Positions 1-64,000 of a DNA stretch of 64,000 nt are shown piece by piece. Source of the stretch: Escherichia phage Killian; the sequence record OQ446694.1; one strand, given 5' to 3'. The position numbers and the translations under genes were made by a program. Below the pieces are notes generated by a model that made no database searches, was not told the DNA's origin, and saw nothing but the letters and a program-made list of their open reading frames with translations. How positions within the stretch are numbered: position 1 is the stretch's first letter; the number at the start of each line of letters is the position of its first letter.

Positions 1-29
1 CAAGATTTCGGCTATTATTAAGAGGACTT

Positions 30-2978
30 ATGGCTACTTTAAAACAAATACAATTTAAAAGAAGCAAAACTGCAGGTCAACGCCCTGCTGCTTCAGTATT
101 AGCCGAAGGTGAATTGGCTATTAATTTAAAAGATAAAACAATTTTCACAAAAGATGACTCAGGCAGTGTTATAGAATTAGGTTTAAAATATGGAGGAACA
201 ATTGATGGTTCTTTAACTGTTAATGGAAGTATAATTGGAAATTTAACAGGTAACGCTGCAACTGCAACGAAATTGCAAACACCTAGGAAAATTAATGGTA
301 TATCTTTTGATGGGTCAAAGGACATTACCTTAACTCCATCTGACATAAATGTCAATAGCACAACATTTATAAAAAATAACGGCGAATTACCTGTTGACGC
401 TAATTTAGATGAGTATGGGCCTGTTGAAGAATATCTTGGAGTTTGGTCGAAATCTACTTCAACAAATGCGCAACCTGCAAATAAATTCCCAGAAGAAAAT
501 GCCGTAGGTGTATTAGAAGTATTTGTGGCCGGTCAATTTGCTGGTACTCAGAGATATACTGTAAGATCTGGTAACGTATATGTTCGATCTTTGTCTGCTA
601 AATGGAATGGTGTTAATGGTCCGTGGGGTGTGTGGCGTAATGTTCAAGCGTCAACTCGTCCACTTTCACAAACGATTGACCTTGATAGCTTGGGAGAATT
701 AGAACATTGTGGCTTATGGCGAAACAGTTCAAGCGCAATCGCATCATTTGATCGCCATTATCCAGAAGAAGGATCAGCCGCACAAGGATTTTTAGAAATA
801 TTTGAAGGTGGTTTATACACGAGAACGCAGCGTTATACTACCCGCATGGGTATGGTTTATACTCGTTGTCTCGCTGCTGCATGGGATGCTAGTGCACCTA
901 AGTGGGAGGAATGGAAGCAGGTTGGTCATGGCACACCAGCGACTTTCTATGATGGAGATCTGAATGATTTTAAAACTCCTGGGTTATATAATATTTTAGG
1001 CACTGATGCCGTTATTAACTGCCCTACAGGTGAAGGTTTACCAGCCGTTATTGTTGGTTTGCTGGAAGTTAAACAGCGTGCTTCTGGCGGTGCTATTTTC
1101 CAAAAATTTACTACTGCCGGAACAGGTGCAACTACCCGCGATCGTATTTTTGAGCGCGCATATACTGGTGGCGCGTGGGGTGCATGGAACGAAGTATATA
1201 CATCTTATTCTCTGCCAATTACTTTGGGTATGGGTGGCATTAAAGCTCAATTAGCGGAGTTAGATTGGCAAACCTTTGATTTTGTCCCTGGTAGTATGTT
1301 TAGCGTTCCTTTGAACAAAATAAAGAACATGCCAGCAAATATGGATTGGGGGACGATTGACGGAAACTTGGTTATGTTTTCTGTCGGTCCTAGCGAACAT
1401 ACTAGCACAGGGCGTACTGTTCAGGTTTGGCGTGGTACTGTATCCCAGACAAACTACCGTTATTTTGTCGTTCGTGTATTCGGTAATTCAGGAAATAGAA
1501 CTTGCACAGTTCGTCGTGTTGTTCTTGAAGACGGATCACATACTTGGACTGCTCAACAAAACTTTAGGGGATTGCTGAATATCACTGCTGCTGTTAATCT
1601 TGGCGCTAATCAGAAAATTTCACTTGCTCCAGGAGCATATATTCAAGCTCCTGCTAGCGGTTCTGGTTCTAATACTTACGCAAATCAGAATACTACCGTT
1701 GCGCCATTATATCAGGCCATTAACGATTCAAATAAAAACCAGTTTGCGCCAATTGTTAAACAGAAAAACACTGTAACAAATATTACTATGGCTTCTGGTA
1801 TGGATATTGCTAGTTCAGAATATCGTATCGTTGCTCAGGGTGATTTATCCGCTACTGGAACTACAGCCACTGAATTAGCTACATGGCGTTTCTTGCCGTC
1901 TGGCCGATTCATGTCACAAAGTCGAGTTTACGCTGGAGCAGCATTCCTTAATACCGATGGTAATATTTCTGGTTCTATCTGGAAGAAATATAATAATGCA
2001 ACCAATTTAGACGCTGCCTTGAATACTCGCCTAGGTAAAGGCGGTGATACGATGACAGGTCGGTTAACAATCAATGCACCTAATGATTCTATTGTATTAT
2101 CAACAACTGCTAGTAATTCTTTGCATATTCGCGGTGACATAGACGGGACTGGTAACTGGTATATTGGCAAGGGTGGTGCTGATAATTCGCTAGCATTTTA
2201 TAGCTATGCTTCTCAGGCGGCAGTACATATCACAAACAATGGTGAGATTGCGTTAAACCCGCAAAATACCGCAATGGTTAACGTTAACCGTGACCGTGTA
2301 CACATTAACGGTTCTGGATGGATTGCTAGACAACCGGGTGATTGGGGCAACCAATGGCGAGTAGAAGCTCCATTATTCGTTGATCATGGTTATGTTAGTC
2401 AAGATAGTTATTATCCTATTCTTAAAGCAAGAAGCGTTATAACCAATCAAGGATATAGCACCGCTGTTGACTTTGGTATGCGTCGTATTCCATCACAGTG
2501 GGGGCAAGCAATCATTCGTGTCGGATCCACGGAGGCTTCTCCTGATGCTGGACACCCACAAGCTGTGTTTGAATTCCATCATGATGGATTCTTTTATACA
2601 CCAGGAAATGGTAGCTTTAGCGATGTGTATATTCGTTCTGACTCCCGTCTCAAGATTAATAAAGAAGAATTAGAATATGGAGCAGTCGAAAAAGTTTGCC
2701 GACTAAAAGTTTATATTTACGATAAAGTTAAGTCTATTAAAGACCGTAGTGTTATTAAACGTGAAGTTGGTATTATTGCTCAGGACCTTGAAAAGGAATT
2801 ACCGGAAGCTGTATCTAAAGTTGAAGTTGATGGATCTGATGTTCTGACAATTTCTAACTCTGCTGTGAATGCTCTTTTAATTAAGGCCATTCAGGAAATG
2901 AGCGAAGAAATTAAAGAATTGAAAACACCTTTCTTCACTAAAATTGCTCGTAAAATTAGCAATTATTTTAAATTCTAA
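30..2978 (+). CDS. 37: Long tail fiber distal subunit gp37 (982 aa) with C-terminal intramolecular-chaperone-like domain
   Basis: N-terminus [13 protein letters not shown]...[16 protein letters not shown] matches the conserved gp37 N-terminus of T4 as recalled; C-terminal ~110 aa ([20 protein letters not shown]...) resembles auto-cleaving chaperone domains of phage fibers; SD AAGAGGA before ATG at 30; lies directly upstream of gp38 and t. Confidence 0.9.
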
Positions 2979-2982
2979 CAAC

Positions 2983-2999
2983 AAGGGGCTTTGCCCCCT
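2983..2999 (+). other. GC-rich stem-loop (AAGGGGC-TTT-GCCCCCTT) between genes 37 and 38
   Basis: Perfect 6-bp G/C stem seen directly in sequence, immediately after gp37 stop; no clear U-tract, so more likely an RNA stability or processing hairpin than a strong terminator. Confidence 0.4.
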
Positions 3000-3011
3000 T
3001 TGGAGAAAATT

Positions 3012-3794
3012 ATGGCAGTAGTTGGTGTTCCTGGTTGGATTGGTAGTTCATCCGTAAATGAAACAGGACAACGATGGATGAGTCAAGCGGCTGGTCAATT
3101 AAGATTGGGTATTCCTTGTTGGATGAGTCAATTTGCAGGTCGCTCAAGAGAAATTATTCACACGCTTGGAGCAGACCATAACTTCAATGGTCAATGGTTC
3201 CGAGATAGATGTTTTGAGGCAGGTAGTGCACCTATAGTGTTTAATATCACTGGAGATTTAGTATCATATTCTAAAGATGTTCCTTTATTCTTTATGTACG
3301 GAGATACACCGAATGAATATGTTCAGTTGAACATACATGGTGTAACGATGTATGGTCGTGGCGGGAATGGCGGTAGCAATAGTCCTGGCTCAGCTGGGGG
3401 TCATTGTATTCAAAATGATATTGGTGGGAGACTAAGAATTAATAATGGCGGAGCTATTGCTGGCGGCGGTGGCGGCGGTGGCGGCGGGTATTATTCTCCT
3501 TTTTCACAAATGAGATTGACCTTTGGCGGTGGCGGCGGTCGTCCGTTTGGCGCACCGGGCGGATCTATTGATATGCAATCAGGAGCAACTGCTGGTACTA
3601 TTTCTGCGCCAGGCGCAGGGTCTGTGAACGGTATCTACAACGGCGGGTCTGGTGGTGAAGTTGGCTCCGCAGGAGGTAGATGTAATATTCGTGGTCAAGG
3701 ATATGAATACGATGGCGGAGCTGCTGGTTATGCCGTCATAGGGTCTACACCGACATGGCAAAACGTTGGAACAATTTACGGACCAAGAGTATAA
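3012..3794 (+). CDS. 38: Tail fiber adhesin gp38, T2-type with glycine-rich motifs
   Basis: [13 protein letters not shown]... N-terminus and repeated polyglycine motifs ([30 protein letters not shown]) are typical of T2-like gp38 adhesins; ATG at 3012 has SD GGAG, whereas the ORF-track start at 2991 is TTG inside the hairpin. Confidence 0.85.
3462..3488. repeat. GGC/GGT trinucleotide repeat encoding the polyglycine tract of gp38
   Basis: ggcggcggt ggcggcggt ggcggcggg read directly; a second shorter GGY run at 3524-3541. Confidence 0.8.
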
Positions 3795-3825
3795 TTTTGA
3801 ATAAATATCCTTAAAAGGAGGGTCT

Positions 3826-4482
3826 ATGGCAGCACCTAGAATATCATTTTCGCCCTCTGATATTCTGTTGGGTGTTCTAGATCGCTTGTTCAAAGATAAT
3901 GCTACCGGGAAAGTTCTTGCTTCCCGGGTAGCTGTCGTAATTCTTTTGTTTATAATGGCGATTGTTTGGTATAGGGGAGATAGTTTCTTTGAGTACTATA
4001 AGCAATCAAAGTATGAAACATACAGTGAAATTATTGAAAAGGAAAGAAATGCACGCTTTGAATCTGTCGCCCTGGAACAACTCCAGATAGTTCATATATC
4101 ATCTGAGGCAGACTTTAGTGCGGTGTATTCTTTCCGCCCTAAAAACTTAAACTATTTTGTTGATATTATAGCATATGAAGGAAAATTACCTTCAACAATA
4201 AGCGAAAAATCACTTGGAGGATATCCTGTTGATAAAACTATGGATGAATATACAGTTCATTTAAATGGACGTCATTATTATTCCGACTCAAAATTTGCTT
4301 TTTTACCAACTAAAAAGCCTACTCCCGAAATAAATTACATGTACAGTTGTCCATATTTCAATTTGGATAATATCTATGCTGGAACAATAACCATGTACTG
4401 GTATAGAAATGATCATATAAGTAATGACCGCCTTGAATCAATATGTTCTCAGGCGGCCAGAATATTAGGAAGGGCTAAATAA
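3826..4482 (+). CDS. t: Holin T (218 aa)
   Basis: MAAPRISFSPSDIL...ARILGRAK is near-identical to T4 holin as recalled; single N-terminal TM segment; SD AAGGAGGG before ATG. Confidence 0.95.
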   Translation: MAAPRISFSPSDILLGVLDRLFKDNATGKVLASRVAVVILLFIMAIVWYRGDSFFEYYKQSKYETYSEIIEKERNARFESVALEQLQIVHISSEADFSAVYSFRPKNLNYFVDIIAYEGKLPSTISEKSLGGYPVDKTMDEYTVHLNGRHYYSDSKFAFLPTKKPTPEINYMYSCPYFNLDNIYAGTITMYWYRNDHISNDRLESICSQAARILGRAK

Positions 4483-4755
4483 TTATTTGTTTGTATACAT
4501 CTCTAGATATCGATATACACCCTCAAAACCCTCGTTGAATTCGTCGATGAGGGTTTTCTTATCTTCTTGAGTTAATTCAGAAACAATTTTACGGAATGAA
4601 TTCTGATTTAACTTTCTACCTTCATGCGTTACTCCAATCTCATTCAGAAATGCAATAAAATTAGCGCGATTCTCAACAATATCTTCTCTGGAAAATTTAA
4701 TCAAAATAGACGCAACAGTAATAATTTCACGAACTGTATCAATGTTTTTATTCAT
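4483..4755 (-). CDS. asiA: Anti-sigma70 factor AsiA (90 aa)
   Basis: MNKNIDTVREIITVASILIKFSREDIVENRANFIAFLNEIG... matches T4 AsiA from memory; convergent with t. Confidence 0.95.
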   Translation of the reverse strand: MNKNIDTVREIITVASILIKFSREDIVENRANFIAFLNEIGVTHEGRKLNQNSFRKIVSELTQEDKKTLIDEFNEGFEGVYRYLEMYTNK

Positions 4756-4767
4756 TAACTATACCAC

Positions 4768-4920
4768 TCAATTAGTTGACTTTGTTATAATATCATCAGA
4801 CGCTTGATTTGTAAACTGGTCTGTGGTATTTTCTTCAAAAATTTTTTCTACGAATTCCTTGAACGACTTACGTTCCTGAGCTACATTATGCTCGATTACT
4901 TTTTCAAGATTATGACTCAT
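4768..4920 (-). CDS. Small hypothetical protein (50 aa)
   Basis: ORF found by hand translation (MSHNLEKVIEHNVAQERKSF...); ATG overlaps arn stop in an ATGA motif (translational coupling). Confidence 0.35.
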   Translation of the reverse strand: MSHNLEKVIEHNVAQERKSFKEFVEKIFEENTTDQFTNQASDDIITKSTN

Positions 4921-5195
4921 TCGAAATAATCTTCAATTTCATAATCAAGGACATAAATCATTATAGTTTTTAATACATCATCAATACTTTTTCCTGGAGC
5001 TGGAATTACGTAAAAATATCCCGCCTTTGAGTTATCTTTATAAGTTCCAATCAAGAAATCATTATTCCCAAGATGTAGTTCTTCAACTAATTCATTAACA
5101 ATTGAGTGGTATAAATTTGGTAGAAACTTGTATAGCTTTTCTAGAATATCAATTTTGATTGTGTATTGAACCACAGATTGAGAATCAATAATCAT
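4917..5195 (-). CDS. arn: Anti-restriction nuclease Arn-like acidic protein (92 aa)
   Basis: 92 aa, strongly acidic, located between asiA and motA as in T4; identity rests on size and synteny. Confidence 0.65.
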   Translation of the reverse strand: MIIDSQSVVQYTIKIDILEKLYKFLPNLYHSIVNELVEELHLGNNDFLIGTYKDNSKAGYFYVIPAPGKSIDDVLKTIMIYVLDYEIEDYFE

Positions 5196-5272
5196 AGACC
5201 TTCCCCTTATGTTTCTGTTTGCGATTAGATTCTTTAAACGCTTTCTTCTTATCCTTATGGACAGAAGCTTTA

Positions 5273-5497
5273 TTAAAATTGTGTTTTGCGACTAAATTGT
5301 TCATAGTGCTGAATTACCTCTCTTAAACATTTGCATGTGAATGAAAACTTTTTAGCTACACCACATTCAAATATATGTTCTCTTAAATCACGCGTGTCAG
5401 TATATCCCATCTCAACAATAAAATGCCGTATTAGATTTTTATCTTTATCGTTGAGGGAATTAAAATAATCGGATTTTGAATTAATTTCCCTGGCCAA
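5273..5497 (-). CDS. Hypothetical protein (74 aa; TTG start with SD AAGGTGA)
   Basis: ORF track; the TTG start is preceded by a good SD; arn.x-type accessory ORF by position. Confidence 0.4.
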   Translation of the reverse strand: MAREINSKSDYFNSLNDKDKNLIRHFIVEMGYTDTRDLREHIFECGVAKKFSFTCKCLREVIQHYEQFSRKTQF

Positions 5498-5777
5498 ATT
5501 GAATCACCTTCAGTTGGCGTTTTAGCTCTTTTATCATCTCTTCGTTCATCGCAATATAAAGATCGCGTAAAGCAAGTTTTAGCATTCCATTTACTGGATA
5601 ACTAAATGGGCATACATAATCTTTTCCTACGAGCTTTTTAGTGAATTCCATATCACAGAACTGAAATGCCGGTTCATTTGTATAAATTCCCCAATTAGTT
5701 GACATCATTTTATTGGCATATTCCAACGCCTGGATTTGATTCTTAATTCCATCAATTTGAAACTTTTTAATATTCAT
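5481..5777 (-). CDS. Hypothetical protein (98 aa)
   Basis: ORF track, ATG start; accessory ORF between arn and motA. Confidence 0.5.
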   Translation of the reverse strand: MNIKKFQIDGIKNQIQALEYANKMMSTNWGIYTNEPAFQFCDMEFTKKLVGKDYVCPFSYPVNGMLKLALRDLYIAMNEEMIKELKRQLKVIQFGQGN

Positions 5778-6244
5778 TAGTAAAGGTCCTCAGAGTAAAG
5801 TTCTTTTTCACTACCACCACGTTCAATACGCACTTGTCCAGCGTAAGTTGCAATAATCATTGCTTCTTCACGTGTCCAGTAATTGCTATACTGGTCAATA
5901 AATCCTTGGTCTTCACCACAAACATGGTCTGATACAAGTTTATCACTTACCTGGTCAAGAACTTCAGCCATATCTTTAGAATAATGACGAGCACCAGGAA
6001 TAACCAGAGTCCCACCATCTTTTAACTTAAAGCGGTTGGCTGCACACACAATTCGACGTTGATATTTTTCATTATTGTTCCAATGAGCTACTTGCCAACA
6101 GATTTCAGGAACCTCTTCTAAAACATCCTCTTCCGTATATTCGGTGTAGTCGCCATAGGCCTGTAATTTAGCTGCTAGACTTTCTGGAGTTTCACGTAAT
6201 AAAGCCAGGTCTAATAATTCAAGACGCTCTTTGAAGGTTTTCAT
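5777..6244 (-). CDS. Hypothetical protein (155 aa)
   Basis: ORF track, ATG start; its stop overlaps the start of the next gene. Confidence 0.55.
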
Positions 6245-6396
6245 TTGGTTTCCTCAACACTTTTAATTTTTATAGCTTGTTTAGAACTTTCAAAGCATTG
6301 ACAATATACTCTTACCGCATCAAATTGGTTGACCGCTTTAAGATGGACCACACCTTCGCCGTTATAAAATTCTACGACAATTTTAAATGTTTTCAT
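6241..6396 (-). CDS. Small hypothetical protein (51 aa)
   Basis: Hand translation ([22 protein letters not shown]...); ATGA overlaps with both neighbours. Confidence 0.4.
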
Positions 6397-6722
6397 TTGA
6401 ACCATCCTTTAATACGTTGCCACAAAGTTTTCTGTTGAGCTTTGTTAACACCAATTGAGCGAATAACTGGTTGAGATTCCTGGAATTCTTTATAATCAGC
6501 AAGGTAAATTTCGTAAGCTGAATCCGTAAAGGAACTTATAGCTGCCATGAAATTATTGCGAATACCTACTGGAGCATCTTTACTTTCACGAATAATCATG
6601 TATTTACCAGTCTTAATCTTTACAATAGTTCCAAGATAAGCCCCATGGTACCAGATGTCCCATCCCTCTTGAGTAGGTTCTGCACAACGACGAAGTTCAT
6701 TGATAATTTCTAACTTGTTCAT
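6393..6722 (-). CDS. Hypothetical protein (109 aa), motA.1 position
   Basis: ORF track, ATG start; immediately downstream of motA. Confidence 0.5.
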   Translation of the reverse strand: MNKLEIINELRRCAEPTQEGWDIWYHGAYLGTIVKIKTGKYMIIRESKDAPVGIRNNFMAAISSFTDSAYEIYLADYKEFQESQPVIRSIGVNKAQQKTLWQRIKGWFK

Positions 6723-6732
6723 TATTTATTCC

Positions 6733-7368
6733 TCACAGTTCAGATGCTACAGTGATTACAGCTTCAATGTTTTCTGCCGAGCGTTTAATGTCAAGATACA
6801 CATTACCGTTTTTAGCGATTTTACATGACATTCCGATATCAGTAAATTTCTGAATATGATGTTCCATCATTTTGTATCCAAAAATTCGCATATTTCCATT
6901 GTTATTAATTTCAAAATTACGAATTCCGTGAGTGCGTTTTTCTAAAATAGCAAGATAGTTACTGCGGTAAGTTTCAACCTTTTTAAGAACAAATCCATTT
7001 TCATCTAAAAGTTTTAGCATAAGGTCTTTATCTTCTTCCATATCAGAAGTAATTTCGCGAGCTTTACGAGTTGCTCGTTTTTTCAGCAGTTCCGGAGCGT
7101 TTTCCTGTGCGTATAAAGTTGCTGCATTTGAAATAATATCCTGAGCTTCACCAGTAATGATTAATCCATCACCAGATTTCTCCACCAGGCCTTTTTTAAT
7201 CAATACCCCAATATTACTATTAACTACTGCGTTACCTAAATCTGGATGCACCTCACGAACTTCTGCAGCTGTAATGAAATCTTTCTTAGCAATGGTAATT
7301 AAAATCGCAGCAGTTTTTTCATTCAGAATATCGTTAGAAGCTTTGATGATGTAAGTTACTTTAGACAT
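6733..7368 (-). CDS. motA: Middle transcription activator MotA (211 aa)
   Basis: MSKVTYIIKASNDILNEK...AVITVASEL matches T4 MotA as recalled; SD GGAG. Confidence 0.95.
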   Translation of the reverse strand: MSKVTYIIKASNDILNEKTAAILITIAKKDFITAAEVREVHPDLGNAVVNSNIGVLIKKGLVEKSGDGLIITGEAQDIISNAATLYAQENAPELLKKRATRKAREITSDMEEDKDLMLKLLDENGFVLKKVETYRSNYLAILEKRTHGIRNFEINNNGNMRIFGYKMMEHHIQKFTDIGMSCKIAKNGNVYLDIKRSAENIEAVITVASEL

Positions 7369-7406
7369 TTTAATCTCCGTTTCAGTTCATTTATTTGATA
7401 GGTCTA

Positions 7407-7435
7407 TAGTATCATGTTTAAAGCAGAAGTAAACA
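7407..7435 (-). promoter_or_regulatory. Early sigma70-type promoter upstream of motA
   Basis: Minus strand reads GTTTAC-17 nt-TACTAT, followed by a conserved leader and SD; module repeated elsewhere in the window. Confidence 0.55.
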
Positions 7436-7473
7436 CTTTTTTGCACTCTTTTTCAAGAGCTCTAATAAAGTAC

Positions 7474-7701
7474 TTACTTAATGTTCAGATTACGAACTTC
7501 GATTTCGTCTTCATGGGCAAAATCAAACTGTTTGAATTCTGTGTCACCTTTAAATTTAAAAATCATTGTGAAGAAAGTCAGAACACCAGGTTTTTCTTCA
7601 CGAACTCCACAGATATCATATTCAATACCATCTACAACCAGTTTGTTAGCAGTCAGAGCATTTTTAGCTTTAACGATTTCGTTTTCGATTTTAAATTTCA
7701 T
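7474..7701 (-). CDS. Hypothetical protein (75 aa)
   Basis: ORF track, ATG start with SD GGAG; lies between 52 and motA. Confidence 0.5.
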   Translation of the reverse strand: MKFKIENEIVKAKNALTANKLVVDGIEYDICGVREEKPGVLTFFTMIFKFKGDTEFKQFDFAHEDEIEVRNLNIK

Positions 7702-7750
7702 TTTTTGTATCTCCGGGTTGTTTGTTTCAGTTCATTTATTTGATAGTTGT

Positions 7751-7780
7751 ATAGTACCACAGTATGCTTTGGTTGTAAAC
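7751..7780 (-). promoter_or_regulatory. Early sigma70-type promoter
   Basis: Minus strand GTTTAC...TGgTACTAT; shares a 21-bp leader repeat with the motA promoter module. Confidence 0.55.
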
Positions 7781-7810
7781 CGTTTTGTGAAAAAATTTTT
7801 GAAATAAAAA

Positions 7811-7832
7811 AGGGAGAGCCGAGGCTCTCCCT
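7811..7832 (-). terminator. Rho-independent terminator hairpin
   Basis: GGGAGAGCC/GGCTCTCCC stem followed on the minus strand by UUUUUAUUU. Confidence 0.6.
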
Positions 7833-7836
7833 AAAA

Positions 7837-7986
7837 TTACTGCATGACTGTGATAACTGTCATGATAACACGTTGAATTCCGAACGCAAGAAGACCTCCT
7901 GCTACGGCAGGAACAACACCTAAACCCGCCAGTAAAATGCCACCAGATACTAATGCAGCGCTTGTGATACCAATGAATGGACTCAT
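7837..7986 (-). CDS. Small hydrophobic peptide (49 aa)
   Basis: Hand translation MSPFIGITSAALVSGGILLAGLGVVPAVAGG...; ATGA overlap with gene 52 stop. Confidence 0.4.
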   Translation of the reverse strand: MSPFIGITSAALVSGGILLAGLGVVPAVAGGLLAFGIQRVIMTVITVMQ

Positions 7987-9311
7987 TTGATTTCCTCTAA
8001 ATCTTTGGTGTATTCGGTAACTACATCAGTAGTTTTCCAATATTCGTTTTCTTCTTTCTTAGCTTTAGCTTCTTCAGCAAGTTTCTTTGCTTCGTCGGAA
8101 GTCATATGAAAAATATTCATTCCGACTAGTTTATCAACATAAGAAGAATACATATCAATTTTAGAAAGTTCTTCGGTCAGTTCTTTACGAGTTTTACCCT
8201 GTACAACAATTTCACCTGAAATTACTTTCTTAATGAAATGTGCCTTGGCAAAGGCTAAACGAAATGCTGATTCAGTTTCTTTGATTTTATTATCAATTCG
8301 TTTTTGGACATAAGTTTTACGAACTTCAACGAAGTCTTTGATTAAATCAACTACGTTATCGTAAACTTGCAGCTTTCCTTTCTCATTAATGACGGTAATA
8401 TTCTGTGAACGACGCTCAATCAACCCGAAGTCTTTCATGATTTTTGCATGGCGTTCTTCTTCATTATCGCTCAAAGAATATTCTTTACGGAATTTAACTT
8501 TAAAGCCAAAACCATGCTCGCCACAAGCATCATCCCATGTAATGAAGCCTTTATCTTCAAGCGGGTCTAAGATTTTACTCACATAAGTTTCACGATCATA
8601 CTTATACGGAATCTCAGTGATATTCATTTGAGTTCGTGAAGTAAACTTGTACGTTCCACGAATTTCATATTGACCGTCAATTTCAACGACTTCACCACGA
8701 AATTCTGGGAATTCTACCTTCGGTTTAGTTACTTTCTTTCCTTGAAGAGCTTGTAATACAGCTTTCTTGACAGAAGAAACGCTATGAGGAAGAATGTAAG
8801 TTGCATAACCAGTTGCAATACCGGAAACACCATTAAGAAGAACGGTAGGAATAATAGGCAAATAGAAAGCAGGCGGAATGTGTTCTTTATCTTGATGTAC
8901 CGGAGCATATTCAGTATCTTTATATACGCTATAGAAATTTTTACTTACACGAGCAAAAATATAACGACTTGCTGCTGCTTTTTGAACGGTACGAGAACCA
9001 AAGTTTCCTTGACCATCTAACAAAGGAAAGTTATTATTCCAGGTGTTAGCCATCAAAGCCCCCGCATCTTGTGCAGAGTTTTCACCATGATGATATCCAA
9101 GGTCAGCTACACCACCTGCAATAGAAGCAAGTTTGTGAAACTTATCTTTATTTCCTCGCGCCAAATCAAGAGCTCGAGCAATAACAAATCGTTGAACTGG
9201 CTTAAATCCATCAATCATATTTGGAATAGCACGATTTTCAACCGTGTACATAGCATAAGCCAGTGCTTCATTATCAATGATACTTTTTAAATCGCGATTA
9301 TTCAGTTGCAT
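7983..9311 (-). CDS. 52: DNA topoisomerase II medium subunit gp52 (442 aa)
   Basis: MQLNNRDLKSIIDNEALAYAMYTVENRAIP...; GyrA-like breakage-reunion region; size and synteny as in T4. Confidence 0.93.
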   Translation of the reverse strand: MQLNNRDLKSIIDNEALAYAMYTVENRAIPNMIDGFKPVQRFVIARALDLARGNKDKFHKLASIAGGVADLGYHHGENSAQDAGALMANTWNNNFPLLDGQGNFGSRTVQKAAASRYIFARVSKNFYSVYKDTEYAPVHQDKEHIPPAFYLPIIPTVLLNGVSGIATGYATYILPHSVSSVKKAVLQALQGKKVTKPKVEFPEFRGEVVEIDGQYEIRGTYKFTSRTQMNITEIPYKYDRETYVSKILDPLEDKGFITWDDACGEHGFGFKVKFRKEYSLSDNEEERHAKIMKDFGLIERRSQNITVINEKGKLQVYDNVVDLIKDFVEVRKTYVQKRIDNKIKETESAFRLAFAKAHFIKKVISGEIVVQGKTRKELTEELSKIDMYSSYVDKLVGMNIFHMTSDEAKKLAEEAKAKKEENEYWKTTDVVTEYTKDLEEIK

Positions 9312-9315
9312 AAAT

Positions 9316-9456
9316 TTACCATACTAGTGAATGTAGTGCCATAATAACATCAGAAATGAAAAGCACGACTTGAATTAATCCGAACATTACTCCATAATAT
9401 AGCGCTACCAATAAAGTAGCAAGGGCTACCGAGTAGCCCAAGATTTTCTTAATCAT
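9316..9456 (-). CDS. Small membrane peptide (46 aa), 52.1-like
   Basis: Hand translation MIKKILGYSVALATLLVALYYGVMFGLIQ...; one hydrophobic helix. Confidence 0.4.
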   Translation of the reverse strand: MIKKILGYSVALATLLVALYYGVMFGLIQVVLFISDVIMALHSLVW

Positions 9457-9607
9457 TAGTAGATAACAACACAAATGTTAAATATGCACACATACCCTGG
9501 GCTAAAGCTTGTGAAAACACACTGCTAGCATCAATACAGATAGTTAAAACACATGCTACTATCCAACAAATAAATGAAATAACTCCTAATAATTTTGCGA
9601 TATTCAT
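9449..9607 (-). CDS. ac: Ac-like small membrane protein (52 aa)
   Basis: Hand translation MNIAKLLGVISFICWIVACVLTICIDASS...; size and position between stp and 52 match T4 ac. Confidence 0.5.
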   Translation of the reverse strand: MNIAKLLGVISFICWIVACVLTICIDASSVFSQALAQGMCAYLTFVLLSTND

Positions 9608-9614
9608 ATTTTCC

Positions 9615-9695
9615 TCACTGGCGTCCGAAGACGCCTTTAGTTTTAAGATTGTTACGATAGAACTGCATTACATGTTCGTTATGGAAATTACTCAT
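9615..9695 (-). CDS. stp: Stp peptide (26 aa)
   Basis: Hand translation gives [26 protein letters not shown], matching T4 Stp as recalled; start overlaps ndd stop (TAATG). Confidence 0.85.
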
Positions 9696-10150
9696 TAGTA
9701 TGCCTGCAAAACAAATTTAAAGTTATCAGCCAACATACGATTCATTTCTTCAAGCGTTTGATACTCAGAATGATGATTACGAGTAAACGCTAAAGCTAAC
9801 TGACCTTTTCCAAATCCCGTCGTCAGAGGTTTCATCTTAGAAGCAGGTAGATAAAATACCGTGTATGGAACATTGTTATTTGCAATAGTACGCGCAAGCT
9901 GAGATCGACGCTGGCGAATATGACTTAGAACTGCACTGAACCCTTGCTTAGAACGCTGATTACCTACATAAAATCGTGCAGATACACACGGACTATCAAA
10001 TGGACCACCAAATTTGCTCACTAAAAAGTAAAATCCAGGGTTAGACAAAATGTCTTTATGTGGAGTTCCAAAAACCCATTCACCGCCCTTGATTGCACCA
10101 ATAACAGTTGCGCCTGCATTATTCAAATCAGTAACAGTCATATATTTCAT
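9695..10150 (-). CDS. ndd: Nucleoid disruption protein Ndd (151 aa)
   Basis: 151 aa, [18 protein letters not shown]...; size and synteny with stp and ac. Confidence 0.85.
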
Positions 10151-10207
10151 GTTATTTTCCTCTAATTATTTTCTACTCCAAGGCCGCATGAATACACGGC
10201 CGATAAA

Positions 10208-10423
10208 TTAATCGTCGCAGTCGACGATTAATTCCCAGAACTCTTCTACAGTATAAGTTTCAGTATCATTTTCAATACAGAAACGTTCATTACTGTTATT
10301 TGCTAAAGTAGCGTTAACTGTCATTTTCTCGCTAGTGCTTTTAAGAGGTGAAATACGAATTAACTGATCACCATTATCTAAACAGAAAATTTCACCGACC
10401 TTTACATCTTTAAAAATTTTCAT
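10208..10423 (-). CDS. Hypothetical protein (71 aa)
   Basis: ORF track, ATG start; ndd.x-type ORF. Confidence 0.5.
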   Translation of the reverse strand: MKIFKDVKVGEIFCLDNGDQLIRISPLKSTSEKMTVNATLANNSNERFCIENDTETYTVEEFWELIVDCDD

Positions 10424-10431
10424 AATTCACC

Positions 10432-10542
10432 TCAAGGAGTATAAAATCCAAACGCAGTTGTTGACCATCCCATCCAGTATGGGAAATTTGCACCAATGTA
10501 AAACATAAGAATATAAAACCAACCACTCAGCAAATTCATCAT
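10432..10542 (-). CDS. Hydrophobic micro-protein (36 aa)
   Basis: Hand translation MMNLLSGWFYILMFYIGANFPYWMGW...; overlaps neighbouring stop codon. Confidence 0.35.
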   Translation of the reverse strand: MMNLLSGWFYILMFYIGANFPYWMGWSTTAFGFYTP

Positions 10543-10736
10543 TTTACACCATTCCAAATTGTTTCAACCACAGATTTTAAGCCATTTTGATGAATGTCCA
10601 TTCCGACAACCGCCATCAAATAGATTCCAACCACAACTGAACCCAAGGCGAAAATCAGCATGAAAATGAATAAAGCTGGAAAAATATTATCGAAAAACCA
10701 TTCCATAAATGTAAAAGCACTACGTTTACGCTTCAT
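10539..10736 (-). CDS. Small membrane protein (65 aa from ATG with SD GAGGA)
   Basis: ORF track 10539..10757 trimmed to the internal ATG with SD; hydrophobic core FPALFIFMLIFALGSVVVGIYLMAVVG. Confidence 0.45.
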   Translation of the reverse strand: MKRKRSAFTFMEWFFDNIFPALFIFMLIFALGSVVVGIYLMAVVGMDIHQNGLKSVVETIWNGVK

Positions 10737-10743
10737 ATTTTCC

Positions 10744-10857
10744 TCACATAAATCCAAAGTAAGCGTTTAATACATCAATCATTAAAACGATTGGGAATAT
10801 ACTCAAAACTACTAGTATTATAACTACATTCCATATAGCTTTAACAATCTTTTTCAT
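10744..10857 (-). CDS. Hydrophobic micro-protein (37 aa)
   Basis: ORF track 10744..10992 trimmed: the upstream part contains a promoter; ATG at 10857 has SD GGAGG; MKKIVKAIWNVVIILVVLSIFPIVLMIDVL... Confidence 0.4.
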   Translation of the reverse strand: MKKIVKAIWNVVIILVVLSIFPIVLMIDVLNAYFGFM

Positions 10858-10885
10858 TTTCTGTTCCTCCGTAGTTGATAGGGTA

Positions 10886-10917
10886 ATAATACCACAGAAG
10901 AACAGTCTTGTAAACAA
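10886..10917 (-). promoter_or_regulatory. Early sigma70-type promoter
   Basis: Minus strand GTTTAC-18 nt-TGgTATTAT. Confidence 0.5.
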
Positions 10918-11182
10918 CTTTTTTAAAAATATTCGTAATAAATGTGAATACCAATCACTACTGCCGAAACTTGCGCAACCCACCACGCACACGCAATAAG
11001 TACAGAATTCAAAATTTTCATAATAACCTCATTACAAAAGTAAATGTTAAACAAATTAATGGAATACTAATTAACCAAACAAAACACCACCATAATGAAC
11101 TCATAGTTCAATCTCAGCGATTTTCATTTCATTACTATTAATAGCCGCTTTAAGACTATCTGAAAGAATTACATTCCAGTGG

Positions 11183-11365
11183 TCATTCATATGGACCATT
11201 AACTAAGCGTGTAATTTCTTCGGGAGTTGAAAAATAAGGCGTATCAGACTCCCAGTGCGATAGTCCCAAGCGAGTATAAATCATACCTTCATCATCGCTA
11301 GAATATTCAACTGACACAAACTCATCAGTTATTTTATGTTTAGCGTAATAAAATTTAAATTTCAT
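11183..11365 (-). CDS. Hypothetical protein (60 aa)
   Basis: ORF track trimmed from TTG to the first ATG. Confidence 0.4.
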   Translation of the reverse strand: MKFKFYYAKHKITDEFVSVEYSSDDEGMIYTRLGLSHWESDTPYFSTPEEITRLVNGPYE

Positions 11366-11370
11366 TTTAC

Positions 11371-11577
11371 TCAATAATCCGCTAAAAGATCGACAATTGC
11401 ATCACGAAGACACTTATTCGCAATACGTTTAAGAGCAATTTCAGTTTCTGGAGCATTTTGAATAATCATTGAATTCAATTCAGCCTCAGCAAACTGAAGT
11501 TCTTTAACTAATTCAGCTTTATATTTTCCTTGCCCTTTCTTAGCTTTTGCTCGTTTTAATTCAGCTGTAGTAAACAT
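11371..11577 (-). CDS. Hypothetical protein (68 aa)
   Basis: ORF track trimmed from TTG to ATG with SD GGAG; MFTTAELKRAKAKKGQGKYKAEL... Confidence 0.5.
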   Translation of the reverse strand: MFTTAELKRAKAKKGQGKYKAELVKELQFAEAELNSMIIQNAPETEIALKRIANKCLRDAIVDLLADY

Positions 11578-11611
11578 TTTATTCTCCAAATCCGTATCAG
11601 TTGATAGTTGT

Positions 11612-11641
11612 ATAGTACCACAGTCCTTGTGGTATGTAAAC
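11612..11641 (-). promoter_or_regulatory. Early sigma70-type promoter with conserved leader
   Basis: Minus strand GTTTAC-18 nt-TGgTACTAT; followed by a 47-bp leader identical to 38765-38811. Confidence 0.55.
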
Positions 11642-11658
11642 TGTTTTGTGAAAATTTT

Positions 11659-12216
11659 TTAAATGGAAAGATACCATCCGCTGTAGTTGCTTTTTCTTAC
11701 AACCTTACGAAGGTCTTCTCTATCACCGATGAACTTCGGAGTGTACTGGATGACACCTGGATGAATTTCTTTAGTGTTGAATATAATTATACAGTCAGCG
11801 ACTTGATGATTTAGAATGGGCCCTAGATTTATTCCAGAACCGTATGGATACTCTCCGCTGCATCCGGTTGTTACCGAAATCCAACGTGAGTCAGTTTGAT
11901 GTGTTTTGACTTCTACACGAAGCCCGCAGTATTTTGGATGCGCCAGTACATCCCACGCATATGTATACGGGTCATTAACATCCTCTTGGCCTTTGTTAAC
12001 ATACCCGCTTAGCCAATCTGCTACAAAAAACTCTGCGTACACCGCGATACGGCATCTTTCGATAACTTCTGCTTTATCCTGATTAGGATTTTGTTTTAAA
12101 GAGTATCTTGCTGTATCAGCAATTTTGACCTTCATTTCACTAGTCAAATCATTGTTCGATAGGGTAAATGTCGGAATCTGAAATAGTCTCTGTAAACCCG
12201 GATTCGTTTTCTGCAT
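11659..12216 (-). CDS. denB: Endonuclease IV DenB (185 aa)
   Basis: 185 aa; position between ndd cluster and rIIB as in T4. Confidence 0.8.
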   Translation of the reverse strand: MQKTNPGLQRLFQIPTFTLSNNDLTSEMKVKIADTARYSLKQNPNQDKAEVIERCRIAVYAEFFVADWLSGYVNKGQEDVNDPYTYAWDVLAHPKYCGLRVEVKTHQTDSRWISVTTGCSGEYPYGSGINLGPILNHQVADCIIIFNTKEIHPGVIQYTPKFIGDREDLRKVVRKSNYSGWYLSI

Positions 12217-12478
12217 TTAGACTTTCCTTTTTACCGCTGAGATAAGCGTTATATACTTTAAGAGTACCATAATAAATTCTGTCATTTTCATCTAAAGACT
12301 CACGGTCGAGTTCATCGAGTTCCTTTTTATCCATGACTATAACATCATTACAGTAAAGAAACCCAAGTTTTTCGTGACCAAACTCAAATTTATTGCAGTA
12401 CACAATATTAGCGTGATGATTTCCGTGTAGATTAATCTCTTTTATGTCGGAATCACCGATATTCATACAATAAATCAT
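12149..12478 (-). CDS. Hypothetical protein (109 aa), denB.1 position
   Basis: ORF track, ATG start; 3-prime end overlaps denB start by 68 nt. Confidence 0.5.
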   Translation of the reverse strand: MIYCMNIGDSDIKEINLHGNHHANIVYCNKFEFGHEKLGFLYCNDVIVMDKKELDELDRESLDENDRIYYGTLKVYNAYLSGKKESLNAENESGFTETISDSDIYPIEQ

Positions 12479-12495
12479 AATTTCCCTTAAAACAA

Positions 12496-12511
12496 AAGGG
12501 CCGAAGCCCTT
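12496..12511 (-). terminator. UUCG-tetraloop hairpin with U-rich tail
   Basis: aagggccgaagccctt; minus-strand RNA forms GGGC-UUCG-GCCC followed by UUGUUUU. Confidence 0.55.
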
Positions 12512-12514
12512 ATT

Positions 12515-12709
12515 TTATTTGAATTGTGCAATTCTTTTCTCTAAACAATCTGCGTAAGATTTCATTGAGATAAATTGTGAAAGCAACAGTTCTTGCTCAA
12601 CTTCATTAATCGTTAGAAACTTTGTGCTTTCTAAAAATTTGCTCAGTGCATTAATTTTGAGCATTAATTGATCGTATTCTTCTTTTACTCGTGCTTGATA
12701 ACCTAACAT
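12515..12709 (-). CDS. Hypothetical protein (64 aa)
   Basis: ORF track, ATG start with SD AAGGAAA. Confidence 0.5.
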   Translation of the reverse strand: MLGYQARVKEEYDQLMLKINALSKFLESTKFLTINEVEQELLLSQFISMKSYADCLEKRIAQFK

Positions 12710-12723
12710 AATTTTCCTTAGTT

Positions 12724-12739
12724 AAGGGCCGAAGCCCTT
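12724..12739 (-). other. UUCG-tetraloop RNA hairpin overlapping rIIB stop
   Basis: aagggccgaagccctt immediately upstream of the SD of the next gene; no U-tract. Confidence 0.5.
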
Positions 12740-13676
12740 ATTTGAATTGTTCAGTAACGTCTTCAACTACTTCGTATTGGCAGGTACGCATTTTAGCATC
12801 GTTGTAATCAATCGGAATTGATACTACATCGCGAGGATGTACTTTAACTTTTACAACTCGGCTGGTTGAACTGCCAAAGTGACGAATATAAGATTTAGAA
12901 CACACATGCAGACCACGAGAACAAGTTTGTGTATCATCGTCATTAACACGAGTACGTGGCATTTTAACTACTTTGCCAGGACTGTTATCAAAAGTATTTG
13001 AATGACAGTCAAAGTAATTACTGCGAACTACTTTCCAAGCATAGAAGTAACCGTCTTCTGTAATTTCAATATCGTTTGCTACCAAGAAATCAAAGAGTCG
13101 AGATACCGCTTTTTGGCTCGGGTTTTCCAACAGATTTTCCAAGAACGGAAAATAAAATTCAAAGTTTTCACCTTTTTCCATCGAATCGAGAATACGATCA
13201 ACTAAACCAGACCGCAATTCAATATTTTGATAGAACAAGCTTCCACCTTCAATTCGAACATCACCGGAAATATATTTTTCAACAGCGCGACGAACGTTAA
13301 TTTTTTGCGCTGCTTCTTCCAATTTATCTGCAACAAGCAGATTAAGAATTTCCTGGAAGTTTGAATGAGTATTAGGAGTTGCGTTATAAGTTACACCGTC
13401 AACAGTAATTGAAATGAATTTTTTAGATGCATTCCAAATAATGTCAGATTTAGCAACTGGAGCAATAGCTGCATCACTCTTAACTGTAACTGTAATGTCA
13501 CCGCTAATGGTAACTTTGGAGCGCTCAGCTTCTTCAGCATTTTTCAAAACACGACGGATTGTGTCCACCGATACACCTTGCCAATCAGCCAATTCCTGTT
13601 GGGTATAATTACCGCTTGAATGCAATTTAACAATTTCAGCTTGTTCGTTTTTGGTCAGGCATTTAATATTGTACAT
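12738..13676 (-). CDS. rIIB: rIIB protein (312 aa)
   Basis: 312 aa, MYNIKCLTKNEQAEIVKLHSSGNYTQQELADW...; adjacent to rIIA. Confidence 0.93.
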   Translation of the reverse strand: MYNIKCLTKNEQAEIVKLHSSGNYTQQELADWQGVSVDTIRRVLKNAEEAERSKVTISGDITVTVKSDAAIAPVAKSDIIWNASKKFISITVDGVTYNATPNTHSNFQEILNLLVADKLEEAAQKINVRRAVEKYISGDVRIEGGSLFYQNIELRSGLVDRILDSMEKGENFEFYFPFLENLLENPSQKAVSRLFDFLVANDIEITEDGYFYAWKVVRSNYFDCHSNTFDNSPGKVVKMPRTRVNDDDTQTCSRGLHVCSKSYIRHFGSSTSRVVKVKVHPRDVVSIPIDYNDAKMRTCQYEVVEDVTEQFK

Positions 13677-13687
13677 AATTTTCCTTA

Positions 13688-15865
13688 TTAGGCCGCAAGG
13701 GCCTTCATAGTTTTAGCGATTTGGGAAACTTCATCATCACTTAAAGAATTGCGATAACCGATGAAGTCGGAAACAATACGGAATTTCTTGGTAAACTCAG
13801 CAACCATTTTATCACTGTTTTTTGAAGCATTATTTGATAATACATCAAAAAGATTAGTTACCGTCCAGATGTCATGACCGATGGTATCTTTTCCACCGTT
13901 GAAATATACACCCTGTAATGAACTAACCATATTAGCGAGTCGTGTATATTCTTCGGAAACTTCATCTACACTGAAGTACTTCATCATAAAATCTAACTCA
14001 GGATACTTGATAATTTTATCAATATATCGTTTAGCTGAACTTGAATAACCTACATACTTATCATAATCTACATCATCAAAAGCATCTACATATAAATCAC
14101 GCAAAGTTTCAAAAATACATTGACACTGACCAAGTTCTTTTACCTTTTTCTGTAAAAGTGGACGAATAACATAAAATTCATTAATGCCAATAAGATTAGC
14201 CATACGAATCAAAATATTCGTAGATGGATGACAAAGCGATGTAGTACCATCCATAGAGAAAATATCAGAACGATGCATGTATGCTACATAACCAGTAATT
14301 TCATCTGCTTCTGACGTAAGTGTAAACAATTCCTCTTTTTCCCAGCGCCCGTCTTTAATTTCAAACTTAAATGCAGTAGCAGTTTTAGGACGAGGAGCTG
14401 TACTTTTTACTACCTTTGGAATATAACTTTTAACTAAAGCTTCAATTTCTGACAAATAATGAATGTTAACTTCATCACTTTCAAACATTGCCATAATATC
14501 AGGAAGCAAATCAATCTGCGATTCTACTTCCGGATTAATAAACAGAAGGCGTTCATTGTGATGAATATTCAAAGTGTTATTAAATTCACTATCATCTAAT
14601 GCACGTGCTAATCCACGGACAATATTAACACGATTTTTAATATTATCAATAACAATATTAATTTTTGTCGTATTAATACCAAACAGACGATAACTTGATG
14701 CAACAGCTGAAGTTTCATGACTTTGCTTAATGCGTTTTAGTCGAGGGTCAAGATTTACTTCATACACAACCCCTGCATTGCATAACTTACTGTCAGGTTC
14801 AAACATGCTCTGCATCTTTTTATATGACAGATTTTTAGTCGTGAATTTGACTGAATTGCTAATCATATAATCTCGAGCAGAATACCCCATCTTCATCAAT
14901 TCACGGTATGTATGACGAGGAGATGTAGATTCTTTAAATCGTTTTACATCTTCATTAAACGCTTTCTCACTGAGCTCTTTAACACGCTCAATAATATTTT
15001 TACGAGTACGATCATCTAGTGAAAGAGCTTCGCGTGATGGAGCAATATCAAGTGAACCCATTGGAAACTTAATGTAATTCACTTCATTGCGAATGCTTAA
15101 CCAGTTACGGTCTCTAATAACACCATCGATAGGATAAACAATACCGCCATAGATAGCGTACAATCCACCACGATCTGGCCAGTATCTTTCTGGATTTACA
15201 CCGTAATAGTCATCAAAATCCGGAAAATAATCAATTTCGCGGTCAAGACCATTAATGATAGCCAAATCTTTGAATGGTCGCATGATATAAGAAACTTCAT
15301 AAGCAAAGTTTCTAAAGTCTTTTTCTTCAACTGGAACTACGATTTCAATACCAGTTTTATCATCTGGATCCATTTCTTTTACGAATGTAGGTTTAATCTG
15401 CGGACCATCACCATCCATGTAAGCTACATAACCGCGAATTTCACCTTTATGATATGAAGTAATACTAAATGTATCAGTATAACTAAACGGAGATTTAGAA
15501 CCTAAACCAAATCCACCAATAAAATCGTTAGATTCAGCCTTAGATGAACTAAAGTATGAATTATACAACCCAGGAGAATTATCATCACCCTGAATATCAA
15601 AATCGCTCATACCTGGACCAAAATCTCGACAAACAAATCGCGGATCTAATCGTCCTGGAACTTGAATGATAAATTTTTCAGGATTTCCATTAAGAGCATG
15701 GGCATCAATCATGTTGGTAATCAATTCACGGACTACTGCGCGAATCTTGTTTGTATACAAATCAGATGACAGAATTTTAAATACTTTAGGAGATGCTGTG
15801 ATGCTAAATGCTTTTGATTTAGAACCATTGCCAAGAATTGTTTCTTTTTCAGTGGTGATAATCAT
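13688..15865 (-). CDS. rIIA: rIIA protein (725 aa)
   Basis: 725 aa, [20 protein letters not shown]...; GHKL-ATPase-like N-terminus; synteny. Confidence 0.93.
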
Positions 15866-15875
15866 AATTTCCTCA

Positions 15876-16079
15876 TTAATTCATATTGCGTTTAATAACT
15901 TCAGCAACTTCTAGTAGTTCATCTTTAGTTGCGGTGTCGGATTGAATTTTATCTCTAATATCCTTAAAGCGGTTTTTAAACTCTTCGGCTTCTCCCATAT
16001 CGAAAAAGCGTTGAATGATTCTATATTCTCGATGAACTGCTTTATCAAAAAGTTCTAAATTTACTCTGTATGATTTCAT
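15876..16079 (-). CDS. Hypothetical protein (67 aa), rIIA.1 position
   Basis: ORF track, ATG start. Confidence 0.55.
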
Positions 16080-16104
16080 TTCAATGTCCTCATTTGCCCA
16101 ATTA

Positions 16105-16134
16105 ATTATACCACATCCTTGTGGTAAAGTAAAC
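16105..16134 (-). promoter_or_regulatory. Early sigma70-type promoter (near-consensus)
   Basis: Minus strand GTTTAC-18 nt-TGgTATAAT; the -35 overlaps the gene 39 stop codon. Confidence 0.6.
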
Positions 16135-17951
16135 TACTGGCTCATCCATTCTTTACGAAGATCAGCATTATCTCCCATAAGCATTTCAAAAAGATCTTTC
16201 CAGTTCTCAGGAAGTTTAACAACGTCATAAACTGGGTTCTGAATCATTTCACGGTATTCAGATTTTTCCAAAGAGCCAAGTCCCTTAATATAACGGATGC
16301 TATGTTTAGGTAGAGCATCTTTGGCACTCTCATATTCAGCGACTGTATAAAACCATTCTTGTTTTTTACCGACCTGAGCGATGATTACAGGAGTTTTAAC
16401 AAAACGAATTCTTCCTTGTTCAAACAGTTCTGGCCAATTACTAAAAAATCCGAGCAGAGAAGGATAAATACTTCCTAGACCATCATGGTCGGCATCGGTC
16501 ATAATTGCAATATTATGATAATTCAAGTTTTCGGCTTTTTCACCAAGAACTAATCCAGTGATTGCGCAAATATCAAACAGTTCTTTGTTTTTAAGCATAT
16601 CAGCATAAGACATACCCCAACTGTTGAGAACTTTACCGCGCAATGGATAACCGCCATGAAGTTCTTTATCACGAACATCAATAAGATATCCGATAGCAGA
16701 ATCGCCCTCAGTCAAGAAAAGAGTAGTATCAGCATCTTTACCACAAAGATTCGCTTTGATATGTTTATGAACCTTAGCTTTAGAGGCCTTTTTAGCTGCT
16801 TTAGTTTCTGCTGCCTTTTCTGCCGCCAATTTACGAGCCAAGGCAGCTTCAATAATTGGCATTAAAATTGCTTCATTATTTAAAATAGCACGTGAAATCT
16901 TTTTAGCATCAAGCTGAATATGACTACGGATTTCACCAAATGGAGAAGTCAGACGCTCTTTAGTTTGAGAGTCAAATCGCATGTTTTTCATATCACGAAC
17001 AAACATAACGATAGTCAAACATTCTTTAACACGTGCTTTAGTTACGTCAATTTTAAATTTACGTTTGATTTGTGGAATAAGGTCTTCACAAATATCATCC
17101 ATAACACAGTCAATGTGATGGCCACCATTCTTAGTATGAATGTTATTGACGTATGTTAATTGACGAAAACCATCGGGTGAACGACCAACCGCAATAGAAC
17201 AGTTTTCTTGTTCTTGAACGATAGCATGCTCATCATATTGGCGTGCGTATTTCTTAAAATTACCCTGAACCTTTTTACCATTAAAGGTAAATTGAATATC
17301 AGGATAAACTACTGCAAGTGTCTGGAGACGATCTAGTGTAATGTCAAGATAAACTTGAGATAGCTCATTAGTTTCAAATGACATAAAATCAGGAATGAAA
17401 GTAACACGTGTTCCTTTCCATTTTCCAGGAATATCTTCCCATGATTTATTTTCCATGCCATTTGAACAACGAACTACAATATTATTTTGACCGTCGCCAG
17501 TTTCACCGACAAACATCACAGAAAAAATGTTAGTTAAACTAGAACCAACACCGTTCATACCGCCAGTGACGCGTTCTTTGTCATCACCAAAGTTACCACC
17601 TGCTTTTGGAATAGTCCAGGCAGCAACAGGACCAGGAATTTCTTCACCAGTAGGTGTTTTAACCATCGCTTGTGGAATACCACGACCATTATCTTCAACT
17701 GTTACTTGGTTGTTTTTGATAGTAACATTAATTTTATTCGCGAATTTAAACTTAGTACGAATACCTTCATCTACTGAGTTATCGATAATTTCATCAATAA
17801 GCTTAACAAGACCAGGTACATACTGAACACTTTCCCATTTACCAAACAGAAAGCGCTCATGCATTTCATTAGCGGAAGAGCCAATGTACATGCCGCTACG
17901 CTTTTTGATATGTTCAATATCGCTCAGAATTTTAATTTCATTCTTAATCAT
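16134..17951 (-). CDS. 39: DNA topoisomerase II large subunit gp39, uninterrupted (605 aa)
   Basis: MIKNEIKILSDIEHIKKRSGMYIGS...; GyrB-like ATPase and TOPRIM regions in one ORF; ATG at 17951 with SD GAGGA (track start is GTG one codon upstream). Confidence 0.92.
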   Translation of the reverse strand: MIKNEIKILSDIEHIKKRSGMYIGSSANEMHERFLFGKWESVQYVPGLVKLIDEIIDNSVDEGIRTKFKFANKINVTIKNNQVTVEDNGRGIPQAMVKTPTGEEIPGPVAAWTIPKAGGNFGDDKERVTGGMNGVGSSLTNIFSVMFVGETGDGQNNIVVRCSNGMENKSWEDIPGKWKGTRVTFIPDFMSFETNELSQVYLDITLDRLQTLAVVYPDIQFTFNGKKVQGNFKKYARQYDEHAIVQEQENCSIAVGRSPDGFRQLTYVNNIHTKNGGHHIDCVMDDICEDLIPQIKRKFKIDVTKARVKECLTIVMFVRDMKNMRFDSQTKERLTSPFGEIRSHIQLDAKKISRAILNNEAILMPIIEAALARKLAAEKAAETKAAKKASKAKVHKHIKANLCGKDADTTLFLTEGDSAIGYLIDVRDKELHGGYPLRGKVLNSWGMSYADMLKNKELFDICAITGLVLGEKAENLNYHNIAIMTDADHDGLGSIYPSLLGFFSNWPELFEQGRIRFVKTPVIIAQVGKKQEWFYTVAEYESAKDALPKHSIRYIKGLGSLEKSEYREMIQNPVYDVVKLPENWKDLFEMLMGDNADLRKEWMSQ

Positions 17952-17978
17952 CACTTATCCTCGTTTGGTTTCGGGAAT

Positions 17979-18004
17979 ATTATACTCCGGTAATCATAAA
18001 GCTA
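17979..18004 (-). promoter_or_regulatory. Possible middle-type promoter (GCTT box plus TATAAT) upstream of gene 39
   Basis: Minus strand tAGCTTTA-12 nt-TATAAT, resembling a MotA-box promoter; inference only. Confidence 0.3.
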
Positions 18005-18021
18005 AAGGCCCGAAGGCCTTT
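18004..18021 (-). terminator. UUCG-tetraloop hairpin
   Basis: aaaggcccgaaggccttt; GGCC-UUCG-GGCC on the minus strand. Confidence 0.5.
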
Positions 18022-18281
18022 TATTTAAAACGGATAGTCGAATCCTTGAAGAATAGACCAGAACACACGGTTCCTTCTACTTTCTGCCCAGTAGGTCCAA
18101 TAGCACGAAATCCAGTATGTTGAAAATCATTTTCAGAGCAACCAAACCAGTTGTATCCAGTGATTTCAATATTAGTAAAACCACTTGAAGACAAAACTTT
18201 GGTTGCATTATCAGCATCAGTACATCCTGCTAAAGACACTGCTAATACTAATGCTGCGATAGAACGATTAATATATTTCAT
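18021..18281 (-). CDS. Lipoprotein (86 aa)
   Basis: Signal peptide with lipobox LAGC (MKYINRSIAALVLAVSLAGCTD...); ORF track trimmed from GTG to ATG. Confidence 0.55.
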   Translation of the reverse strand: MKYINRSIAALVLAVSLAGCTDADNATKVLSSSGFTNIEITGYNWFGCSENDFQHTGFRAIGPTGQKVEGTVCSGLFFKDSTIRFK

Positions 18282-18286
18282 AGTTT

Positions 18287-18658
18287 TCACTTAAATTTAA
18301 TGGCTTGAAGGAGACTAATAATTCTCAAGCGACTTCTTTCATCTTTAACTGTAAAAGAAAGAGGGTCACCAGATTTCATAGTGATGGTGCATCCAAAATC
18401 AAAATCTTCAGGAACTTCTTCGAAGAAGTCAAATTCTTCATCATAAATTAGAACATTACTCTGAAAACTGTGAAGAATTTTTCCATCATTTCCAGATGCT
18501 GTACTAATCATTGTAACATTATTACCTTTCATATCTTCAACGATAAATTCGCTTGTAGATATTACGGCATTAATAGAACCATTCCTATAAATAGCAGAAA
18601 ATAGATATTTCTTTTCTTCACCTTCGCGAATGCGATATTTCTTACCAATTTTAAACAT
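18287..18658 (-). CDS. Hypothetical protein (123 aa)
   Basis: ORF track, ATG start. Confidence 0.55.
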   Translation of the reverse strand: MFKIGKKYRIREGEEKKYLFSAIYRNGSINAVISTSEFIVEDMKGNNVTMISTASGNDGKILHSFQSNVLIYDEEFDFFEEVPEDFDFGCTITMKSGDPLSFTVKDERSRLRIISLLQAIKFK

Positions 18659-18660
18659 AA

Positions 18661-18837
18661 TTACCCTTTAAGTAAGTCGTAAAAACCACCATTCACATGC
18701 TTAGGAGCGGAAACTAACCGAATAGCAACCCGATGACAATCAGGACATACATCAGTATCCCTTTCAGAAATTTTCTTGATTTTTTCGTATTCTTTTTCGC
18801 AGTCTTTGGATTGACATTTATAATCATAAAGCGGCAT
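18661..18837 (-). CDS. Zinc-ribbon protein, FmdB-like (58 aa)
   Basis: Hand translation MPLYDYKCQSKDCEKEYE...CPDCH; two CxxC pairs. Confidence 0.45.
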   Translation of the reverse strand: MPLYDYKCQSKDCEKEYEKIKKISERDTDVCPDCHRVAIRLVSAPKHVNGGFYDLLKG

Positions 18838-18839
18838 AA

Positions 18840-19253
18840 TTATTCCTTAAAGTGAGCTTTCAACATCTGATACAATGACCATGCCTGTATATTATTTTCA
18901 ATAGTAATGTTCATAACCGGGAATTCAGATGGATCAGTTATTGTTGCAGATTCTTCCTGCTCTTCAGCTGCCTGGTATGGATTTTCAACTTCATTAAAGA
19001 ATTCAGCTTCATTCGATGAAAGCCAAATAAAATCTTCATCCAAAATATCTTTACCAGAAGATAGTACTAAATTTCCAGCAAATGACATAATTTTAATAGG
19101 ACGCCCAAGAGCATCCACATCTAAAATTTTAAAAGGATGCATACCTAAACGGCGTGCATAGATTCCGTTATCAGTATGGTCTTTAATAAAATTTTCTTGA
19201 GCTTGTTTATTTTTAAATTGATACCATTTATTAACTTCAAATTTAATAGCCAT
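18840..19253 (-). CDS. Hypothetical protein (137 aa), goF position
   Basis: ORF track, ATG start; synteny only. Confidence 0.5.
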
Positions 19254-19468
19254 TAATAAATTTCCTTCCAGTAAGTTGTACCATCTTCAGTGATTTCGCG
19301 AAATACACCGTAAATTGGTTGTTTATCCCCAACCTTTTCATACACATAAACCGAAGTCAAGTGAGTAAACTTAGCAGTGTGTTCCTTTTGAACTACTACC
19401 AAATCTGGATCGAATAACACATCTTCAAATTCGTCATTAGTGCAGTTCTGAACAATTTTACGTTTCAT
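19253..19468 (-). CDS. cef: Cef-like protein (71 aa)
   Basis: 71 aa and position between 39 and motB as for T4 cef; size and synteny only. Confidence 0.45.
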
Positions 19469-19640
19469 TACAATTTCCTCGTTAATTGAACATTGGAGCG
19501 ATGCGTTTCAGAAGAGTAGCAGCACCTTTGGCAAATTTTCCATTTTATTCTCCAAGTTATTTTCTGTATCAGTAGTTGATATTGATATAGTACCATAATC
19601 AACTACTGATGTATATAGTTTTATGAAAAAATTTTAAACT

Positions 19641-20138
19641 TTATGCATAGCGAGCTTTGCTATAGTGTTTAATCCAACTTTCAGGAATGACTTTGTATGT
19701 TCCTAAAAATACCGCGTTGTACAACTTAACGCCATCTTCTACCCATTGATCGGTAATGTATGCACACATAGCACGAGTACGACGTTTTTGAACAACCCCT
19801 TCTTCATCTTCGGTAAATTCAAATTCATAAGGAGCGACGAACTTAATAGCTTGACCGAGTTTCCACTTAAAGTCTACACCTACATGCGAAGTATCAATCG
19901 TTTCAATTCCTTTGGCAGGAACAGCTTTCAAAAACGCAGATTCAAGAAATTTCGCGCGAACATAGCCAAACTGGGGTTTAGACTTTCCATCTTTAGGAAT
20001 GATACGCACTTTTACTTCAGAATCTTCATCTTTAACGCCGTGTTTAAGCTGAATGCTTACAACTTCAACCAATTTTCCTGCTGCTTTAGAACGGGATTTA
20101 TCAGATACACGAGCAATTTCGCCAATATTAATAATCAT
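19641..20138 (-). CDS. motB: MotB-like DNA-binding protein (165 aa)
   Basis: Size and position upstream of dexA; basic protein. Confidence 0.6.
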   Translation of the reverse strand: MIINIGEIARVSDKSRSKAAGKLVEVVSIQLKHGVKDEDSEVKVRIIPKDGKSKPQFGYVRAKFLESAFLKAVPAKGIETIDTSHVGVDFKWKLGQAIKFVAPYEFEFTEDEEGVVQKRRTRAMCAYITDQWVEDGVKLYNAVFLGTYKVIPESWIKHYSKARYA

Positions 20139-20183
20139 AGTTATCTCTCACTTGTTAAAAAGATTTTATACTCCACAGAACCA

Positions 20184-20211
20184 TTATACTCTGGTCCCAA
20201 GAGTTTGTAAA
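20184..20211 (-). promoter_or_regulatory. Early sigma70-type promoter upstream of motB
   Basis: Minus strand TTTACA-17 nt-TATAAT. Confidence 0.55.
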
Positions 20212-20214
20212 CTA

Positions 20215-20754
20215 TTAATTCAAAATAGCTACCACTGCACTACGAGGTACTACACTAAAATCACCTGCATGAACAACGTTCAGAAGTTCAACACCATCTT
20301 CAATCCACTGGTCTGTTACCCAACCACAGACCGAAATAAATGGGGTCTTGATAGCTACAGCACGAGTTAGAAGGTCAGTAGGATCGCATTCTTGGAAGAG
20401 GATAAGCTCTGCTTCAAAGACTATAGTTTTAATTACTTCATCATTATCTAAGCGTTGTGCTCGAATCACATAAGCTTTATTCTTATCATGCCAATTACTT
20501 TTTGAAAAACTTTTAACCACAAACTCGCCTTCACCAAAAACACTAGTCAATGCTTTATAACCCAAATCTAGTTCAGTAGTTTTAATTTCAGTTTCAACCA
20601 GTTTGTAGATTTTGCCGATTTCAATAGCGGTAGTCATAGTAGGTTCCTTAATTTCCAGTGGTTTAACAGGGCATACATAAGTGCTTACAACATCAAAATC
20701 AATCAGTTTAGCTACCGGATTTGGTGTGTATTCAGGATTATAATTAAATTTCAT
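20215..20754 (-). CDS. MotB paralog (179 aa)
   Basis: C-terminus TDQWIEDGVELLNVVHAGDFSVVP aligns with motB C-terminus TDQWVEDGVKLYNAVFLGTYKVIP. Confidence 0.6.
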   Translation of the reverse strand: MKFNYNPEYTPNPVAKLIDFDVVSTYVCPVKPLEIKEPTMTTAIEIGKIYKLVETEIKTTELDLGYKALTSVFGEGEFVVKSFSKSNWHDKNKAYVIRAQRLDNDEVIKTIVFEAELILFQECDPTDLLTRAVAIKTPFISVCGWVTDQWIEDGVELLNVVHAGDFSVVPRSAVVAILN

Positions 20755-20756
20755 AA

Positions 20757-21257
20757 TTATCTCATTTCAATAAAATCTATAAGTTCAGCATGGGATTTAC
20801 GGAACATTACTTGATGTCCGCCAATGATAACTTGGTCATCTGGCACTTCGTATACAGCAAGATAAAATCCTTTAGAAGATAATTCTTCACGCTCTTCTCG
20901 TGTGAACCATCTCATCATATCATATTCACTAGCGAAAGCAAAATGATAAAGAGCTATAAACCATCCTGGAATATGATATTCTACTCCAACATAATCTTTC
21001 TTGAACTTAGTATTAATTACTATATTAGCGTTTTTAACTAATAGTTTATCTTCATGTGGTACAGGAATTCTTTTATTATCATCGCTATGATGCATAAAAT
21101 TAGGTCTACTATAACCTACACGTAATAGCCACTCTTCGCTCCATGAATCTATTATACTCCTGTACGGCGTTATTTGAACACAAAGATTTCGACGTATTGT
21201 TATAGCATCTTCACAATCAAGAATACTAAACGATGATTCAACACGATAAATTTTCAT
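20757..21257 (-). CDS. Hypothetical protein (166 aa)
   Basis: ORF track trimmed from TTG to ATG with SD GAGGA; promoter lies just upstream. Confidence 0.5.
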   Translation of the reverse strand: MKIYRVESSFSILDCEDAITIRRNLCVQITPYRSIIDSWSEEWLLRVGYSRPNFMHHSDDNKRIPVPHEDKLLVKNANIVINTKFKKDYVGVEYHIPGWFIALYHFAFASEYDMMRWFTREEREELSSKGFYLAVYEVPDDQVIIGGHQVMFRKSHAELIDFIEMR

Positions 21258-21284
21258 TTTATTATCCTCAGTAGCTATGGTGTT

Positions 21285-21314
21285 ATAATACCACAACTAA
21301 CCGAGGAAGTAAAC
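21285..21314 (-). promoter_or_regulatory. Early sigma70-type promoter
   Basis: Minus strand GTTTAC-18 nt-TGgTATTAT. Confidence 0.5.
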
Positions 21315-21320
21315 AACTTT

Positions 21321-22004
21321 TTATCGTTTTGTTGGAAGAGATAGAGGATCGCACTCTTCCTCTGACGGAGCATCTTCAAGACCCATAGCATATCGCAAAG
21401 CATACTTCATCATCAGGATGTCTTTCGCACAATCATGAATAGAATCATGCGCAACGAATCCGTCTAAAGTTCCCTTTGGAAGAGGACATGTGGTCATATC
21501 ACGAACAAGCAGAAGTGCTTCAATTCTGGTACGAATATCACGCTGATTCCAGAATTTACATGGTTCTAACTTAAATGTATCAAGCTCATTCTCAGAAACG
21601 CCGTTAAAACGTTGAATATCGCGAATGAGATCAACTAAAATTGGAAAATCAAACGACATTCCACGGCACCAGCCTTGAGATTTCCAAGGATCGATGTTAT
21701 GTGCATTGATGTAATCATTAAATTTTGCAATACCATCGATAGTGCTTACATCTTCATCTGACGGCGCAATATTTTTTCGAGCTTCAGGAGATTGATTTTT
21801 CCACCATTCGATAGTGCTTTTAGTAAAAAGACGATGTCCTTTTTGGCTTTTTAAATCAAACTTGATTTTAATGCCGCGTGAAACTAATTCATCAAATGTT
21901 TCAACTACTTCTGGATTAGGGTCAAAGGCAATAACAGCTAAGTCAATAACAGCTGCTTTTTCACCGCTTCCCATTGTTTCAAAATCTATAATAAAATCAA
22001 ACAT
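21321..22004 (-). CDS. dexA: Exonuclease A DexA (227 aa)
   Basis: 227 aa; DEDD-type exonuclease motifs (FDFETMG, HDSIHD); synteny with dda. Confidence 0.85.
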   Translation of the reverse strand: MFDFIIDFETMGSGEKAAVIDLAVIAFDPNPEVVETFDELVSRGIKIKFDLKSQKGHRLFTKSTIEWWKNQSPEARKNIAPSDEDVSTIDGIAKFNDYINAHNIDPWKSQGWCRGMSFDFPILVDLIRDIQRFNGVSENELDTFKLEPCKFWNQRDIRTRIEALLLVRDMTTCPLPKGTLDGFVAHDSIHDCAKDILMMKYALRYAMGLEDAPSEEECDPLSLPTKR

Positions 22005-22246
22005 TAAATTTTCCTCGCTAAATCGCGAATTTGACCTACAGTATAATCTTGGATATAAACTTTATTAATGGGCTCATCAATAAATTTTGCCATAGATTCA
22101 ATATCTTTTTGTATTTCTTCAAGACTGTATACTATCTTTAAAGCTTTTTCACGAATAGTAACATTATCAGGTCCTGGATTTTCTTGAATGACAGCTTTAA
22201 CATTTGCCATAAGAGATTTAAACTGATGCAAACTTAATTCAATCAT
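22004..22246 (-). CDS. Hypothetical protein (80 aa)
   Basis: ORF track trimmed from GTG to internal ATG; start uncertain. Confidence 0.35.
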   Translation of the reverse strand: MIELSLHQFKSLMANVKAVIQENPGPDNVTIREKALKIVYSLEEIQKDIESMAKFIDEPINKVYIQDYTVGQIRDLARKI

Positions 22247-22499
22247 TAATAACCGCCTTATAAAGATGGCTAATTTCACCTAAAACATAATCACTGATTG
22301 TAACAGTTTTCACTTCACCGCAAAAGAATTCTAACGCAATCAAATCTCGTTCAATTTCTTCCAATTGAAACATTAACTTGCCTGATTCAATTTTTACATT
22401 TGTACGATTTTTACTATAAGCTATTTCATAAATTTCGCTCACTTTATCTTGAAGCAGATAAAACTGGTCTTTAGTTATTTCCACGAATAGCTTCCTCAA
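22239..22499 (-). CDS. Hypothetical protein (86 aa from TTG; start uncertain)
   Basis: ORF track; neither the TTG nor the internal ATG has a convincing SD. Confidence 0.3.
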   Translation of the reverse strand: MRKLFVEITKDQFYLLQDKVSEIYEIAYSKNRTNVKIESGKLMFQLEEIERDLIALEFFCGEVKTVTISDYVLGEISHLYKAVIND

Positions 22500-22731
22500 A
22501 TTTAATTAGTAATTTACAGACACTTTCATCTAATGTAATTACCGTGTCTGTATTACTGTGATATGATTGTTTTTCAATTCGTTTAATTGCTAGTATAGTA
22601 TCACTTATAAGATTAAGCTTATAAAGGAGCTCAGCTCCTGTTACCATAACACTGAGGTTATCTTGCTTATCAGTATGCTTCTTTATACCATCTATTAGAC
22701 GATTTAAATATTTTGAATTGATGTTAATCAT
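22471..22731 (-). CDS. Hypothetical protein (86 aa)
   Basis: ORF track, ATG start. Confidence 0.5.
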   Translation of the reverse strand: MININSKYLNRLIDGIKKHTDKQDNLSVMVTGAELLYKLNLISDTILAIKRIEKQSYHSNTDTVITLDESVCKLLIKFEEAIRGNN

Positions 22732-22737
22732 ATATCC

Positions 22738-24057
22738 TCACACATAAAACACATCATAACGACCACGAGTGACACCAACATAAAGAAGCTGCTGAGCCAA
22801 TTCAGCGTCTGCATAATGAATACAAGGCGTATAGATGAAAGCACGATCTACAGACATGCCCTGAGCTTTGTGGAATGTTGATGCAGGAAGTGCTTTCACT
22901 TTACTAAACTGTGATTTAGCATCCCAAAAATCACTCCACGGAGCTTTTCCACCTTTATTCCAATTTTTATAAGTTTCTGCCGTTTTACCTAAAAATAAGT
23001 TAAACTTATACAGCTCTTCATCAGATGAAATTATTTTAATCTTTTCACGATAATATTCATCATCGCCGTAAGTTTCTACTGTTAAATCCCAATGACGAAT
23101 TAGATATTCTCCAGGAACACCACGAGCTTTAACAAATGTTGATGTATACTCTGCTTCTATAATACGAACTAATTGTCCGTTATTAAAAATAATTTCTGAC
23201 ACAGGCTTTCCATCAATTTTATATGTTTTAATTAATGGTTCCTGCATTACAATAATTTCACCAACGATAAAATCTTTATCAGTTTCAAAAATCTTTTTGC
23301 GAATAATGCTATTTAACTTATCAACGGATTTATTCGTAAATGCCATTACGCGATTTTCAAACAAATCGTCTAGTGATTTTACGATTGAAAAATAATTTAC
23401 CATAAAATCGCGTAAAGCGGTATCACCAGTAAATCCACGTACTCCATGGCCGTCAACAACTTTATCATAAATCCACTTACCGTTGCGAACATCAGTAGCT
23501 ACATCAATAATAGGAGCATTACTACGTTTAACTTCAGTGAGTTCACACTGATAAAAATCTTTATGTGTAAAGAATGGACTGATATAAGCAGTGTTTTCTC
23601 CTGGGTCAACAGGTCTAATTTGCTTATTATCCCCTATTCCAATTATAGTACACCATGGCGGGATAGTTGAAAGTAGAATTTTGAATAGCTTTCTATCATA
23701 CATTGACACTTCGTCGCAGATTAATACTCTGCATTTAGCTAAATCCGGTACTTCTTTTTGTTCAAAAAGAACGTTTTCTTCATATGTTACTGGGTTAATT
23801 TTAAGAATACTGTGAATAGTACTCGCTTCTTTCCCTGATAGTTTTGAAAGAATCTTTTTAGCTGCATGTGTAGGAGCTGCTAAAATAATGCCAGTTTCGC
23901 CCGTAGATATTAAGGCTTCAATGATGAACTTAGTAAGAGTAGTCTTACCAGTACCAGCAGGTCCATTAATAGTTACATGATGTTTCTTTTCTTTAATAGC
24001 CCTCATAACGATGTTAAAGGCATTTTTCTGGCCTTCGGTCAAATCATCAAATGTCAT
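22738..24057 (-). CDS. dda: Dda DNA helicase (439 aa)
   Basis: MTFDDLTEGQKNAFNIVMRAIKEKKHHVTINGPAGTGKTT...; SF1B helicase Walker A/B; matches T4 Dda. Confidence 0.95.
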   Translation of the reverse strand: MTFDDLTEGQKNAFNIVMRAIKEKKHHVTINGPAGTGKTTLTKFIIEALISTGETGIILAAPTHAAKKILSKLSGKEASTIHSILKINPVTYEENVLFEQKEVPDLAKCRVLICDEVSMYDRKLFKILLSTIPPWCTIIGIGDNKQIRPVDPGENTAYISPFFTHKDFYQCELTEVKRSNAPIIDVATDVRNGKWIYDKVVDGHGVRGFTGDTALRDFMVNYFSIVKSLDDLFENRVMAFTNKSVDKLNSIIRKKIFETDKDFIVGEIIVMQEPLIKTYKIDGKPVSEIIFNNGQLVRIIEAEYTSTFVKARGVPGEYLIRHWDLTVETYGDDEYYREKIKIISSDEELYKFNLFLGKTAETYKNWNKGGKAPWSDFWDAKSQFSKVKALPASTFHKAQGMSVDRAFIYTPCIHYADAELAQQLLYVGVTRGRYDVFYV

Positions 24058-24365
24058 CGTAAATTCCCTGCAATTGGTATACTAACAATACGCCCAGTAT
24101 CTAAAATTCGCCGATATAATCTTTGTGTGTCTACATCAGGCTTAACACGTTTAACTTCTATTTTATTAAACCAAAACTTGCGTGGAGTCTCAACTAATCT
24201 CGGAATTCCCATACCTAAAGCTAGTCGATACTGCTCTTTAAGAGTAGTAAATACTTTATCAGCAATCTCCCTTTCAAAAAATACAGCAGGGCGATGTTCA
24301 TCAAGCGGAACTGGCGCCGTAAATCCATCTTTATCTCTATAAACTATCGCATATACATAAAACAT
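24054..24365 (-). CDS. Hypothetical protein (103 aa), dda.1 position
   Basis: ORF track, ATG start. Confidence 0.5.
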   Translation of the reverse strand: MFYVYAIVYRDKDGFTAPVPLDEHRPAVFFEREIADKVFTTLKEQYRLALGMGIPRLVETPRKFWFNKIEVKRVKPDVDTQRLYRRILDTGRIVSIPIAGNLR

Positions 24366-24366
24366 A

Positions 24367-25113
24367 TTATCCTCGGATAAGTTTAAAAATTGAACAATTT
24401 AGCGGGTATCCTCTTTTCAGTTTAAGTTTATCAATAAAAGACAAGTTTTGATACCGCTCTACACCTTGAATAATTTTATCACACATATCATATTGCATTT
24501 CTGCTTCTGACAACTTTTTCACAGTTTTCCAATCCGAGCCTTTAAGAAGAACGTTCAATTTAACAACTTCAGTTCCTTCTGCTATACGAGAACCATCAAT
24601 ACGAGCTTTGAGTGCTACAATCGTTAGCTTAACGTCAGAGGTCTGTTTTGATTTAGAAAGCTGAGAAATGTGCTCAATTCGGTTTTCACGTTTTTTCTGT
24701 ATAGCTTTAATTTGATTATAAGTCTTTTTGATTTTAGCCCATTTCTTTTCATCTAAATTTAGTTTATGAACTTTTTTCGCAGATGAACGACCAATTCGCA
24801 AAGCAAATAAATCACGCTTTTCAATCAACTCTTCTAAAGTATAATCAGAACGAAATGTATTGTACTTTTTCTTTACTGCAATAACATTCCCTTTAATGTA
24901 TCCAACGTTATTATCAAAACGTTCTAATGATAATTTCTCTCCTTCAATACGATTATCAAAAGGTTCTCCCGAGTAAGCGCAAACTTTCTGATCTAAAATG
25001 TTCTTAATGTAATTGAAGTCTAAGTTAAAATCTTTAGAACGTCTTTTAGCAGATGCCTGAGTGTGCTCTAGACGACGTGTAATTTTACGAATTTGATTTT
25101 TAGACAGTTTCAT
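24367..25113 (-). CDS. srd: Srd-like protein (248 aa)
   Basis: Size and position between dda and modA as for T4 srd; basic, lysine-rich. Confidence 0.45.
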   Translation of the reverse strand: MKLSKNQIRKITRRLEHTQASAKRRSKDFNLDFNYIKNILDQKVCAYSGEPFDNRIEGEKLSLERFDNNVGYIKGNVIAVKKKYNTFRSDYTLEELIEKRDLFALRIGRSSAKKVHKLNLDEKKWAKIKKTYNQIKAIQKKRENRIEHISQLSKSKQTSDVKLTIVALKARIDGSRIAEGTEVVKLNVLLKGSDWKTVKKLSEAEMQYDMCDKIIQGVERYQNLSFIDKLKLKRGYPLNCSIFKLIRG

Positions 25114-25143
25114 ATTTTTCTCACGGACGGGTTAACTACTTAT

Positions 25144-25173
25144 ACTATAACATTTTTACTTCAGTTTGTAAAC
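25144..25173 (-). promoter_or_regulatory. Early sigma70-type promoter
   Basis: Minus strand GTTTAC-17/18 nt-TATAGT. Confidence 0.5.
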
Positions 25174-25229
25174 AACTTTATGAAAAATGCTTTAAAACTT
25201 TCGTGGTATAATGAATCTAAGTCCTTCCA

Positions 25230-25832
25230 TTATAGATTAAATCCTTCAAAATCAAGAGTATAGATAGTGTATGTTGAATACTTTTTATACTCGTATCTAT
25301 CCGCAATTCTAAATACACTTCCAGCTGGTATCATTACTTCTTGTTCATCTGAAACTAATTCCATATTACGATAACGATGGCTATCCGGAAATTTAAAACT
25401 CGGGCTATATTCTTTACAACGTAAAGCTTTTATAGCATACTCCTGGAAATTAAACACCATAGGAGCTTTGAATTCAAAAATAACTTGTGTATTGTATTCT
25501 AATCCAGAAGCAAAATGTAGAGCTATATTTTTATCATATGAAGCTGATACTACTTTATCAAATGTAATAATATCAATTCCTTGATTTAACACCTGTTTAG
25601 TCTCAACTGGAACACCTCTCCAAAGAGGTTTATCGTTTGGTTCCAAACGAGATTTGATTATTTCATTTAACCAAGAATGATCGTCTGGCTTATTAGTAAT
25701 ACAATGAATTAAAAGTTCAATTTCAGATAAATTAAATCCTTCGGAAAGTAATTCTTCACGAATAGAAGCACGCACGGATGCATCCATTGATTTGATTTTA
25801 AAATCTTTTAATTGCATTGCTGAATATTTCAT
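25230..25832 (-). CDS. modA: ADP-ribosyltransferase ModA (200 aa)
   Basis: 200 aa, adjacent paralog of the 207-aa modB; size and synteny as in T4. Confidence 0.8.
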   Translation of the reverse strand: MKYSAMQLKDFKIKSMDASVRASIREELLSEGFNLSEIELLIHCITNKPDDHSWLNEIIKSRLEPNDKPLWRGVPVETKQVLNQGIDIITFDKVVSASYDKNIALHFASGLEYNTQVIFEFKAPMVFNFQEYAIKALRCKEYSPSFKFPDSHRYRNMELVSDEQEVMIPAGSVFRIADRYEYKKYSTYTIYTLDFEGFNL

Positions 25833-26452
25833 TCAACTACCTCAATATCATACACTTTAAATGTTCCAAATGAATCATGTAATTTTTCTTTTGAAATAGA
25901 AGTTATTTTATACTTTCCAATTGGAATCATCCATTCTTGTTCACGCACAATCATCATTAAGTTATCAGTACGTTCTGAATCTAATCCATCAGTATCTTCA
26001 TATGTATACTTAAACTCAGTATTAGGAGAAGAAAGTATAATATCACTGATATGGTCAGAATAATTAAAAGCTTTATCAGTTTTTAAGCGAAATATTATTT
26101 CAGTGGAATATTCAACATAAGAAAAACCACATGCTGTGTGCAAACTAGTAGTAAATGAATCTACTCTGTTCGTTGAAAACACTTCTCCGATTTGTAAATC
26201 TTTAATGAGTTCTTTTGTCGATTTTGATATACCACGATATAGCTGATAAGGCGATTTAGTTAAATGCTTTTTAACGATTTTATTCAACTGCTGATGAAGA
26301 GCTTCATTCTTTTTGGCTTCCATACATTGCCAAAGAATTGACTGTTCAAAGTCAGTAAATTTTTCACAGACCTTTTTATACATATCATATTGAAAATCGA
26401 CACTTTCAGCTTTTATAGATAACTGTTCAACATCTGCAAGATTAATAATCAT
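25829..26452 (-). CDS. modB: ADP-ribosyltransferase ModB (207 aa)
   Basis: 207 aa; overlaps modA start by 4 nt; synteny. Confidence 0.8.
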   Translation of the reverse strand: MIINLADVEQLSIKAESVDFQYDMYKKVCEKFTDFEQSILWQCMEAKKNEALHQQLNKIVKKHLTKSPYQLYRGISKSTKELIKDLQIGEVFSTNRVDSFTTSLHTACGFSYVEYSTEIIFRLKTDKAFNYSDHISDIILSSPNTEFKYTYEDTDGLDSERTDNLMMIVREQEWMIPIGKYKITSISKEKLHDSFGTFKVYDIEVVE

Positions 26453-26478
26453 GATAGCCTCCGTATACTTCAGAAGCT

Positions 26479-26508
26479 ATCATATCATTGTTAGGAAGGA
26501 AAGTAAAC
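26479..26508 (-). promoter_or_regulatory. Early sigma70-type promoter upstream of modB
   Basis: Minus strand GTTTAC-18 nt-TATGAT. Confidence 0.5.
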
Positions 26509-26519
26509 AACTTTTTGAA

Positions 26520-26702
26520 TTATTTTGCCCAGGGAGCCCAAGGCGGAGGGTCAAGATGGTATGAAGCTAGTTCTTCTAGAAGAGCATCTGGGGCTTCAAT
26601 TCCATAATTCTGTAATACTATACGGTACTCTTTCTTATAATCACTAGAATCATTCTGGATATTCGTAGAATGATTATCTTCTAACATCTCAAATAAATCC
26701 AT
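26520..26702 (-). CDS. Hypothetical acidic protein (60 aa)
   Basis: ORF track, ATG start. Confidence 0.45.
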   Translation of the reverse strand: MDLFEMLEDNHSTNIQNDSSDYKKEYRIVLQNYGIEAPDALLEELASYHLDPPPWAPWAK

Positions 26703-26710
26703 ATTAATTC

Positions 26711-27193
26711 CTAGCGATAAAAACCAAAATAACGATTAGCTTCAATAATCTTTCTTTCTTCTTCAGATATTCTCCAGCGTAGTCCAACATCAAAATGAGC
26801 CCAGACCATCTTAACAAATGCATTTATATCTTTAATATCTTCAATAATGAATGTTTTACTTTTAGAAGGTTGACCTGCTAAATTAAGTGCTAATTTAACG
26901 TTATCATCTTCAAACAGGTCAAAAAGACCATATTCATGAGCTCTTTTATATCCTTTAATAGTTAAAGCTTCAGAAGAAGAAAACGGTGAATCAGTATTCT
27001 GCAAAATATCTTCAGTATGCTTTATAATTAGAATAACATTTTCTGGATATTTTCTTTCTTTTATATCTTTAATTAAAATATCCGGATTTTCTGCTAAAGG
27101 AATAATTAATGAGCACTTTTTATCAAGTGTATTTACTGATTTACCTTCTTTAGACATAAATTCTATTGAATAATGTTTTGCTACTTCAATCAT
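26711..27193 (-). CDS. Hypothetical protein (160 aa), mrh region
   Basis: ORF track, ATG start; lies in the modB-soc interval where T4 carries mrh. Confidence 0.5.
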
Positions 27194-27338
27194 GTGATTT
27201 CCTCTTGCCTACTAATGGGCCGTCAGGAATTTTGTTTTCCTGAATGTATTTCTCATTTTCTTCCATCATTTTACTGCCAATTTTAAGAAGCAAATCCATT
27301 GCTTCATTTGCTTTAGCTTTAGCCTCTTCTAACGTCAT
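27186..27338 (-). CDS. Small hypothetical protein (50 aa)
   Basis: Hand translation [21 protein letters not shown]... Confidence 0.35.
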
Positions 27339-27346
27339 ATCTCTGT

Positions 27347-27550
27347 TCACGATTTATCCCCATAGATGTCTCTCATCAATTTAAGCGCTGAGCGTTCTAA
27401 TTTCTTTTCTTTCTCAGCAGCAATCATTGATTTCATCCATTCTTCTGATTCGTTCTGCATTTCTTTATTTGCTTGTTCAACCCAACCATCGTCAATATAC
27501 ATTGAGTTTGGTCTACTGAACCATTCAAGCATTTTCTTCAGAACTTTCAT
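27347..27550 (-). CDS. Hypothetical protein (67 aa)
   Basis: ORF track, ATG start. Confidence 0.45.
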
Positions 27551-28010
27551 TTGTTTTACCTAAAACAACAGTAGGAGCATCATCAAATTCATGAATTTTT
27601 AGCAAATTTGGATGTAAACTATTCCACACAGAAGAAATAAAGTATGATAAAGCATCTTCACTTGCAATTATAAATTTATTTCCTTTATCTATTTTCCAAC
27701 TATATACTGAATCATACGAATAAAAAGATAAAGGTTTATCATTATATTGTTCTGCGCTAACATTAATGTATTCTGATTTAGTAAATGCTTCAATTGCTCT
27801 AAACGGAATATTTGGCACAGTTTCAATAATACCAATCTTTTTAAGTTTTATTTCAGCATCTTCTGGAACTGGCATTGAAACGAAATTTTCTACGAGATAC
27901 ATTGGGTCACAATAACCCTTATCAATCATTACTGCTACGGTAATTGGAACGTCTTTAGCAAACGACAAACTATTACTGCTAATATACATTTCAAACAAAA
28001 TCGCTTCCAT
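27525..28010 (-). CDS. Hypothetical protein (161 aa), mrh region
   Basis: ORF track trimmed from TTG to ATG with SD GAGGA. Confidence 0.5.
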
Positions 28011-28018
28011 AATTTTCC

Positions 28019-28357
28019 TCAATCACAAGATGTAGATGAACAACTAGAATCACAAGAACTTCCACACGAATCGCCTGCCCATACATGAACAGGAACATTA
28101 GTGTCATATGAATCAGAACTAGACTGTGTATTCTGCGTATTAGATGATGTAGGTGTTGACCAGCGCCAAGGATTTTTATAATATTCTTGGGCTTCTTCAT
28201 AAGTCATAGTAACTGCTTCTACTGTTCCATCTCCCATATAAACATATTCAACTACAGTTAAAGGAAGGTAGTCATTTGAAATAGGAACTACACCTTCTCC
28301 GGGAGTTGTAGAGAAAAAATCCGTAAAGAAACTTTTAAACCAATTAAAGATAAACAT
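28019..28357 (-). CDS. Hypothetical protein with Cys/Ser-rich C-terminal tail (112 aa)
   Basis: C-terminus [18 protein letters not shown] read from ORF track; ATG start. Confidence 0.5.
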
Positions 28358-28563
28358 TACAAAAAGCCTCTCTTGAATTCAACTTGCTTCTCACCATAAT
28401 CATATCGAATCTCTGCATTAAATTCGACAGAACCATCTGCGTACATCATAAATGAATGTACAACAACTTCTGTAGACCATGGCTGTAGTTCATATTTCTT
28501 CATTACATGTCGTGAAATGATAATATCTAAATCTTCATTTGGTTTAATCCAACGATTTAACAT
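28357..28563 (-). CDS. Hypothetical protein (68 aa)
   Basis: ORF track, ATG start. Confidence 0.5.
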   Translation of the reverse strand: MLNRWIKPNEDLDIIISRHVMKKYELQPWSTEVVVHSFMMYADGSVEFNAEIRYDYGEKQVEFKRGFL

Positions 28564-28589
28564 AGTGCTCTCCTCTATAAGATAATTTT

Positions 28590-28619
28590 ATTATACCATA
28601 CTCATTTTGGAAAGTAAAC
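28590..28619 (-). promoter_or_regulatory. Early sigma70-type promoter (consensus -10)
   Basis: Minus strand GTTTAC-18 nt-TGgTATAAT, directly downstream of the soc terminator. Confidence 0.55.
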
Positions 28620-28633
28620 CAGTAAAATGAAAA

Positions 28634-28655
28634 AAGGACTCCCGAAGGAGTCCTT
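28634..28655 (-). terminator. Rho-independent terminator after soc
   Basis: GGACUCC-UUCG-GGAGUCC hairpin followed by UUUUCAUUUU on the minus strand. Confidence 0.65.
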
Positions 28656-28661
28656 GAATTA

Positions 28662-28907
28662 TTAACCACCAGTTACTTTCCACAAATCTTCGTTTGCAGC
28701 AATCCATGCATCACGTTGATTTTCTTCGTATACAGTAGTATATGCTGCTTTTTCTGAAGGGAATATCTGGTAATGAGCACCAGAAATTTTGTGAACGTCA
28801 GAATAAAGAGGGAAAGCTACAGAAATTTCTTTTCCTTCAATTTTCTTATTTCCATCTAATTTCTGCTCAAATGTTTTAATATTAACATAACCGCGAGTAC
28901 TAGCCAT
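28662..28907 (-). CDS. soc: Small outer capsid protein Soc (81 aa)
   Basis: MASTRGYVNIKTFEQKLDGNKKIEGKEISVAFPLYSDVHKISG... matches T4 Soc as recalled. Confidence 0.93.
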   Translation of the reverse strand: MASTRGYVNIKTFEQKLDGNKKIEGKEISVAFPLYSDVHKISGAHYQIFPSEKAAYTTVYEENQRDAWIAANEDLWKVTGG

Positions 28908-28980
28908 GTAATTCTCCTTTTATTTAAATTACATGACTATTTATAATAAATTCTCACAGCTTTTAAGCCGTCGTTTATAT

Positions 28981-29499
28981 TTAATAACCTCGGTCTTGAC
29001 GAGCGAAGTTTTCAGCATTCTTCAGATAATAAAGTTTAAAGATTTCTTCAGCAGTAAGGCCGAGACCTTGGAACATGTTCAGAACGAAATGAAGAATATC
29101 AATCATTTCGAATTTAATTTCCAACTGGTCTTGTGGAGACAAATCAGTAATCAGAGTTTCACGACGTTCACCATGCTGCGACTTCCAAGGCTTCCATACA
29201 GCAGATGCATCTTTTTCACCATTGCTCATACCACCAAGAGAAGTCAGAAGTTCACGGAATTCATCATCAATGTAATCTTTCTGATTACGCAGCCAATCGA
29301 CAACTTCGCCTGCAGTAGCCAAATCATCAGGATGACGGTTATATTCAGGTTTATCTTTAGCTAAACGAACTTGCAGAGATTTCTGCATATCAAGCATAAC
29401 CTGTAGCGGGTCTTTTTCATCACCGAGAATATCCCAGTATTCATTTTGAGCTTTATCAGCGCCTTCGATCAGTTGACTACATTCGTTGAAATGTGGCAT
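28981..29499 (-). CDS. 56: dCTP pyrophosphatase gp56 (172 aa)
   Basis: MazG-like EExxE motifs (DDEFRELL, HFVLNMF); size and synteny. Confidence 0.85.
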   Translation of the reverse strand: MPHFNECSQLIEGADKAQNEYWDILGDEKDPLQVMLDMQKSLQVRLAKDKPEYNRHPDDLATAGEVVDWLRNQKDYIDDEFRELLTSLGGMSNGEKDASAVWKPWKSQHGERRETLITDLSPQDQLEIKFEMIDILHFVLNMFQGLGLTAEEIFKLYYLKNAENFARQDRGY

Positions 29500-29500
29500 G

Positions 29501-30151
29501 TTATTTTTCCTTTCTTATGAAGTTTTCTATCATATGTCTATAGCAGATATTAGGATAACCTGCCTTGACAGCTATTTTATTAAATTTTGTGCGCTTAGGC
29601 CTATTATTATAAACCCATAATTCATAAAGCGCATCATAACTATTCCATATTTCTCCTCGCCTAGGATTTGGTAAACCATATCGAGGTGAATTTTTACCGC
29701 TAAATCTTCCTTTTCGGGCTTTACTCATATTAGCCTTGGCTTCATCGGATATAATTTTACCTTTATGAGCTAGACGCATTTTGGCTTTAGTTTCTTCTGG
29801 GGTCTTTTTGCCTTTAATCCATGACGGCTTGCCATATCTAGGATTATTTTCACCCGAGAAAAGAGCAGAGTTTTGAATTTTAAGGGTTTCTATTAATCTA
29901 CTTGTTAATTTAACACCTTTATTATATCGCATTAAATTTACAGCATAATGCAATCCTCTCACATCTGGATATATTTTAGTTAATAATCTATGAGCTATAA
30001 AATGCTCACGCGCAGTTAACTCAACAAAATTGTTTTTGTCATCTGCTCCTCCCATACATCTAGGAATTATATGATGGCGTTCTTTATATCCACCAAGATG
30101 CCGGCATTTAGCTTTTGTAATTAAAGCCGAGTAAATTTTTTGGTAATTCAC
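29501..30151 (-). mobile_element. Free-standing HNH homing endonuclease gene (216 aa, GTG start)
   Basis: HNH core ERHHIIPRCMGGADDKNNFVELTAREHFIAH plus repeated NPRYGK-type motifs; GTG start with SD AAGGA; stop abuts gene 56 start. Confidence 0.75.
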
Positions 30152-30221
30152 ACATATCCTTTCAATTCATGGATTAGTAGATTAATTATACAATAAATAT
30201 ATAAAGCAATAAGGAGGACAT

Positions 30222-30422
30222 ATGGTACAAAAATTAATGGCACTTGTCGATGCCATAAAAGGTAATAAGAAACGTATAGCTTTTACTATTTCTGCTATGG
30301 TAGGAATTTTACTCTGGAATTTTGTTTTATCGCCAATTGCTATTGCTCATGGCGTTAATATTCCAGTAATTACTCTTGATACATTCGTAGATTTAGCATT
30401 TGCTTTGGTTGGGTTAATTTAA
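30222..30422 (+). CDS. Small two-helix membrane protein on the opposite strand (66 aa)
   Basis: ATG preceded by strong SD AGGAGG; hydrophobic segments ISAMVGILLWNFVLSPIAIA and VDLAFALVGLI; stop overlaps gene 61 stop on the other strand. Confidence 0.5.
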   Translation: MVQKLMALVDAIKGNKKRIAFTISAMVGILLWNFVLSPIAIAHGVNIPVITLDTFVDLAFALVGLI

Positions 30423-31447
30423 ATCTTAGCATATTTAGATAGTCGCATTTTAGCCATCAACCCTTGGGCAATATTATTTTTCATATATTCCATAATTTGT
30501 TCAGGGGTTGCACCTTCCTTTCTAATCATATCATTGACATCTTTTGATTTCCAGGGAGATTTGTCCCAAAACATAACCCTTTCTCCTGCATCAACTAATT
30601 TAGTCATTCGTTTAATAGTGTCAGGGTGACGAGGTTCATTATCTAAAACCCACACGCGTCTATCTTTAAATGGAACAATTTCTAGGTCTAATTGACCACC
30701 TGTAATAGCTATACCATTTTCAATAAAAAGTGAATCTATAGGTCCTTCTAGAACATATACATCGCCATCTTTAACCCGTTCGACTCCATAGATTTTTGTT
30801 GCCTCAGGATAAGCTTTGATGGTGATATATTTTTGAGGAGCATCTTTCTTTAATGCACGTCCTTGAAAAGACTCAGCTTTTCCATTAGCATTATAAATTG
30901 GAATAACAAGACGAGGCTCAGGTATTTCCTTTTTATATGTTCCTGGTGCTATACTATTAACTAATTTAGGCCATTCAGTTGTAAACCAAAGATATTTCCA
31001 TTTATCCTTTGGAATACAACGAGCTTTTACATATTTTATAATTGGATGGTCTTCCGCCAGTTTATCTAATCTAATACATGACGGAAGAGATTTAATTATT
31101 TTCTTCTCAGGTTGTTTAGGAAGTTCTTTAGGTTTTTCTACTGGACGACTTTTACCTTTTTCTTTTCTTATTTCAAAGATATACTCACGATATAAATCAG
31201 GTTCAAACTCCTTTAAATATATTCCGATTGGTGCATGATAGTTACAGTTATAACAATGAATATTTCCTTCATTATTATCGCCATAATACCATCCACGGGC
31301 TTTATTTTGGTCGGTTTTTGAATCTCCACAAACAGGACATCTAAACCGTAATTTAAAAGTTGAACTATTATTTACTTGTGCGAATTTAGGTAAATGAGCC
31401 AATGCACGGTATGCAAACTCATTATCAATCCAAGGTATTGATGACAT
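30419..31447 (-). CDS. 61: DNA primase gp61 (342 aa)
   Basis: Zinc ribbon CPVCGDS...CYNC and TOPRIM region; 342 aa as in T4; synteny with gene 41. Confidence 0.93.
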   Translation of the reverse strand: MSSIPWIDNEFAYRALAHLPKFAQVNNSSTFKLRFRCPVCGDSKTDQNKARGWYYGDNNEGNIHCYNCNYHAPIGIYLKEFEPDLYREYIFEIRKEKGKSRPVEKPKELPKQPEKKIIKSLPSCIRLDKLAEDHPIIKYVKARCIPKDKWKYLWFTTEWPKLVNSIAPGTYKKEIPEPRLVIPIYNANGKAESFQGRALKKDAPQKYITIKAYPEATKIYGVERVKDGDVYVLEGPIDSLFIENGIAITGGQLDLEIVPFKDRRVWVLDNEPRHPDTIKRMTKLVDAGERVMFWDKSPWKSKDVNDMIRKEGATPEQIMEYMKNNIAQGLMAKMRLSKYAKI

Positions 31448-31449
31448 TT

Positions 31450-31614
31450 TTACTCTTCTTTTTCTTTAGATTCCTCTTTTTTCTTTTTAGGAATCTGTTC
31501 AGGACCTTTATTTACTACAGCACCTGACGTTGTTCCAGTGGAGATATTTTCAGGATTACCACCTGAATCTCCAGCTACCATATCTTCTTTAATAAATTCT
31601 TTATATGTTTTCAT
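31450..31614 (-). CDS. Small hypothetical protein (54 aa), 61.1 position
   Basis: Hand translation MKTYKEFIKEDMVAGDSGGNPENI... Confidence 0.4.
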   Translation of the reverse strand: MKTYKEFIKEDMVAGDSGGNPENISTGTTSGAVVNKGPEQIPKKKKEESKEKEE

Positions 31615-31615
31615 A

Positions 31616-32242
31616 TTAACCTCTATTCATAAAAGCATTAAAAATTTGGTCATCAATAGAAACATCTACTTTAGACTGTTTTTCTGATGGTAATTCATAT
31701 CCACATATTACAATTTTGTGATCAATATCAAAATACACAGAAGCAATATGATTAATGATGTTTTCAGTAAAGTCTAAATCAACATCAATATCTTTTTGAC
31801 CACAGCCCAAAGGATAAATAATGCGAGTAATTCGATCATCTTTAACAAAGATTCCACCGACATACTCTGTGCTGTGTTTAAAATCTACACGCCGACGAAA
31901 TGAAAAATATTCAGGCTCTTTATGAGCTCTGCTTATAGGACATAACGAGTAACTAGAATAAGAGATGTCAAATCCTACGCCTTCAATATGAGCCAAATTA
32001 TCATGATTAAACCAATTATAATCGTACGCCAAATCCATTAGATTATAATATGTAAAAGGCACCGGATTAACATCATTAGTCACAAGCATATAATTAGTAA
32101 CTGCTATAATTTCATTGTTTTTAACGAATACAAACCGTGATTGATGTGAATGACCCGGACCCGCGTTTTCACGATTAATGATATAACACTGGGCACCTTT
32201 ATATTTGTATGTATCTTTACACTTGTGCATTTGATAGAGCAT
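31616..32242 (-). CDS. Hypothetical protein (208 aa), 61.2 position; possible anti-DarT factor AdfA homolog
   Basis: Position between 61.1 and sp; assignment to AdfA is by synteny and recalled literature only. Confidence 0.5.
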   Translation of the reverse strand: MLYQMHKCKDTYKYKGAQCYIINRENAGPGHSHQSRFVFVKNNEIIAVTNYMLVTNDVNPVPFTYYNLMDLAYDYNWFNHDNLAHIEGVGFDISYSSYSLCPISRAHKEPEYFSFRRRVDFKHSTEYVGGIFVKDDRITRIIYPLGCGQKDIDVDLDFTENIINHIASVYFDIDHKIVICGYELPSEKQSKVDVSIDDQIFNAFMNRG

Positions 32243-32535
32243 TATTCACCTACCACTTCAGCGATGATATTTTTATTATTAAAGTTTTTATCGCAATACA
32301 GAACATAATTATACTGCATTACACCACCAGACTTAAGTTGTTTTTGCACCTCAGCTTTCATTTCAGGACGATCACGCTCAACGATATTCATAATATCTGC
32401 TTCAATTTGAGTTTCAACCTCAGTCTGGTCTGCAGTCATAGACCACTCACACAAATCTTTATCATAACCTGCCATAGCAGGCTGAGCAGCACAAGAAGAT
32501 AAAGCAAAAATTGCAGCAAAGATAAATTTTTTCAT
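32242..32535 (-). CDS. sp: Spackle periplasmic protein Sp (97 aa)
   Basis: MKKFIFAAIFALSSCAAQPAMAGYDKDLCEW... with signal peptide; matches T4 Sp as recalled. Confidence 0.9.
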   Translation of the reverse strand: MKKFIFAAIFALSSCAAQPAMAGYDKDLCEWSMTADQTEVETQIEADIMNIVERDRPEMKAEVQKQLKSGGVMQYNYVLYCDKNFNNKNIIAEVVGE

Positions 32536-32593
32536 GATAATCTCCTCAGTAGTTTATGTTTATAGTATCTCAATTTCCAATAAAAGTAAACAA

Positions 32594-32851
32594 TTATTTT
32601 AAAACTTCTGCATAATCACATGCTACAAACTGTTTCTCTAACTTGACGATTTTACGAAAGTATCTTTTGCATTGACGAATCTGTCGCTTCGTAGGGCGCA
32701 CAGCAAACTTAATAAATTCCACTCGACCAAATGGAGGACTTTCTTCTGCTGGAATATCTAATACTAATTCCCACGTATCTGCAATAAGTGCTTTGAATTG
32801 AGTATTTTTCCTAACATTATACGGAGTAGGTTTAAATAAAACGATATGCAT
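32594..32851 (-). CDS. Hypothetical basic protein (85 aa), 61.4 position; possible ToxN inhibitor TifA homolog
   Basis: ORF track trimmed to the ATG at 32851 with SD GAGGA just after the dmd stop; TifA assignment is by synteny only. Confidence 0.45.
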   Translation of the reverse strand: MHIVLFKPTPYNVRKNTQFKALIADTWELVLDIPAEESPPFGRVEFIKFAVRPTKRQIRQCKRYFRKIVKLEKQFVACDYAEVLK

Positions 32852-32852
32852 A

Positions 32853-33035
32853 TTATCCTCGGCAATCCACTTCGCATACTTTCTTGTCATCAATGAAAGC
32901 TTTAACTAGTGCTTTATTAACTTCAGCATATTGATTAGTAGCCCAGTGAACGTCATCTTTCATCATTGTGATTTCTTTAGTAAACATGCTTTCATTCTTA
33001 AACCACCCCATAAAAACTACCTTTACCAATTCCAT
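32853..33035 (-). CDS. dmd: Dmd antitoxin (60 aa)
   Basis: MELVKVVFMGWFKNESMFTKEITMMKDDV... matches T4 Dmd as recalled. Confidence 0.92.
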   Translation of the reverse strand: MELVKVVFMGWFKNESMFTKEITMMKDDVHWATNQYAEVNKALVKAFIDDKKVCEVDCRG

Positions 33036-33064
33036 AACAATCTCCTCATTTAACCAACAAGACT

Positions 33065-33093
33065 ACTATACCATAGTCTTGTCAGCTTGTAAA
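33065..33093 (-). promoter_or_regulatory. Early sigma70-type promoter upstream of dmd
   Basis: Minus strand TTTACA-17 nt-TATAGT, directly after the gene 41 stop. Confidence 0.5.
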
Positions 33094-34521
33094 CTAAAAT
33101 TTTAATTCATTTGCCAAAGCATCTAACTGAGCTCGAGCGGATTCGTTTCTTTGATAGCGATTCTGTTCAGCCTGAATCTGCTGTGAACCTGCTACTTCGT
33201 TCACTTCAGTTGGAGTAGAATCTTGTTCAATTTCTACCCATTTCTGATTTCCTTTTTGAACACCCATCAAAAACTTATTCCATTTATTCTTATCACCGTA
33301 TCGTGATTTGATTTGCTTAATGAGTTGTTGTTCAGCAGCTGCTAGCTCCTCGGTTTCAATGACCGCAAGCATAAAATCGGCTGTTGCTGGAAGGCCGGCA
33401 GATTCTGCAATATCGCTCATGTTAACATCAGAAGAGTCCCAAGCTTGTTTACCAACCTGTGCTGCGGTCCAAAGAACAGTTTCGGTTTCAACAGCCAGAG
33501 CACGCAATTCCTCTGCGATAGCTTTAACAGTTGTGTAACTATTTTCTGAATAAACTCTGATGCGGCAAGATTTACAAATACCCAGATAGTCAACAATAAT
33601 GATTGTTGGAACAAAATTCTTCTTGAGCTTCAATTCATTCAAGAGAGACCTGAATGTATTAGCGTCTGCTCCACCAGTAGGATACTGTTTAACGATTAAA
33701 CGTCCAAGAGTAGATTTCTCACGCCATTTTTCCATTTTTCCTTTATACTCAGCGTAAGAAATATGCCCATCATCAATGTCATCAAGAGAAACATCAAGCA
33801 TATTAGCATCAATACGCTTAGCACAGACTTCTTCTGCCATTTCCATGGAAATGTAAAGAACATTATGTCCGAGCTGCAAATAATCTGCTGCCAATGAACA
33901 CAGACCTAATGACTTACCGACGTTAACACCAGCCATTAAAACGTTCAGTGTTCCAGTTTCAGCTCCGCCTTTAGTAATTTTATTTAGAATTTTGAGTTTA
34001 AATGGAACCTTACGAGCTTTATTCATATAAGATAGCCAACGTGCTTCGTAGTCATCCATCCAATCATGACCAACGTAACTATCAAATGAAATTGATAATG
34101 CTTGGCGCATGATGTCAGGAATAGCACCAACATCCGGCATTTTCTTATTTCGTTTTTCCGGAGGAAGCTCAGCATTAGTTTGAATTTCAATTATTTTAGA
34201 TGTGGCGTTAAACATCGCCCTTTGCTGAACATATTTTTCTGTTTCTTTTACTAACCAACTATGGTCTTCTGGCGAATCGGCCAGTTTTGAAATAAGTGTT
34301 TTTACACCAGAATATTCTGTTTCAGTAAATGAACTATTTTCTAATGCAACATTTAACGCATTAATAGATGGAACGCTATGGTATTCATTAACATGAGATT
34401 TAATTAATTTGAATGTATTTTTAGCTGGACCACTTTCAAAATATTCTGAATCCATATATGGCCAAACTTTTGAAAAATAAGCTTGATCAAATATGAGATG
34501 GGAAAGAATAATTTCTACCAC
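33094..34521 (-). CDS. 41: Replicative helicase gp41 (475 aa, GTG start)
   Basis: MVEIILSHLIFDQAYFSKVW...; DnaB-family Walker A GVNVGKS; GTG start with SD AAGGAG. Confidence 0.93.
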   Translation of the reverse strand: MVEIILSHLIFDQAYFSKVWPYMDSEYFESGPAKNTFKLIKSHVNEYHSVPSINALNVALENSSFTETEYSGVKTLISKLADSPEDHSWLVKETEKYVQQRAMFNATSKIIEIQTNAELPPEKRNKKMPDVGAIPDIMRQALSISFDSYVGHDWMDDYEARWLSYMNKARKVPFKLKILNKITKGGAETGTLNVLMAGVNVGKSLGLCSLAADYLQLGHNVLYISMEMAEEVCAKRIDANMLDVSLDDIDDGHISYAEYKGKMEKWREKSTLGRLIVKQYPTGGADANTFRSLLNELKLKKNFVPTIIIVDYLGICKSCRIRVYSENSYTTVKAIAEELRALAVETETVLWTAAQVGKQAWDSSDVNMSDIAESAGLPATADFMLAVIETEELAAAEQQLIKQIKSRYGDKNKWNKFLMGVQKGNQKWVEIEQDSTPTEVNEVAGSQQIQAEQNRYQRNESARAQLDALANELKF

Positions 34522-34530
34522 ACTTACTCC

Positions 34531-34875
34531 TTAAAAGAATTTAAATTTTTTCTTTGACCTTTTATTAAATGCATCTTGTAGTTGCATTGTAATACATTTT
34601 TCTACATGAGGAGCTAACTCAGCTTTTCTTTCTTGGTCAAGAACAGCAAAGTCCATTACGACTTTTCCATCAACCCAATCTAATTTTGTCACATACACAA
34701 TGTGTGTAGAACCATCTTCTAGTTTAATGACAATCTCCTGGATAACATTTTCCATGGCAGATTTAATTATCTTAAGAGATTCATTAAAAAGACGTTCTTT
34801 TCTTTCTTCTTCCCCCTCCGAAGAGGGGGATTCATCGATAATTTCTAGATCTAAATCTAAATCATCTTTATTCAT
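34531..34875 (-). CDS. 40: gp40 head-assembly protein (114 aa from ATG; 120 aa from GTG)
   Basis: Position between uvsX and 41; acidic N-terminus; start ambiguous. Confidence 0.6.
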   Translation of the reverse strand: MNKDDLDLDLEIIDESPSSEGEEERKERLFNESLKIIKSAMENVIQEIVIKLEDGSTHIVYVTKLDWVDGKVVMDFAVLDQERKAELAPHVEKCITMQLQDAFNKRSKKKFKFF

Positions 34876-36049
34876 TAAATTCTTCCATATCACTTAACTG
34901 ATCTAGGTCAGTTTCTAAATCAGCTGCTGATTTACTTTTACTTTCTGGAGATTTAAATTTTTCAACCTTTGAGTTAATCAATTCATCAACTTCAGCTTCA
35001 ACAATTTCATTACTATCAATAGCACCTAACTGATAAGCACGTTTAATAGCATCTCGGAATGGTTGATGCTTAAATAAAGGACCCCAGAATGTAGTGCAAT
35101 TGGTATCTTTTGCACGCCAAGATTTTTCTTCGCGAATCATCTCGCCAGTTTCTTCGTCAAGAAATTCACGAGCATACCAGCCATTTTTAGGTTTTACCAC
35201 AAATCCTAATTCAAGAGCCATATCTAACAATCCAGAATAAGGATCGATGCCACCGTCAAATTTAACATCAATAAAGAATTTACTTTTTTCTTTAACGGTA
35301 CGAGATTTTTCTACATTTAGAACAAATTGATACCCCTGAAGATCAGAACCATCTTTAATCTGGCGCTTACCGATAATGAATACAGTATCAGCCGAATACA
35401 TTACGCCTGTACCACCTGTCATCACGGTTTTACTAAACATTTCAATTGTTTCAATTGTATGGTTAACCGCAACACACGGAATGTTTTTAATACTAAAATA
35501 AGGAGTAACAATACGGAATAATGACTTCAGTGATTTAGCACGAGTCATATCTGCCACAGATTTTTCATTCAAGGCATCTTCCGTTTCTTTCTTAGAAGCC
35601 ATATTACCAATTGAGTCGATGAATACAATAACTTTTTCACCACGCTCAATAGCTTCAAGCTGATTCACCATATCAATTTTCAGCTGTTCAACTGACTGAA
35701 TTGGTGTATGAATTACTCGTTCCGGGTCAACTCCCATGGATCGCAAATAAGCTGGAGTAATACCAAATTCGCTATCATAGAATAGACATACCGCGTCAGG
35801 ATATTTGTTCAAATACGCCGCAACCATAGTCAAAGACATATTTGATTTAAAGTGTTTAGAAGGACCTGCAAAAATGGTTAAACCAGACTGCATACCACCA
35901 TCAATCGCACCAGAAATAGCGATATTAAGCATTGGGATTTTTGTACGGATTACATCCTTTTCATTAAAGAATTTAGATGTAGTCAGTTCAGCAGTCATTT
36001 TAGAAGTGGAAGCTTTAATCAAACGGGATTTTAAATCTGCAATAGACAT
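34868..36049 (-). CDS. uvsX: Recombinase UvsX (393 aa)
   Basis: RecA-like; Walker A GPSKHFKS; C-terminal acidic tail; matches T4 UvsX closely. Confidence 0.95.
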   Translation of the reverse strand: MSIADLKSRLIKASTSKMTAELTTSKFFNEKDVIRTKIPMLNIAISGAIDGGMQSGLTIFAGPSKHFKSNMSLTMVAAYLNKYPDAVCLFYDSEFGITPAYLRSMGVDPERVIHTPIQSVEQLKIDMVNQLEAIERGEKVIVFIDSIGNMASKKETEDALNEKSVADMTRAKSLKSLFRIVTPYFSIKNIPCVAVNHTIETIEMFSKTVMTGGTGVMYSADTVFIIGKRQIKDGSDLQGYQFVLNVEKSRTVKEKSKFFIDVKFDGGIDPYSGLLDMALELGFVVKPKNGWYAREFLDEETGEMIREEKSWRAKDTNCTTFWGPLFKHQPFRDAIKRAYQLGAIDSNEIVEAEVDELINSKVEKFKSPESKSKSAADLETDLDQLSDMEEFNE

Positions 36050-36126
36050 TCATTTTTTCCATAGGCATCATTATATTTTCCTCACTGGTTAAAGATAAAG
36101 TAATTATAACACAATAAATTTAGGCA

Positions 36127-36969
36127 TTAATCAACTGCTATTGGATGAATAGCATTAAACTTATGAAACGCTTCTGATTTTTCTTTGCGCGAAACACACA
36201 TGCGAAGAACCTTTAATGGCTCGTCTTCTTCACCTAATGATTTTCGTTTTTCAATATTAGAAGTTTTCCAACGAGCTTGCTCTGGAAACTCTCTATTGAT
36301 TTGCTCAAGAGCTCTATTATGTTTTGAATTACTACGAATTGAACTACATCCGCCTGGAGCTTGTGCTTTTCCAGATACAACCAGATATTTGAACAAGGCC
36401 AAATGCGGATAACCTTGATTAATTAAATTGAGAAATGCATACATATCTTCGCATAAATCAATTTTTCCATACCCAATTTGTTCTGTCGTAAGTTTTCCAA
36501 GGTCATACCATGTATTCGTGAATCCATATGAATTTTCACGATAATTACCCCAAGATGAAGTAATTTTAAAAATTGGTAAACGAGCATGACCATGATAATA
36601 CCCGCAATCCATGGCATCTTCAACGTATTGAATCAATTCATAGAACTGTTCACGAGTTAATTGATTAATTTTATCTACGCAGCGACGATCATCTTTCTTT
36701 CGCATTGAACTCATACGAATAGTAGTATCATCATCAATCATCCAGATTCGTTGGCCTGCATACATATCAGTAATTGCTTTACGAGTACCAGCAATTCCAT
36801 TAACATCATCAGGAATAGTTATAATTTTGGCTCTAGACCCGTAAGCGTCATAATAAGCTTTTTCTTCGTGTTCACGTACTACAATATGCGGTTCATAATC
36901 AGATGGAAACATATCAAGGGCAGAAACTGCCCCTACGCGTTGATAGCTTGGAATTACGAATTGAATCAT
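36127..36969 (-). CDS. GT-A fold glycosyltransferase in the beta-gt locus (280 aa), likely T2/T6-type beta-glucosyl-HMC-alpha-glucosyltransferase
   Basis: VIPSYQR and WMIDDD (DxD) motifs; sits between uvsX and 42 where T4 has the 351-aa beta-gt; ATG at 36969 with SD GGTGAG. Confidence 0.6.
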   Translation of the reverse strand: MIQFVIPSYQRVGAVSALDMFPSDYEPHIVVREHEEKAYYDAYGSRAKIITIPDDVNGIAGTRKAITDMYAGQRIWMIDDDTTIRMSSMRKKDDRRCVDKINQLTREQFYELIQYVEDAMDCGYYHGHARLPIFKITSSWGNYRENSYGFTNTWYDLGKLTTEQIGYGKIDLCEDMYAFLNLINQGYPHLALFKYLVVSGKAQAPGGCSSIRSNSKHNRALEQINREFPEQARWKTSNIEKRKSLGEEDEPLKVLRMCVSRKEKSEAFHKFNAIHPIAVD

Positions 36970-37706
36970 TTCCACTCACCGTTATAATCTTTTTTCGCAA
37001 TATGAGTTTCGCCAGTTTTCCACCAATGGTCAACCAAATAAAAATGACGGGAATACACATGAAGGCTTCCGACATTCCATATAATGGAACCTGCTTTATA
37101 CTGACGAGTTGAATCACCTGCATTCAAATCAGATACTAATTTATCTAGTACGTATTTTTGCCATGCATAATCATTACGGAATCCGAAAACCACGTCATTT
37201 GAACGCATGCTTACTACTGCATTGACTTTCTTATCACGAATCAGGTACTGTACTGTATTAGTACACATGAAATCTGACATACCATCTTTATTGTAGTCAA
37301 ACTGCATGGATGGACGAGTATAAATCATGATACCACGCCGAGAATCAGGATTTTGACCAAGCTCAGCTAAACACATATCATACTGGGCATAGTTATCTTC
37401 TGACCAGATGGCCCAACCATAATTCGAGTTAATTTCGCCTTTAGAAGATGCTACCTGTTGCCAAATCTTTGGTGTTTCACCTGGAATATCTTTAACAAAC
37501 AGACTTTGAGACTTATACCATTCAAGTTCACGTTGAATGTATTCATCATTAAGAGCGCCAAAAATAAACGGTTCATCTGCTACAAATGATGCACCAATAA
37601 TTTCAATAGTTTTAACACCAGTTTTATCAACTACGAAATCTTTTTCCTTTAATGCAAGCCCCAAATGAAGACGGATTTCTTCAACTGTCATAGAGTCACT
37701 AATCAT
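36966..37706 (-). CDS. 42: dCMP hydroxymethylase gp42 (246 aa)
   Basis: MISDSMTVEEIRLHLGLALKEKDFVVDK...; thymidylate-synthase-like; matches T4 gp42. Confidence 0.95.
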   Translation of the reverse strand: MISDSMTVEEIRLHLGLALKEKDFVVDKTGVKTIEIIGASFVADEPFIFGALNDEYIQRELEWYKSQSLFVKDIPGETPKIWQQVASSKGEINSNYGWAIWSEDNYAQYDMCLAELGQNPDSRRGIMIYTRPSMQFDYNKDGMSDFMCTNTVQYLIRDKKVNAVVSMRSNDVVFGFRNDYAWQKYVLDKLVSDLNAGDSTRQYKAGSIIWNVGSLHVYSRHFYLVDHWWKTGETHIAKKDYNGEWK

Positions 37707-37713
37707 TTAAACC

Positions 37714-37863
37714 TCAATTGATACATTCATATTTAACTTGTAACAGTAATAAACCCCAACCTATAATAAGTGTCGGAATCATAAGAGGAACTGTTACGCT
37801 ATAGTATATACTTATTATAATCATCAAGATTAAAAGCAATACTGCTAAAATTTTGCTTTTCAT
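37714..37863 (-). CDS. Small membrane peptide (49 aa), imm.1 position
   Basis: Hand translation MKSKILAVLLLILMIIISIYYSVTVPLMIP...; ATGA overlap with imm stop. Confidence 0.4.
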   Translation of the reverse strand: MKSKILAVLLLILMIIISIYYSVTVPLMIPTLIIGWGLLLLQVKYECIN

Positions 37864-38111
37864 TCCTTCTCTCTGATGATAATTACTTGGTTTTGCTGTG
37901 CAGATTTTTTAGTTTCACCCGCAATTGACCAAATAAATGTAATAAACCAACCAATGATTGACCAGTTAAACAGTAAAGATGTGAAAAAGATTCCTACTGT
38001 CGATTTTGACCCACGCATCAAGGCGATGAACCACGGAAGCATGTATATAATAATAGCCAACACGCCTGAAACTAAAACCATAAAAATTGAACCTGCTACT
38101 AAAGTTTCCAT
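37860..38111 (-). CDS. imm: Superinfection immunity protein Imm (83 aa)
   Basis: 83-aa two-helix membrane protein between 42 and 43, as in T4. Confidence 0.8.
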   Translation of the reverse strand: METLVAGSIFMVLVSGVLAIIIYMLPWFIALMRGSKSTVGIFFTSLLFNWSIIGWFITFIWSIAGETKKSAQQNQVIIIREKE

Positions 38112-38118
38112 GTTTTCC

Positions 38119-38499
38119 TCACTTAGTCAAATTTTTTACGCATGAATTATAAGAATTCACTACATACTCCATTGGAGCATTTTTACCAGTACGCCATTGG
38201 TAATTATTAGCCCAATTAGCCCAAAGTTCGGCGCAGTAGTTTTCAATTTTTTCTTCGCGTGTAATTACATCCGAATTACGATATGCTTGGGCAGATTCAT
38301 CTGGACGAATAGCTTCATCAAAATTCGCCTGCATTTGTTCTACTGTCTGTTTTGGAGCTTCTTTATAACACTTGACGTTAGGATTATAAAATTTGCTTGA
38401 ACAGTTTACAATTTTTCCTACATCAGACTGATTTACTACCGGTCCTTGAGCTACACAGCCAGTAAGACCTAATGCAATAACCAAAATAGCAATTTTCAT
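38119..38499 (-). CDS. Lipoprotein (126 aa)
   Basis: Signal peptide with lipobox LTGCVAQ; ORF track, ATG start. Confidence 0.55.
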   Translation of the reverse strand: MKIAILVIALGLTGCVAQGPVVNQSDVGKIVNCSSKFYNPNVKCYKEAPKQTVEQMQANFDEAIRPDESAQAYRNSDVITREEKIENYCAELWANWANNYQWRTGKNAPMEYVVNSYNSCVKNLTK

Positions 38500-38509
38500 A
38501 ATAATTTCC

Positions 38510-38767
38510 TCAAATACAAGTAGTAATTACTCCAGTAGTGCTTACACAGGTATTACCTAATTGAACACCAAGCGTTCCATTAGTATTCATATGAAGATTA
38601 TCATCAATTTTTGTTGATACTTTACCATTCATGTGAATAACAGTATTAGATTCAATCACATTCTGAGTGTCATTTTCAATATCAATAAATGGAACAGCTG
38701 CTAATGCAACTAGAACAACTGCTAATGCAACTAAACACGCTGCTAAACAACCATAAACAATTTTCAT
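38510..38767 (-). CDS. Small membrane protein (85 aa)
   Basis: ORF track 38510..38956 trimmed: its upstream part contains promoter and leader; ATG at 38767 with SD GGAG; MKIVYGCLAACLVALAVVLVALAAVP... Confidence 0.5.
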   Translation of the reverse strand: MKIVYGCLAACLVALAVVLVALAAVPFIDIENDTQNVIESNTVIHMNGKVSTKIDDNLHMNTNGTLGVQLGNTCVSTTGVITTCI

Positions 38768-38811
38768 TTTATTCTCCAAATCCGTATCAGTTGATAGTTG
38801 TATAGTACCAC

Positions 38812-38831
38812 GGAAGAACAGGGATGTAAAT
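38812..38831 (-). promoter_or_regulatory. Early sigma70-type promoter with conserved leader
   Basis: Minus strand ATTTAC...TGgTACTAT followed by the 47-bp leader repeat. Confidence 0.5.
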
Positions 38832-38928
38832 AGTTTTGTGAAAAAATTTTTAATGAATTTACAGGACCTAGAATCATCTATTTTTCTTAAGTATAGATTT
38901 ATATTACTTGTATGAAAAAGGGACCCGG

Positions 38929-38947
38929 AGGTCCCTAGATTTATTCT
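38929..38947 (-). terminator. Terminator hairpin after gene 43
   Basis: GGGACC-UCCG-GGUCCC followed by UUUUUCAUAC on the minus strand. Confidence 0.6.
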
Positions 38948-38948
38948 A

Positions 38949-41645
38949 TCAGCCAAACAGGAAGTCTAACGAAGCTTTTTCTTCATAGTCCATACCCGCC
39001 GATTCACACATGCCCGCAAGCGGTTTAACAAACGATTTTTGGAACAAAGTTGAGTAGTCAATCCAAGACAGTACATCAGAACGAATTTCTTTTGGAAGTT
39101 CTGTGCCTGATGGCCAAGCAATGCACTTGTCACCAAATGGATTTCCTTCACGTAATGGAAGAACCATTACCTTATTTCCATCCAAAATTGGAGCTACACC
39201 TAAACCGCTAACAGCTCGACGATAAGTTAGCACACCACGAATATGGAACGGACATTTAAATCCTGGCCAACCTTTATCATCATATTTCGCTATATCGTTC
39301 GCAGTTTTTACTTCAGCAATAACTTTATAGTCAAGTTGACGATATTCTTTCTCAAAGTTCTTGTAGTATTCTTGGACAGACTCTTCGCCTTCCTGAAGAA
39401 TACGACGAATACTTTCTTCGAGAGCTTCTTGTACTGCTTTTGGTGTTGAACTCTGCTGAGTTTCCATACCCATGATTTTTAGATGTGGTTCAGCAAATCG
39501 CTTATCTTCCATATCATAAACGTTCAGAGCATAACGTTTTTTCGCTTTCCAAAATCCACCAACACCCTTTGAACCAAGCGGAGGACAAGAAATAGCTTCA
39601 CGGTCCATATGCATCAGATGCTCGCGGTTATTCATATAATCACATAACTCACGATATGCAACATCAATCATAGGTTCCATCTTTTTCTTACCAAACTGAT
39701 TCATGAATTCAACTAAATCATTTTGTTCTTTAAAGCGATCAAGACCTACTTTTTCAATTACTTTATCTACACAAACATATACCGAATCAGTATCACCTGC
39801 TGCGATGAAATCTTCACCATTAGTTCCACACACTTTATTTAGATATTCATTAATTTTGCGAGCAATCCACTGAATACCGACTTGACCGAAAATTGTGATA
39901 GCAGTAGCATTTCGCAAATCATAGTAGCGGAAATGAATATTACCAAGAGCACCATAAAGACTGTTAATAAGAATTTTACGGTTCAGCTGATTTGTGTTAG
40001 CAAGTGTAGCAGCTTTTTCACATTCTTCAATCAGACTGTTAAGAACAGATTCGGTGTAATTCGATAATTCGTTTAAGAAATCATCATTGAACTTAACATA
40101 TCGTTCAACTTCCGGTTTAGTTGAACAAGACCCTGCACCTTTCATAATAATCTTTTTAATAGCTTCGGCATTCATTTCTTCAGCGAACATTTTCTTTTTC
40201 CAATCTTTACGCTGGAAAAATACTTTAGCGATTTCCTTTGGAATGATACCTTCTTGATGCTTATCATACATCCATCCATTCGGAGAACAAGAATATTCAT
40301 CACTTGGCTTAGGAGCTGTTCCTGCGATATATTCATGAATTGGATGAACTTTAAATTGCCCGCGAATAGTCTCAGGACTAATGTTAACCTGACGAATAAT
40401 GCTAGGATACAGAGACGTCAAGTCAAAACTCATAATGTATCGACGAGCAATCGGTTTAGGTTCAAACACAAATGCACCTGGAAAACTCTGTTTAACGTGC
40501 GAACCTTGTTGAGGAATAACCTTATGTTCACCTTTCAGTGAGTTAAAAATAATAGCATCCCAAGTTTTAATAGGACTCATTACACCAGAAAAAGGCATTT
40601 TAGCGTAATAAGACATACTTAAAACTAGATCGATAAACCCACGAATTTTATCAATTGCTTGAACTGATTCTACGTCAATGATGTTATAACTAATGTATCG
40701 TTGATGATTAGTCTCACGAAGTTTATTAATAGGACCATCGTACGGCAATTTACCTTTTTTGGTTTCATGTTGAGCAACTGATTCCAAAGAGAACGATGGC
40801 AAATTAGTAAATGCGAATTTCTTGTACAAATCTAAATAATCAAGAATAGATACGCCATCAATAGAATAAATTTCTTTACTACCGTACATATTTTGAATTA
40901 GTTTAGATTTTACTCGACCGATTGGAGAGAAACGTTTCATACTACGTTCACCGAGAACCATTTTAACACGATTCATGATATACGGAACGTCAAATCCCTC
41001 AATATTCCAACCAGTAAAAATAGCAGGTCGTTTCTGTTCCCAGAGATTAATATATTCCATGAGCATATCACGCTCATTATCAAATGGCATATAAATTACT
41101 CGGTCAAGAATTTCTTGAGGAACTTCATCACCACCTTCACAGTCAAGCTTAGCAGCTAACTTTGCGTCCCATTTTGATACTGAACCGTACATTGAATTCA
41201 ACAAATCAAAGACGTAAAAACGATCGTCAATTGAATCATAATGAGTGATAGCATCAATTTCATATTCTGCTTTCATTGGGTCAGGAAATTTATCACCAGT
41301 AACCTCAATGTCACAGTTAGCTACACGAACAAATTTTCGGTCATAAACAATTTCTGAACCATATGTATCACTGATATAAGCGAGTTTAAAATCGTTCATA
41401 CCGAGAGCTTCGAGACCAATGTCTTCCATTCGTTTCATCCAGTCTCGTGCATCTTTCATTGATGGAAATTTTTGAGGAGCACAATTTTTACCATAAATGT
41501 CTTTGTATTTTGACTCTTCCTTACAATGCCTAAACATAGTCGGAAGATATTCTACTTCACGGGTACGTTCCTTTCCATTTTCATCAATATAACGTTCAAC
41601 AATATTATTTCCGACTGTTTCGATAGAGATATAAAATTCTTTCAT
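38949..41645 (-). CDS. 43: DNA polymerase gp43 (898 aa)
   Basis: Family B polymerase with exonuclease and DTDS motifs; 898 aa; near-identical to T4 gp43 as recalled. Confidence 0.97.
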   Translation of the reverse strand: MKEFYISIETVGNNIVERYIDENGKERTREVEYLPTMFRHCKEESKYKDIYGKNCAPQKFPSMKDARDWMKRMEDIGLEALGMNDFKLAYISDTYGSEIVYDRKFVRVANCDIEVTGDKFPDPMKAEYEIDAITHYDSIDDRFYVFDLLNSMYGSVSKWDAKLAAKLDCEGGDEVPQEILDRVIYMPFDNERDMLMEYINLWEQKRPAIFTGWNIEGFDVPYIMNRVKMVLGERSMKRFSPIGRVKSKLIQNMYGSKEIYSIDGVSILDYLDLYKKFAFTNLPSFSLESVAQHETKKGKLPYDGPINKLRETNHQRYISYNIIDVESVQAIDKIRGFIDLVLSMSYYAKMPFSGVMSPIKTWDAIIFNSLKGEHKVIPQQGSHVKQSFPGAFVFEPKPIARRYIMSFDLTSLYPSIIRQVNISPETIRGQFKVHPIHEYIAGTAPKPSDEYSCSPNGWMYDKHQEGIIPKEIAKVFFQRKDWKKKMFAEEMNAEAIKKIIMKGAGSCSTKPEVERYVKFNDDFLNELSNYTESVLNSLIEECEKAATLANTNQLNRKILINSLYGALGNIHFRYYDLRNATAITIFGQVGIQWIARKINEYLNKVCGTNGEDFIAAGDTDSVYVCVDKVIEKVGLDRFKEQNDLVEFMNQFGKKKMEPMIDVAYRELCDYMNNREHLMHMDREAISCPPLGSKGVGGFWKAKKRYALNVYDMEDKRFAEPHLKIMGMETQQSSTPKAVQEALEESIRRILQEGEESVQEYYKNFEKEYRQLDYKVIAEVKTANDIAKYDDKGWPGFKCPFHIRGVLTYRRAVSGLGVAPILDGNKVMVLPLREGNPFGDKCIAWPSGTELPKEIRSDVLSWIDYSTLFQKSFVKPLAGMCESAGMDYEEKASLDFLFG

Positions 41646-41703
41646 AGATATTCCTTAGTTTATAGCCCGAGTTATTAGGCTCTTGATATATTATACTCCA
41701 AAT

Positions 41704-41721
41704 AAGGGGCCGAAGCCCCTT
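41704..41721 (-). terminator. UUCG-tetraloop hairpin after regA
   Basis: aaggggccgaagcccctt. Confidence 0.55.
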
Positions 41722-41723
41722 GC

Positions 41724-42092
41724 TTAATTACCAATCGTATATTTTGGAACGAGTTTCCATTCATGTTTTTGTTTAAAAGAAATAACTCGGAAGTTATTGG
41801 TTAAATCTTTCATAAAAGTTCTTTGACCAGGAACGATTTCAATCAGTCCCCAATCTTCTAACAGCCACGCAATCGAATCACGACGAACTTCATCTTCTTC
41901 TGTCATTTCAACCTGACGGCCATCCATACGAAGCATTTCTTTAAAATGAACGATATAGTATAGTCCTTTTTTCTGAAGAATATGACAGGACTGATACAGA
42001 ACTTTATCTTTATTATTAGCAATTCCCATACGAGTCAAGGTTTCTTTTACTTTCAGAAAATCTTCAGGTTTTTTAAGAGTAATTTCAATCAT
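41724..42092 (-). CDS. regA: Translational repressor RegA (122 aa)
   Basis: 122 aa, MIEITLKKPEDFLKVKETLTRMGIANNKDKVLYQSCHIL...; matches T4 RegA. Confidence 0.93.
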   Translation of the reverse strand: MIEITLKKPEDFLKVKETLTRMGIANNKDKVLYQSCHILQKKGLYYIVHFKEMLRMDGRQVEMTEEDEVRRDSIAWLLEDWGLIEIVPGQRTFMKDLTNNFRVISFKQKHEWKLVPKYTIGN

Positions 42093-42093
42093 T

Positions 42094-42657
42094 TTACCAT
42101 TCCAATGCTAGTTTTTTGAGTTGTTTCTGTTCTTTTACATTCTTAGTCACTTCTTTCAAAAAATCATCCGTGACTAAACCTTTTAGTTCTTTTAATACTA
42201 AAGGAAGTTTTCCATTTTTAGCAAGAATTGATTTATAGTTAATTGCATCATTTGTATTAACTTGATACCGCTTAGCAAGTAACTTAATAATCAATACTTC
42301 AGTAGAATCTTCAACCAGTTTTGCCCATTTACCATATCTTTTACCCCGAGGAACAGCAGCCATCAGATAATTAAAATGGGCTTCATCGCTTAAACCTGAT
42401 CCAATTAAATTCATAGCATATACAGCTGGCATGCACTCAGGAAATTGTGATAATGCATTCTCAACCATGTATTTTGAATAATCTTTTTGAGCAATAGAGC
42501 ATTTAGTTTTATTATTAATAGCTCCAATTATTTCAAAAAATTCATTTTCAGCTTTTTCCTTAAAAGAATCAGCAGCAGATTGGACAGCTGTCCAATCTTT
42601 TGAATACCAAGCAACTTGATGCTCGTTTAATTGAATATCATCTTCAAATAAGCTCAT
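42094..42657 (-). CDS. 62: Clamp loader small subunit gp62 (187 aa)
   Basis: 187 aa; position between regA and 44. Confidence 0.9.
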
Positions 42658-42658
42658 A

Positions 42659-43618
42659 TCACTTCCACTGCATTTCGCATGCTAATTGAATGAAAAGATA
42701 TGCTAAATGTAATTCAGTATTAGCCGCAATTCCGTGATACTGGTTATTTTCACCAACAATTTCATACATACGAATAATACTTTGTGGAGTTACGCGTGTA
42801 TAGATTTCTTCGGCAAGTTTACCTACGAACCACGAATAATCAGCTGCATATTTTGGTGCTAAAGCTCTGAGCTGTTTAACATCTTTATTTTTGAGAGATT
42901 CAAGAACATCATCAATAGCACCACGATCGTTAGTAACCAGTGATAAAATACCAGCATCCAAAACACCTTTAGATGAATAACTATCGAGCTCACCAATAGT
43001 TTTACGAAAATCAGGAAAATTCTTTTTAACCAAAGCTGCTACAACTTTCATATCAGCTATAGCAATTCCTTCATGCTTACAGATTTCAGTCAATCGACGA
43101 ATCATCTGCTTCATCATTTCAATTTTATCTTCATCGGTCGGCTGACCGAACGTAATAACTCGGCAGCGTGACTGAAGCGGTTTAATAATACCATCAATAT
43201 TGTTAGCAGTAATAATAATACTACAGTTTGAACTATAAGCTTCCATAAAGGAACGAAGATGTCGCTGAGACTCTGCTAACCCTGAACGGTCAAATTCATC
43301 AATAACGATTACTTTTTGACGACCATCAAATGAAGCTGCACTAGCAAAATTAGTCAAAGGACCACGAACGAAATCAATTTTACAGTCTGATCCATTCACA
43401 AACATCATATCAGCATTTACATCATGACACAATGCTTTTGCTACAGTTGTTTTACCTGTTCCTGGAGAAGGAGAATGAAGAATAATATGTGGAATTTTAC
43501 CTTTACTTGTAATAGATTTAAAGGTTTCTTTATCAAAGGCGGGAAGAATACATTCATCGATAGTAGATGGACGATATTTCTGTTCAAGAATGTGTTCTTT
43601 TTCATTTACAGTAATCAT
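42659..43618 (-). CDS. 44: Clamp loader large subunit gp44 (319 aa)
   Basis: AAA+ Walker A GTGKTT; [17 protein letters not shown] start at the ATG with SD GAGGAAA (track start is TTG 5 codons upstream). Confidence 0.93.
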
Positions 43619-43649
43619 AATTTCCTCATTCAAGTTTTAGTGTAAATTT

Positions 43650-43666
43650 AAGGGCCGAAGCCCTTT
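43650..43666 (-). terminator. UUCG-tetraloop hairpin between 45 and 44
   Basis: aagggccgaagcccttt. Confidence 0.5.
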
Positions 43667-43667
43667 A

Positions 43668-44354
43668 TTAAAAATCGTGGGTAGAATCAGCTTCAAGAGC
43701 TACTACATAATTCGCGTGTTCACCTTCAAATTTAGCAGCACCTTGTTTACCTTTTGCCCAGAGCAGAAGTTTATAATTTCCTGGTTGCATTTTCATATTT
43801 GCCATATTGATAATGAAATTAAATGTATTTTCACCATCATAATCACCAAGAGTCAAAGAATATTTAACACGGGTCAAAGCAGAATCTTCTACTTTATTAA
43901 AACCGTTAATTACGATTTTACCTTCTTTTACTGTGATAGCAATTGTATCAATCTGCAGACCGCGAGATACACGCAACAGCTGTTGAAGGTCTTCAGCTTT
44001 AATTTCGGTAACAACAGATGCTACCGGGAATGGAATTGGTTTATTAGGAGCAACTACTGTACTCGGATCGGCTGCTGGCCAAAAAATTGTTGAACGAGCA
44101 TCAGCAATTTTAATATTTCCATCTTCTGACTGGGAAATTTCTGCATCGTCATTAACTAGAGACAGAATACCGAGAAAACCGTTCAAATCGTAAATTGCTA
44201 CATCAAAATCAATAGTGTCAGAAATATTTGCTTCCGCATAAGTTGTACCATTAACTGCGCGAGTCATAATAAATTGACCAGATTTAAGCATAATACCAGA
44301 ATTAATAGTAGCGAAATTTTTAAGCAGAGCAGTAGTATCTTTAGACAGTTTCAT
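43668..44354 (-). CDS. 45: Sliding clamp gp45 (228 aa)
   Basis: 228 aa, MKLSKDTTALLKNFATINSGIMLKSGQFIMTRAV...; matches T4 gp45. Confidence 0.95.
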   Translation of the reverse strand: MKLSKDTTALLKNFATINSGIMLKSGQFIMTRAVNGTTYAEANISDTIDFDVAIYDLNGFLGILSLVNDDAEISQSEDGNIKIADARSTIFWPAADPSTVVAPNKPIPFPVASVVTEIKAEDLQQLLRVSRGLQIDTIAITVKEGKIVINGFNKVEDSALTRVKYSLTLGDYDGENTFNFIINMANMKMQPGNYKLLLWAKGKQGAAKFEGEHANYVVALEADSTHDF

Positions 44355-44409
44355 GTAATTTCCTTCAATTCAAATGAGATTTAATTTTATAACTAATTTA
44401 ATAAAGCAA

Positions 44410-44799
44410 TTAACGATTAAAATCGGCAGCAATTGTTTCCGCAACAATTTGAGCAGCAACAATTAGACGTTCATCTGCATTACCGCAATAATCATCTTCA
44501 AGGCGTTCACCACATGAAGTCATAATAAATTTAGCACCAGCATTTAAAGATTCTGTCGTATGTTTGCGCATTAGTTCAATCCATTTATTACTTACTTCAC
44601 GATCGATAGCTTCATAATACGCATGACGAGCAGGTGCAGATTTAATTTTGCTCTGAATAACTTCCATCGCGTTATCAGAAAGAGACAAAACCCATGCTCG
44701 ACGAATTTTATTTTGGTTTTGTGGATTTGATTCAGAACGCACGTGTTTTGGCTGAATATCTTTTACATCAACAGTATAATTCACAGTAATTTTAGTCAT
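44410..44799 (-). CDS. rpbA: RNA polymerase binding protein RpbA (129 aa)
   Basis: 129 aa; position between 45 and 46. Confidence 0.8.
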
Positions 44800-44808
44800 A
44801 ATACACCT

Positions 44809-44997
44809 TTAGTCATAATAATCAGTAACAGTCCAAGCTTCATTTCTGTTGGACATTATTTTCGTATATTCTGCTTTAAATGCATTCTTAAGCATAGATT
44901 CAGTAACTATATGCTCTTCATTAGAAAAATTATTTCTCAGAATATATCGTTTTATTTCAGGAATAGTTAATAGATGCTGTCCAGTTGAATATTCCAT
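44809..44997 (-). CDS. Hypothetical protein (62 aa), 45.2 position
   Basis: ORF track, ATG start. Confidence 0.5.
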   Translation of the reverse strand: MEYSTGQHLLTIPEIKRYILRNNFSNEEHIVTESMLKNAFKAEYTKIMSNRNEAWTVTDYYD

Positions 44998-45052
44998 GTT
45001 TTTCCTCCATAGAGATTATACTCTAATAAATTAAAGCATAATCTCTTATAAA

Positions 45053-46735
45053 TTAAACCATTACAGTAAATCGACCAACTTTCTTCATTTGAAGATGCTG
45101 ACCATATGCTTGCGGGTCGTGGTCTCTATGTGAAATAACAAAAACATTAGTATTTTTTAAACTATCTAAAATAGTTGAAATAGCTTTTACACCTTCAACA
45201 TCAGTTGCTGAATCAAAAACTTCATCGAGAATTAGTGTGTTTATTTTAACACCTGAAACTTTTTCAGCAATATCACGCCAAGTAAATAGAAGAGCAATAT
45301 CAATTCGTGCTTTTTCGCCTTGACTGAATGAAGCATAACTAAAATCTTCACGACCACGGGATTTAATTGTCTCATTAAATTCTTCATCTAATGTAAACAC
45401 ATAATCCGCTTCCATTATTTTAAGATAATGGTTAATCTGCTTATTAAATAATGGAATGTACTTTTTAATAATAGCACCTTTAATACCAGAATCTTTGAGC
45501 ATATCAGTCAAAATTCCTCTGTGGTATTTTTCCATTACTAAATTAGTTTTTGTCTTAACAATTTTATCAAGTTCTTCTTGAAGCAGTGCTATTTCATCAG
45601 CATGGTCAATAAACTCGGATGATGCTTTTTCTATAGCCGCTTTAACCTTTTTAGCTTTATCTACCGTCGTGATTAGAGATTGCTTTTTATTGCGAATATC
45701 ATTCGCCAACGTCTGCTGGGTTTTAATATTATCTCGGTATTCATCAACGAGAACTTTTAAATTATCACGATGTGTTGAAAGCTGTTCAAACGAATGCGTG
45801 CATTCAGAAACTTTATCTTTAATTTTAGAAACAACTTTATCACCGGAACTTAATTGTGACAAACAGGTTGGACATAATCCACCTTCGTGATACATATTAA
45901 TGACTTTATTATACGAGTCAATTTTTGATTTAATTAAAAATGCTTCTTGACCGATTTTATTAAATGCATCAGTCGGGTCTTCATCCAAAACAATATTAAC
46001 TAATCTTTCATTAGCTTCTTCTATTTCCGATTTTAACGTTCTAGCTTCTTTCGCCAAATCATCATACATATTCTGCAGACGAGTAAGGTTATCACCAGTT
46101 AATTTTTTCTGACGTTCAACGTTATCATTATATATTTTAATTTGCTGGATAATACTATCTTTTTTAACATCAAGCACTTGGTTTTGTGAATTTAATTCAC
46201 GTATTAGTGCTTTATTAAGCTTATCCATTTCAGCTAATGTTCCTACCTCAAGCAGGTCTTCCACAAGCTTTCTTCGCGCAGGGGTCGACAAACCCATGAA
46301 AGGGGTATACCCTGCTGTACCAAGGACAACAATCTGCTTGAAACTGGCATATGACATTCCGATAAGCTGTTCAAATTCTGCTTGGAAATCTTTACTGCTG
46401 GCAGATTCATTAAGACGTGTACCGTTAACGGTGATTTCGAAAACGTTTGGTTTTTGTCCTCTTTTGATATAGTACTTTTTCTCATCATATTCCATCCACA
46501 ATTCAACTAAAAGTTCTTTCTTATTTGTGCTGTTTATTAATTGACCTTTCTTTACATCACGAAATGGCTTGCCAAAAAGCCCAAATGTGATGGCTTCTAA
46601 CATAGTAGACTTACCACCGCCATTTCGTCCAGTAATAAGAGTTTTTTGAACCTTATCTAGTTGAATGTCAATAGGATTTCCACCTACTGACATTATATTT
46701 TGATACCTAACTCGGTTTAGTTTAAAATTCTTCAC
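45053..46735 (-). CDS. 46: Recombination nuclease subunit gp46, Rad50/SbcC-like (560 aa, GTG start)
   Basis: Walker A GRNGGGKST, coiled-coil middle with CPTC zinc hook, signature SQGE and Walker B LILDEVFD; SD AAGGAA before GTG. Confidence 0.93.
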   Translation of the reverse strand: MKNFKLNRVRYQNIMSVGGNPIDIQLDKVQKTLITGRNGGGKSTMLEAITFGLFGKPFRDVKKGQLINSTNKKELLVELWMEYDEKKYYIKRGQKPNVFEITVNGTRLNESASSKDFQAEFEQLIGMSYASFKQIVVLGTAGYTPFMGLSTPARRKLVEDLLEVGTLAEMDKLNKALIRELNSQNQVLDVKKDSIIQQIKIYNDNVERQKKLTGDNLTRLQNMYDDLAKEARTLKSEIEEANERLVNIVLDEDPTDAFNKIGQEAFLIKSKIDSYNKVINMYHEGGLCPTCLSQLSSGDKVVSKIKDKVSECTHSFEQLSTHRDNLKVLVDEYRDNIKTQQTLANDIRNKKQSLITTVDKAKKVKAAIEKASSEFIDHADEIALLQEELDKIVKTKTNLVMEKYHRGILTDMLKDSGIKGAIIKKYIPLFNKQINHYLKIMEADYVFTLDEEFNETIKSRGREDFSYASFSQGEKARIDIALLFTWRDIAEKVSGVKINTLILDEVFDSATDVEGVKAISTILDSLKNTNVFVISHRDHDPQAYGQHLQMKKVGRFTVMV

Positions 46736-46995
46736 AAAAGATTCCTTTTAATGTATCTTTTAGACCATTCTATCATATCATCATAATCTAAAAAGTATTC
46801 ATCAAATTCAGCCATGCAAACAACACCTTGTGCTGCTTTTGATGTGATATAAATTATTCCAACATATCTAGAATCTTCTTCGGTGTATTCAATATTTGCT
46901 ATGAATTCATCGTTAATGTCAAATGTCGAAAACTTCACAATATGCATCCTTAATACAAGATACAGCCATATCTTGTAATGATTTAGGTGTGTCAT
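46732..46995 (-). CDS. Hypothetical protein (87 aa), 46.1 position
   Basis: ORF track; start uncertain (alternative ATG at 46947). Confidence 0.4.
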   Translation of the reverse strand: MTHLNHYKIWLYLVLRMHIVKFSTFDINDEFIANIEYTEEDSRYVGIIYITSKAAQGVVCMAEFDEYFLDYDDMIEWSKRYIKRNLL

Positions 46996-47182
46996 TATCT
47001 AAAATGTTGAAGTTAAAAGATACAGCCCAGTCAGTGCAGACCGTAACCTTTTTAATACAATTATCTTCAACCTCTAGCGGTTCAAACCAATATTCAATAA
47101 TTTCTTTATGCCCAATATCATCTTTTACTTCGCATTCAAAATGCTGACTCATCATAACATTTTTAAATTCATCAAAAGTCAT
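46919..47182 (-). CDS. Hypothetical protein (87 aa), 46.2 position
   Basis: ORF track, ATG start; overlaps the next ORF in a different frame. Confidence 0.45.
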   Translation of the reverse strand: MTFDEFKNVMMSQHFECEVKDDIGHKEIIEYWFEPLEVEDNCIKKVTVCTDWAVSFNFNILDNDTPKSLQDMAVSCIKDAYCEVFDI

Positions 47183-48198
47183 TGTGTTGCCTCTACATAT
47201 AACTGATTTGCATATTGAATAAGTGCTTCGCGGTCAGAATCAGTGATGTCTGGAATTGCATTAATGTATTCTTCCATCAATGTCTGAAGAGATTGAACTT
47301 CAACTTCTTCACTATCATCTGACTCAACAGAGTTATCAATCTTTGACACAACTCGTAATGAATGCACAACTTTTTCTAGTTCAGATTCGAACTTCGTCAG
47401 ATTTTTGTCTACCTCAGTTACTATAACACGTACTGATAGATTTGTAAAATCTTTATAGTCAATTTTTCCCTTAAATGGATATTGAATTCGACGATGCCAG
47501 GTAGTGTTGTTTGGAATAAATTCCATTCGTTCTGTTTCTGTATCAAACATCCAGAACCCACGAGGGTCATTCTCGTCACCTGCAGTTAGTGTCCATGGTG
47601 TCCCAATATATCTGACGTTAGCAGCCTCAGAGATAGTATGGAAGTGACCAGACCACACTTCTTTATAAGTCTTAAGGAAATCAGGTTCAAGACCGTGAGA
47701 TTTCATTCCTTTATAAAAATAAAATCCATTCAGTTCCCAGTGACCAACACAAAAAGAAGCAGATGAAGTTTTGATGTGTTCAAGAATTTCACCAGTATTT
47801 TCTTCACACATCCAAGGAATTAAATCAATCAAACATCCGTCAAAATCTACTGTAGTAGGCTTATCATATACTTTAACATTAGGATATTTAGCCAAAAGCT
47901 CAGTAGAAGCATTTGGATGCATTACATTTTTGTAGTGGAGATCGTGATTTCCTACAATAGTATGTAATGTGATTCCAGCGTCATCAAGCATTTGAACTAT
48001 TTCACGGGCAAACTCCATAGTTTTATGCGTGATCGCTTTTCGTACATCAAAAATATCACCGTATTGAATCCATACAGTAATTCCATTTTTCTTAGAATAT
48101 TCTATCGCTTGCTTAATTCCGTCAAGTTGAATACCGCGAATCCATTCATCATCAGCTTTAACGCCTAAATGCCAATCACCCAAGTTTAGTATTTTCAT
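47179..48198 (-). CDS. 47: Recombination nuclease subunit gp47, Mre11/SbcD-like (339 aa)
   Basis: Phosphoesterase motifs DWHLG, GDIFD, GNHD; 339 aa as in T4. Confidence 0.93.
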   Translation of the reverse strand: MKILNLGDWHLGVKADDEWIRGIQLDGIKQAIEYSKKNGITVWIQYGDIFDVRKAITHKTMEFAREIVQMLDDAGITLHTIVGNHDLHYKNVMHPNASTELLAKYPNVKVYDKPTTVDFDGCLIDLIPWMCEENTGEILEHIKTSSASFCVGHWELNGFYFYKGMKSHGLEPDFLKTYKEVWSGHFHTISEAANVRYIGTPWTLTAGDENDPRGFWMFDTETERMEFIPNNTTWHRRIQYPFKGKIDYKDFTNLSVRVIVTEVDKNLTKFESELEKVVHSLRVVSKIDNSVESDDSEEVEVQSLQTLMEEYINAIPDITDSDREALIQYANQLYVEATQ

Positions 48199-48799
48199 GG
48201 TGTCTTTTCCATCCTAATTTAGCTGCTTTTGAAACTAGTTCTTTAATTTTTCCTTTTGTCCATTCAGGACCAGGAGGTTCATGACATAACATTTGCTTAA
48301 CTCCGTTATTATACCATTTTTTACCTTTATTATGTGATGAAGCTTTAAATTTATTTGACCTTCCTTTTACATAACCTTCTGGAATATACGGCAAAAAGGC
48401 AGATTTTCCTGTTAATGGGTCATGTGAATGTATATTTCCTTTACAATTATGAGAACCATATAATGGATGATTTTGTCCTTTAATATCTCTTCCAAATGAA
48501 CCTTTTGGAGCAGCATATGACATATTAAAGAATAATGGATTTTTAACCGCATCATGCAAACGTTGATAATATAGCTCGCATTTAATAGCTTCTTCGCGCG
48601 TATCAAATTCATCTAAAATGCATGAATCAAATAAATGTGGGTTATCTGAAAGTTCTTCATTATAAATTTTCTTATACTTTTTAGATAAAACTGATCCATG
48701 ATATCCGGCTAAATGCCTATCTAAAGATGTAGATCCAATATAAAAAGGAGGAAGTTTATCTCCACTATATATTGTTAAATAAGTTATATATTTTTTCAT
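48176..48799 (-). mobile_element. Free-standing GIY-YIG-like (Seg-type) homing endonuclease gene (207 aa)
   Basis: N-terminal YITYL...FYIGST...EEAIKCE resembles the GIY-YIG catalytic module; NUMOD-like repeats NHPLYGSH and GKKWYNNG; 3-prime end overlaps gene 47 start by 23 nt. Confidence 0.6.
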
Positions 48800-48960
48800 A
48801 TATCAAGAACCGTCATTGAAATGCAAAATAAAATTATTGAAATAAATCCATCTGGAGTGCTAAAGAACCCAATCCAACACGCTCTAGTAAATAGATAAAA
48901 CGCTAGAAAAAGTATCACATATCCAAGAAATATCATTATATCAAACTCCGTATAAAGCTA

Positions 48961-48976
48961 AAGGGCCGAAGCCCTT
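48961..48976 (-). terminator. UUCG-tetraloop hairpin after a-gt
   Basis: aagggccgaagcccttt followed by U-rich tract on the minus strand. Confidence 0.55.
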
Positions 48977-50178
48977 TATTTTGTAATAATGTCAAACTGT
49001 TCTTTAAAACAGAAGCTTGAATCTTGATGCTGATACAAAAATTCATAAGCTTTTTCGCGTTCACGGTCATAAAGAGTTCGGTCAGATGACAGTTCTTTAA
49101 TACGCTCAAATGTTGATTCCATGTCATTTTCATCAAACCAAACGATACCGCTATCATGAGAAATTAACGGAGTATTATCAACACGGAATTTTAAATTTTC
49201 GCCAGTAGATTTCCAAAATACTGGAATTGTTCCACATGCACCAAGCTCGAGATGAGTATATTCTAAAGAACGTTGTAGATATTTTTTATCCAACTTACTC
49301 AGCTGATAACCAAATCCGGATTTACTCATACGTTCAAGCATTTCGCTATTTACATAACGGTCAAGAATTTGCGTCGGCAAATTAGGAGCAATTTTAATTT
49401 GGTCTACTTGATGAAGACGATAATACTCGTATGGAATTCCTTTTTCTTTAATAGGAATGAACGCTGGAGAACGTTCCAGACCTTCCATAATAGTACTTAG
49501 TCCTGCAGGTTTAAGATGTTTTTCATGAAAATCAAACATCTGATAAAAGCCTTTCCATGTAGTAGTACGACCAATCCAACGGTTGATATTCATGTTAATT
49601 TCAGAAACATCTTTCCAGTAGGTTGATCGAACCTTCGCAATATCCATAGGAGGCTGAAAGTTATATACGGTCGGTGCTTCTTCAATATCATCAAACAGAG
49701 AAACTGTTTCTGGATACCATTCTTTCATTAAAACTTTATTAAAATCGCCATTATCAGAATGACTAAAAATAACATCAGCTCGACGAACAGTTTCTTCTAA
49801 TCCCAAATTTCGGCGTAAAGAAAGAGAAGAATGGTCATGCTGATAAACTACAACACGAACCGAAGGTTTAATATTATCAATAATTTTTTTATAGTTATTA
49901 ATTGTGTCTTCTTCTACTGAAGTAGCAGGAACTGAATTGATAATTAGAATATCACAATCATTTACCAGCTTAAGTGTTTTATCGTATTCTTTTGCCAATA
50001 AAACCGGAATTGAAAATGACTTATAATCATGTGCGCAATTACGAGTAAATGATTTATCTTTAGCATAAACCAAAGTTACTTCATGACCATTTTTAATAAA
50101 CCAATCACGTTGCTCAAGAGAAAATTTAGTTACACCACAACCTTCAAGACCTCGAGCCATAAAAATACATACTTTCAT
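48976..50178 (-). CDS. a-gt: Alpha-glucosyltransferase (400 aa)
   Basis: 400 aa, ...CIFMARGLEGCGVTKFSLEQRDWFIKNGHEVTLVYAKDKSF... matches T4 alpha-gt as recalled. Confidence 0.92.
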   Translation of the reverse strand: MKVCIFMARGLEGCGVTKFSLEQRDWFIKNGHEVTLVYAKDKSFTRNCAHDYKSFSIPVLLAKEYDKTLKLVNDCDILIINSVPATSVEEDTINNYKKIIDNIKPSVRVVVYQHDHSSLSLRRNLGLEETVRRADVIFSHSDNGDFNKVLMKEWYPETVSLFDDIEEAPTVYNFQPPMDIAKVRSTYWKDVSEINMNINRWIGRTTTWKGFYQMFDFHEKHLKPAGLSTIMEGLERSPAFIPIKEKGIPYEYYRLHQVDQIKIAPNLPTQILDRYVNSEMLERMSKSGFGYQLSKLDKKYLQRSLEYTHLELGACGTIPVFWKSTGENLKFRVDNTPLISHDSGIVWFDENDMESTFERIKELSSDRTLYDREREKAYEFLYQHQDSSFCFKEQFDIITK

Positions 50179-50229
50179 TTAATATCCTCATTGTTTTGGT
50201 TTATTTTACCAAAAATTTATAAAGCAATA

Positions 50230-50247
50230 TAGGAGCCGAAGCTCCTA
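50230..50247 (-). other. UUCG-tetraloop RNA hairpin upstream of a-gt
   Basis: taggagccgaagctccta. Confidence 0.45.
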
Positions 50248-50421
50248 TCCGCATAATACGCCATACAGAGGCTCATTAGAGCTTCTAAATTTTATACACT
50301 TATATGTTATAGTTCCTTCTGCTTTAGCTTTATCATGAGACTCTTTAAAACGTCTCATCATTTCTACTTTAGAGGAACGAATTTTATTATAATCTATTTC
50401 AGAAGTCTGGGTGTTCATCTT

Positions 50422-50625
50422 TCACAGTTGCCACCATTTTTTGACTTGATAAGAATCAACCCACACTTTCATATTAGGGTCTGCTCTTACAATAGGAGGA
50501 TTAACTTCTTTGATTGAACTATCATGGTATTCTTTTTCAGAAATTTTCACGCAAAGATGACCATTCAAAGATTCAGTAAATCCTGCATTAATTTTAAGAC
50601 GCTTGAATTTTACGTGTGTAAGCAT
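50422..50625 (-). CDS. Hypothetical protein (67 aa)
   Basis: ORF track trimmed from TTG to ATG with SD GAGGA. Confidence 0.45.
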   Translation of the reverse strand: MLTHVKFKRLKINAGFTESLNGHLCVKISEKEYHDSSIKEVNPPIVRADPNMKVWVDSYQVKKWWQL

Positions 50626-50911
50626 CAATCATATCCTCAATCTGCGATCTAGTAGTCTTCCAAAGAATACTAATGAGTTCATCGTTATATGGCTGTTTTA
50701 GAATATCCCGACTTTTCTTGATAGCATATTCGTATTGAGCGAAATTATTGTTTTCAGCTGCAATCTGAGCGTGTTTATAAAGACGGTTCAGTTCGCGTTT
50801 ATTTTTAGACAATAACTTATTTGCTTTTCTTTCTGCTTCAAGACGGTTCTTTTCTTCAATAGAAGAAATAAGCTTTTCCACTTCATCATTAATTTCGGGT
50901 TTATCAGTCAT
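50594..50911 (-). CDS. Hypothetical protein (105 aa)
   Basis: ORF track, ATG start; predicted helical. Confidence 0.5.
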   Translation of the reverse strand: MTDKPEINDEVEKLISSIEEKNRLEAERKANKLLSKNKRELNRLYKHAQIAAENNNFAQYEYAIKKSRDILKQPYNDELISILWKTTRSQIEDMIDAYTRKIQAS

Positions 50912-50912
50912 A

Positions 50913-51131
50913 TTATTTCTCTAATATAAAATAAAAATCATCATCTGTTAAATGATACCGATAGTTTAATTCTACACCATTAGATTTAAAAGCGGTATCA
51001 TACGGATTTTCTGGATCAATATCAATGTCAAGAGCTAAAACTTCCCTGAGATACATTTTAAGTAAATAGGGAATAGCTTCAACTTCAGGTATTTCTTCCA
51101 AGAATCCGGAGAGGTTAATCGTTAGCCTCAT
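50913..51131 (-). CDS. Hypothetical protein (72 aa)
   Basis: ORF track, ATG start. Confidence 0.5.
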
Positions 51132-51672
51132 ATAAAAAATCCAAACTAGGAGAATCGTCTACAACACTTTTCTTTTCAGCCCCTGGTGTTCTATAGGTTG
51201 ATTCTTCGTAATGCGTCATTTTATCGTAGATGTCTTGAATAAAAGTTTCATCTACTAACGCAACCATATCGTCGTCACGACTGTCATAGACATTGTGAAC
51301 GAAGTAACTATATTTCTTTGCAACTTCCTTACGTTCTTTTTTAATACGTTGGACGAATGCATTAAAACAAGCTTGAGTTATATATGCATGTGGGTTTTTA
51401 TATTTCGTTTCATCAAAATTATGAAGTCCCTTAATAGAAGCTTCTATACCATCTGCAATCATTTCTTGTTTCCAAGATTGGGTGTATCCTGAAAAGTTGA
51501 AACGTTTAGATAAGCCTTCTGCAATAAGCATAATGGCTAATCCGATAGTATCATTCTGACGAACTACTTTATTTGGGTCTTTATTATTTGCTAATTCTGT
51601 TTTCCAATCAATAATAGCTTGTAAAAGCTCTTTATTGTTTACGTAATTATATTTAGGCTTAGTTTCTGACAT
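51115..51672 (-). CDS. 55: Late sigma factor gp55 (185 aa)
   Basis: [32 protein letters not shown]... matches T4 gp55; ATG with SD AGGTG (track start is GTG two codons upstream). Confidence 0.93.
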
Positions 51673-51750
51673 TTTCACCTCTTAGCTCAATTCATAGATC
51701 TATTATATCATAATATTTGAAGATCTATCTTAAAGCATAGAGGATATCAG

Positions 51751-52020
51751 TTATCTAAGTAAACAGTATGCTTGGAACACTTTCTCCATCATCTTTTTAA
51801 ATTCATGAATATCTATGTAATGACTAGTTAAATCAGCATGATATAAAAAGTCTAAAAACTTTTCATGTGTGCTAACATATTCGCTTTCATTTAATTCAGA
51901 AACATGGCTTTCCCAATATCCAACACCAGTCTTATTTGGGAAAAATGAAATTTTCATGTATTGGTCAACATAGAAAATTCCATAATTTTCAATAGTAATA
52001 GAAATATTAATAAATTTCAT
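51751..52020 (-). CDS. Hypothetical protein (89 aa)
   Basis: ORF track, ATG start. Confidence 0.5.
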   Translation of the reverse strand: MKFINISITIENYGIFYVDQYMKISFFPNKTGVGYWESHVSELNESEYVSTHEKFLDFLYHADLTSHYIDIHEFKKMMEKVFQAYCLLR

Positions 52021-52232
52021 GCATTCATCAACTTAGCCGCTTCAAGAGCTGCATCTAGTGAATCAAATTGGTCAACGTATTCAATCAATTCGCCATAATT
52101 GGCGTATAACCACCATTGGCTAAATTCATACTCAAGGATGAATCCATTTCCTTCAATTTGAGTTAAACCAATGCCATTTGTATTTACTTCATATCCGGCA
52201 AGACGCAAATCGTTAATAAGAACTTCGTTCAT
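52017..52232 (-). CDS. Hypothetical protein (71 aa)
   Basis: ORF track, ATG start. Confidence 0.5.
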   Translation of the reverse strand: MNEVLINDLRLAGYEVNTNGIGLTQIEGNGFILEYEFSQWWLYANYGELIEYVDQFDSLDAALEAAKLMNA

Positions 52233-52234
52233 AA

Positions 52235-52561
52235 TTATGCCTTAGTAATTTTCAGGTCAGCAAATTTTTTCTTGCGTTGATTTTTCATACGACGAATAGT
52301 TTTATCGGAAATTTCATGTTTTTGATAAGCTTTAGATTCTACACCAAAAGCTTTAACATCAAATTCTGACAAAATATATTGAACCAACAATTCACGGACA
52401 GTATTGCGTCCAATTTTCTGATCATTCTGTTTCATCGTCTGATGAAGTTCTTTTTCCCATTTATCCAAAATTTGAGGAGTTACAATATCGCCTTTTTCTA
52501 GCAAAGAAACTACTTTATCATATGCATAAGAATTGATGGCGTTTTTAATTTGAATAGTCAT
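52235..52561 (-). CDS. Hypothetical protein (108 aa)
   Basis: ORF track, ATG start; basic C-terminus. Confidence 0.5.
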   Translation of the reverse strand: MTIQIKNAINSYAYDKVVSLLEKGDIVTPQILDKWEKELHQTMKQNDQKIGRNTVRELLVQYILSEFDVKAFGVESKAYQKHEISDKTIRRMKNQRKKKFADLKITKA

Positions 52562-52600
52562 ACATTATCCTCAATTACATTAAAATTTTATTATCCAAAA

Positions 52601-52616
52601 AAGGGCCGAAGCCCTT
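52601..52616 (-). terminator. UUCG-tetraloop terminator hairpin
   Basis: aagggccgaagccctt followed by UUUUUUGG on the minus strand. Confidence 0.6.
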
Positions 52617-52815
52617 AGCTAAACTGTTTGGCACCCTTCCAGCCTTCGTACATCATTGCGGCTGATATTAATATTGCTCCTGCGCATTTTGAATATTTGT
52701 GATTCCAAAACCAGTTTAGAAAAACTTCGTCATCAATACCTTGAGCTATCATATTTTCAAAGAACTGACGACGAGCTTCAGCAATTCGTTGCGATAATTT
52801 AGATTCAGGATTCAT
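52615..52815 (-). CDS. Hypothetical protein (66 aa)
   Basis: ORF track, ATG start. Confidence 0.5.
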   Translation of the reverse strand: MNPESKLSQRIAEARRQFFENMIAQGIDDEVFLNWFWNHKYSKCAGAILISAAMMYEGWKGAKQFS

Positions 52816-52947
52816 TTAAATTTTCCAGTTACCATTTTCATCAATAAATTTAATCCAGTCATTTACTGACCACTTGGTCGTATCGCCTTTTGGAGCAACA
52901 TTTAAAGTGTATAATCCTTGTTTAAAAAGCATGCGTTTGATATTCAT
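52816..52947 (-). CDS. Small hypothetical protein (43 aa)
   Basis: ORF track 52816..53031 trimmed to the ATG with SD GAGGA, which removes the overlap with the upstream ORF. Confidence 0.35.
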   Translation of the reverse strand: MNIKRMLFKQGLYTLNVAPKGDTTKWSVNDWIKFIDENGNWKI

Positions 52948-52954
52948 ATTTTCC

Positions 52955-53248
52955 TCAGCTGTAACGATAGCACTCGTTTGATTTACGCTTAGCAACTCGT
53001 TGAGAAGTATTGTAATCAAAATCATCGTCAATGTAAACTGATTTTTTCAACTTTCTTACTTCACCACGTAATTGGCGATTTAACTCATCTTTAACTTCTG
53101 AATCAATGCCTTTCATTCTACGCCATTTATCAGAGCGAAAAATGTTTTCGACCATATCTTTATGACTTACACCATCAGGAGCTTTACGCTTTCCAAAATA
53201 GTCATAATCACGCACTTTTAAATCTTTACGACGATACGTTTTACCCAT
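52955..53248 (-). CDS. Hypothetical basic protein (97 aa; start uncertain)
   Basis: ORF track 52955..53293 (GTG) trimmed to the first ATG. Confidence 0.4.
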   Translation of the reverse strand: MGKTYRRKDLKVRDYDYFGKRKAPDGVSHKDMVENIFRSDKWRRMKGIDSEVKDELNRQLRGEVRKLKKSVYIDDDFDYNTSQRVAKRKSNECYRYS

Positions 53249-53423
53249 GGAGTTTAATTTCCTTAGCAACTGAACTAAATACAGCACGATCACAAATCAT
53301 CTGTTTATGTAACTTGAGTATAAGATAATAAACTTCAAAGCCGTTTACATAAGTAACACGAACAACATTACCATTAATAAAATAATACTGTCCCTTTTTA
53401 ATTTCTTTATCAACCACAACCAT
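53241..53423 (-). CDS. Hypothetical protein (60 aa)
   Basis: ORF track, ATG start; promoter just upstream. Confidence 0.5.
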   Translation of the reverse strand: MVVVDKEIKKGQYYFINGNVVRVTYVNGFEVYYLILKLHKQMICDRAVFSSVAKEIKLHG

Positions 53424-53453
53424 ATCAATTCCTCAAAGGCAATTCATGTGTTA

Positions 53454-53483
53454 ATAATACCACAGTTTGAACTTCTTGTAAAC
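53454..53483 (-). promoter_or_regulatory. Early sigma70-type promoter
   Basis: Minus strand GTTTAC-18 nt-TGgTATTAT. Confidence 0.5.
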
Positions 53484-53562
53484 AACTTTGTGAAAATTAT
53501 TTTAGGGAACGATAAGAAGGGAACGATAGTTAGAATGGTAATATACAGAATGTGAGAAAGAA

Positions 53563-53577
53563 AGGCCCAGAGGGCCC
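53563..53577 (-). terminator. Terminator hairpin after nrdH
   Basis: GGCCC-AGA-GGGCC stem-loop followed by U-rich tract on the minus strand. Confidence 0.5.
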
Positions 53578-53580
53578 ATC

Positions 53581-53889
53581 TTAGTCTTCTATGATATCTC
53601 TATCATATCCAAGTGAAATGAGAGTTTCTTTGAAGTGTTTAATGTTCTTTTGTCTAGAATCATTGATGAAAATGACTGGATAACGAATGTTAAGAGATGT
53701 GAATCCAGCGCGTTTAGCAAGAGATACAATCAGTGGACGATCATACTCAATCTTACCATTATTTGTAAGAACTTTATAGAAAGTAAAAGGAGCATTGAGC
53801 TCCTTTAGAAGTTTTGTAACTGATTGACATCCAGGACAACGACCTACTTCATCTGGAATTCCATAGACTTCAATCTTGTTTTGTTTCAC
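53581..53889 (-). CDS. nrdH: Glutaredoxin-like protein NrdH (102 aa, GTG start)
   Basis: CPGC redox motif; adjacent to nrdG and nrdD; SD AAGGAA before GTG. Confidence 0.8.
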   Translation of the reverse strand: MKQNKIEVYGIPDEVGRCPGCQSVTKLLKELNAPFTFYKVLTNNGKIEYDRPLIVSLAKRAGFTSLNIRYPVIFINDSRQKNIKHFKETLISLGYDRDIIED

Positions 53890-53891
53890 AA

Positions 53892-54104
53892 CTATTCCTT
53901 ACTAAGAGCAGCATTCAGCTTATTAGTAATTTTATCCAGACGCTCATTGAACTCGCTAGAAGATAGTCCTTTTTCTGGAGAAATTAAGCTAATCACGAAA
54001 AATATAGCAATAAAAGGAATAAGAAAAATAGCACCAACTGCCATAAACAAAAAGAACGTTACAGTTGTAAGAAAATCAGCTAAACCTTTACGAAATTTAT
54101 ACAT
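53892..54104 (-). CDS. Small membrane protein (70 aa)
   Basis: Hydrophobic core FFLFMAVGAIFLIPFIAIFFVISLI; ATG start. Confidence 0.5.
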   Translation of the reverse strand: MYKFRKGLADFLTTVTFFLFMAVGAIFLIPFIAIFFVISLISPEKGLSSSEFNERLDKITNKLNAALSKE

Positions 54105-54219
54105 ATTTTACCCTTAATTGATTAACCAAGCATTGATAAGCACTAAACTATATTGTGAATAAAATTCTGGACCAAAATGAAAAATCATATCATTTATAGT
54201 GTCCATAATATAATTCAAT

Positions 54220-54690
54220 TTAATCATGTTTCCACACCCCATCGGTATTTGACCAAAGTCGCTGATTATCTGATCCTCGCCACAGCTTTTTGGTCGGAAG
54301 ATTTTTCTCATACTTCCCATCAATAATAACATCAACATATTTAAGCATTTCTAGTTGTTTAATATCCTCAAACTTATATCCTGTCCACAACCAAATGCTT
54401 TTATTTGGATAAAGATTTTTTACTGTTTGAACAATGCAATGAACAACATCTCGGTTATCAGGATAGAGAGGGTCTCCTCCAGTTATAGTTAATCCTTCTA
54501 TATAATCATTATTCAAACATTCAATTAATTGTTCCAGTGTTTCACCAGTGAATGGAACGCCATTTCTAGCATTCCACGTTGATTTATTATAACACCCTTC
54601 GCATTTATGCAAACAACCTGTAACGAAAAGAACGACCCTGCATCCAGGGCCATTCACAAAATCGCAGGGATAAAATCTATCGTAATTCAT
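54220..54690 (-). CDS. nrdG: Anaerobic ribonucleotide reductase activating protein NrdG (156 aa)
   Basis: Radical-SAM cysteine cluster CLHKCEGC; 156 aa; adjacent to nrdD. Confidence 0.9.
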   Translation of the reverse strand: MNYDRFYPCDFVNGPGCRVVLFVTGCLHKCEGCYNKSTWNARNGVPFTGETLEQLIECLNNDYIEGLTITGGDPLYPDNRDVVHCIVQTVKNLYPNKSIWLWTGYKFEDIKQLEMLKYVDVIIDGKYEKNLPTKKLWRGSDNQRLWSNTDGVWKHD

Positions 54691-56504
54691 TGGTGTTTAA
54701 CCCTATGCATGATTTCTTTATTTTTGCCGAGATTAAATCCGCGTTCATTCGGATTTCCCAAATAACCACAAGTTCTTCTTATTGTGTTCATCTTTTTAGG
54801 ATCAGTTTCTCCACAAATAGAACAAACAAACCCGTTTTCAGTAGGAGTCATTTCATGGGTACTTCCGCATGTAAAACATTTATCTACTGGCATATTAACA
54901 CCAAAATAATCTAAATGTTGTGCAGCATAATCCCATACAGCCTCAAGACCTTTTAGGTTATTTTTCATATCAGGAAGTTCAACATAAGAAATGTGACCAC
55001 CTGTCGCAATGAAATGATATGGGGCTTCGCGAGAAATCTTTTCAAATGGAGTAATATTTTCTTCTACCGAAACGTGGAAACTGTTAGTGTACCAGCCTTT
55101 ATCGGTAACATCTTTTACACTTCCATATTTTTCGGTATCAAGTTTACAGAAGCGATAGCACAGGTTTTCAGCAGGTGTAGAATACAAACTAAAAGCAAAA
55201 CCGGTTCTTTCAGTCCACTGCTTAAGATGAGCATTCATTTTAGTTAAAATTTCTTGTCCAATATCACGACCGACAAGAATATTCAATTCGTGAATACCAA
55301 TGTATCCTAGGGACACTGAACTTCTACCGTTTTTAAATAACTCAATTATATCGTCATCAGGTTTAAGACGAACCCCGAATGCACCTTCTTGATAAAGAAT
55401 AGGAGCAACAGTCGCTTTAACTCCTTTTAAGGAACTAATTCTACACATCAAAGCTTCAAAACACAAATCCATTCGTTCATTGAACAATTCAGCAAATTTC
55501 TGTTCATTGAACTGTGTTCCAATATAAGAATCTAGTGCAATGCGAGGAAGATTCAGTGTTACAACACCAAGATTATTACGTCCATCAAGAATTTCATTAC
55601 CAGTCGAATCTTTCCATACACCCAAGAAACTACGACAACCCATTGGAGAAACAGGAATAGATGAACCGGTGATAGCTTTATTGTTCTTAGCTGAAATAAT
55701 ATCAGGATACATTCTTTTGCTTGCACACTCTAGAGCAAGCTGCTTAATATCATAGTTTGGATCGTCTTTATAAAGATTAACACCTTCTTCAACGAACATA
55801 ACAAGCTTAGGGAAAATAGGAGTTATCCCATCACGACCAAGACCTTTAATACGATTTTTCAGAATTGCTTTCTGAATCATTCGTTCAGTCCAGTCAGTTC
55901 CCGTACCAAATGTAATTGTTACAAAAGGCGTTTGTCCGTTTGAACTAAAGAGAGTATTTACTTCATATTCATAAGCTTGGAATGCATCGTATACGTCTTT
56001 TTCTGTTTTAGACTGGGCGTAATTCAACGCATCAGCGATTTGCCATTTTTCTGCGTCCTCAATATGTTTTGCGTAGGTGCGTTTAACATAAGGAGAAAGG
56101 ACTTTATCTACATTCGCAAAAGTCGTTCCGCCATATTGATGGGAAGCAACCTGCGCAGTAATTTGTGCCATAATTGCAGTAGCAACGCCGATTGATTTAG
56201 GAGTTTCAATCTGCGCATTACCGAGCTTAAATCCATTCTCAAGCATTCCTTTTAAATCGACTAAACAGCAATTAGTAAAAGGCAATGATATACTGTAATC
56301 TAAATCATGAAAATGAATTAATCCAACATTATGTGCATTTACAATATGACTTGGAAGAATACGACAAGCGATATGTTTAGAAACAATACCGGCCATTAAA
56401 TCTCTTTTTGTTGGAAAGACACGAGAATCTTTGTTGGCGTTTTCGGTATTTAATTCTTTATCTTTATTTGAAATAAAATTTAAAACATCTTTCTCTAAAG
56501 ACAT
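54687..56504 (-). CDS. nrdD: Anaerobic ribonucleotide reductase NrdD, uninterrupted (605 aa)
   Basis: C-terminal zinc ribbon CFTCGS...CSICG and glycyl-radical RxCGY motif; continuous 605-aa ORF. Confidence 0.93.
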   Translation of the reverse strand: MSLEKDVLNFISNKDKELNTENANKDSRVFPTKRDLMAGIVSKHIACRILPSHIVNAHNVGLIHFHDLDYSISLPFTNCCLVDLKGMLENGFKLGNAQIETPKSIGVATAIMAQITAQVASHQYGGTTFANVDKVLSPYVKRTYAKHIEDAEKWQIADALNYAQSKTEKDVYDAFQAYEYEVNTLFSSNGQTPFVTITFGTGTDWTERMIQKAILKNRIKGLGRDGITPIFPKLVMFVEEGVNLYKDDPNYDIKQLALECASKRMYPDIISAKNNKAITGSSIPVSPMGCRSFLGVWKDSTGNEILDGRNNLGVVTLNLPRIALDSYIGTQFNEQKFAELFNERMDLCFEALMCRISSLKGVKATVAPILYQEGAFGVRLKPDDDIIELFKNGRSSVSLGYIGIHELNILVGRDIGQEILTKMNAHLKQWTERTGFAFSLYSTPAENLCYRFCKLDTEKYGSVKDVTDKGWYTNSFHVSVEENITPFEKISREAPYHFIATGGHISYVELPDMKNNLKGLEAVWDYAAQHLDYFGVNMPVDKCFTCGSTHEMTPTENGFVCSICGETDPKKMNTIRRTCGYLGNPNERGFNLGKNKEIMHRVKHQ

Positions 56505-57316
56505 AATTCTAATTTATCCTTTTGAAATTCTTCGTCTAAATATGGGTTCCAACCCATTTTAAACCTTTTGATGAAATTATCAATTCTAAATTTCGGTAAG
56601 TTTAAATCCGCAAAAATAGATGATTTACTTTTAAAATCTGGACCTAAATAATCATATAAAATTTCTGCGTATTTTAACCATAATATACAAGTACCAGATT
56701 TAATTGCTCTCGGAGTTTTCCAAGGTTTTACACCATACATCGGATTTCCACTTCCTTTATGCCTGATAGAAGATGAAATTCCAATTTTAATTTTAGCTTC
56801 CTTTGTATGCGAAAATCCACGATGCGGATTTTCTTTCCAGTATTTTTTAGAAGCTTCTGATATTTTCTTTCTGGCTAAATTAGTATGATGCTTTCCATAA
56901 AATCCATGATTTTTGCCTTTATTACGATTTCTTTTAATCATGGTTATTGATTGCTTTTCTCTAGTTTCTTTAGAAGGAGAAATACCATATGTCGTAAATT
57001 TGCCATCAGCATATGCTAAATTAAAATACTCTTTATTCCATACATCTTTTTCTATATTCTTTTGAAATTCAGCTTCAATGCTAGTTATTTGTTCATCTCC
57101 GACTAATTGAAAATATAATATTTCAACTTTCGGCGTTTCTTTCAACAGGGCTTTTTGAAATTCGGAAGATGACGAAGACGAATAATAAAATTTACCATTT
57201 TTATCAATAATATTCGTTCCGTCAAAAGTGCAATTGGTTTTACTTCCAATATAATAATATGGTGGGGTTTTAGCATTAATTCTACTAATAAATGATAGTT
57301 TATATACTACATTCAT
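56495..57316 (-). mobile_element. Free-standing GIY-YIG-like (Seg-type) homing endonuclease gene (273 aa)
   Basis: N-terminal VVYKLSF...YYYIGSKT and NUMOD-like repeats KNHGFYGKHHT, GSGNPMYGVKPW; overlaps nrdD start by 10 nt and gene 49 stop by 4 nt. Confidence 0.6.
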
Positions 57317-57786
57317 TTTAAACTCTTTCTAAGCTGCTTCTTAAATGAAGCTATTAATTGTGTTTTAGTGTCAGATTCATTATATTCAAATCCTCTTTGA
57401 AGCATCTCAGCCATCATTTCCTCTTTTCCTAAACGAGAAAATTCCTTTGATTTATCTCCAACGAAGTTAGGGTGAATATTATTTTGGGTGTAATCGGATT
57501 TTAAATAAGTAAGTAAATTTTCTAACCATTCAAGATAATCAACGCCTTGTCCCTTTAAGCCAGAACGATTAAATTTGTGTTTCATTTGACCTTCCGCTGC
57601 ATTGCAAAGATTACAGAGCAATCCACGTACCTTTCCTGCTTTTGGTCCATTTAATTCATGGTCATGGTCGAGGTGATTAGCTTGAACATCAGGATTTAGT
57701 TCTCGTTGGCAAATTAAGCATTTACCGTTTTGTGCATTATAAAATTTTTGTTTTTCTTCTTTGTATAATTTGCCAGTCAATAACAT
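57313..57786 (-). CDS. 49: Endonuclease VII gp49 (157 aa)
   Basis: 157 aa; N-terminal zinc cluster CLIC...CNLCN and H-N-H-like core HLDHDHELNG; synteny. Confidence 0.88.
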   Translation of the reverse strand: MLLTGKLYKEEKQKFYNAQNGKCLICQRELNPDVQANHLDHDHELNGPKAGKVRGLLCNLCNAAEGQMKHKFNRSGLKGQGVDYLEWLENLLTYLKSDYTQNNIHPNFVGDKSKEFSRLGKEEMMAEMLQRGFEYNESDTKTQLIASFKKQLRKSLK

Positions 57787-57828
57787 AATTAAACCCTTAC
57801 CTTAAATAGATAAGGGTATTTATTATTT

Positions 57829-58314
57829 TCAAGTATTGTAAAACATTTGATGCAATCGCTTATATTGCCGAATCTTTTGGTCAGAAAAAGAAATTTGAGT
57901 TTCAAGCCATTCAATATATTCTGCTGCAGCTTGCATTAAATTTCCTTCATAACCATCATTATTTTCTTGTGCAGCTAATTTAGCTAATGCATATGAAATA
58001 CGTTCACCTTGAAAAGCGGCTTTAGGTTTATGAAGAGCTTGATCAACTCGTTCTACAACTTCTTCAATTTCGCCATTTTCCGCTGATTCAGTATTCCACA
58101 AGCACCAATACGTAATTGGCTTATCATAGATGTTAATAATCTTTCCATCAGAAAGTTCAATTTCAATAATTCCAGTATCAGGTTCTATATCATCTTCGCA
58201 TTCTTTTGCAAGTTCACGAACTTTAAAGACAGTACCTGCACTAAGTTCCGGCCAGTAATTACACAGCCCTTTATCAGCACGATTAATTCTAAACCACTTA
58301 TCTACTGCAATCAT
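57829..58314 (-). CDS. pin: Pin-like protein (161 aa)
   Basis: 161 aa from the ATG with SD GGAG (track start is TTG); next to gene 49 as for T4 pin; size and synteny only. Confidence 0.5.
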   Translation of the reverse strand: MIAVDKWFRINRADKGLCNYWPELSAGTVFKVRELAKECEDDIEPDTGIIEIELSDGKIINIYDKPITYWCLWNTESAENGEIEEVVERVDQALHKPKAAFQGERISYALAKLAAQENNDGYEGNLMQAAAEYIEWLETQISFSDQKIRQYKRLHQMFYNT

Positions 58315-58437
58315 GTCCCATCTCCATATCAATTAAGTCGTTTATCGTCGGTTCATTATATACTGTTTCTTCATCAGTGTAAACCGGTTCTTCCGGCTCT
58401 GGCTCTACTGTTTCCCATCTAGCCGCCCACCAAGGTT

Positions 58438-58758
58438 TTATAGCGTAATCCATTCTCGTACTGTCTGAGTTACTACACGTTCACGGGGCTCGACTAGTTC
58501 AACAGTCGGAACTGCATAATACCAGTCAGAATGATAAGAACCTGAGCGAGATTCATTTACGGAAACATGTACATTGTGTTTTGGACTAAAATAAACACAC
58601 TGACGATATTGGCATTTACCATCTTGCACCCAGTCTTTTATTTCGACAGGTTTAAGATAATCCGAAAAATCGAAATCATAATTTTCTGAAAATGCATCAT
58701 GGTCTTCGATGATTTCACTCAGAACTGCATCAACATCTAATTTATTTTCAATATTCAT
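58438..58758 (-). CDS. Hypothetical acidic protein (106 aa)
   Basis: ORF track, ATG start. Confidence 0.5.
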   Translation of the reverse strand: MNIENKLDVDAVLSEIIEDHDAFSENYDFDFSDYLKPVEIKDWVQDGKCQYRQCVYFSPKHNVHVSVNESRSGSYHSDWYYAVPTVELVEPRERVVTQTVREWITL

Positions 58759-58768
58759 TTTTCACCAA

Positions 58769-59158
58769 TTAATTTCGCAATTTATTAAGTTCTTCATAAT
58801 CAATCCAGGATTCTAGTCCTGATGGCAAATCAGATTCAATTTCCCAAAGAAGTTCTTCAATTTTCTGAAGACGATCTAATTCTTCAGCAGGAATAGTAAC
58901 CATTGACGGAGTTCTTGATACGCTAATATCGTAAATCATATTTACCCCCAGTTTGACCATACAATCGCCATATTTCCATTTAGAAATAGACTTTTCACCA
59001 TTAGAATAATAAACTTCAAGTTTAGCACGATTATTTTTAATTTGAATAACCTTTGCTGTCATCAAAGTTCCATACCCATAATAAACTGCAACCTCATCAC
59101 CTACATATACCGCGCTTCCGCGGTAGTCATGGATATAATCAGTTCCTTCGAGCATCAT
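58769..59158 (-). CDS. Hypothetical protein (129 aa)
   Basis: ORF track, ATG start; 4-nt overlap with nrdC. Confidence 0.5.
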   Translation of the reverse strand: MMLEGTDYIHDYRGSAVYVGDEVAVYYGYGTLMTAKVIQIKNNRAKLEVYYSNGEKSISKWKYGDCMVKLGVNMIYDISVSRTPSMVTIPAEELDRLQKIEELLWEIESDLPSGLESWIDYEELNKLRN

Positions 59159-59418
59159 TTAAAGTATTCCCGCAATTGGTCAAATCCACCAATATGACTT
59201 CCATCAGGAGCAAATACTTGCGGCATTGTCAAACCAATTTGAGTATCACGACCTAGTTTCGTCAGAAGCTCAGCGATTTTCTCATCATCAAAAACACCTT
59301 TTTCCGGCATAATATTGATAAATTCAAACGGTTGTTTCTTAACAGTCAAAAGACGTTTTGCATTATCACAATACACGCATTTATGGATACTGCTATCATA
59401 ACCATATACTTTAAACAT
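59155..59418 (-). CDS. nrdC: Glutaredoxin/thioredoxin NrdC (87 aa)
   Basis: MFKVYGYDSSIHKCVYCDNAKRLL... with CVYC active site; 87 aa as in T4. Confidence 0.9.
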   Translation of the reverse strand: MFKVYGYDSSIHKCVYCDNAKRLLTVKKQPFEFINIMPEKGVFDDEKIAELLTKLGRDTQIGLTMPQVFAPDGSHIGGFDQLREYFK

Positions 59419-59419
59419 A

Positions 59420-59662
59420 TTATTCCTTAATTCCTAGTACTTGTTTAAAAGTCTCGTCGTAATCAAGACTTTGGCCCGTTTGTTCTTTATGTTTGTATAT
59501 AATATCACTTACTTCTGATAGCATATTTTTATATGAACGGGTTAAAGCAGATTTAAGCACGCTGTATCTATCAGGAAATTTACCATGTTCATTATAATAA
59601 GCTATTGCTAATTCACGGACTGCCTTTTCAGCAGTCTCCATATATTCTTTACGCTTGGTCAT
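59420..59662 (-). CDS. Hypothetical protein (80 aa)
   Basis: ORF track trimmed from TTG to ATG. Confidence 0.4.
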
Positions 59663-59966
59663 TTTCTTCTCGGTTAAATCGGTGTTTGCAATGACGACAT
59701 TTATATTCAAGCTCTGGTTTACGCCAGTTAATCAATTGGACCTGTTCAGTACCACATTTTGGGCAGTTCGGAACATTCTTAGAAGCCCTTTCGCGACGTT
59801 CAACCATAGCCATAATGGCATCCCAAGCTGGAGGTTTAAAATCTAAATCGTCACAACCATGAATCTTTCCACGCATTTCCAGATCGTCTTCTTCACCAGC
59901 CATAATAATTTTAATTAGACTGGAATTACTTGAAGCTGCAATATCTTCTAATAAGCGCTTTTTCAT
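59649..59966 (-). CDS. Zinc-ribbon protein (105 aa)
   Basis: CPKCGTEQ...CRHCKHRF four-cysteine ribbon; ATG start. Confidence 0.5.
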
Positions 59967-60892
59967 TTCAATACCTCAATAGCATTACGTAAACCATTTG
60001 CTTTTGCATTAAGAGCTTTTAACAATTTGGTGTGCTCTTCAATCTGTTTTTCAACTTCAATTAAACGTGTATTAAGATATTCGCGTTCTTCACTCAGGTT
60101 ATCAATCTTTTCTACTTTAGGTTCTTTTACAACTGGCTTATATGTATTAGGGTTCTTCAGTTTAATTAGAATGCGTGAACTGTACAGCATTGAACCATTA
60201 TCTTCGGTTTCGTCATACATTTCAACTACGTCCATCATCTCCACCATCGTGCAGAGTTTATAAGACAACGAACGAATAGTTTTGTTGTGCTTATTAATTT
60301 CTCTAGCTGTCATGGTGCCGAGATTACGTGAGTAATAATAAGGAACCTGGATATTAATTAATACTGATGAACCACCTGGCTTGTGTGTTACTTCATCAGC
60401 AATAACCCAGTCCTTAACATGAACTGTATTTGTACGGTCATCACCTGCAGTAAATAGTTTACGAGCATGCTTAAAAAGCATATTCACTTGGTCATTGAAT
60501 TGACAAGCAAATTTATCAGCAAATTTAGTTTCAGGAATGGTAGATAACCAATCAGCCAAATGGGTCTTTTTAACATCGTTAACAATAGTAAATTCAACCA
60601 AATCAGTTATAGATGTCTCAGATTTAATAAAGCTCGGCTTCATAAAGTTTTTAATGTTATCACGAGCTATCACAGAAGATAGTAATCGGGAACGTTTGAA
60701 CCACTCTAGCAAAGAACCAAGAGAATGTGAATACGCATTTTGTGTATCTTTACAAATATGGTTTTCCCATCCAATATAGTCTAAAAAATCACGAAGAATA
60801 TTATTGATTACTGCTCTGTGTCCTATCTGATAATTACGATGTTTAGTAATAAGACTGTCAAAATAATCAATATAATGTTTACGAGTTTTCAT
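59963..60892 (-). CDS. Paralog family member 1 with C-terminal coiled coil (309 aa)
   Basis: Shares KxSRLLSxxxxRDxIxNF and LFKxxRKLxxxGDD-type blocks with the next three ORFs; heptad-rich C-terminal 40 aa. Confidence 0.55.
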   Translation of the reverse strand: MKTRKHYIDYFDSLITKHRNYQIGHRAVINNILRDFLDYIGWENHICKDTQNAYSHSLGSLLEWFKRSRLLSSVIARDNIKNFMKPSFIKSETSITDLVEFTIVNDVKKTHLADWLSTIPETKFADKFACQFNDQVNMLFKHARKLFTAGDDRTNTVHVKDWVIADEVTHKPGGSSVLINIQVPYYYSRNLGTMTAREINKHNKTIRSLSYKLCTMVEMMDVVEMYDETEDNGSMLYSSRILIKLKNPNTYKPVVKEPKVEKIDNLSEEREYLNTRLIEVEKQIEEHTKLLKALNAKANGLRNAIEVLK

Positions 60893-60944
60893 GTTCTTCT
60901 CACTTAGTTAATGATTTATACTCCGAGCCATCCTTGGCTTTAAA

Positions 60945-61946
60945 TTACTTAATTAACTGTAAAGCTTGTTCAAGACGATCCAGGCGATTAACAGATTCTT
61001 CCCAAATCCTTTTAGCCTGCTCATATTCTTTCTGCGCTTTATTAGAAATTTCTAGAGCTTCTTTATAAGCTTTTTCTAATGCAATAACTTCTGGACGAAT
61101 TTCTACCGATTCAGGTGAATCATCAAGATTATCCATTAGTTCCTCAAGGGTAGTTTCTTCTTTAGGAGTATTCACAATTTCCTCACATTTTTGTTGATAA
61201 ATTTCTTTATCAGTCGGTGAGTACGCGCACTTTACTTCACGAAGACTAACTACAATTTTGTATCCTTCCCAACCGCGCATATTTTTAAAAGGATAAGTAT
61301 AAATATTTTCTACTGTTTCCATACAAAGTAATGCGGTTTCTAATTGACGAGTTATAGTGCTAGCAATTGAGAAAAATTTATTAATATTCTTTTGGTTAGC
61401 GTCTGGTGTAAAAAATTCATAATTCACAAAAATAGCTGCTTTATTTTTATCAAGCTCGTATTCTTTTATGATAATCATATCAGAAGCCCAAGGATGAATT
61501 TGACGATAATCGCCATAGCATAATTTAGAAGCTGATTTTAGAATTTGCTTTTTGAAAAGTCTGAAATTACTAATCCAACGACGAGTAAAAATATTCTCAG
61601 GGTCTTCTTTATTATTAAGATGATAAGAATTAACATCACCGAACCAATTATATCCTACTACATCTTTGGTTCGTTTAATTTCTTTCCCAAAATTACCAAG
61701 AATATCTCGATTAACCAAATATGAAAGAAGACGAGACTCTTTAAAGGTTTTCTTGATAACATCTTTATCTACACGGCTAGAAATTTTACGAATTTCATGA
61801 ATAAATTTAGTAGAAGAAACAATACCTGCATCAACACTATTGAGCCATTGATTGATAATAGAAATAACGCTATTTTGACCAAACATCGGTATAGCTTTAT
61901 CATCAATAACACTATTGAATGATTTGATATATTCGTTACGAGTCAT
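60945..61946 (-). CDS. Paralog family member 2 with C-terminal coiled coil (333 aa)
   Basis: ORF track trimmed to the ATG with SD GAGGAG downstream of the promoter; ESRLLSYLVNRDILGNF block. Confidence 0.55.
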   Translation of the reverse strand: MTRNEYIKSFNSVIDDKAIPMFGQNSVISIINQWLNSVDAGIVSSTKFIHEIRKISSRVDKDVIKKTFKESRLLSYLVNRDILGNFGKEIKRTKDVVGYNWFGDVNSYHLNNKEDPENIFTRRWISNFRLFKKQILKSASKLCYGDYRQIHPWASDMIIIKEYELDKNKAAIFVNYEFFTPDANQKNINKFFSIASTITRQLETALLCMETVENIYTYPFKNMRGWEGYKIVVSLREVKCAYSPTDKEIYQQKCEEIVNTPKEETTLEELMDNLDDSPESVEIRPEVIALEKAYKEALEISNKAQKEYEQAKRIWEESVNRLDRLEQALQLIK

Positions 61947-61974
61947 ATTAATCTCCTCAGTAGAAAGTAAGAAC

Positions 61975-62004
61975 ATTATACCACATCCTTGTGGCAAAGT
62001 AAAC
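61975..62004 (-). promoter_or_regulatory. Early sigma70-type promoter (consensus -10)
   Basis: Minus strand GTTTAC-18 nt-TGgTATAAT, nearly identical to the module at 16105-16134. Confidence 0.55.
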
Positions 62005-63032
62005 TAGTTCAGTGCATTTAGTGCATTGTTCAGTTTAGAACGTTGCTTTGTCAGATTTTGAACCCTTGACTGAGCTTGTTCTAACACCTTTTCAGCTTCT
62101 AGCACTTCATTGGTCGCTTTAACGAGTTCATCATCTACTGCCTTAAGAGACTTCTCAATCGCGTCAGCGTGCCATTTTTCTACAGGTTTAAAATTTGAAT
62201 TTTCAGTAGGAAGAAAACTCACTTTATTAAGTTTACATGCATCTATATTGCTTGAGCTATACATCCAAAATTTAGGATCGTTTGATGAGTAATTGGATAA
62301 ATTTAAATTTAAGTTATCTTGCACTTCCTGCTTTTTCTCTTGCGTGACTTCGTCCTTTCTCAAAAAATCGTATTTAAATGAAACGATCATATCAAGTTCA
62401 TACGTTGTTGTATGTTCCCAATTTCGCTCAAAACGAGGTAAAATCTTAGACTGAACAGCGGCAACAACATCCATATACTTAAATGCTTCTGTCAACTGTG
62501 ATTTAAGGCATTCGCAAATTGAAAGAGAATTTTTTGTATTAGGTTTAAAGCTAATTCGTGCAGTTCTATTATTTTCTTTTAATGGTCTTACTTCCATCTG
62601 AAGAGTATAACCATCAAATTTCAGGTTCTTTAAGTTAATGTCAGAACCTTTTAATCGACTAGCCGTCGACAAAATTTGCTTTAATTGTCTACGGAACAGA
62701 GCAATAAATCTCCATTCAATACGATAATGATTTGGATTGAAAAATCCAGATGATAAATCGACCTTACTTTGACCAACGCCTTGAACAAATAGAGGATTTT
62801 TATAATCAATAGTTTTACAGAAATCGGTGAGCTGCTCACGAGCCGTCATTTGTGTAATATACCCTGCTTTACTAAAATTACGCACCCATTCACTGCTATT
62901 CGTATACTTAAAGTGATGAATAACACGATTAACTTTATCAGGGTCTAAATTATTTTCACACAAAAATGTCATAACATCACGAGTATAACTGGCATTACGA
63001 ACCATATCTTCAATTTGAGAACGAGTTTTCAT
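62004..63032 (-). CDS. Paralog family member 3 with C-terminal coiled coil (342 aa)
   Basis: ORF track, ATG start; FIALFRRQLKQILSTASRLKGSD block aligns with member 2. Confidence 0.55.
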   Translation of the reverse strand: MKTRSQIEDMVRNASYTRDVMTFLCENNLDPDKVNRVIHHFKYTNSSEWVRNFSKAGYITQMTAREQLTDFCKTIDYKNPLFVQGVGQSKVDLSSGFFNPNHYRIEWRFIALFRRQLKQILSTASRLKGSDINLKNLKFDGYTLQMEVRPLKENNRTARISFKPNTKNSLSICECLKSQLTEAFKYMDVVAAVQSKILPRFERNWEHTTTYELDMIVSFKYDFLRKDEVTQEKKQEVQDNLNLNLSNYSSNDPKFWMYSSSNIDACKLNKVSFLPTENSNFKPVEKWHADAIEKSLKAVDDELVKATNEVLEAEKVLEQAQSRVQNLTKQRSKLNNALNALN

Positions 63033-63040
63033 GGTGTTCC

Positions 63041-63931
63041 TTAAGATTTAAGTAAATCAACAATTTTAATTAACTTTTCACGCTCAGATTTAGCTTTACT
63101 ACTCAATCCAGATAGTCTGAAAATTTCATCATCATATTGTTGAATAGAAATATTCAGCTCTTCAATCTGTTTATTAAAATAATCAATTTGTTCAGAATGT
63201 TTTTCGTTACTACGAACTGGTACAGGTTTCGTAGGCAATTTAGTTGAACTGGATTCATCCGGGCGATAAATTAAAATACAACTTGAACCAATAGGGCATT
63301 TTGCACCAGATGAATATTCTAATGTTCCAGCTTCTTTTAAAACTTCAAAAGCTAAACAGAGATGATGCCCCATATTAACATAATCTGTAGAGTGAGCTCT
63401 GATGTAATAATCGTCTCCACGAATACTAAATTTAAAGCATTTAAGGTCTTCTGTATTATTGGTCTTAAAAATCATTTGTTTATCTAGACCTTTAGCTAAT
63501 CGAGCGCCCAATGCTAATAATCGGCGTTGATTTTCCCACAAATCCGCAATCATTTGATCGAATGATAATTTTGGCATCAGTCGACCATAAAGGTCATATC
63601 CTTTATTATAATTACGAAGGATTTCACTCGCGTTAATACGAGACAATGCTCCAATTTTATTAAGGGCTTTCATAATGCGATTAGATAAACTCATTCCAGA
63701 CCCATTTGTTCGCTGCAAATGTTTTTCTAATCCAAATCCAATATCAACTTTAAACTTATCTAAAATTTCTGCATGAACATCTCTGTCAATAACATTCAAA
63801 TCCAAAGTTGGGTTAAATCTATGAAAAAATTTATCTGGCTCTCCACGGCGAAATACAGTCCATTCATTCATCATTTTTTTATTAGCTAAAGATTTAATTA
63901 CTGCATTGACATTATTAATTACTACTGACAT
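63041..63931 (-). CDS. Paralog family member 4 with C-terminal coiled coil (296 aa)
   Basis: ORF track trimmed from GTG to the ATG with SD GAGGAAA. Confidence 0.5.
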   Translation of the reverse strand: MSVVINNVNAVIKSLANKKMMNEWTVFRRGEPDKFFHRFNPTLDLNVIDRDVHAEILDKFKVDIGFGLEKHLQRTNGSGMSLSNRIMKALNKIGALSRINASEILRNYNKGYDLYGRLMPKLSFDQMIADLWENQRRLLALGARLAKGLDKQMIFKTNNTEDLKCFKFSIRGDDYYIRAHSTDYVNMGHHLCLAFEVLKEAGTLEYSSGAKCPIGSSCILIYRPDESSSTKLPTKPVPVRSNEKHSEQIDYFNKQIEELNISIQQYDDEIFRLSGLSSKAKSEREKLIKIVDLLKS

Positions 63932-64000
63932 ATTTTCCTCACTCAATTTCAATTTTACTAAATACACAGAATATGATTGAACAGACTACATAAGCGCCAC

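Follow-up and report, generated by a model that had tools for sequence, protein, structure and literature searches.

A perfect inverted repeat around a candidate early promoter between motB and cef of a T4-like phage: the probable stem of a PeSL-type stem-loop

What role could be played by a perfect inverted repeat that is centred on the -10-like element of a putative promoter, in the spacer between two early genes of a T4-like phage? The palindrome in question occupies positions 19568-19610 of the stretch of DNA analysed here (64,000 nucleotides of Escherichia phage Killian, sequence record OQ446694.1), which is referred to below as the window. An earlier note had described it as a 13-bp perfect inverted repeat with a 17-nt spacer, and re-reading of the sequence confirmed this description. 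We consider it probable that the palindrome constitutes the stem of a stem-loop within a sigma-70-type early promoter cassette of the PeSL (promoter-early stem-loop) kind, which bounds two early transcription units. Its relevant form is most likely a nucleic-acid structure, in the read-through RNA coming from motB.

The motB-cef spacer and the promoter within it

The window represents a Tequatrovirus (T4-like) genome, whose closest record is UGKSEcP2 (99.9%). The gp39 topoisomerase large subunit is encoded by a single continuous ORF of 606 aa (16134-17954, minus strand), compared with the split genes 39 and 60 of T4, and the window is therefore a relative of T4 and not T4 itself. All genes around the palindrome lie on the minus strand, in the order dexA (21321-22004), homologues of motB.2 and motB.1, motB, a 172-bp spacer, cef and goF. 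The palindrome is located in this 172-bp spacer and precedes both an 11-aa ORF remnant and cef. Its placement upstream of motB in the earlier note is wrong, since motB is read from the minus strand, so that the palindrome follows its stop codon, at a distance of 30 nt. The motB ORF is annotated as a 'MotB-like transcriptional regulator' in both UGKSEcP2 and T4, and its own promoter-like site is found at 20211-20183. The features of the region are as follows:

19641-20138, minus strand: motB, 165 aa (from the ORF list), with the stop codon TAA at 19641-19643
19616-19640, minus strand: A/T-rich stretch AGTTTAAAATTTTTTCATAAAACTA, at the position of an UP element
19610-19615, minus strand: -35-like hexamer TATACA (pattern scan), overlapping the sense-strand 5' arm by one base (its own last, the arm's first)
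19598-19610, minus strand: hairpin 5' arm ATCAGTAGTTGAT, filling the promoter spacer (about -30 to -18)
19587-19595, minus strand: extended -10 within the loop, TGg TACTAT, with TGn at 19595-19593 and the hexamer at 19592-19587
19568-19580, minus strand: hairpin 3' arm ATCAACTACTGAT, with which the shared module leader begins (predicted +1 to +13)
19541-19553, minus strand: SD GGAG (19553-19550) and ATG (19543-19541), which end the module on its 3' side and are left unpaired by the main hairpin
19508-19543, minus strand: ORF remnant of 11 codons, MENLPKVLLLF*, left from an 89-aa ORF
19253-19468, minus strand: cef, 71 aa, the first gene after the cassette that is intact
18840-19253, minus strand: goF, following cef
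19568-19580, plus-strand reading: left arm atcagtagttgat
between the arms, plus-strand reading: 17-nt spacer attgatatagtaccata
19598-19610, plus-strand reading: right arm atcaactactgat

Read on the sense strand, the motB stop codon is followed by AGTTTAAAATTTTTTCATAAAAC-TA-TATACA-TCAGTAGTTGATTATGG-TACTAT-ATCAAT-ATCAACTACTGAT-ACAGAAAATAACTT-GGAG-AATAAA-ATG, with the distance between GGAG and ATG noted as 7 nt (GGAG-7 nt-ATG). The -10-like element is indeed central in the palindrome, as the earlier note had it, in the form of the minus-strand sequence TGgTACTAT (19595-19587). The promoter spacer is 17 bp long and ends with the TGG of the extended -10, and 19595-19591 pairs with 19587-19583 in an inner helix of 5 bp around a 3-nt loop. 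The pattern scan identified 17 early-promoter modules on the minus strand of the window, 15 of which carry TTTAC(A/T) at -35; the TACTAT -10 hexamer is also present in five other modules of the window. The same scan bore out the claim that the -35 is degraded: TATACA stands where other modules have TTTAC(A/T), and it fits TTGACA in four of six positions and the T4-early TTTACA in five. By the usual rule of 7 nt from the -10, which was used to set its position, transcription is predicted to start at approximately 19580, where the 3' arm begins.

Upstream of the -35, the sequence TTCATAAAAC of the A/T-rich stretch matches TTCACAAAAC, which precedes the -35 in other copies of the module; T4-type early promoters have an A-rich region at -40 to -44 (PMC1524935). 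Among Tequatroviruses, the T-run that separates the motB stop codon from the -35 ranges from about T5 to T13, which is a homopolymer length polymorphism at the UP-element position.

The copies used for comparison were modules 38830 and 11640 of the window and the promoter of the e.8-like gene of two Mosigviruses (TACTATACAACTATCAACTACCGATACAGAAAAAACTTGGAGAATGAAATGG). The 3' arm is part of the leader common to the modules, and the 5' arm stands where these copies have the unrelated spacer TCCCTGTTCTTCCGTGG. The leader as a whole is nearly identical to that of the Mosigvirus e.8-like promoter (ATCAACTACCGATACAGAAAA..TTGGAGAAT) and resembles those of modules 38830 and 11640. The view that a promoter-leader module had been turned into a palindrome was thus correct, in the sense that the spacer of a repeated early-promoter copy is now complementary to its own leader. 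Judging from these elements, a T4-type early promoter probably precedes cef, nested in the hairpin. Our search of literature and data found no T4 TSS or term-seq dataset and no named T4 early promoter at the motB-cef site, and papers on MotB, GoF, DksA and T4 omics yielded no transcript mapping of the spacer.

A connection with MotA, which the earlier note had suggested, was not borne out. We looked for (a/t)(a/t)(a/t)TGCTTtA centred at -30, 11-13 bp before the -10, and found no MotA box (TGCTTtA) there; the sequence from -35 to -24 is CTATATACATCAG, which lacks TGCTT. Table 1 of PMC2988021 lists no T4 middle promoter between 5349 and 10058, and MotB is reported as a non-specific DNA binder (PMC7827196). 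A late promoter was also considered and rejected, as the motif TATAAATA is absent from the sequence of the motB-cef element.

The cassette is adjoined by a region of considerable variability. The 89-aa ORF is intact in many Tequatroviruses (e.g. P8), in which it ends just before the SD of cef; its product matches phrog_3720, of unknown function. Alignment of the window, T4 and P8 revealed a 208-bp deletion, common to the window and T4, which has left the 11-codon remnant. In phage ES26, a larger deletion joins the SD region of the module directly to the ATG of cef. Three indel alleles (the intact 89-aa ORF, the 208-bp deletion and the ES26 cef fusion) are therefore found directly downstream of the palindrome. 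Because of these deletion scars, the cassette can be said to adjoin an indel hot spot, and in effect to serve cef and goF.

Stability and conservation of the stem-loop

The motB-cef palindrome is the longest perfect inverted repeat in the window at a spacer of up to 30 nt. When the window was simulated 300 times with a first-order Markov model, arms of at least 13 nt occurred by chance with a mean count of 0.063 per window, and 6% of the simulations had one, so that the length of the repeat, taken by itself, is of only borderline significance. A repeat search extended the palindrome to 20-nt arms with 85% complementarity and a 3-nt gap. The second-longest perfect inverted repeat in the window is a 12-bp one at 10206-10233 (AATTAATCGTCG / CGACGATTAATT, with a 4-nt loop).

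Folding of the minus-strand RNA gave -23.6 kcal/mol over 101 nt (z = -4.9), a stability that was reached by none of 200 shuffled sequences. The predicted stem-loop comprises the 13-bp perfect stem and the 5-bp inner helix, with values of -20 to -24 kcal/mol and z-scores of -4.9 to -7.3. It is A/U-rich, with G-C pairs at four of the 13 positions of the stem. When folded as a DNA hairpin, the same element had a predicted energy of -11.5 kcal/mol (z = -5.1). A search of Rfam with region 19200-19900, both strands, returned no matches at E <=1.

The earlier note had named, as what would refute its reading, an absence of the palindrome from close relatives with identical expression of the downstream gene. 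This is not what was observed: the palindrome was found in 497 relatives and is identical in 479 of them, and T4 itself carries the 43-nt element unchanged. The comparison with neighbouring blocks is given below:

19568-19610, palindrome block: identical in 479 of 497 full-length Tequatrovirus records
19611-19653, the 43 nt upstream: identical in 217 of 497
19525-19567, the 43 nt downstream: identical in 17 of 486
20170-20212, core of the neighbouring motB promoter: identical in 8 of 671 full-length records

The core of the motB promoter is 95-99% identical in 450 records. The palindrome block has one or two differences in 18 further records; the one variant inspected among these, the laboratory T4 mutant record T4_583L, carries two dinucleotide deletions outside the arms, which are possibly sequencing artefacts. 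Among relatives recovered from IMG/VR and metagenomes with flank-anchored patterns (5 and 7, respectively), the palindrome was unchanged in all 12, and the T-run and the leader varied. The palindrome block is under strong constraint. Since the element is almost invariant in Tequatrovirus, selection on its sequence and selection on its structure are inseparable within this genus.

Such invariance within one genus might equally be expected of a functionless by-product, i.e. of a single templated correction of a quasi-palindrome, which copied the leader into the spacer in an ancestral Tequatrovirus and has since persisted in a conserved promoter. Templated quasi-palindrome mutations are said to have been classically described in T4, by Ripley in 1982. 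The 13 perfect pairs have sharp edges, and the right arm corresponds to the ancestral module leader, the spacer alone being new, which is consistent with an origin of this kind. However, hairpins centred on the -10 recur in many genera with different arms and compensatory changes, for which a single accident is insufficient, and the intergenic DNA on either side is much less conserved than the spacer. We therefore regard a mere by-product as improbable, but the Tequatrovirus version of the hairpin may have been obtained by selection through a templated event.

Hairpins around the cef promoter of other Tevenvirinae

Homologues of Cef were found in 1012 phage records across the Tevenvirinae. The DNA upstream of cef was read in Mosigvirus, Dhakavirus, Kanagawavirus, Karamvirus, Moonvirus, Jiaodavirus, Gelderlandvirus and Gaprivervirus, as well as in approximately 40 IMG/VR loci. 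Most of these loci have a promoter of the form GTTTAC-17-TGnTAYWAT directly before cef, whose spacer is complementary to the beginning of the leader. In Mosigvirus, Dhakavirus, Kanagawavirus, Karamvirus, Moonvirus, Gelderlandvirus and several IMG/VR lineages, the cef promoter is surrounded by a hairpin with the -10 at its centre. Outside Tequatrovirus, the arms are 6-12 bp and the loops 5-16 nt long, and most z-scores range from -3.3 to -5.2. The arms are unrelated to those of the window (e.g. GGTGTAGG/CCTACACC, GGTAGGAGC/GCTCCTACC, GGGCTAT/ATAGCCC and TAGGGTA/TACCCTA). This applies also to Dhakavirus, which shares the TATACA -35 of the window and has different arms; the -35 of Mosigvirus is TGTACA.

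Two exceptions were encountered: in the Mosigvirus record SA79RD a mismatch weakens the hairpin (z = -0.1), and in Jiaodavirus there is only a small hairpin inside the spacer. The latter, of the form CCACAAGGA(C)TGTGG between -35 and -10 (L046, L083-L085), also occurs in three minus-strand modules of the window (62003, 16133 and 11640) and forms a second class of promoter stem-loop, defined by its position. Upstream of cef in one Gaprivervirus no early promoter was recognised by the pattern used, and a hairpin (GAUAGGG-UUUUUG-CCCUAUC) is retained on the same CCCTATC leader. At locus L048 (Gaprivervirus EAWsc9, 640-690), likewise lacking a recognisable early promoter before cef, the hairpin is preceded by ATTATAAAAATG, which agrees with the T4 late-promoter motif TATAAATA in seven of eight positions.

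Several groups of arms differ by changes that compensate each other, such as GGGCTAT/ATAGCCC, GGGTTAT/ATAACCC and GGTCTAT/ATAGACC, or GGTAGGAG/CTCCTACC compared with GGTAGAAG/CTTCTACC. Covariation was quantified after 26 distinct sequences had been aligned without gaps, with the promoter boxes as anchors. Paired cells accounted for 73.1%, in comparison with 33-43% when the partners were slid. Changes on both sides were found for nine of the 15 pairs, and the number of double-change cells (57) was reached in none of 500 shuffles; the covariation score was 0.331, against 0.06-0.18 for slid partners. Complementarity around the -10 of the cef promoter is thus what is selected, the sequence of the arms being free. 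The hairpin is kept even where the leader has been swapped (Tequatrovirus) or the promoter is unrecognisable (one Gaprivervirus), which implies that selection acts on the structure itself and not only on a repeat prone to recombination.

This pattern bears directly on the proposal of the earlier note that the palindrome is an operator for a dimeric (or tetrameric) regulator, with 13-bp half-sites flanking the -10, so that the bound protein would shut the promoter off. The perfect dyad symmetry around the -10 resembles that of palindromic operators centred on a promoter core (lac O1, LexA-box type), the mechanism by which T4 early promoters are shut off is stated to be unknown (PMC2988021), and co-evolution with a homodimer could in principle also give symmetric changes in the half-sites. 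The arm has, however, no second copy in the window, where the best other matches have two mismatches and are scattered, and it occurs in a single place in the records of most relatives; other hairpin-embedded promoters of the window have unrelated arms. In contrast to lac O1 or LexA-box operators, the arm sequence is neither shared with other sites nor conserved across genera, in which the length of the arms (6-13 bp) and the loop (5-17 nt) also vary and only complementarity is kept, with G.T positions tolerated within the helices. Moreover, a simple dimer would not usually have half-sites whose centres are separated, as here, by 30 bp. An operator is consequently a very unlikely explanation.

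The mismatches found inside the helices comprise 10 G.T and 5 A.C, small and phylogenetically dependent counts, whose balance leans weakly towards RNA of the sense strand. This strand test gave no clear preference for RNA, which leaves some room for a structure at the DNA level (a supercoiled cruciform or a single-stranded DNA hairpin) that would act as a recombination or template-switch site for module shuffling and have no role in RNA. For the PeSLs described in PMC2839356, recombination junctions are reported in or beside the stem-loop, together with the detection of mini-circles. The motB-cef palindrome is itself followed immediately by the three indel alleles, and its predicted DNA hairpin is as significant as given above. 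On the other hand, the junction of the 208-bp deletion is situated at the start of the ORF, about 25 nt past the hairpin, between short AAAA(C/T)TT repeats, and a 17-nt spacer makes the extrusion of a cruciform costly. A recombination site would also have no obvious need to arise anew in many genera, with new arms, always at the same place around the -10. A purely DNA-level role is therefore unlikely in our opinion, and we return to a hairpin formed in read-through RNA.

The PeSL class and the origin of early transcripts

PeSLs were described for RB49 and phi1 (Arbiol et al. 2010, PMC2839356) and later reported for T4/PST and KVP40/nt-1, also near indels (Comeau et al. 2014, PMC4122927). According to the definition given in PMC2839356, such a cassette begins with an A/T-rich sequence at the stop codon of the upstream gene and continues with sigma-70 boxes, a stem-loop, an SD and an ATG; the stem-loop falls into five positional subclasses, one of which overlaps the -10. 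The motB-cef element fits this class. The TAA of motB is followed by AGTTTAAAATTTTTTCATAAAAC, which is A/T-rich and intergenic; the -10 and the 17-bp spacing agree with the promoter boxes of PeSLs of the T4/PST type (TTTACW N17 TAYWAT), with TATACA departing from TTTACW at one position; a stable stem-loop overlaps the -10; and the GGAG and ATG open the 89-aa ORF in relatives and the 11-aa remnant here. The repetition and the association with indels that are typical of PeSLs are represented by the 17 module copies in the window and by the 208-bp indel abutting the element. The motB-cef copy differs from the described PeSLs in its weakened -35 and in its A/T-rich stem, which replaces polyG/polyC. 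A further difference concerns the T4/PST PeSLs, whose stem-loops are drawn by Comeau et al. just upstream of the promoter (PMC4122927, Fig. 3 legend), whereas here the arms bracket the -10.

The authors of PMC2839356 proposed that the stem-loop serves as a terminator or attenuator of upstream transcription. They tested one example, from RB49, and found it to lower the expression of a reporter to the same extent as rrnB T1. The motB transcript might accordingly be thought to end at a canonical intrinsic (Rho-independent) terminator, and the stable hairpin just after the motB stop codon, between co-directional genes and tens of nucleotides past the stop, is a trait that it shares with the intrinsic terminators and 3'-stabilising hairpins of bacterial operons. 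Unlike these, it has a low-G+C stem (four G-C pairs of 13), an embedded promoter which looks functional, and no U-tract, since the stem is followed on the sense strand by ACAGAAAAUAAC. A terminator scan reported nothing at the site, and the hairpins found at the same site in other genera precede A/C-rich leaders. In view of the A/U-rich hairpin, the missing U-tract and the negative scan, canonical intrinsic termination is very unlikely, and terminator activity of the PeSL type is doubtful for the motB-cef copy.

Two other candidates were dropped. A site for RNase III was rejected because the helix of 13 + 5 bp is borderline and the 7-12-bp stems of other genera would presumably be too short. 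A link with oriA was abandoned, since a review places oriA near soc and gives no motif common to the origins (PMC3016281).

The reading which we prefer, that of a hairpin at the border of two early transcription units, finds its direct support in the repeat, in the homology to the promoter module, in the conservation and in the covariation of equivalent hairpins in other genera. As we infer it, the promoter is active from the predicted start, RNA is the relevant strand, and the fate of read-through RNA is affected in the following way. RNA reading through from motB would hold both arms and would form a stable hairpin (approximately -20 kcal/mol) 30 nt past the motB stop codon. RNA begun at the embedded promoter would start at the 3' arm, lack the 5' arm and form no hairpin; because the predicted start at about 19580 excludes the 5' arm, the hairpin should be formed only by read-through RNA. 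It may attenuate read-through, or block 3' exonucleases or the processing of read-through RNA, and the promoter, with its weakened -35 and extended -10, would restart transcription towards cef and goF. The genes motB, cef and goF are all early in T4, at the level of both RNA and protein, according to the supplement of PMC9697503; this timing is compatible with the boundary model but is no proof of it.

A comparable arrangement is known from the leaders of T4 e, soc, 49 and I-TevI, in which a late promoter lies inside an inhibitory hairpin that sequesters the SD and/or the AUG, as reviewed in PMC3014915. The motB-cef element resembles these leaders in having a promoter inside the hairpin, with both arms present in read-through RNA and the 5' arm absent from RNA started internally. 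It differs from them in that the promoter is of the early type and the SD is outside the helix, so that the sequestration seen in those leaders is not found. The helix ends at 19568 and the SD starts at 19553, 14 nt outside it. The only other pairing predicted is a weak helix between the U-run and GGAGAA, which includes two G.U pairs and in which the length of the U-run is strain-variable. Translational masking is therefore not evident from the predicted folds of the motB-cef copy.

Other hairpin-embedded promoters extend into the SD. The promoter of the motB.2 homologue (module 21290; 21259-21314, minus strand) has the structure TTTACT-17-TATTAT, and its spacer CCUCGGUUAGUUGUGGU pairs with the leader and the SD (ACCAUAGCUACUGAGG). 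This hairpin has a predicted energy of -23.7 kcal/mol (z = -5.8), and a C>U change in P8 keeps a G.U pair. In this case, read-through RNA would be expected to mask the SD, and promoter-started RNA would not. Another early promoter at about 10836-10914 on the minus strand (module 10891; TTTACA-17-TATTAT) likewise has a spacer, CUGUUCUUCUGUGG, which pairs with the leader and the SD (CUACGGAGGAACAG; z = -4.7). The ORF that follows it starts with MKKIVKAIWNVVIILVVLSIFPIVL and encodes, by appearance, a small membrane protein. Two IMG/VR loci with cef-like ORFs of approximately 30% identity (L087 and L089) carry a promoter of the form TTGCWT...TATACT within a helix of 8-12 bp, whose 3' arm reaches into the SD (UAAUACAGGAG), which suggests that the same hairpin-promoter architecture exists in a much more distant lineage.

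On a broader and more tentative view, which we consider possible rather than probable, hairpins enclosing the -10 may be a general switch for Tevenvirinae early promoters, responding to the origin of the transcript and kept for the cef promoter by compensatory evolution. Read-through RNA would fold the leader of the next gene onto the promoter spacer, in several cases together with the SD, and each early gene would depend mainly on its own promoter for stable or translated RNA; the late switch of e, soc, 49 and I-TevI would thereby have an early counterpart. The upkeep of the hairpin across genera and the pairing of the SD (modules 21290 and 10891, loci L087 and L089) make the handling of early transcripts according to their origin a testable idea.

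To conclude, the element between motB and cef belongs to a largely described class, and a new kind of regulator is not needed to account for it. What goes beyond the published description is that the hairpin of the cef promoter is kept across many genera by compensatory changes, and that the pairing of spacer and SD in several copies suggests a different handling of read-through and local RNA. If this is true, it would help to explain how the densely packed early genes of T4-type phages are insulated from one another, and it would provide a simple rule for the annotation of such cassettes.

Follow-up and report, generated by a model that had tools for sequence, protein, structure and literature searches.

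A putative MobE-like homing endonuclease gene and the conserved small gene dam.1 in the gene 56-61 interval of Escherichia phage Killian

Seven free-standing endonucleases of bacteriophage T4 are promoter-less cassettes of the same kind as the one described here (PMC2988022). MobE, a protein of 141 aa, is encoded at the nrdA/nrdB site; its gene is intergenic, lacks a promoter, is co-transcribed with a conserved neighbor, and is present in some T-even phages and absent from others (Wilson & Edgell 2009, PMC2790892). SegF belongs to the GIY-YIG family, is encoded on the soc/56 side of gene 56, and cuts gene 56 (PMC2988022). T4 also encodes dam, the gene for its GATC N6-adenine methyltransferase, within the interval between gene 56 and gene 61. 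Adjoining dam in T4 is a copy of a small open reading frame (ORF) that is named dam.1 in T4T (HM137666), RB69ORF029w in RB69, and elsewhere RB32ORF030w. The known members of this family are annotated only as hypothetical proteins.

We analyzed a stretch of 64,000 nucleotides of Escherichia phage Killian (OQ446694.1), called the window below, in which the 56-61 interval has a different content (Table 1). The interval very probably holds two unrelated things, a selfish MobE-like HNH gene and a resident late membrane gene, dam.1, with dam simply absent. A sequence-only reading of the same DNA had proposed that the two genes form a single mobile cassette. Its description of the layout is accurate: the 216-aa minus-strand ORF starts with GTG, the 66-aa plus-strand ORF is preceded by AGGAGG and, further upstream, by a box resembling TATAAATA, and the convergent stop codons of dam.1 and gene 61 overlap in TTAA (bases 30419-30422). 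It had also pointed to the 66-aa ORF as the lone plus-strand gene of the region. This ORF is indeed the sole plus-strand ORF with a strong ribosome-binding site in a gap between minus-strand genes, once the exceptions at one end of the window, genes 37, 38 and t (30-4482), are set aside.

Table 1. Position of the features discussed, numbered from the first base of the window.
Feature	Position	Strand	Basis
holin t	3826-4482		elsewhere in window
soc, directly after gene 56	28662-28907		ORF call
gene 56, gp56 dCTPase/dUTPase	28981-29499	-	ORF call, Pfam dUTPase_2
HNH + NUMOD3 gene, MobE-like, free-standing, 216 aa, GTG start	29501-30151	-	ORF call, NUMOD3, HNH, PHROG 655
gene 56 ribosome-binding site GAAAGGA, inside the last HNH codons	29508-29514	-	sequence, EC121 alignment
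second GAAAGGA copy, HNH gene ribosome-binding site	30157-30163	-	sequence, EC121 alignment
MotA-type middle promoter for the HNH gene and gene 56	30185-30208	-	sequence; annotated in relatives
predicted gp55-dependent late promoter AATAAATA	30192-30199	+	A(-13) variant of TATAAATA
Shine-Dalgarno AGGAGG, ATG 4 nt downstream	30212-30217	+	sequence
dam.1-family gene, 66-aa predicted small membrane protein	30222-30422	+	ORF call, family matches
intrinsic-terminator-like hairpin for gene 61 transcripts	30227-30256	-	ATGGCA...TGCCAT then TAATTTTTG
gene 61, gp61 DNA primase	30419-31447	-	ORF call

The larger of the two genes was recognized as encoding an HNH endonuclease from its translation alone, and profile searches agree. 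The 216-aa protein matches Pfam NUMOD3 over two stretches (30.7 bits, cut-off 20.4) and PHROG 655, 'homing endonuclease' (E 5.5e-59). Its match to Pfam HNH is weak and lies under the cut-off (15.5 bits, cut-off 21.4); the HNH nuclease motif HHIIPRCMGGADDKNNFVELTAREHFIAH is present. Over residues 1-81, the MNYQKIY start included, identity to the HNH nuclease domain at the N-terminus of T4 MobE is 63%. The gene shares with mobE its free-standing, intergenic and promoter-less state and its presence/absence polymorphism among T-even phages. It differs from mobE in its GTG start, in its site 5' of gene 56, and in the length of its product, which carries two C-terminal NUMOD3 repeats. A PDB sequence search with the protein gave no match at E<=0.01, and no second HNH paralogue was found within the window. 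From these similarities, we infer that the 216-aa ORF encodes a selfish, MobE-like free-standing homing endonuclease.

Alignment of the interval with that of EC121, a phage that has neither the HNH gene nor dam, gives the insertion boundaries that the sequence-only reading had left to such an alignment. The HNH gene alone is inserted, as an ORF-sized segment of ~650 bp with a GAAAGGA repeat on both flanks, and the insertion stops 70 bp short of dam.1. In a Klebsiella Jiaodavirus phage, as in Tequatrovirus, the gene occupies this position, 1 nt away from the ATG of gene 56. The middle promoter upstream of it consists of a MotA box, TGCTTTA (30208 to 30202), an 11-nt spacer and the -10 element TATAAT (30190 to 30185). 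Counterparts carry the labels 'predicted middle promoter' in fPS-90 and mot-box/P(M)16.53 in the T4 record X01416, and the predictions of Nolan et al. include an RB69 middle promoter, Pm:16038, 5' of gene 56.

The start of gene 56 carries what may be a trace of the insertion. In the window, its first ~33 nt are an HNH-linked allele, ATGCCACATTTCAAC..., with the protein start MPHFN. This allele is common to all five of the HNH-bearing genomes, and every HNH-less genome has ATGGCWYACTTTAAY instead, with the protein start MA[YH]FN. The same split is seen between ...AATAACATGCCACATTTCAAC... (5/5 HNH-bearing genomes) and ...AAATAATGGCWYACTTTAAY (every HNH-less genome). In the Klebsiella Jiaodavirus phage, agreement with the Tequatrovirus HNH-linked allele is limited to the first ~33 nt of gene 56. 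The pattern suggests a co-conversion signature; it and the proposed activity and target site draw on a small sample of five HNH-bearing sequences, which may share the allele by descent.

These features are consistent with the following mechanism. The HNH module has inserted, promoter-less and ORF-sized, between the middle promoter and the gene 56 start codon, where it is predicted to be co-transcribed with gene 56 from the MotA-dependent promoter. In a mixed infection, the HNH protein would cleave genomes without the HNH gene close to the start of gene 56; repair would then copy the HNH gene in, along with ~33 nt of flanking gene 56 sequence. It would be a second selfish endonuclease tied to gene 56, and its homing, like that of SegF, would co-convert gene 56 sequence, from the opposite side of the gene and with a nuclease of another family. 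No segF was found in the window, where soc follows gene 56 directly.

The presence of dam in the T4 56-61 interval, which the sequence-only reading had noted, is confirmed by the T4 record, and dam occupies the same interval in T2, ELT1, IME537 and Lutter. The reading was also right that the window holds no DPPY-motif methyltransferase. A tblastn search with T4 Dam against the 64-kb window found none (best E 0.76), and no DPPY motif occurs there in any frame. The nearest motifs in the window are DPPF in a 138-aa ORF and SPPF in a 103-aa ORF. T4-type dam (>=90% identity) was found in 182 records, against ~500 Tequatrovirus records with dam.1, or ~36%. Because dam is a minority accessory gene of a variable interval, its absence from the window needs no displacement event. 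By these counts, dam is simply absent here, as it is from most Tequatrovirus genomes, and was not displaced by the HNH gene.

It is easy to see why the HNH gene and the 66-aa ORF might be taken for a single mobile cassette, with the membrane ORF as its cargo, that took the place of dam or pushed it out: HNH genes are mobile, and the window has the two ORFs side by side and lacks dam. The genomes of relatives give this explanation almost no room. dam.1 is present without the HNH gene in T4, EC121, RB69, VR25 and Potts1, and the insertion ends before dam.1 is reached, so the two do not make a single unit. Relatives with both ORFs plus dam, which the sequence-only reading had itself said would speak against it, exist: the HNH gene, dam and dam.1 are all together in the 56-61 interval of ELT1 and IME537, which argues against replacement or displacement. 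The counts agree, with dam.1 in 692 records and the HNH gene (>=90% identity) in only 55, a small number also beside the ~500 Tequatrovirus records. Among the relatives compared, the presence of dam.1 does not co-vary with that of the HNH gene. At the level of these genome comparisons, the HNH gene, dam and dam.1 are independent of one another.

The second gene of the interval belongs to a family that is already named in T4T and RB69, and as a discovery the locus is ordinary. The window ORF, dam.1 of T4T, RB69ORF029w, RB32ORF030w and PHROG 2024, which the window ORF matches, form one family in which nothing essential differs, and the T4T and RB69 genes have the same position and convergent orientation beside gene 61. 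The T4 copy is 92% identical to the window ORF in amino acid sequence and the RB69 copy 51%. Matches were found in 692 phage records that span five or more genera; the position is invariably the 56-61 interval, on the opposite strand, and dam.1 is near full length or intact in 685 of the records. Carriers include RZ and Klebsiella phages as well as EC121, RB69, VR25 and Potts1; vB_EcoM_005 (locus L020), whose region looks misassembled, was left out of the synteny comparison. A profile search of 1.84 billion representatives returned 112 dam.1-family clusters at 90% identity, and their named members are T4-group phages (Straboviridae) or bacterial records carrying them. On this distribution, dam.1 is a resident gene conserved across Tevenvirinae and not cargo. 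The ORF is unannotated in the T4 reference records NC_000866 and AF158101 and in the original record X01416, so proteomic and transcriptomic studies that use those annotations cannot see it.

The silence of these three T4 records would be expected if the 66-aa ORF were a chance ORF in an AT-rich spacer whose only real contents were the terminator of gene 61 and the middle promoter of gene 56, and these two minus-strand elements really do lie in or beside dam.1. The hairpin overlaps dam.1 codons 2-12, and the fPS-90 record annotates a terminator at its position. Conservation and the pattern of substitution contradict this explanation, to which we give next to no credence. In the ORF frame of dam.1, pN/pS is 0.17 with zero stops; in the other five frames of the region it is 0.25-2.8, with 1-8 stops. 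Comparisons inside a genus give dN/dS values of 0.10-0.29. From one genus to another, synonymous sites have reached saturation, yet amino acid identity is still 48-52% and the length still 65-66 aa. Four residues, W32, N33, P38 and G44, do not vary in three subfamilies. We also considered the conservation of the 5' end of dam.1 as a mere constraint of the gene 61 terminator and rejected it, because the hairpin is not conserved outside Tequatrovirus and is absent in Mosigvirus and Gaprivervirus, in which the amino acid sequence at that position is conserved. These substitution patterns show dam.1 to be a coding gene under purifying selection.

Several features suggest that dam.1 is made late, from a predicted gp55-dependent promoter with a transcript that would start near 30205. 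The A(-13) variant of the late octamer found here occurs at 9/50 T4 late promoters (PMC2988020). An ATAAATA core is kept in every lineage ~18-33 nt before the dam.1 ATG, with differing flanks (in T4 at 17710-17716 of NC_000866), and an AGGAGG or AAGGAG ribosome-binding site is likewise kept in all of them. The predicted T4 promoter, GATAAATA, and that of Gaprivervirus, CATAAATA, are single deviations from the late consensus, and the record of phage Lutter annotates an 8-nt plus-strand promoter at this position. The window has ~4-fold fewer copies of the late-promoter motif than expected (9, against 39+-6.6; for WATAAATA, 7 against 24.5). The octamer AATAAATA also precedes holin t and gene 49 in the window, and TATAAATA precedes soc. 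No late promoter at the RB69 dam.1 site was found among those coordinates in the supplement of Nolan et al. that were checked. Early and middle T4 transcripts are all of polarity opposite to the dam.1 strand (PMC2988020). Since only late T4-type transcripts use this strand, and since dam.1 has a late octamer and a strong ribosome-binding site, we infer late expression. The literature on dam.1, RB69ORF029w and RB32ORF030w, on T4 ribosome profiling and on small ORFs yielded no transcript, footprint or peptide evidence. The idea of late-expressed cargo thus survives in its first half: the conserved ATAAATA core and ribosome-binding site favor late expression, and the presence of dam.1 in T4 and EC121, which lack this HNH gene, goes against cargo.

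A late plus-strand transcript could also act mainly as RNA, shutting down primase by antisense pairing or transcriptional interference, with the ORF incidental. No plus-strand terminator was found in 30422-31600, and the stop codons of dam.1 and gene 61 overlap, so a late transcript would necessarily continue into gene 61 as antisense. Some T4 sites are known to be transcribed from both strands, at different times (PMC2988020), and the window has two further plus-strand TATAAATA sites that no ORF follows. Against a primarily RNA function, the signature of purifying selection is confined to the dam.1 ORF frame, the length and motif of the protein are conserved at ~25-50% identity across genera, and the strong ribosome-binding site recurs in all lineages. 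In Jiaodavirus, a bidirectional terminator hairpin lies between dam.1 and gene 61, so antisense read-through into gene 61 is not conserved, and in RZ and locus L025 another gene sits between the two. We consider it very unlikely that the transcript works mainly as RNA. An antisense side effect may nonetheless occur in Tequatrovirus.

The sequence-only reading had called the 66-aa product a membrane protein, and three predictions bear this out. By sequence and hydropathy, an N-terminal amphipathic helix is followed by a basic cluster (KGNKKR), a transmembrane helix at ~19-42, an HGVNIP loop and an acidic, hydrophobic C-terminal helix; the last 24 residues include two Asp and zero basic residues and end in ALVGLI. 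The AlphaFold2 model agrees with this profile (helices 2-12, 16-42 and 52-63; mean pLDDT 76). For RB69ORF029w, an entry in the supplement to PMC1524935 gives one TMHMM transmembrane segment, residues 21-41. dam.1 is probably a bitopic inner-membrane protein. In this topology, the amphipathic helix at the N-terminus and the basic cluster would be on the cytoplasmic side, the single transmembrane helix would bear the invariant W-N...P...G motif, and the short C-terminal helix, acidic and hydrophobic, would lie in the periplasm. Alternatively, the second hydrophobic segment could cross the membrane as well, making an N-in/C-in hairpin.

Similarity searches gave no lead to function. Ten family members compared with Pfam (E<=10), and the protein compared with PADLOC and PHROGs, matched only PHROG 2024, 'unknown function'. 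A search of BFVD with the AlphaFold2 model returned family members only, the rest being noise at E>0.1. The profile search of 1.84 billion representatives found no homologues beyond the family, save one match to a PQQ-like beta-propeller repeat protein, P0037 (E 1.5e-4). We judged this match spurious, because the similarity is confined to LLWN[FY]..SSPAvANG, a short hydrophobic motif whose spacing differs.

Class II holins and pinholins, the T4 antiholin RI, and Imm and Sp are like dam.1 in size, in their one or two hydrophobic helices and in their presumed action at the inner membrane. The likeness is a functional analogy, as none has sequence or profile similarity to dam.1, and Imm and Sp come from early genes of the opposite strand. 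With its small size, probable late expression and transmembrane helix, dam.1 fits the outline of a holin, pinholin or antiholin-type lysis protein. One UniRef/BFVD entry for the OE5505 homologue is even named 'Holin', a name without traceable evidence, and Met1...Lys4...Met6 of Tequatrovirus dam.1 resembles a dual-start motif. Met6 is missing from the Mosigvirus and Gaprivervirus copies, however, and the protein has no charged hydrophilic C-terminal tail. The gene sits between 56 and 61 rather than beside lysis genes, the phage already encodes holin T, and no Pfam holin family matches dam.1 even at E<=10. A lysis protein of this type is therefore unlikely. Our best guess, a tentative one, is that dam.1 modulates a late envelope event: lysis timing, holin/antiholin behavior or membrane integrity. 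It is a guess because no Pfam, PADLOC or structural match hints at a function. It is conceivable, if somewhat doubtful, that dam.1 is a functional late inner-membrane protein, absent from the T4 reference annotation, with a role new among T4 genes. Such a protein might regulate lysis timing or lysis inhibition, act late on membrane integrity or against abortive infection, or serve head assembly or DNA packaging as a membrane partner.

This locus is not the site of a cassette for defence or exclusion that drove out dam. The putative HNH element would offer a clean natural case of intronless homing, at an identical site in Escherichia and Klebsiella phages and with a short co-conversion tract. 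The interval also illustrates how tightly T-even intergenic regions may be packed: ~70 bp hold a predicted MotA middle promoter on one strand and a predicted late promoter and ribosome-binding site on the other, and the gene 61 terminator lies within the first codons of the opposite-strand gene. Finally, a small gene conserved in at least five Tevenvirinae genera and under purifying selection is missing from the T4 reference records. If dam.1 does have a role new among T4 genes, the W-N-x4-P-x5-G motif of its transmembrane helix would mediate a specific intramembrane interaction.

The window comes from a T4-like (Tequatrovirus) genome, and the sequence-only reading described its 56-61 locus accurately: the ORFs, the stop overlap, the AGGAGG, the octamer and the absence of dam (no T4 Dam homologue and no DPPY motif in the window) were all confirmed. 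That reading took the HNH endonuclease gene and the 66-aa plus-strand ORF, here dam.1, to be one mobile cassette that had replaced or displaced dam, with the membrane ORF as its possible cargo. This interpretation is refuted by the criterion which that reading had itself set, homologous phages with both ORFs plus dam in the interval.

Features of the 56-61 locus and the start of the window
Feature	Coordinates	Strand	Remark
Late genes 37, 38 and t	30-4482	+	start of window; minus-strand early region after
gp56 dCTPase	28981-29499	-	ORF call
HNH ORF, 216 aa, GTG start	29501-30151	-	ORF call
-10 TATAAT	30190->30185	-	MotA promoter
MotA box to -10 spacer		-	11 nt
MotA box TGCTTTA	30208->30202	-	MotA promoter
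Predicted late-promoter octamer AATAAATA of dam.1	30192-30199	+	sequence
AGGAGG ribosome-binding site of dam.1	30212-30217	+	sequence
dam.1 ORF, 66 aa	30222-30422	+	ORF call
Gene 61 terminator hairpin	30237-30256 + T-run	-	inside first dam.1 codons, Tequatrovirus
gp61 primase	30419-31447	-	ORF call

A megablast search with the locus returned 728 phage records with several 56-61 architectures. EC121 has dam.1 alone between the two genes and T4 has it beside dam (segF/56/dam/dam.1/61), which argues against a single cassette with HNH. In ELT1, HNH, dam and dam.1 lie in that order in one interval, contradicting displacement. T4-type dam (at least 90% identity) occurs in just 182 records, versus about 500 Tequatrovirus records with dam.1, and the interval lacks dam in RB69, VR25, RZ and Potts1. 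No sign of HNH displacing dam was seen among the architectures compared; dam, HNH and further ORFs are gained and lost independently in a variable slot running from the gene 56 middle promoter to dam.1. Another variable occupant is an additional 186-aa predicted ORF without assigned function, found between dam and dam.1 in some Tequatrovirus (Lutter locus L017, 273-833; IME537 locus L021, 1102-1662).

Far from being cargo, dam.1 is a conserved resident of the locus. A tblastn search places it in 692 records, with a nearly full-length copy in 685, and its range covers at least five named genera: Mosigvirus (~51% identity), Gaprivervirus (~48-51%) and Jiaodavirus have homologues, as do other Klebsiella phages (e.g. 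Potts1, Marfa) and one metagenomic relative. All of these copies are found between genes 56 and 61, encoded on the other strand from the flanking genes. The T4 copy is intact at NC_000866 17738-17938 and its protein is 92% identical to the window's, without annotation in that record; it is named dam.1 in the T4T record, RB32ORF030w in RB51 and RB69ORF029w in RB69. Searching more widely with a profile yielded 112 clusters (90% identity) of 41-73 aa (mostly 63-68), the named ones being T4-group phages, and an exhaustive one of 1.84 billion representative proteins recovered nothing beyond this small family as members. W32, N33, P38 and G44 are invariant across its three subfamilies. A weak match (E 1.5e-4) to six stretches of PQQ-like beta-propeller blades in P0037, a 1255-aa metagenomic protein, runs through LLWN[FY]..SSPAvANG and was judged a spurious likeness of hydrophobic motifs.

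Gaprivervirus VR25 carries tandem plus-strand paralogues (locus L006, 2495-2692 and 2701-2901; 23% mutual identity over the family core), the second belonging to a subfamily whose other members come from Klebsiella phages. RZ retains just a truncated remnant of this second paralogue and has a different HNH gene between dam.1 and gene 61. The convergent stop codons of dam.1 and gene 61 overlap in the window because 30419-30422 reads TTAA. The same 4-nt overlap occurs in distant relatives (L023, 3198-3201; L025, 3204-3207), and in L025 it is kept though the partner is a different 124-aa ORF, not primase; in Jiaodavirus (L019) a GC-rich bidirectional terminator hairpin separates the two genes instead. 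We left vB_EcoM_005 (L020) out of the synteny comparison because its primase and gene 56 regions (700-1800) appear as duplicated, frameshifted fragments, probably a misassembly of the GenBank record.

Substitution patterns show that dam.1 is protein-coding. Its dN/dS is 0.10-0.29 within genera; between genera, where synonymous changes have reached saturation, a length of 65-66 aa and ~50% identity are still retained. Pooled within-genus pN/pS, computed as a control, is 0.17 in the dam.1 frame, with no stops, against 0.25-2.8 and 1-8 stops in the other five frames. Constraint from the gene 61 terminator hairpin could have produced such conservation, but Mosigvirus and Gaprivervirus lack the hairpin and still conserve the peptide there (..AIKG..), which rules this out.

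It is also very probably a late gene. All lineages have an ATAAATA core some 18-33 nt before the ATG, with AGGAGG or AAGGAG after it; the rest of the upstream sequence is unalignable between genera and differs even between dam+ and dam- Tequatrovirus. This core is strongly avoided in the window, being about 4-fold depleted: ATAAATA occurs 9 times (39+-6.6 expected from dinucleotide-preserving shuffles) and WATAAATA 7 times (24.5+-5.1). At four of the seven WATAAATA sites a ribosome-binding site and ATG follow within 26-38 nt, and these sites precede known or inferred late genes: holin t (AATAAATA, identical to the dam.1 site), soc (TATAAATA), gene 49 (endonuclease VII homologue; AATAAATA) and dam.1. 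A(-13) replaces T at 9 of 50 listed T4 late promoters (Geiduschek and Kassavetis, PMC2988020), and a passage in Nolan et al. (PMC1524935) describes -13 as poorly conserved, A or T. The Lutter record annotates an 8-nt plus-strand promoter at the octamer position. Together, these points make gp55-dependent late transcription starting near 30205 a well-founded inference. Two perfect plus-strand TATAAATA octamers have no downstream ORF and are antisense inside minus-strand ORFs (18586-18593 in 18287-18658, 123 aa; 61298-61305 in 60945-61997, 350 aa); given the depletion, they may be late antisense promoters.

The 216-aa ORF is, as proposed, an HNH endonuclease, with a MobE-like domain (63% identical to that of T4 MobE), NUMOD3 repeats and a PHROG 655 match. 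The MNYQKIY start shared with MobE validates its GTG start. The comparison with EC121 shows an insertion of ~650 bp, which amounts to the ORF alone; GAAAGGA, the ribosome-binding site of gene 56, recurs as a short flanking repeat (29508-29514 and 30157-30163). A canonical MotA middle promoter precedes the gene, which makes it a cassette with no promoter of its own, transcribed together with gene 56 as are seven of the free-standing T4 endonucleases with their neighbours (PMC2988022). Some 33 bp (30185-30217) interleave this promoter with the predicted dam.1 late promoter and its ribosome-binding site on the opposite strand, the late octamer sitting in the spacer between MotA box and -10 element.

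All five HNH+ genomes examined (the window, fPS-90, ELT1, IME537 and Klebsiella phage 15882-3-1) share a variant gene 56 start, AATAAC-ATG-CCA-CAT-TTC (MPHF); HNH- genomes of four genera all have AAATA-ATG-GCW-YAC-TTT (MA[YH]F). In the Klebsiella phage, a Jiaodavirus, the HNH gene is 92% identical and occupies the same site; its gene 56 agrees with the Tequatrovirus HNH+ allele over just the first ~33 nt, the remainder being Jiaodavirus-like. A homing endonuclease that leaves a co-conversion tract would be expected to produce such a pattern, and the predicted target site would be the gene 56 start, protected in the HNH+ allele. T4 SegF is already known to target gene 56, coming from its other flank (PMC2988022): SegF, a GIY-YIG enzyme, is encoded between soc and gene 56, downstream of 56, whereas the HNH gene lies upstream. 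In the window, segF is absent between soc and gene 56 (28908-28980).

Hydropathy and an AlphaFold2 model (mean pLDDT 76; helices 2-12, 16-42, 52-63) indicate that dam.1 has an amphipathic N-terminal helix, a basic cluster (K13-GNKKR18), a long hydrophobic helix (~19-42) bearing the invariant W-N...P, a conserved (H)G-x3-P loop and a short hydrophobic C-terminal helix with acidic residues. An entry in the supplement to PMC1524935 gives the RB69 homologue one transmembrane segment (residues 21-41, TMHMM). The positive-inside rule favours an N-in/C-out topology; an N-in/C-in hairpin is also conceivable. Pfam, PADLOC and structural searches gave no match pointing to function, and a literature search found no paper on the gene. 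A holin was considered and judged unlikely: the family lacks a charged C-terminal tail and has neither lysis-cassette context nor a holin profile match, and the phage already encodes holin t. We settle on a late protein of the inner membrane that would act on some late event at the envelope; any specific role in such an event could be offered only with low confidence.

What is left at the locus is a known kind of selfish endonuclease, next to an already known hypothetical-protein family (PHROG 2024, 'unknown function', E 1.6e-30) that is unannotated in T4 reference records.

Follow-up and report, generated by a model that had tools for sequence, protein, structure and literature searches.

T4-type anti-toxin genes between the primase and helicase genes of a T4-like phage, and a possible capsid connection of the small protein gp61.1

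Gene content and relation to T4

Five small genes were found between gene 61 (DNA primase; 30419-31447) and gene 41 (replicative helicase; 33094-34521) in the window, that is, the whole 64,000-nucleotide stretch of DNA analysed. All five are encoded on the minus strand, as are both flanking genes, and the ORF listing contains exactly the set that the first-pass annotation had placed here. Read from the helicase side, they are dmd (32853-33035; 60 aa), tifA or 61.4 (32594-32851; 85 aa), sp (32242-32535; Spackle, 97 aa with its signal peptide), adfA or 61.2 (31616-32242; anti-DarT factor A, 208 aa) and 61.1 (31450-31614; 54 aa). The tifA ORF starts with an ATG at 32851 and is nested within a 99-aa ORF with a TTG start. 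The genes are closely spaced, with one nucleotide between dmd and tifA and between adfA and 61.1, two nucleotides between 61.1 and gene 61, and a one-nucleotide overlap (gap of -1 nt, TAATG) between sp and adfA. Two intergenic regions of 58 nt each separate gene 41 from dmd and tifA from sp. In the comparison of the window with T4, dN/dS was 0.04-0.21 for all five, so that purifying selection acts on them and they are genuine genes, not ORFs that arose by chance.

The top DNA match to the segment is phage UGKSEcP1 (99.7%), and 329 phage records match it over at least 80% of its length. The five proteins are 95-98% identical to their T4 orthologues, and the gene layout and ORF lengths are identical to those of T4 (NC_000866). 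Residue differences from T4 number ten in AdfA, three in Sp and two each in TifA, Dmd and gp61.1. We conclude with high confidence that the phage behind the window is a Tequatrovirus (T4-like phage) and that 31450-33035 is the orthologue of T4 61.1, 61.2 (adfA), sp, 61.4 (tifA) and dmd, comprising two early units and encoding three small inhibitors of toxins from host toxin-antitoxin abortive-infection systems together with Sp. In published T4 proteome and transcript classes, dmd, tifA, sp and adfA are assigned to early RNA and early protein.

The dmd-tifA operon and adfA of T4 have been treated in the literature as an 'anti-TA island' (Srikant, Guegler and Laub 2022, eLife; LeRoux et al. 2022), and the window has the same order, ORF lengths and proteins with near-identical intergenic sequences; the differences are allelic only and none is qualitative. 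The earlier description of the segment as an anti-defence islet is appropriate for Dmd, TifA and AdfA, which are anti-toxin proteins, but it does not extend to Sp, a superinfection exclusion factor, and the island had already been published. Scans with PADLOC and NCBIfam gave no matches for any of the five proteins, an Rfam scan of 30000-35000 (E up to 0.1) returned nothing and a terminator scan found none.

Dmd and TifA

Dmd matches the Pfam family of that name (E 9e-45), and its residues 1-60 match PDB 5hy3_B, 'Antitoxin Dmd' (E 4e-36); the Pfam families and solved structures uphold the initial calls of both dmd and spackle. Two nonsynonymous differences separate dmd from its T4 counterpart. 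Dmd is an RnlA inhibitor (PMC9391042), and the protein of the window would act as an antitoxin mimic that blocks the RnlA/LsoA RNases by direct binding.

TifA is 98% identical to T4 gp61.4 over all 85 residues and matches Pfam DUF7279 (E 2e-20) and phrog_2375 (E 2e-38), which bears out the proposal that the basic 85-aa ORF is a TifA homolog. By direct count the protein is basic, with 17 K+R against 9 D+E, and residues 52-70 (RPTKRQIRQCKRYFRKIVK) are strongly basic and constitute the central positive cluster. Its length equals that of the T4 protein and the C-terminal extension of the T2/T4/T6 type is present. T4 61.4 has been renamed tifA following its demonstrated inhibition of ToxN, and both binding and inhibition of ToxN have been demonstrated for the TifA proteins of T4, T2, T6 and RB69 (PMC9391042). 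TifA of the window is predicted to block the ToxN endoribonuclease by direct binding.

The sequence 5' of the tifA ATG reads ...tgccGAGGataatATG, and the tifA Shine-Dalgarno element (GAGG) lies within the last dmd codons. The start of tifA one nucleotide after the dmd stop and the placement of its Shine-Dalgarno element inside dmd were thus confirmed as first described, and in the literature the pair is one operon under an early T4 promoter 5' of dmd (Srikant et al., PMC9391042). The first transcription unit would run from an early promoter through dmd into tifA, with tifA translationally coupled to dmd.

Spackle and AdfA

Sp matches the Pfam family T4_Spackle (E 3e-45) and aligns over its full length with PDB 6x6o (E 1e-60). 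The alignment with the mature chain of 7cn6 begins at residue 23, behind an N-terminal signal peptide leader (MKKFIFAAIFALSSCAAQPAMA), and T4 Spackle (6X6O, 7CN6) has the same 97 aa with signal peptide as Sp of the window. Spackle acts in the periplasm, where it inhibits the tail lysozyme gp5 of superinfecting phage (PMC7677548); the protein of the window would be exported to the periplasm and block the gp5 lysozyme of T-even phages that superinfect. Superinfection exclusion of this kind is directed by phage against phage and is not counter-defence, so that an 'anti-defence' label fits Sp poorly.

The 208-aa ORF in the 61.2 position, for which AdfA had been suggested, is indeed AdfA: residues 1-208 match positions 1-211 of the 211-position model of Pfam PF23813 (E 3.8e-133), and the protein is 95% identical to T4 gp61.2. 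His165 (IINHIAS) aligns with an Arg in Mosigvirus (RB69-type) AdfA (NINRIAS). This is the position of the activating R164H change in RB69 AdfA, and both the window and T4 proteins have His there. AdfA with His at 164 associates with DarT1 (literature on 61.2), and AdfA of the window may block the DarT1 DNA ADP-ribosyltransferase by direct binding. Deletion of adfA from T4, however, gave no phenotype on DarTG1 even without adfN (literature), and for this reason the activity of the near-identical allele in the window is uncertain.

Work on the proteins of T4 or RB69 established the functions of Dmd, TifA, AdfA and Sp, which are carried over here by 95-98% orthology. The value of the cluster lies in correct annotation, as a phage with dmd, tifA and adfA alleles of the T4 type, and such a phage probably resists RnlAB/LsoAB and chromosomal ToxIN, like T4. 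The idea that the neighbours of the known genes are candidates for uncharacterised counter-defence functions had already been published, with the remaining genes of the island called 'attractive anti-toxin candidates' (Srikant et al. 2022, PMC9391042). Two of the three proteins so highlighted in the first-pass annotation, TifA and AdfA, are already characterised, and the homology of the third, gp61.1, points to the capsid. The counter-defence cluster of 61.1, adfA, sp, tifA and dmd is known T4 biology; the new lead is gp61.1 alone.

Intergenic elements

A site resembling an early promoter was found 5' of dmd (33065-33093, minus strand), with TTTACA, a 17-nt spacer and a TG-extended TATAGT (10/12 with extended TG in the promoter scan). 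We infer that this is the early promoter driving dmd-tifA. The intergenic region between gene 41 and dmd differs from T4 and RB51 by one base. It also contains a stable hairpin (33052-33087, minus strand; MFE -18.9 kcal/mol) that overlaps the -10 element of the promoter, folds better than all of 200 shuffled sequences (0/200 fold as well; z = -4.3) and is kept in T4 and RB51. This hairpin could be a 3' end or a stabiliser for the gene 41 mRNA.

The region between tifA and sp (32536-32593, minus strand) carries a promoter-like element as well as the ribosome-binding site of sp. Apart from a 2-nt deletion, its sequence is near-identical in T4 and RB51. The element (about 32562-32591, minus strand) consists of GTTTAC, an 18-nt spacer and TACTAT; it was picked by eye and is absent from the promoter-scan list. 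A promoter downstream of tifA is mentioned by Srikant et al. (PMC9391042), and the element is a candidate for it. The second transcription unit would lead from this promoter through sp, adfA and 61.1 into primase gene 61, all of which abut or overlap.

A 19-nt direct repeat (family D2) flanks dmd-tifA on both sides. One copy lies at the ribosome-binding site and start of sp (32530-32548, no strand assigned) and the other at the ribosome-binding site and start of dmd (33030-33048); the two are 500 nt apart and 84% identical. Segmental amplifications of dmd-tifA have been described (PMC9391042), and these repeats are candidate microhomology for such events.

Leader, gp23-like module and tail of gp61.1

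The 54 residues of gp61.1 (96% identical to T4 gp61.1) can be divided into a leader (residues 1-10), a segment like the gp23 N-fist (11-38) and a lysine-rich tail (43-54). The leader, MKTYKEFIKE, was compared with MKTYQEFIAE of the internal proteins IPII and IPIII, and Y4, F7, I8 and E10 are identical. Experimental mapping has assigned positions 4 and 7 of the capsid-targeting sequence to targeting and positions 8 and 10 to processing (literature). The likeness extends to the DNA, where 26 of the first 30 nt of 61.1 are identical to ipII and ipIII, and the T4 genes 61.1 and ipI agree at each of their first 22 nt. IPI, IPII and IPIII share with gp61.1 the N-terminal decapeptide, its four determinants and its coding DNA, and in about 140 kb searched in six frames the leader motif was confined to ipI, ipII, ipIII and 61.1.

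Behind the leader, residues 11-38 show homology to the beginning of mature gp23*, the 'N-fist'. Pairwise comparison of gp61.1 and gp23 gave 43% identity over 37 residues (E 6e-9; gp23 residues 57-94), a segment that takes in Glu65, the cleavage site, as well as the N-fist. When the gp61.1 family profile was run against all 177,635 PDB sequences, gp23 chains were the sole matches (best E 1.2e-5, residues 58-94). Profile searches, proposed earlier for the 54-, 208- and 85-aa proteins, returned PF23813 for AdfA and DUF7279 for TifA, while the gp61.1 family profile found gp23 only among PDB sequences. The Gp23 model now in Pfam begins at gp23 residue 88 and so leaves the shared segment uncovered. 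The gp23 N-fist contacts four subunits and helps to form the Soc sites (literature). Unlike gp23, gp61.1 is missing the whole HK97-fold body and has the lysine-rich tail instead.

The similarity to gp23 is kept in five divergent phages from different genera, at 13-19 of 30 positions. Clear covariation of gp61.1 with the gp23 N-fist of the same phage was not seen in the five phages compared; gp23 is near-invariant there, and the match of gp61.1 to its own gp23 was elevated only in Aeromonas phage 31.2 (19/30). Across 50 clusters of the gp61.1 family, a hydrophobic-x-Glu precedes the conserved module almost always, and what comes before the module is a domain of about 105 residues or else a short leader, which often resembles a capsid-targeting sequence. 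The domain of about 105 residues has no Pfam match, and it resembles none of the ORFs in 43 kb of T4 (including genes 20-23 and 67/68), where the long forms hit only gp61.1 and gp23, by way of the module they share. A KKKK/KKRK cluster is conserved in the family. Counted directly, the net charge of the mature peptide predicted for the window is about -2, and many homologues have more basic tails. An AlphaFold2 model of gp61.1 was of low confidence (pLDDT 59.5, pTM 0.18), too low to make a fold search informative.

Possible role of gp61.1

These features suggest that gp61.1 may be a prohead-targeted and protease-processed peptide that mimics the gp23* N-fist, a reading that we consider a real possibility, still short of likely. 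The 10-residue leader would direct the protein to the prohead core, as happens with internal proteins, and the gp21 prohead protease would cut after Glu10. The cut would release a 44-residue peptide beginning at Asp11 (DMVAGDSGGNPENIS...), whose N-terminus would mimic the gp23* N-fist and whose lysine-rich tail could bind DNA. It is conceivable, if somewhat doubtful, that gp61.1 is a fourth T4 protein with a capsid-targeting sequence, combining an interchangeable leader, a gp21 site, a free copy of the N-fist and a lysine-rich tail, and that it is packaged and processed, with the 44-residue peptide being injected with the DNA or residing in N-fist sites of the shell.

Internal proteins carry the capsid-targeting sequence, and IPI* inhibits GmrSD (literature). 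Like the ip genes, 61.1 is classed as early RNA in T4. Several properties set gp61.1 apart from the internal proteins, however. It is far smaller, with 44 residues after the predicted cut, and the mature peptide predicted for the window is not strongly basic as the basic internal proteins are. The internal proteins are hypervariable whereas gp61.1 is much more conserved across genera, and in most genera the domain of about 105 residues stands in place of the short leader. Finally, internal proteins are packaged and injected, whereas gp61.1 is absent from reports on virions and from the detections in the T4 proteome, where its class in the time-resolved data is 'NA'. We found no literature report of gp61.1 in virions, including in the supplements of a T4 head mass-spectrometry paper, and the two papers that mention it do so in gene tables. 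Small cleaved peptides mostly exit the prohead (literature). A late promoter (TATAAATA) was not observed near 61.1, the closest site on the minus strand being at 28938; this is weak evidence against packaging because the ip genes are also early RNA. The protein resembles an internal protein and is not classed as one here, since its cleavage and packaging are unobserved and it is undetected in the T4 proteome.

The same homology would also allow gp61.1 to act on capsid assembly by a route other than packaging, for example by mimicking the N-fist in free form or by competing as a substrate, and so to modulate gp21 cleavage, gp23 expansion or the formation of Soc sites; it would then not be delivered to the next host. 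The match to gp23 57-94, covering both the cleavage site and the N-fist, agrees with such a role, and the T2 record labels the orthologue a 'putative head morphogenesis protein'. We hold it to be rather unlikely, as transcription is early, the literature consulted describes no unassigned capsid component and the protein went undetected in the T4 proteome.

A cytoplasmic anti-toxin function like that of the neighbouring genes, suggested in the first-pass annotation and by Srikant et al. for the rest of the island, has some points in its favour: 61.1 and adfA belong to one early transcription unit, 61.1 is located in the published anti-TA island whose other genes were named as candidates (PMC9391042), and the protein is small and disordered like some inhibitors. 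Against this, the protein was found in 1396 phage records with hosts including Escherichia, Klebsiella, Acinetobacter and Aeromonas, its gene always a short way upstream of the primase gene, compared with 674 records for TifA and 486 for AdfA. In Aeromonas phage 31.2 and vibriophage phi-pp2, which lack the islet, the genes run helicase, 61.1, primase. The core of the protein is highly conserved and not arms-race-like, its sole detectable homologue is the N-terminus of a capsid protein, and PADLOC and NCBIfam are silent on it. An anti-toxin role is quite unlikely on this evidence. Judging from these records, gp61.1 is an old, near-universal Straboviridae family beside the primase gene and not an accessory gene of the island type, because it is kept there across Straboviridae even without the rest of the islet.

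That persistent position could instead be taken to indicate an accessory of the primosome or of replication, or a leader ORF that governs translation of the primase. The order 41, 61.1, 61 is kept out to Aeromonas and Vibrio phages, the 61.1 stop lies 2 nt from the gene 61 ATG with a weak gene 61 ribosome-binding site inside 61.1, and the lysine-rich tail could bind nucleic acid. Tight coupling is not kept, however, as the gap between 61.1 and the primase gene is 39-47 nt in phages O157tp3, Lazarus and 31.2, and a homing endonuclease or other ORF intervenes in VPA32 and SemperBestia. Moreover, gene 40, which encodes a head-assembly chaperone, lies in the same replication cluster, so that position says little, and homology to the gp23 cleavage site and N-fist together with an internal-protein leader has no obvious rationale in replication. 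We give this explanation little credence.

If gp61.1 is indeed a prohead-targeted N-fist mimic, it would be a new component of a virus assembly system that is among the best studied. The capsid-targeting sequence, by which foreign cargo is loaded into T4 heads, would then have an evolutionary source, and the origin of the targeting leader of the internal proteins would be tied to the site of gp23 maturation.

Two further ideas on gp61.1 were considered and rejected. A role as a decoy for the Gol peptide of the Lit protease was dropped as Gol, at about gp23 residues 93-122, lies just past the homologous gp23 segment 57-94. Programmed frameshifting in the A-rich 61.1 tail was likewise set aside, no proper slippery heptamer being apparent by eye. 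A T6-type variant of 61.1 reads through into gene 61.

Gene content of the 61-41 segment

Seven minus-strand genes abut from 41 through 61, as observed in the ORF scan and the raw sequence, namely the gene 41 helicase (33094-34521, 475 aa), dmd (32853-33035, 60 aa), 61.4 or tifA (the 85-aa ORF, 32594-32851), sp (32242-32535, 97 aa), 61.2 or adfA (the 208-aa ORF, 31616-32242), 61.1 (the 54-aa ORF, 31450-31614) and the gene 61 primase (30419-31447, 342 aa). This confirms the five small genes that the first-pass annotation had placed between 61 and 41, and the sequence also agrees with its claim that tifA starts (ATG at 32851) 1 nt past the dmd stop with a GAGG lying within dmd. Three more junctions are tight as well, with a -1 nt gap at sp/61.2 (TAATG overlap), 1 nt at 61.2/61.1 and 2 nt at 61.1/61.

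The closest DNA was found in Escherichia phage UGKSEcP1 (99.7% identity), followed by hundreds of Tequatrovirus records at 95-99%, and both the gene order (61, 61.1, 61.2, sp, 61.4, dmd, 41) and the ORF lengths are exactly those of phage T4. Protein identity to T4 is 96% for gp61.1, 95% for gp61.2 and 98% for gp61.4, with two nonsynonymous differences in Dmd and three in Sp. The five small ORFs are real genes, since dN/dS relative to T4 is 0.04-0.21 across all of them (61.1, adfA, sp, tifA and dmd).

Known members of the cluster

The AdfA family model (Pfam PF23813, E 4e-133) identifies the 208-aa protein as a full-length member, and this together with its identity to T4 gp61.2 bears out the proposed assignment. 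The definition of AdfA comes from RB69, in which the change R164H leads to association with and neutralization of DarT1; the window protein, as in T4, has His at the aligned position and the AdfA of a Mosigvirus (RB69-type) has Arg. However, deletion of adfA in T4 gives no phenotype on DarTG1, even without adfN. The suggestion that the 85-aa protein is a homolog of the ToxN inhibitor TifA also holds up; it is TifA, and differs from T4 gp61.4 at only 2 of 85 residues. Genetic and biochemical evidence identified T4 61.4, renamed tifA, as encoding a protein inhibitor of the ToxN RNase (PMC9391042); no solved TifA structure was found. Dmd, an inhibitor of RnlA (PMC9391042), matches its Pfam family and the solved 'Antitoxin Dmd' chain 5HY3_B.

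Sp matches solved Spackle structures, with the mature chain beginning at residue 23. Spackle inhibits the gp5 tail lysozyme and thereby causes superinfection exclusion (PMC7677548); this is phage-versus-phage exclusion, and sp cannot be retained as a counter-defence member of the islet. The gene identifications are therefore correct, yet the cluster is already known from published work. Among the three ORFs flagged for profile search as uncharacterized counter-defence candidates, two are characterized orthologues (AdfA and TifA) and 61.1 remains, so that the interest of the segment rests on the gp61.1 lead only.

A variable interval between 41 and 61.1

When other Straboviridae were compared, the genes lying between 41 and 61.1 proved to vary. 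Nothing is encoded there in Aeromonas phage 31.2 (order 41, 61.1, 61), a Karamvirus has a spackle gene and four unknown ORFs, and Acinetobacter and Cronobacter phages carry different cargo. The interval of one Mosigvirus contains two unknown ORFs, Dmd, a DUF5481 protein, an Imm-like superinfection-immunity protein, a 97-aa ORF of spackle size at the place of sp, AdfA and another unknown ORF. The Imm-like protein (locus L009 of Mosigvirus O157tp3, 1894-2142; Pfam Imm_superinfect, E 1.5e-15) adjoins the ORF in the sp position, and the hotspot therefore gathers exclusion genes as well as anti-toxin genes. Phage records with AdfA number 486 and those with TifA 674, nearly all of them from Escherichia/Shigella-type phages. 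These comparisons support the view that the interval is an accessory-gene hotspot for counter-defence and exclusion genes.

In phage RB51, 61.2 and 61.1 are separated by an additional ORF of 118 aa (locus L008, 3135-3491) with the annotation 'similar to gp61.2', which is absent from the window, and the C-terminal half of the window AdfA also matches a separate 118-position PHROG profile (phrog_4122, E 5e-7). Both observations suggest a possible family of partial AdfA paralogues.

Distribution and architecture of gp61.1

Homologues of gp61.1 occur in 1396 phage records with Escherichia, Klebsiella, Acinetobacter, Aeromonas, Enterobacter and other hosts. In every locus inspected 61.1 lies directly upstream of the primase gene, separated from it by one inserted ORF at most, and it is placed likewise in the KVP40-like vibriophage phi-pp2. 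The gene is part of the conserved backbone; it belongs to the islet by position, between 61 and 41, and by evolution probably lies outside it. Given this company, a primosome-linked factor was considered and appears doubtful; a cytoplasmic counter-defence protein, as its other neighbours might suggest, is judged just as improbable.

An exhaustive representative search gave 50 clusters of 50-251 residues. These clusters share a conserved module, (D/E/A)MVAGDxGG...NIAxGxTSGxV...GP...KKKK, which almost always forms the C-terminal part and has a hydrophobic-x-Glu just before it. The region ahead is either a short leader, often resembling a capsid-targeting sequence (MKTFNEL..., MKSFTEF..., MIKFKDFVE...), or a roughly 105-residue domain of the phrog_2086 type, as in Mosigvirus, Karamvirus, Lazarusvirus and Pseudotevenvirus. 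Such a design, in which the leader varies while the protease-type site and the mature peptide are conserved, is what would be expected of a prohead-targeted protein processed by the prohead protease gp21.

The tail of gp61.1 carries a conserved KKKK/KKRK cluster. T6-type variants (P0002 and P0004) have a frameshift in the A-rich lysine-coding run at the 3' end of 61.1 (window 31450-31490), after which the protein continues as ...KKKKRNLKKKKSKNVINTLD and runs into the beginning of gene 61. The acidic tail is therefore dispensable, and both frames retain the lysine cluster.

Similarity of gp61.1 to internal proteins and gp23

In gp61.1 the leader, MKTYKEFIKE, corresponds to the capsid-targeting sequence of the T4 internal proteins IPII and IPIII (MKTYQEFIAE), and IPI begins MKTFKEF. 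According to a review of Black's work, residues 4 and 7 of this sequence determine targeting and residues 8 and 10 processing; gp61.1 is identical at all four. The likeness extends to the DNA, where the first 30 nt of 61.1 share 26 positions with ipII and ipIII, and T4 61.1 and ipI are identical over the first 22 nt. A six-frame search for MK[TS][YF].[ED][FV] across 43 kb of T4 sequence, the 64-kb window and a further 35 kb from other phages found only ipI, ipII, ipIII and 61.1.

Residues 2-38 of gp61.1 are also 43% identical to residues 57-93 in gp23, the major capsid protein (E 6e-9). When a 14-sequence family profile was compared with all 177,635 PDB sequences, only gp23 chains were found (best E 1.2e-5; profile positions 3-39 against gp23 58-94). 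Within that gp23 segment fall both the site cut by gp21 (Glu65 | Ala66) and the 'N-fist' of mature gp23*. This 25-residue element passes from the inner to the outer side of the shell during expansion, touches four subunits and has a part in forming the Soc sites. Database auto-names ('major capsid domain-containing protein'; in T2, 'putative head morphogenesis protein') indicate that this similarity has already been picked up mechanically; our literature search found no paper interpreting it. The end of the gp23 propeptide, F59-G-S-F62-L63-T-E65, fits [FY]xxF[LI]xE, as do positions 4-10 of the capsid-targeting sequence (Y-Q/K-E-F-I-A/K-E), with determinants 4, 7, 8 and 10 mapping to F59, F62, L63 and E65. 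This hints that the leader may derive from the gp23 maturation site.

On these grounds gp61.1 may be a prohead-targeted peptide, a tentative reading to which we give somewhat less than an even chance. Several observations count against packaging. The protein went undetected in the T4 time-course proteome (class NA; PMC9697503 supplement), the literature search found no report of it in virions, and no late promoter was found near 61.1, an objection tempered by the 'early RNA, late protein' class also assigned to ipI, ipII and ipIII (PMC9697503 supplement). Small cleaved peptides mostly exit the prohead, the predicted mature peptide of the window gp61.1 is slightly acidic, and the AlphaFold2 model is essentially disordered (pLDDT 59.5) except for a helix spanning residues 4-13. 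No clear covariation is seen between the gp61.1 and gp23 segments. A capsid-assembly modulator, the other reading that involves the capsid, is considered unlikely.

Transcription units and intergenic features

There are two intergenic regions of 58 nt each (41-dmd and tifA-sp). The first differs from T4 and RB51 by one base and contains, upstream of dmd, a promoter-like TTTACA, a 17-nt spacer and a TG-extended TATAGT, which fits as a candidate for the early promoter that drives dmd-tifA (Srikant et al., PMC9391042). The second is near-identical to T4 and RB51 except for a 2-nt deletion; upstream of sp, a GTTTAC, an 18-nt spacer and a TACTAT element were identified by eye, a putative fit to the 'promoter downstream of tifA' mentioned by the same authors. 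The deleted TA (window 32562-32570) lies just past the -10-like TACTAT. Two putative promoters and abutting genes therefore point to two early units, dmd-tifA and sp-adfA-61.1-61. In T4, 61.2, sp, 61.4 and dmd are classed as early RNA and early protein (PMC9697503 supplement).

A strong hairpin (33052-33087, minus strand; -18.9 kcal/mol, z -4.3) directly follows the gene 41 stop, where it overlaps the -10 element of the putative dmd promoter; T4 and RB51 also have it, and it is not followed by a U-tract. Direct repeats of 19 nt (84% identical) at 32530-32548 and 33030-33048, 500 nt apart, bracket dmd-tifA; they are formed by the regions around the ribosome-binding sites and starts of sp and dmd, which are near-identical. 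The repeats are a plausible source of microhomology for the tandem dmd-tifA amplifications selected on ToxIN.

ORFs downstream of the primase gene

A 216-aa ORF downstream of 61 (29501-30151, minus strand) has an HNH-like N-terminus, recognized by eye, and NUMOD3 repeats (Pfam NUMOD3, E 3e-7), and probably encodes a homing endonuclease; T4 has no gene at this place, only a 309-nt gap between dam and 61. On the opposite strand, a 66-aa hydrophobic ORF (30222-30422, plus strand) shares 4 nt with the 3' end of gene 61. It is without annotation in T4; RB51 'RB32ORF030w' is 95% identical to it, and a Mosigvirus has an ORF of about this size at the same place.

Follow-up and report, generated by a model that had tools for sequence, protein, structure and literature searches.

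We analyzed a 64-kb window of the genome of Escherichia phage Killian (OQ446694.1), that is, one stretch of 64,000 nucleotides to which all positions below refer, and we focused on the open reading frame (ORF) that lies between uvsX and gene 42. This ORF, on the minus strand at 36127 to 36969 (280 amino acids; stop codon included in the coordinates), was assigned as ba-gt, also called ggt or TAGT, the gene for beta-glucosyl-HMC-alpha-glucosyltransferase, from its Pfam and PHROG matches, its amino acid identity to known enzymes, and its GT-A fold. Its reading frame starts with ATG at 36969 and ends with TAA at 36127 to 36129. An alternative GTG lies two codons further upstream, at 36975, and is the start used by a mechanical ORF list; the T2 annotation uses the ATG. 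The ATG overlaps the stop codon of gene 42 as ATGA, a sequence arrangement that suggests translational coupling. On the downstream side lies the uvsX recombinase gene (minus strand, 34868 to 36049; Pfam T4_UVSX_C, 4.7e-39, and RecA, 2.4e-11). On the upstream side lies gene 42 (minus strand, 36966 to 37706; Pfam Thymidylat_synt), which encodes the dCMP hydroxymethylase that makes the hmC precursor. The GC content of the ORF (36.2%, versus 34.8% for the window) is in line with that of its neighbors, and the 22-kb stretch surrounding it is 96 to 98% identical to many Tequatrovirus genomes, which marks the window as DNA of a T-even coliphage.

We compared the locus with those of T4, T2, T6, TB37, and Geo by using blastn and the annotation of T4. 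Homology to T4 ends at 36037, 12 nt inside uvsX, and restarts at 36984, 18 nt inside gene 42. The segment between these breakpoints (36038 to 36983), which has no nucleotide homology to T4, is thus a cassette in the slot that holds segA and beta-gt in T4; it is 946 bp long in the window and 1,941 bp long in T4. The alignments to T2, T6, TB37, and Geo remain collinear from uvsX through ggt and 42 to imm, with about 96% nucleotide identity. TAGT has been described as syntenic in position with T4 beta-GT (PMC13390438). We considered a beta-gt displaced to another place within the 64 kb and rejected it, because a tblastn search of the window with T4 beta-gt returned nothing (best E value, 1.5).

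The two arrangements differ in frequency. At the nucleotide level, ba-gt is present in 474 GenBank phage records at 90% identity or more, mostly annotated under this name; at the protein level, it is present in 689 GenBank phage records, including T4-like phages of Klebsiella, Enterobacter, and Salmonella at about 64%. A T4-type beta-gt is found in 126 GenBank phage records, 29 of which have a gene at least 90% identical to that of T4. Among these phages, the arrangement with TAGT prevails, and T4 departs from it. The initial annotation had stated that the gene replaces beta-gt. This holds for the slot, which is the one taken up by segA plus beta-gt in T4, but the wording is T4-centric, since the TAGT arrangement is the commoner one (474 versus about 29 records).

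Profile and sequence comparisons identified the product as an enzyme of the T2/T6 type. Residues 3 to 207 match positions 2 to 205 of the 205-position Pfam profile TAGT (PF20691) with 38.8 bits, above the gathering cutoff of 27.5 (1.3e-9), and the protein matches PHROG 842, "beta-glucosyl-HMC-alpha-glucosyltransferase," at 1e-88. It is 98% identical in amino acid sequence to the ggt products of T2 (MH751506 and AP018813) and T6 (AP018814 and MH550421), 99% identical to that of vB_Eco_TB37, and 97% identical to that of Geo; phage PBM-1 encodes a protein with the very same sequence (100%). A profile search against the T2/T6 beta-alpha glucosyltransferase, which had been proposed as a check, therefore came out in favor of the assignment by PHROG, by Pfam, and by amino acid identity.

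The gene shares with T2 ggt its length of 280 codons' worth of protein, its position between uvsX and gene 42, the ATGA overlap, and the alpha-gt partner; the two proteins differ by five substitutions, at window residues R11 (H11 in T2), S23, K92, I101, and P251. The position and the alpha-gt partner are likewise shared with T6 ggt, from which the window protein differs at S23, Y40, D55, K92, I101, and R106. The closest phage with measured DNA chemistry that we compared is the Durham phage vB_Eco_TB37 (OZ035850). Its TAGT differs by three conservative substitutions (S23T, K92R, and I101V), its alpha-gt product is 100% identical, and the gene order imm.1-imm-49-amino-acid ORF-42-TAGT-uvsX is the same.

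The relationship to T4 beta-gt is of another kind. The T4 enzyme (351 amino acids; PDB 1JG7) has no detectable similarity to the window protein (best BLASTP E value, 3.3) and matches PF09198 instead. The two enzymes have in common the slot, UDP-glucose as the donor, an inverting reaction with a beta-linked product, and a role in hypermodifying hmC DNA. However, the T4 enzyme has a GT-B fold rather than GT-A, and its acceptor is naked hmC rather than alpha-glucosyl-hmC; the T4 slot additionally holds the homing endonuclease gene segA.

An AlphaFold2 model of the window protein (pLDDT, 94.9) had structural matches solely among GT-A glycosyltransferases, and the protein is predicted from this model to form a single Rossmann-like alpha/beta/alpha domain like those of solved GT-A enzymes. 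The cellular relatives in fold, namely GT2-type enzymes (AvpGT, 9jma; GlfT2, 4fix; BcsA, 4p00; TarS, 5tze) and the GT27 enzyme GalNAc-T1 (8v9q), are 8 to 15% identical to it and differ in their acceptors, that of TAGT being a sugar on duplex DNA. PDB sequences were searched both with the protein alone and with a profile built from 100 sequences, and no chain gave a significant match; we set aside a fragment of IGF2BP3 (E value, 0.76), polycystin-2 (about 0.4 to 0.9), and the GT2 enzyme 9jma (1.9).

To define conserved positions, we used an exhaustive HMMER search that yielded 341 family representatives, of which 100 full-length sequences were aligned; all 100 match TAGT. This search supplied the alignment, since a shallower homologue search had found 12 relatives, too few for modeling. 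Three residues are invariant in the 100 sequences (D80, D175, and G207), and nine more are conserved in at least 90% of them (I6, P7, R11, R63, D79, D81, G186, G206, and R212). All 12 are present in the window protein. The DxD motif of the GT-A enzyme is DDD at residues 79 to 81 (minus strand, 36727 to 36735; GATGATGAT), made up of the invariant D80 and its two conserved neighbors. In the model and the alignment, it lies directly after predicted strand 74-78, at the end of the fourth strand, which is the canonical place for DxD, and it probably binds a divalent metal and the diphosphate of UDP. Arg11 (minus strand, 36937 to 36939) lies in the N-terminal IPxYxR loop after strand 1 and is encoded by CGC here and by CAT (His) in T2; its conservation and its place in the model suggest that it is part of a nucleotide-binding loop. 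Glu174-Asp175 (minus strand, 36445 to 36450) forms the N terminus of helix 174-184 in the model. By conservation, modeled position, and analogy with inverting GT2 enzymes, this pair is the likely candidate for the catalytic base of an inverting GT-A enzyme.

Taken together, these data agree with what had been claimed for the ORF in the initial annotation. The 280-amino-acid frame is intact and is flanked by uvsX and gene 42, as judged by Pfam. It encodes a DxD-motif glycosyltransferase, with the motif conserved, behind a predicted strand, and in a GT-A fold in the model. It is not the 351-amino-acid GT-B enzyme of T4, to which it has neither sequence similarity nor similarity in fold.

Other genes of the modification pathway are also present in the window. 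The alpha-glucosyltransferase gene alpha-gt, whose product makes the alpha-glucosyl-hmC acceptor, lies at 48976 to 50178 on the minus strand, where it had been placed before, and its assignment is secure (Pfam AGT, 5.7e-236; PHROG 2888, alpha-glucosyltransferase, 4.9e-222); the product is 91% identical to that of T4. A gp56-like dCTPase/dUTPase, an enzyme that keeps unmodified dCTP out of phage DNA, is encoded at 28981 to 29499 on the minus strand (PHROG 173, nucleoside triphosphate pyrophosphohydrolase, 8.8e-47), in a position that we take to be syntenic with T4 gene 56. Within the 64-kb window, alpha-gt therefore occurs together with TAGT, and T4-type beta-gt is absent. We also considered whether gene 42 might encode a 5-hydroxy-dCMP synthase of the Mosigvirus type, which would imply arabinosylation; its 97% amino acid identity to T4 gp42 ruled this out.

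These genes suggest the following pathway. The gp56-like enzyme and gp42, with a phage dNMP kinase, would cause 5-hydroxymethyl-dCTP to be incorporated instead of dCTP. With UDP-glucose as the donor, the alpha-gt product would then glucosylate about three quarters of the hmC in alpha linkage, and TAGT, using the same donor, would attach a second glucose at the 6-OH of the alpha-glucose. Since the formation of a beta linkage from UDP-alpha-glucose requires inversion, TAGT would act by an inverting mechanism, and its product would be beta-1,6-glucosyl-alpha-glucosyl-hmC, that is, gentiobiosyl-hmC. In this scheme, DDD79-81 would hold the metal and UDP, and E174-D175 would be the likely base. The donor, the acceptor, and the beta-1,6 linkage come from the literature on T2 and T6 and would apply to this phage by virtue of sequence identity. 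Published work reports that alpha-gt glucosylates about three quarters of hmC and that the second glucose is beta-linked, giving gentiobiosyl-hmC (PMC13216743; bioRxiv 10.64898/2026.02.25.707755). TAGT glucosylates cytosine that is already alpha-glucosylated, and for the T6 enzyme, AF3 predicts a GT-A fold (PMC13216743). In T6 deleted for ba-gt, only alpha-glucosyl-hmC is left (PMC11078745).

[quoted passage not shown] Earlier publications cover the gene and the enzyme as well as the fold, the product, and the synteny with T4 beta-gt; this is textbook matter that was restated in papers of 2024 to 2026.

Measurements on close relatives give an indication of the DNA composition to be expected. 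HPLC/MS of TB37, NR1, Some, and other Tequatrovirus phages found about one-third 5hmdC, about two-thirds alpha-5-gentiobiosyl-mdC, and a trace of the alpha-glucosyl form, and the beta-glucosyl form was not detected (PMC13390438). Since the TAGT and alpha-gt proteins of the window are 99% and 100% identical, respectively, to those of TB37 and the gene carries none of the lesions seen in reference stocks (see below), we predict, with moderate confidence, a similar profile: one-quarter to one-third naked 5hmC, the rest mostly gentiobiosyl-5hmC, little alpha-glucosyl-5hmC, and no beta-glucosyl-5hmC. The T2/T6-style modification that had been proposed earlier, with alpha-glucosyl and gentiobiosyl hmC, is thus backed by chemistry measured in phages with nearly identical enzymes (PMC13390438).

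The proportions are less certain than the kinds of base. T2 and T6 enzymes are 98% identical, and T6 has about 72% gentiobiosyl-hmC. In T2, the proportion is about 5% (bioRxiv 10.64898/2026.02.25.707755; PMC11078745), and Geo, EL, and BGP have a ratio of 1:2:2 (PMC13390438). The ratio of mono- to diglucosylated bases cannot be fixed by sequence alone, because the window enzyme is 98% identical to that of a phage with about 5% and 97% identical to that of a phage with 1:2:2. The gene could be weakly active and the phage T2-like, with mostly alpha-glucosyl-hmC, a few percent gentiobiosyl-hmC, and about 25% naked hmC. T2 indeed has its 98% identical gene at the same locus and yet makes little of the gentiobiosyl form, the Geo group is intermediate, and the window protein has three private differences from that of TB37 (S23, K92, and I101). 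We nevertheless consider weak activity unlikely. Every family-conserved residue is intact. Of the T2 substitutions, a single one (R11H) falls on a column conserved in the family; the window protein lacks it, and we found it in no records other than those of T2 and SV76. TB37, with its TAGT at 99% and alpha-gt at 100% identity, was measured at about two-thirds gentiobiosyl.

Lesions in this gene are found in several reference records. R11H (CGT to CAT; window equivalent, 36937 to 36939) is present in all T2 records and in SV76; at least 90% of the 100 aligned family members have Arg at this position. In T6 MH550421, CAG is changed to TAG (amber) at ggt codon 10, which corresponds to window positions 36940 to 36942, and the coding sequence is annotated from Met20, with 261 amino acids; a form starting at Met20 would be without strand 1, I6, P7, and R11. 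In T6 AP018814 (the same as RefSeq NC_054907), one GAT is lost from the (GAT)3 that encodes the DxD motif (window equivalent, 36727 to 36735), changing DDD to DD, and phage HP3.2 has the same deletion. We searched for these alleles in GenBank phages by using megablast with 30-mers, each of which covers one haplotype context. No other phage record had the amber allele of T6 MH550421, and the R11H 30-mer, in its one haplotype context, was found in no GenBank phage outside the T2 records and SV76. Scans of IMG/VR gave no contigs with the H11 allele and five with the R11 allele, too few to be informative. The window copy has none of the three lesions, i.e., neither R11H of T2 nor the amber codon 10 or the loss of a motif Asp of T6.

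Slippage of (GAT)3 at the catalytic motif may be recurrent in laboratory stocks. A possible, though rather doubtful, extension is that the window allele represents the undamaged natural ba-gt and that the gap in diglucosylation between T2 and T6 (about 5% versus about 72%) is set by point lesions, namely a hypomorphic R11H, (GAT)3 slippage, and nonsense mutation. If so, sequence would allow the ratio of mono- to diglucosylated bases to be predicted, and the textbook phenotype would not be that of several "reference" T-even genomes.

A second possibility is that the enzyme is a functional counterpart of T4 beta-gt with a GT-A fold and attaches glucose directly to naked 5hmC instead of to alpha-glucosyl-hmC. 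The gene occupies the beta-gt slot, and Pfam TAGT was defined on TET dioxygenase-associated enzymes that are presumed to act on 5hmC itself. Other members of TAGT are thought to glycosylate 5hmC directly, and membership in the family does not by itself fix the acceptor. However, phages with a 99% identical enzyme keep about one-third of their 5hmdC naked and have no detected beta-glucosyl-5hmdC, and T6 deleted for ba-gt retains alpha-glucosyl-hmC and loses only the gentiobiosyl form. The classical enzymology of T2 and T6, as cited in two recent papers (PMC13216743; bioRxiv 10.64898/2026.02.25.707755), also points to an alpha-glucosyl acceptor. We regard direct action on 5hmC as very improbable. 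Still less credible is a decayed or nonfunctional remnant: although the T6 stocks with an amber codon 10 or one motif Asp lost indicate that the gene appears dispensable in the laboratory, the window frame is uninterrupted over its full length and retains every conserved residue, another phage has an identical protein (100%), and the identity of at least 95% in about 470 records indicates purifying selection.

Addition of a second glucose by a T2/T6-type enzyme has consequences for host defense. The base excised by Brig1 is alpha-glucosyl-hmC. [quoted passage not shown] BapA is unable to deglucosylate gentiobiosyl-hmC, and the naked hmC kept by T2/T6-type phages is a substrate of Brig3 (bioRxiv 10.64898/2026.02.25.707755). 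GmrSD targets alpha-glucosyl, beta-glucosyl, and gentiobiosyl DNA alike (PMC13216743). The initial annotation had predicted altered sensitivity to type IV restriction and to CRISPR systems. The work on Brig1, BapA/Brig3, and GmrSD backs a change in sensitivity to defenses; for the CRISPR part, we found no gentiobiosyl-specific data in the literature. For the window, the outcome is that the gene is correctly annotated by function and that the DNA chemistry can be predicted with reasonable confidence; this chemistry affects which defenses can act. It teaches no new biology, and its use lies in the choice of phages and the interpretation of host range.

We also noted several features of the surrounding DNA. 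A scan of 35800 to 38600 for promoters and terminators gave numbers at the level of chance (14 promoter-like sites versus 12.5 expected; 1 terminator-like site versus 1.2 expected). In the 77-bp spacer between ggt and uvsX (36050 to 36126), TGCCTAA, 11 nt, and TATAAT follow one another on the minus strand, overlapping the ggt stop codon. By eye, these elements resemble the MotA box and the -10 of T4 middle promoters and would make a putative promoter of this type for uvsX; it is absent from the list of the sigma-70 scan. The sole terminator-like match of the region, in a number equal to chance expectation, is a GC-rich hairpin (GGGCAG-TTT-CTGCCC), with a T-rich tract behind it, at 36915 to 36935 on the minus strand, within ggt codons 12 to 19. 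It is also kept in T2, T6, TB37, and Geo.

Between imm.1 and gene 43, a segment of approximately 260 bp (38500 to 38760) is absent from T4, T2, and T6 and is shared with Geo. A small ORF in it (38510 to 38956, last 85 amino acids) includes a hydrophobic stretch and matches PHROG 4189, of unknown function. Two homing endonuclease genes lie near other genes of the pathway. One (29501 to 30151; PHROG 655, 5.5e-59) adjoins the gp56-like dCTPase gene, and the other (48176 to 48799; PHROG 10820, "HNH endonuclease," 7.6e-94, with a weak GIY-YIG Pfam match) is just downstream of alpha-gt. Neither is in the uvsX-42 slot, where T4 has segA. Lastly, in T4-like phages outside Tequatrovirus (CC31, S16, Merlin, STP4-a, CF1, KM16, and Muldoon), a beta-gt homologue with about 49 to 53% identity to that of T4 adjoins a TAGT homologue, which raises the possibility of a beta-linked diglucosyl modification in those phages.
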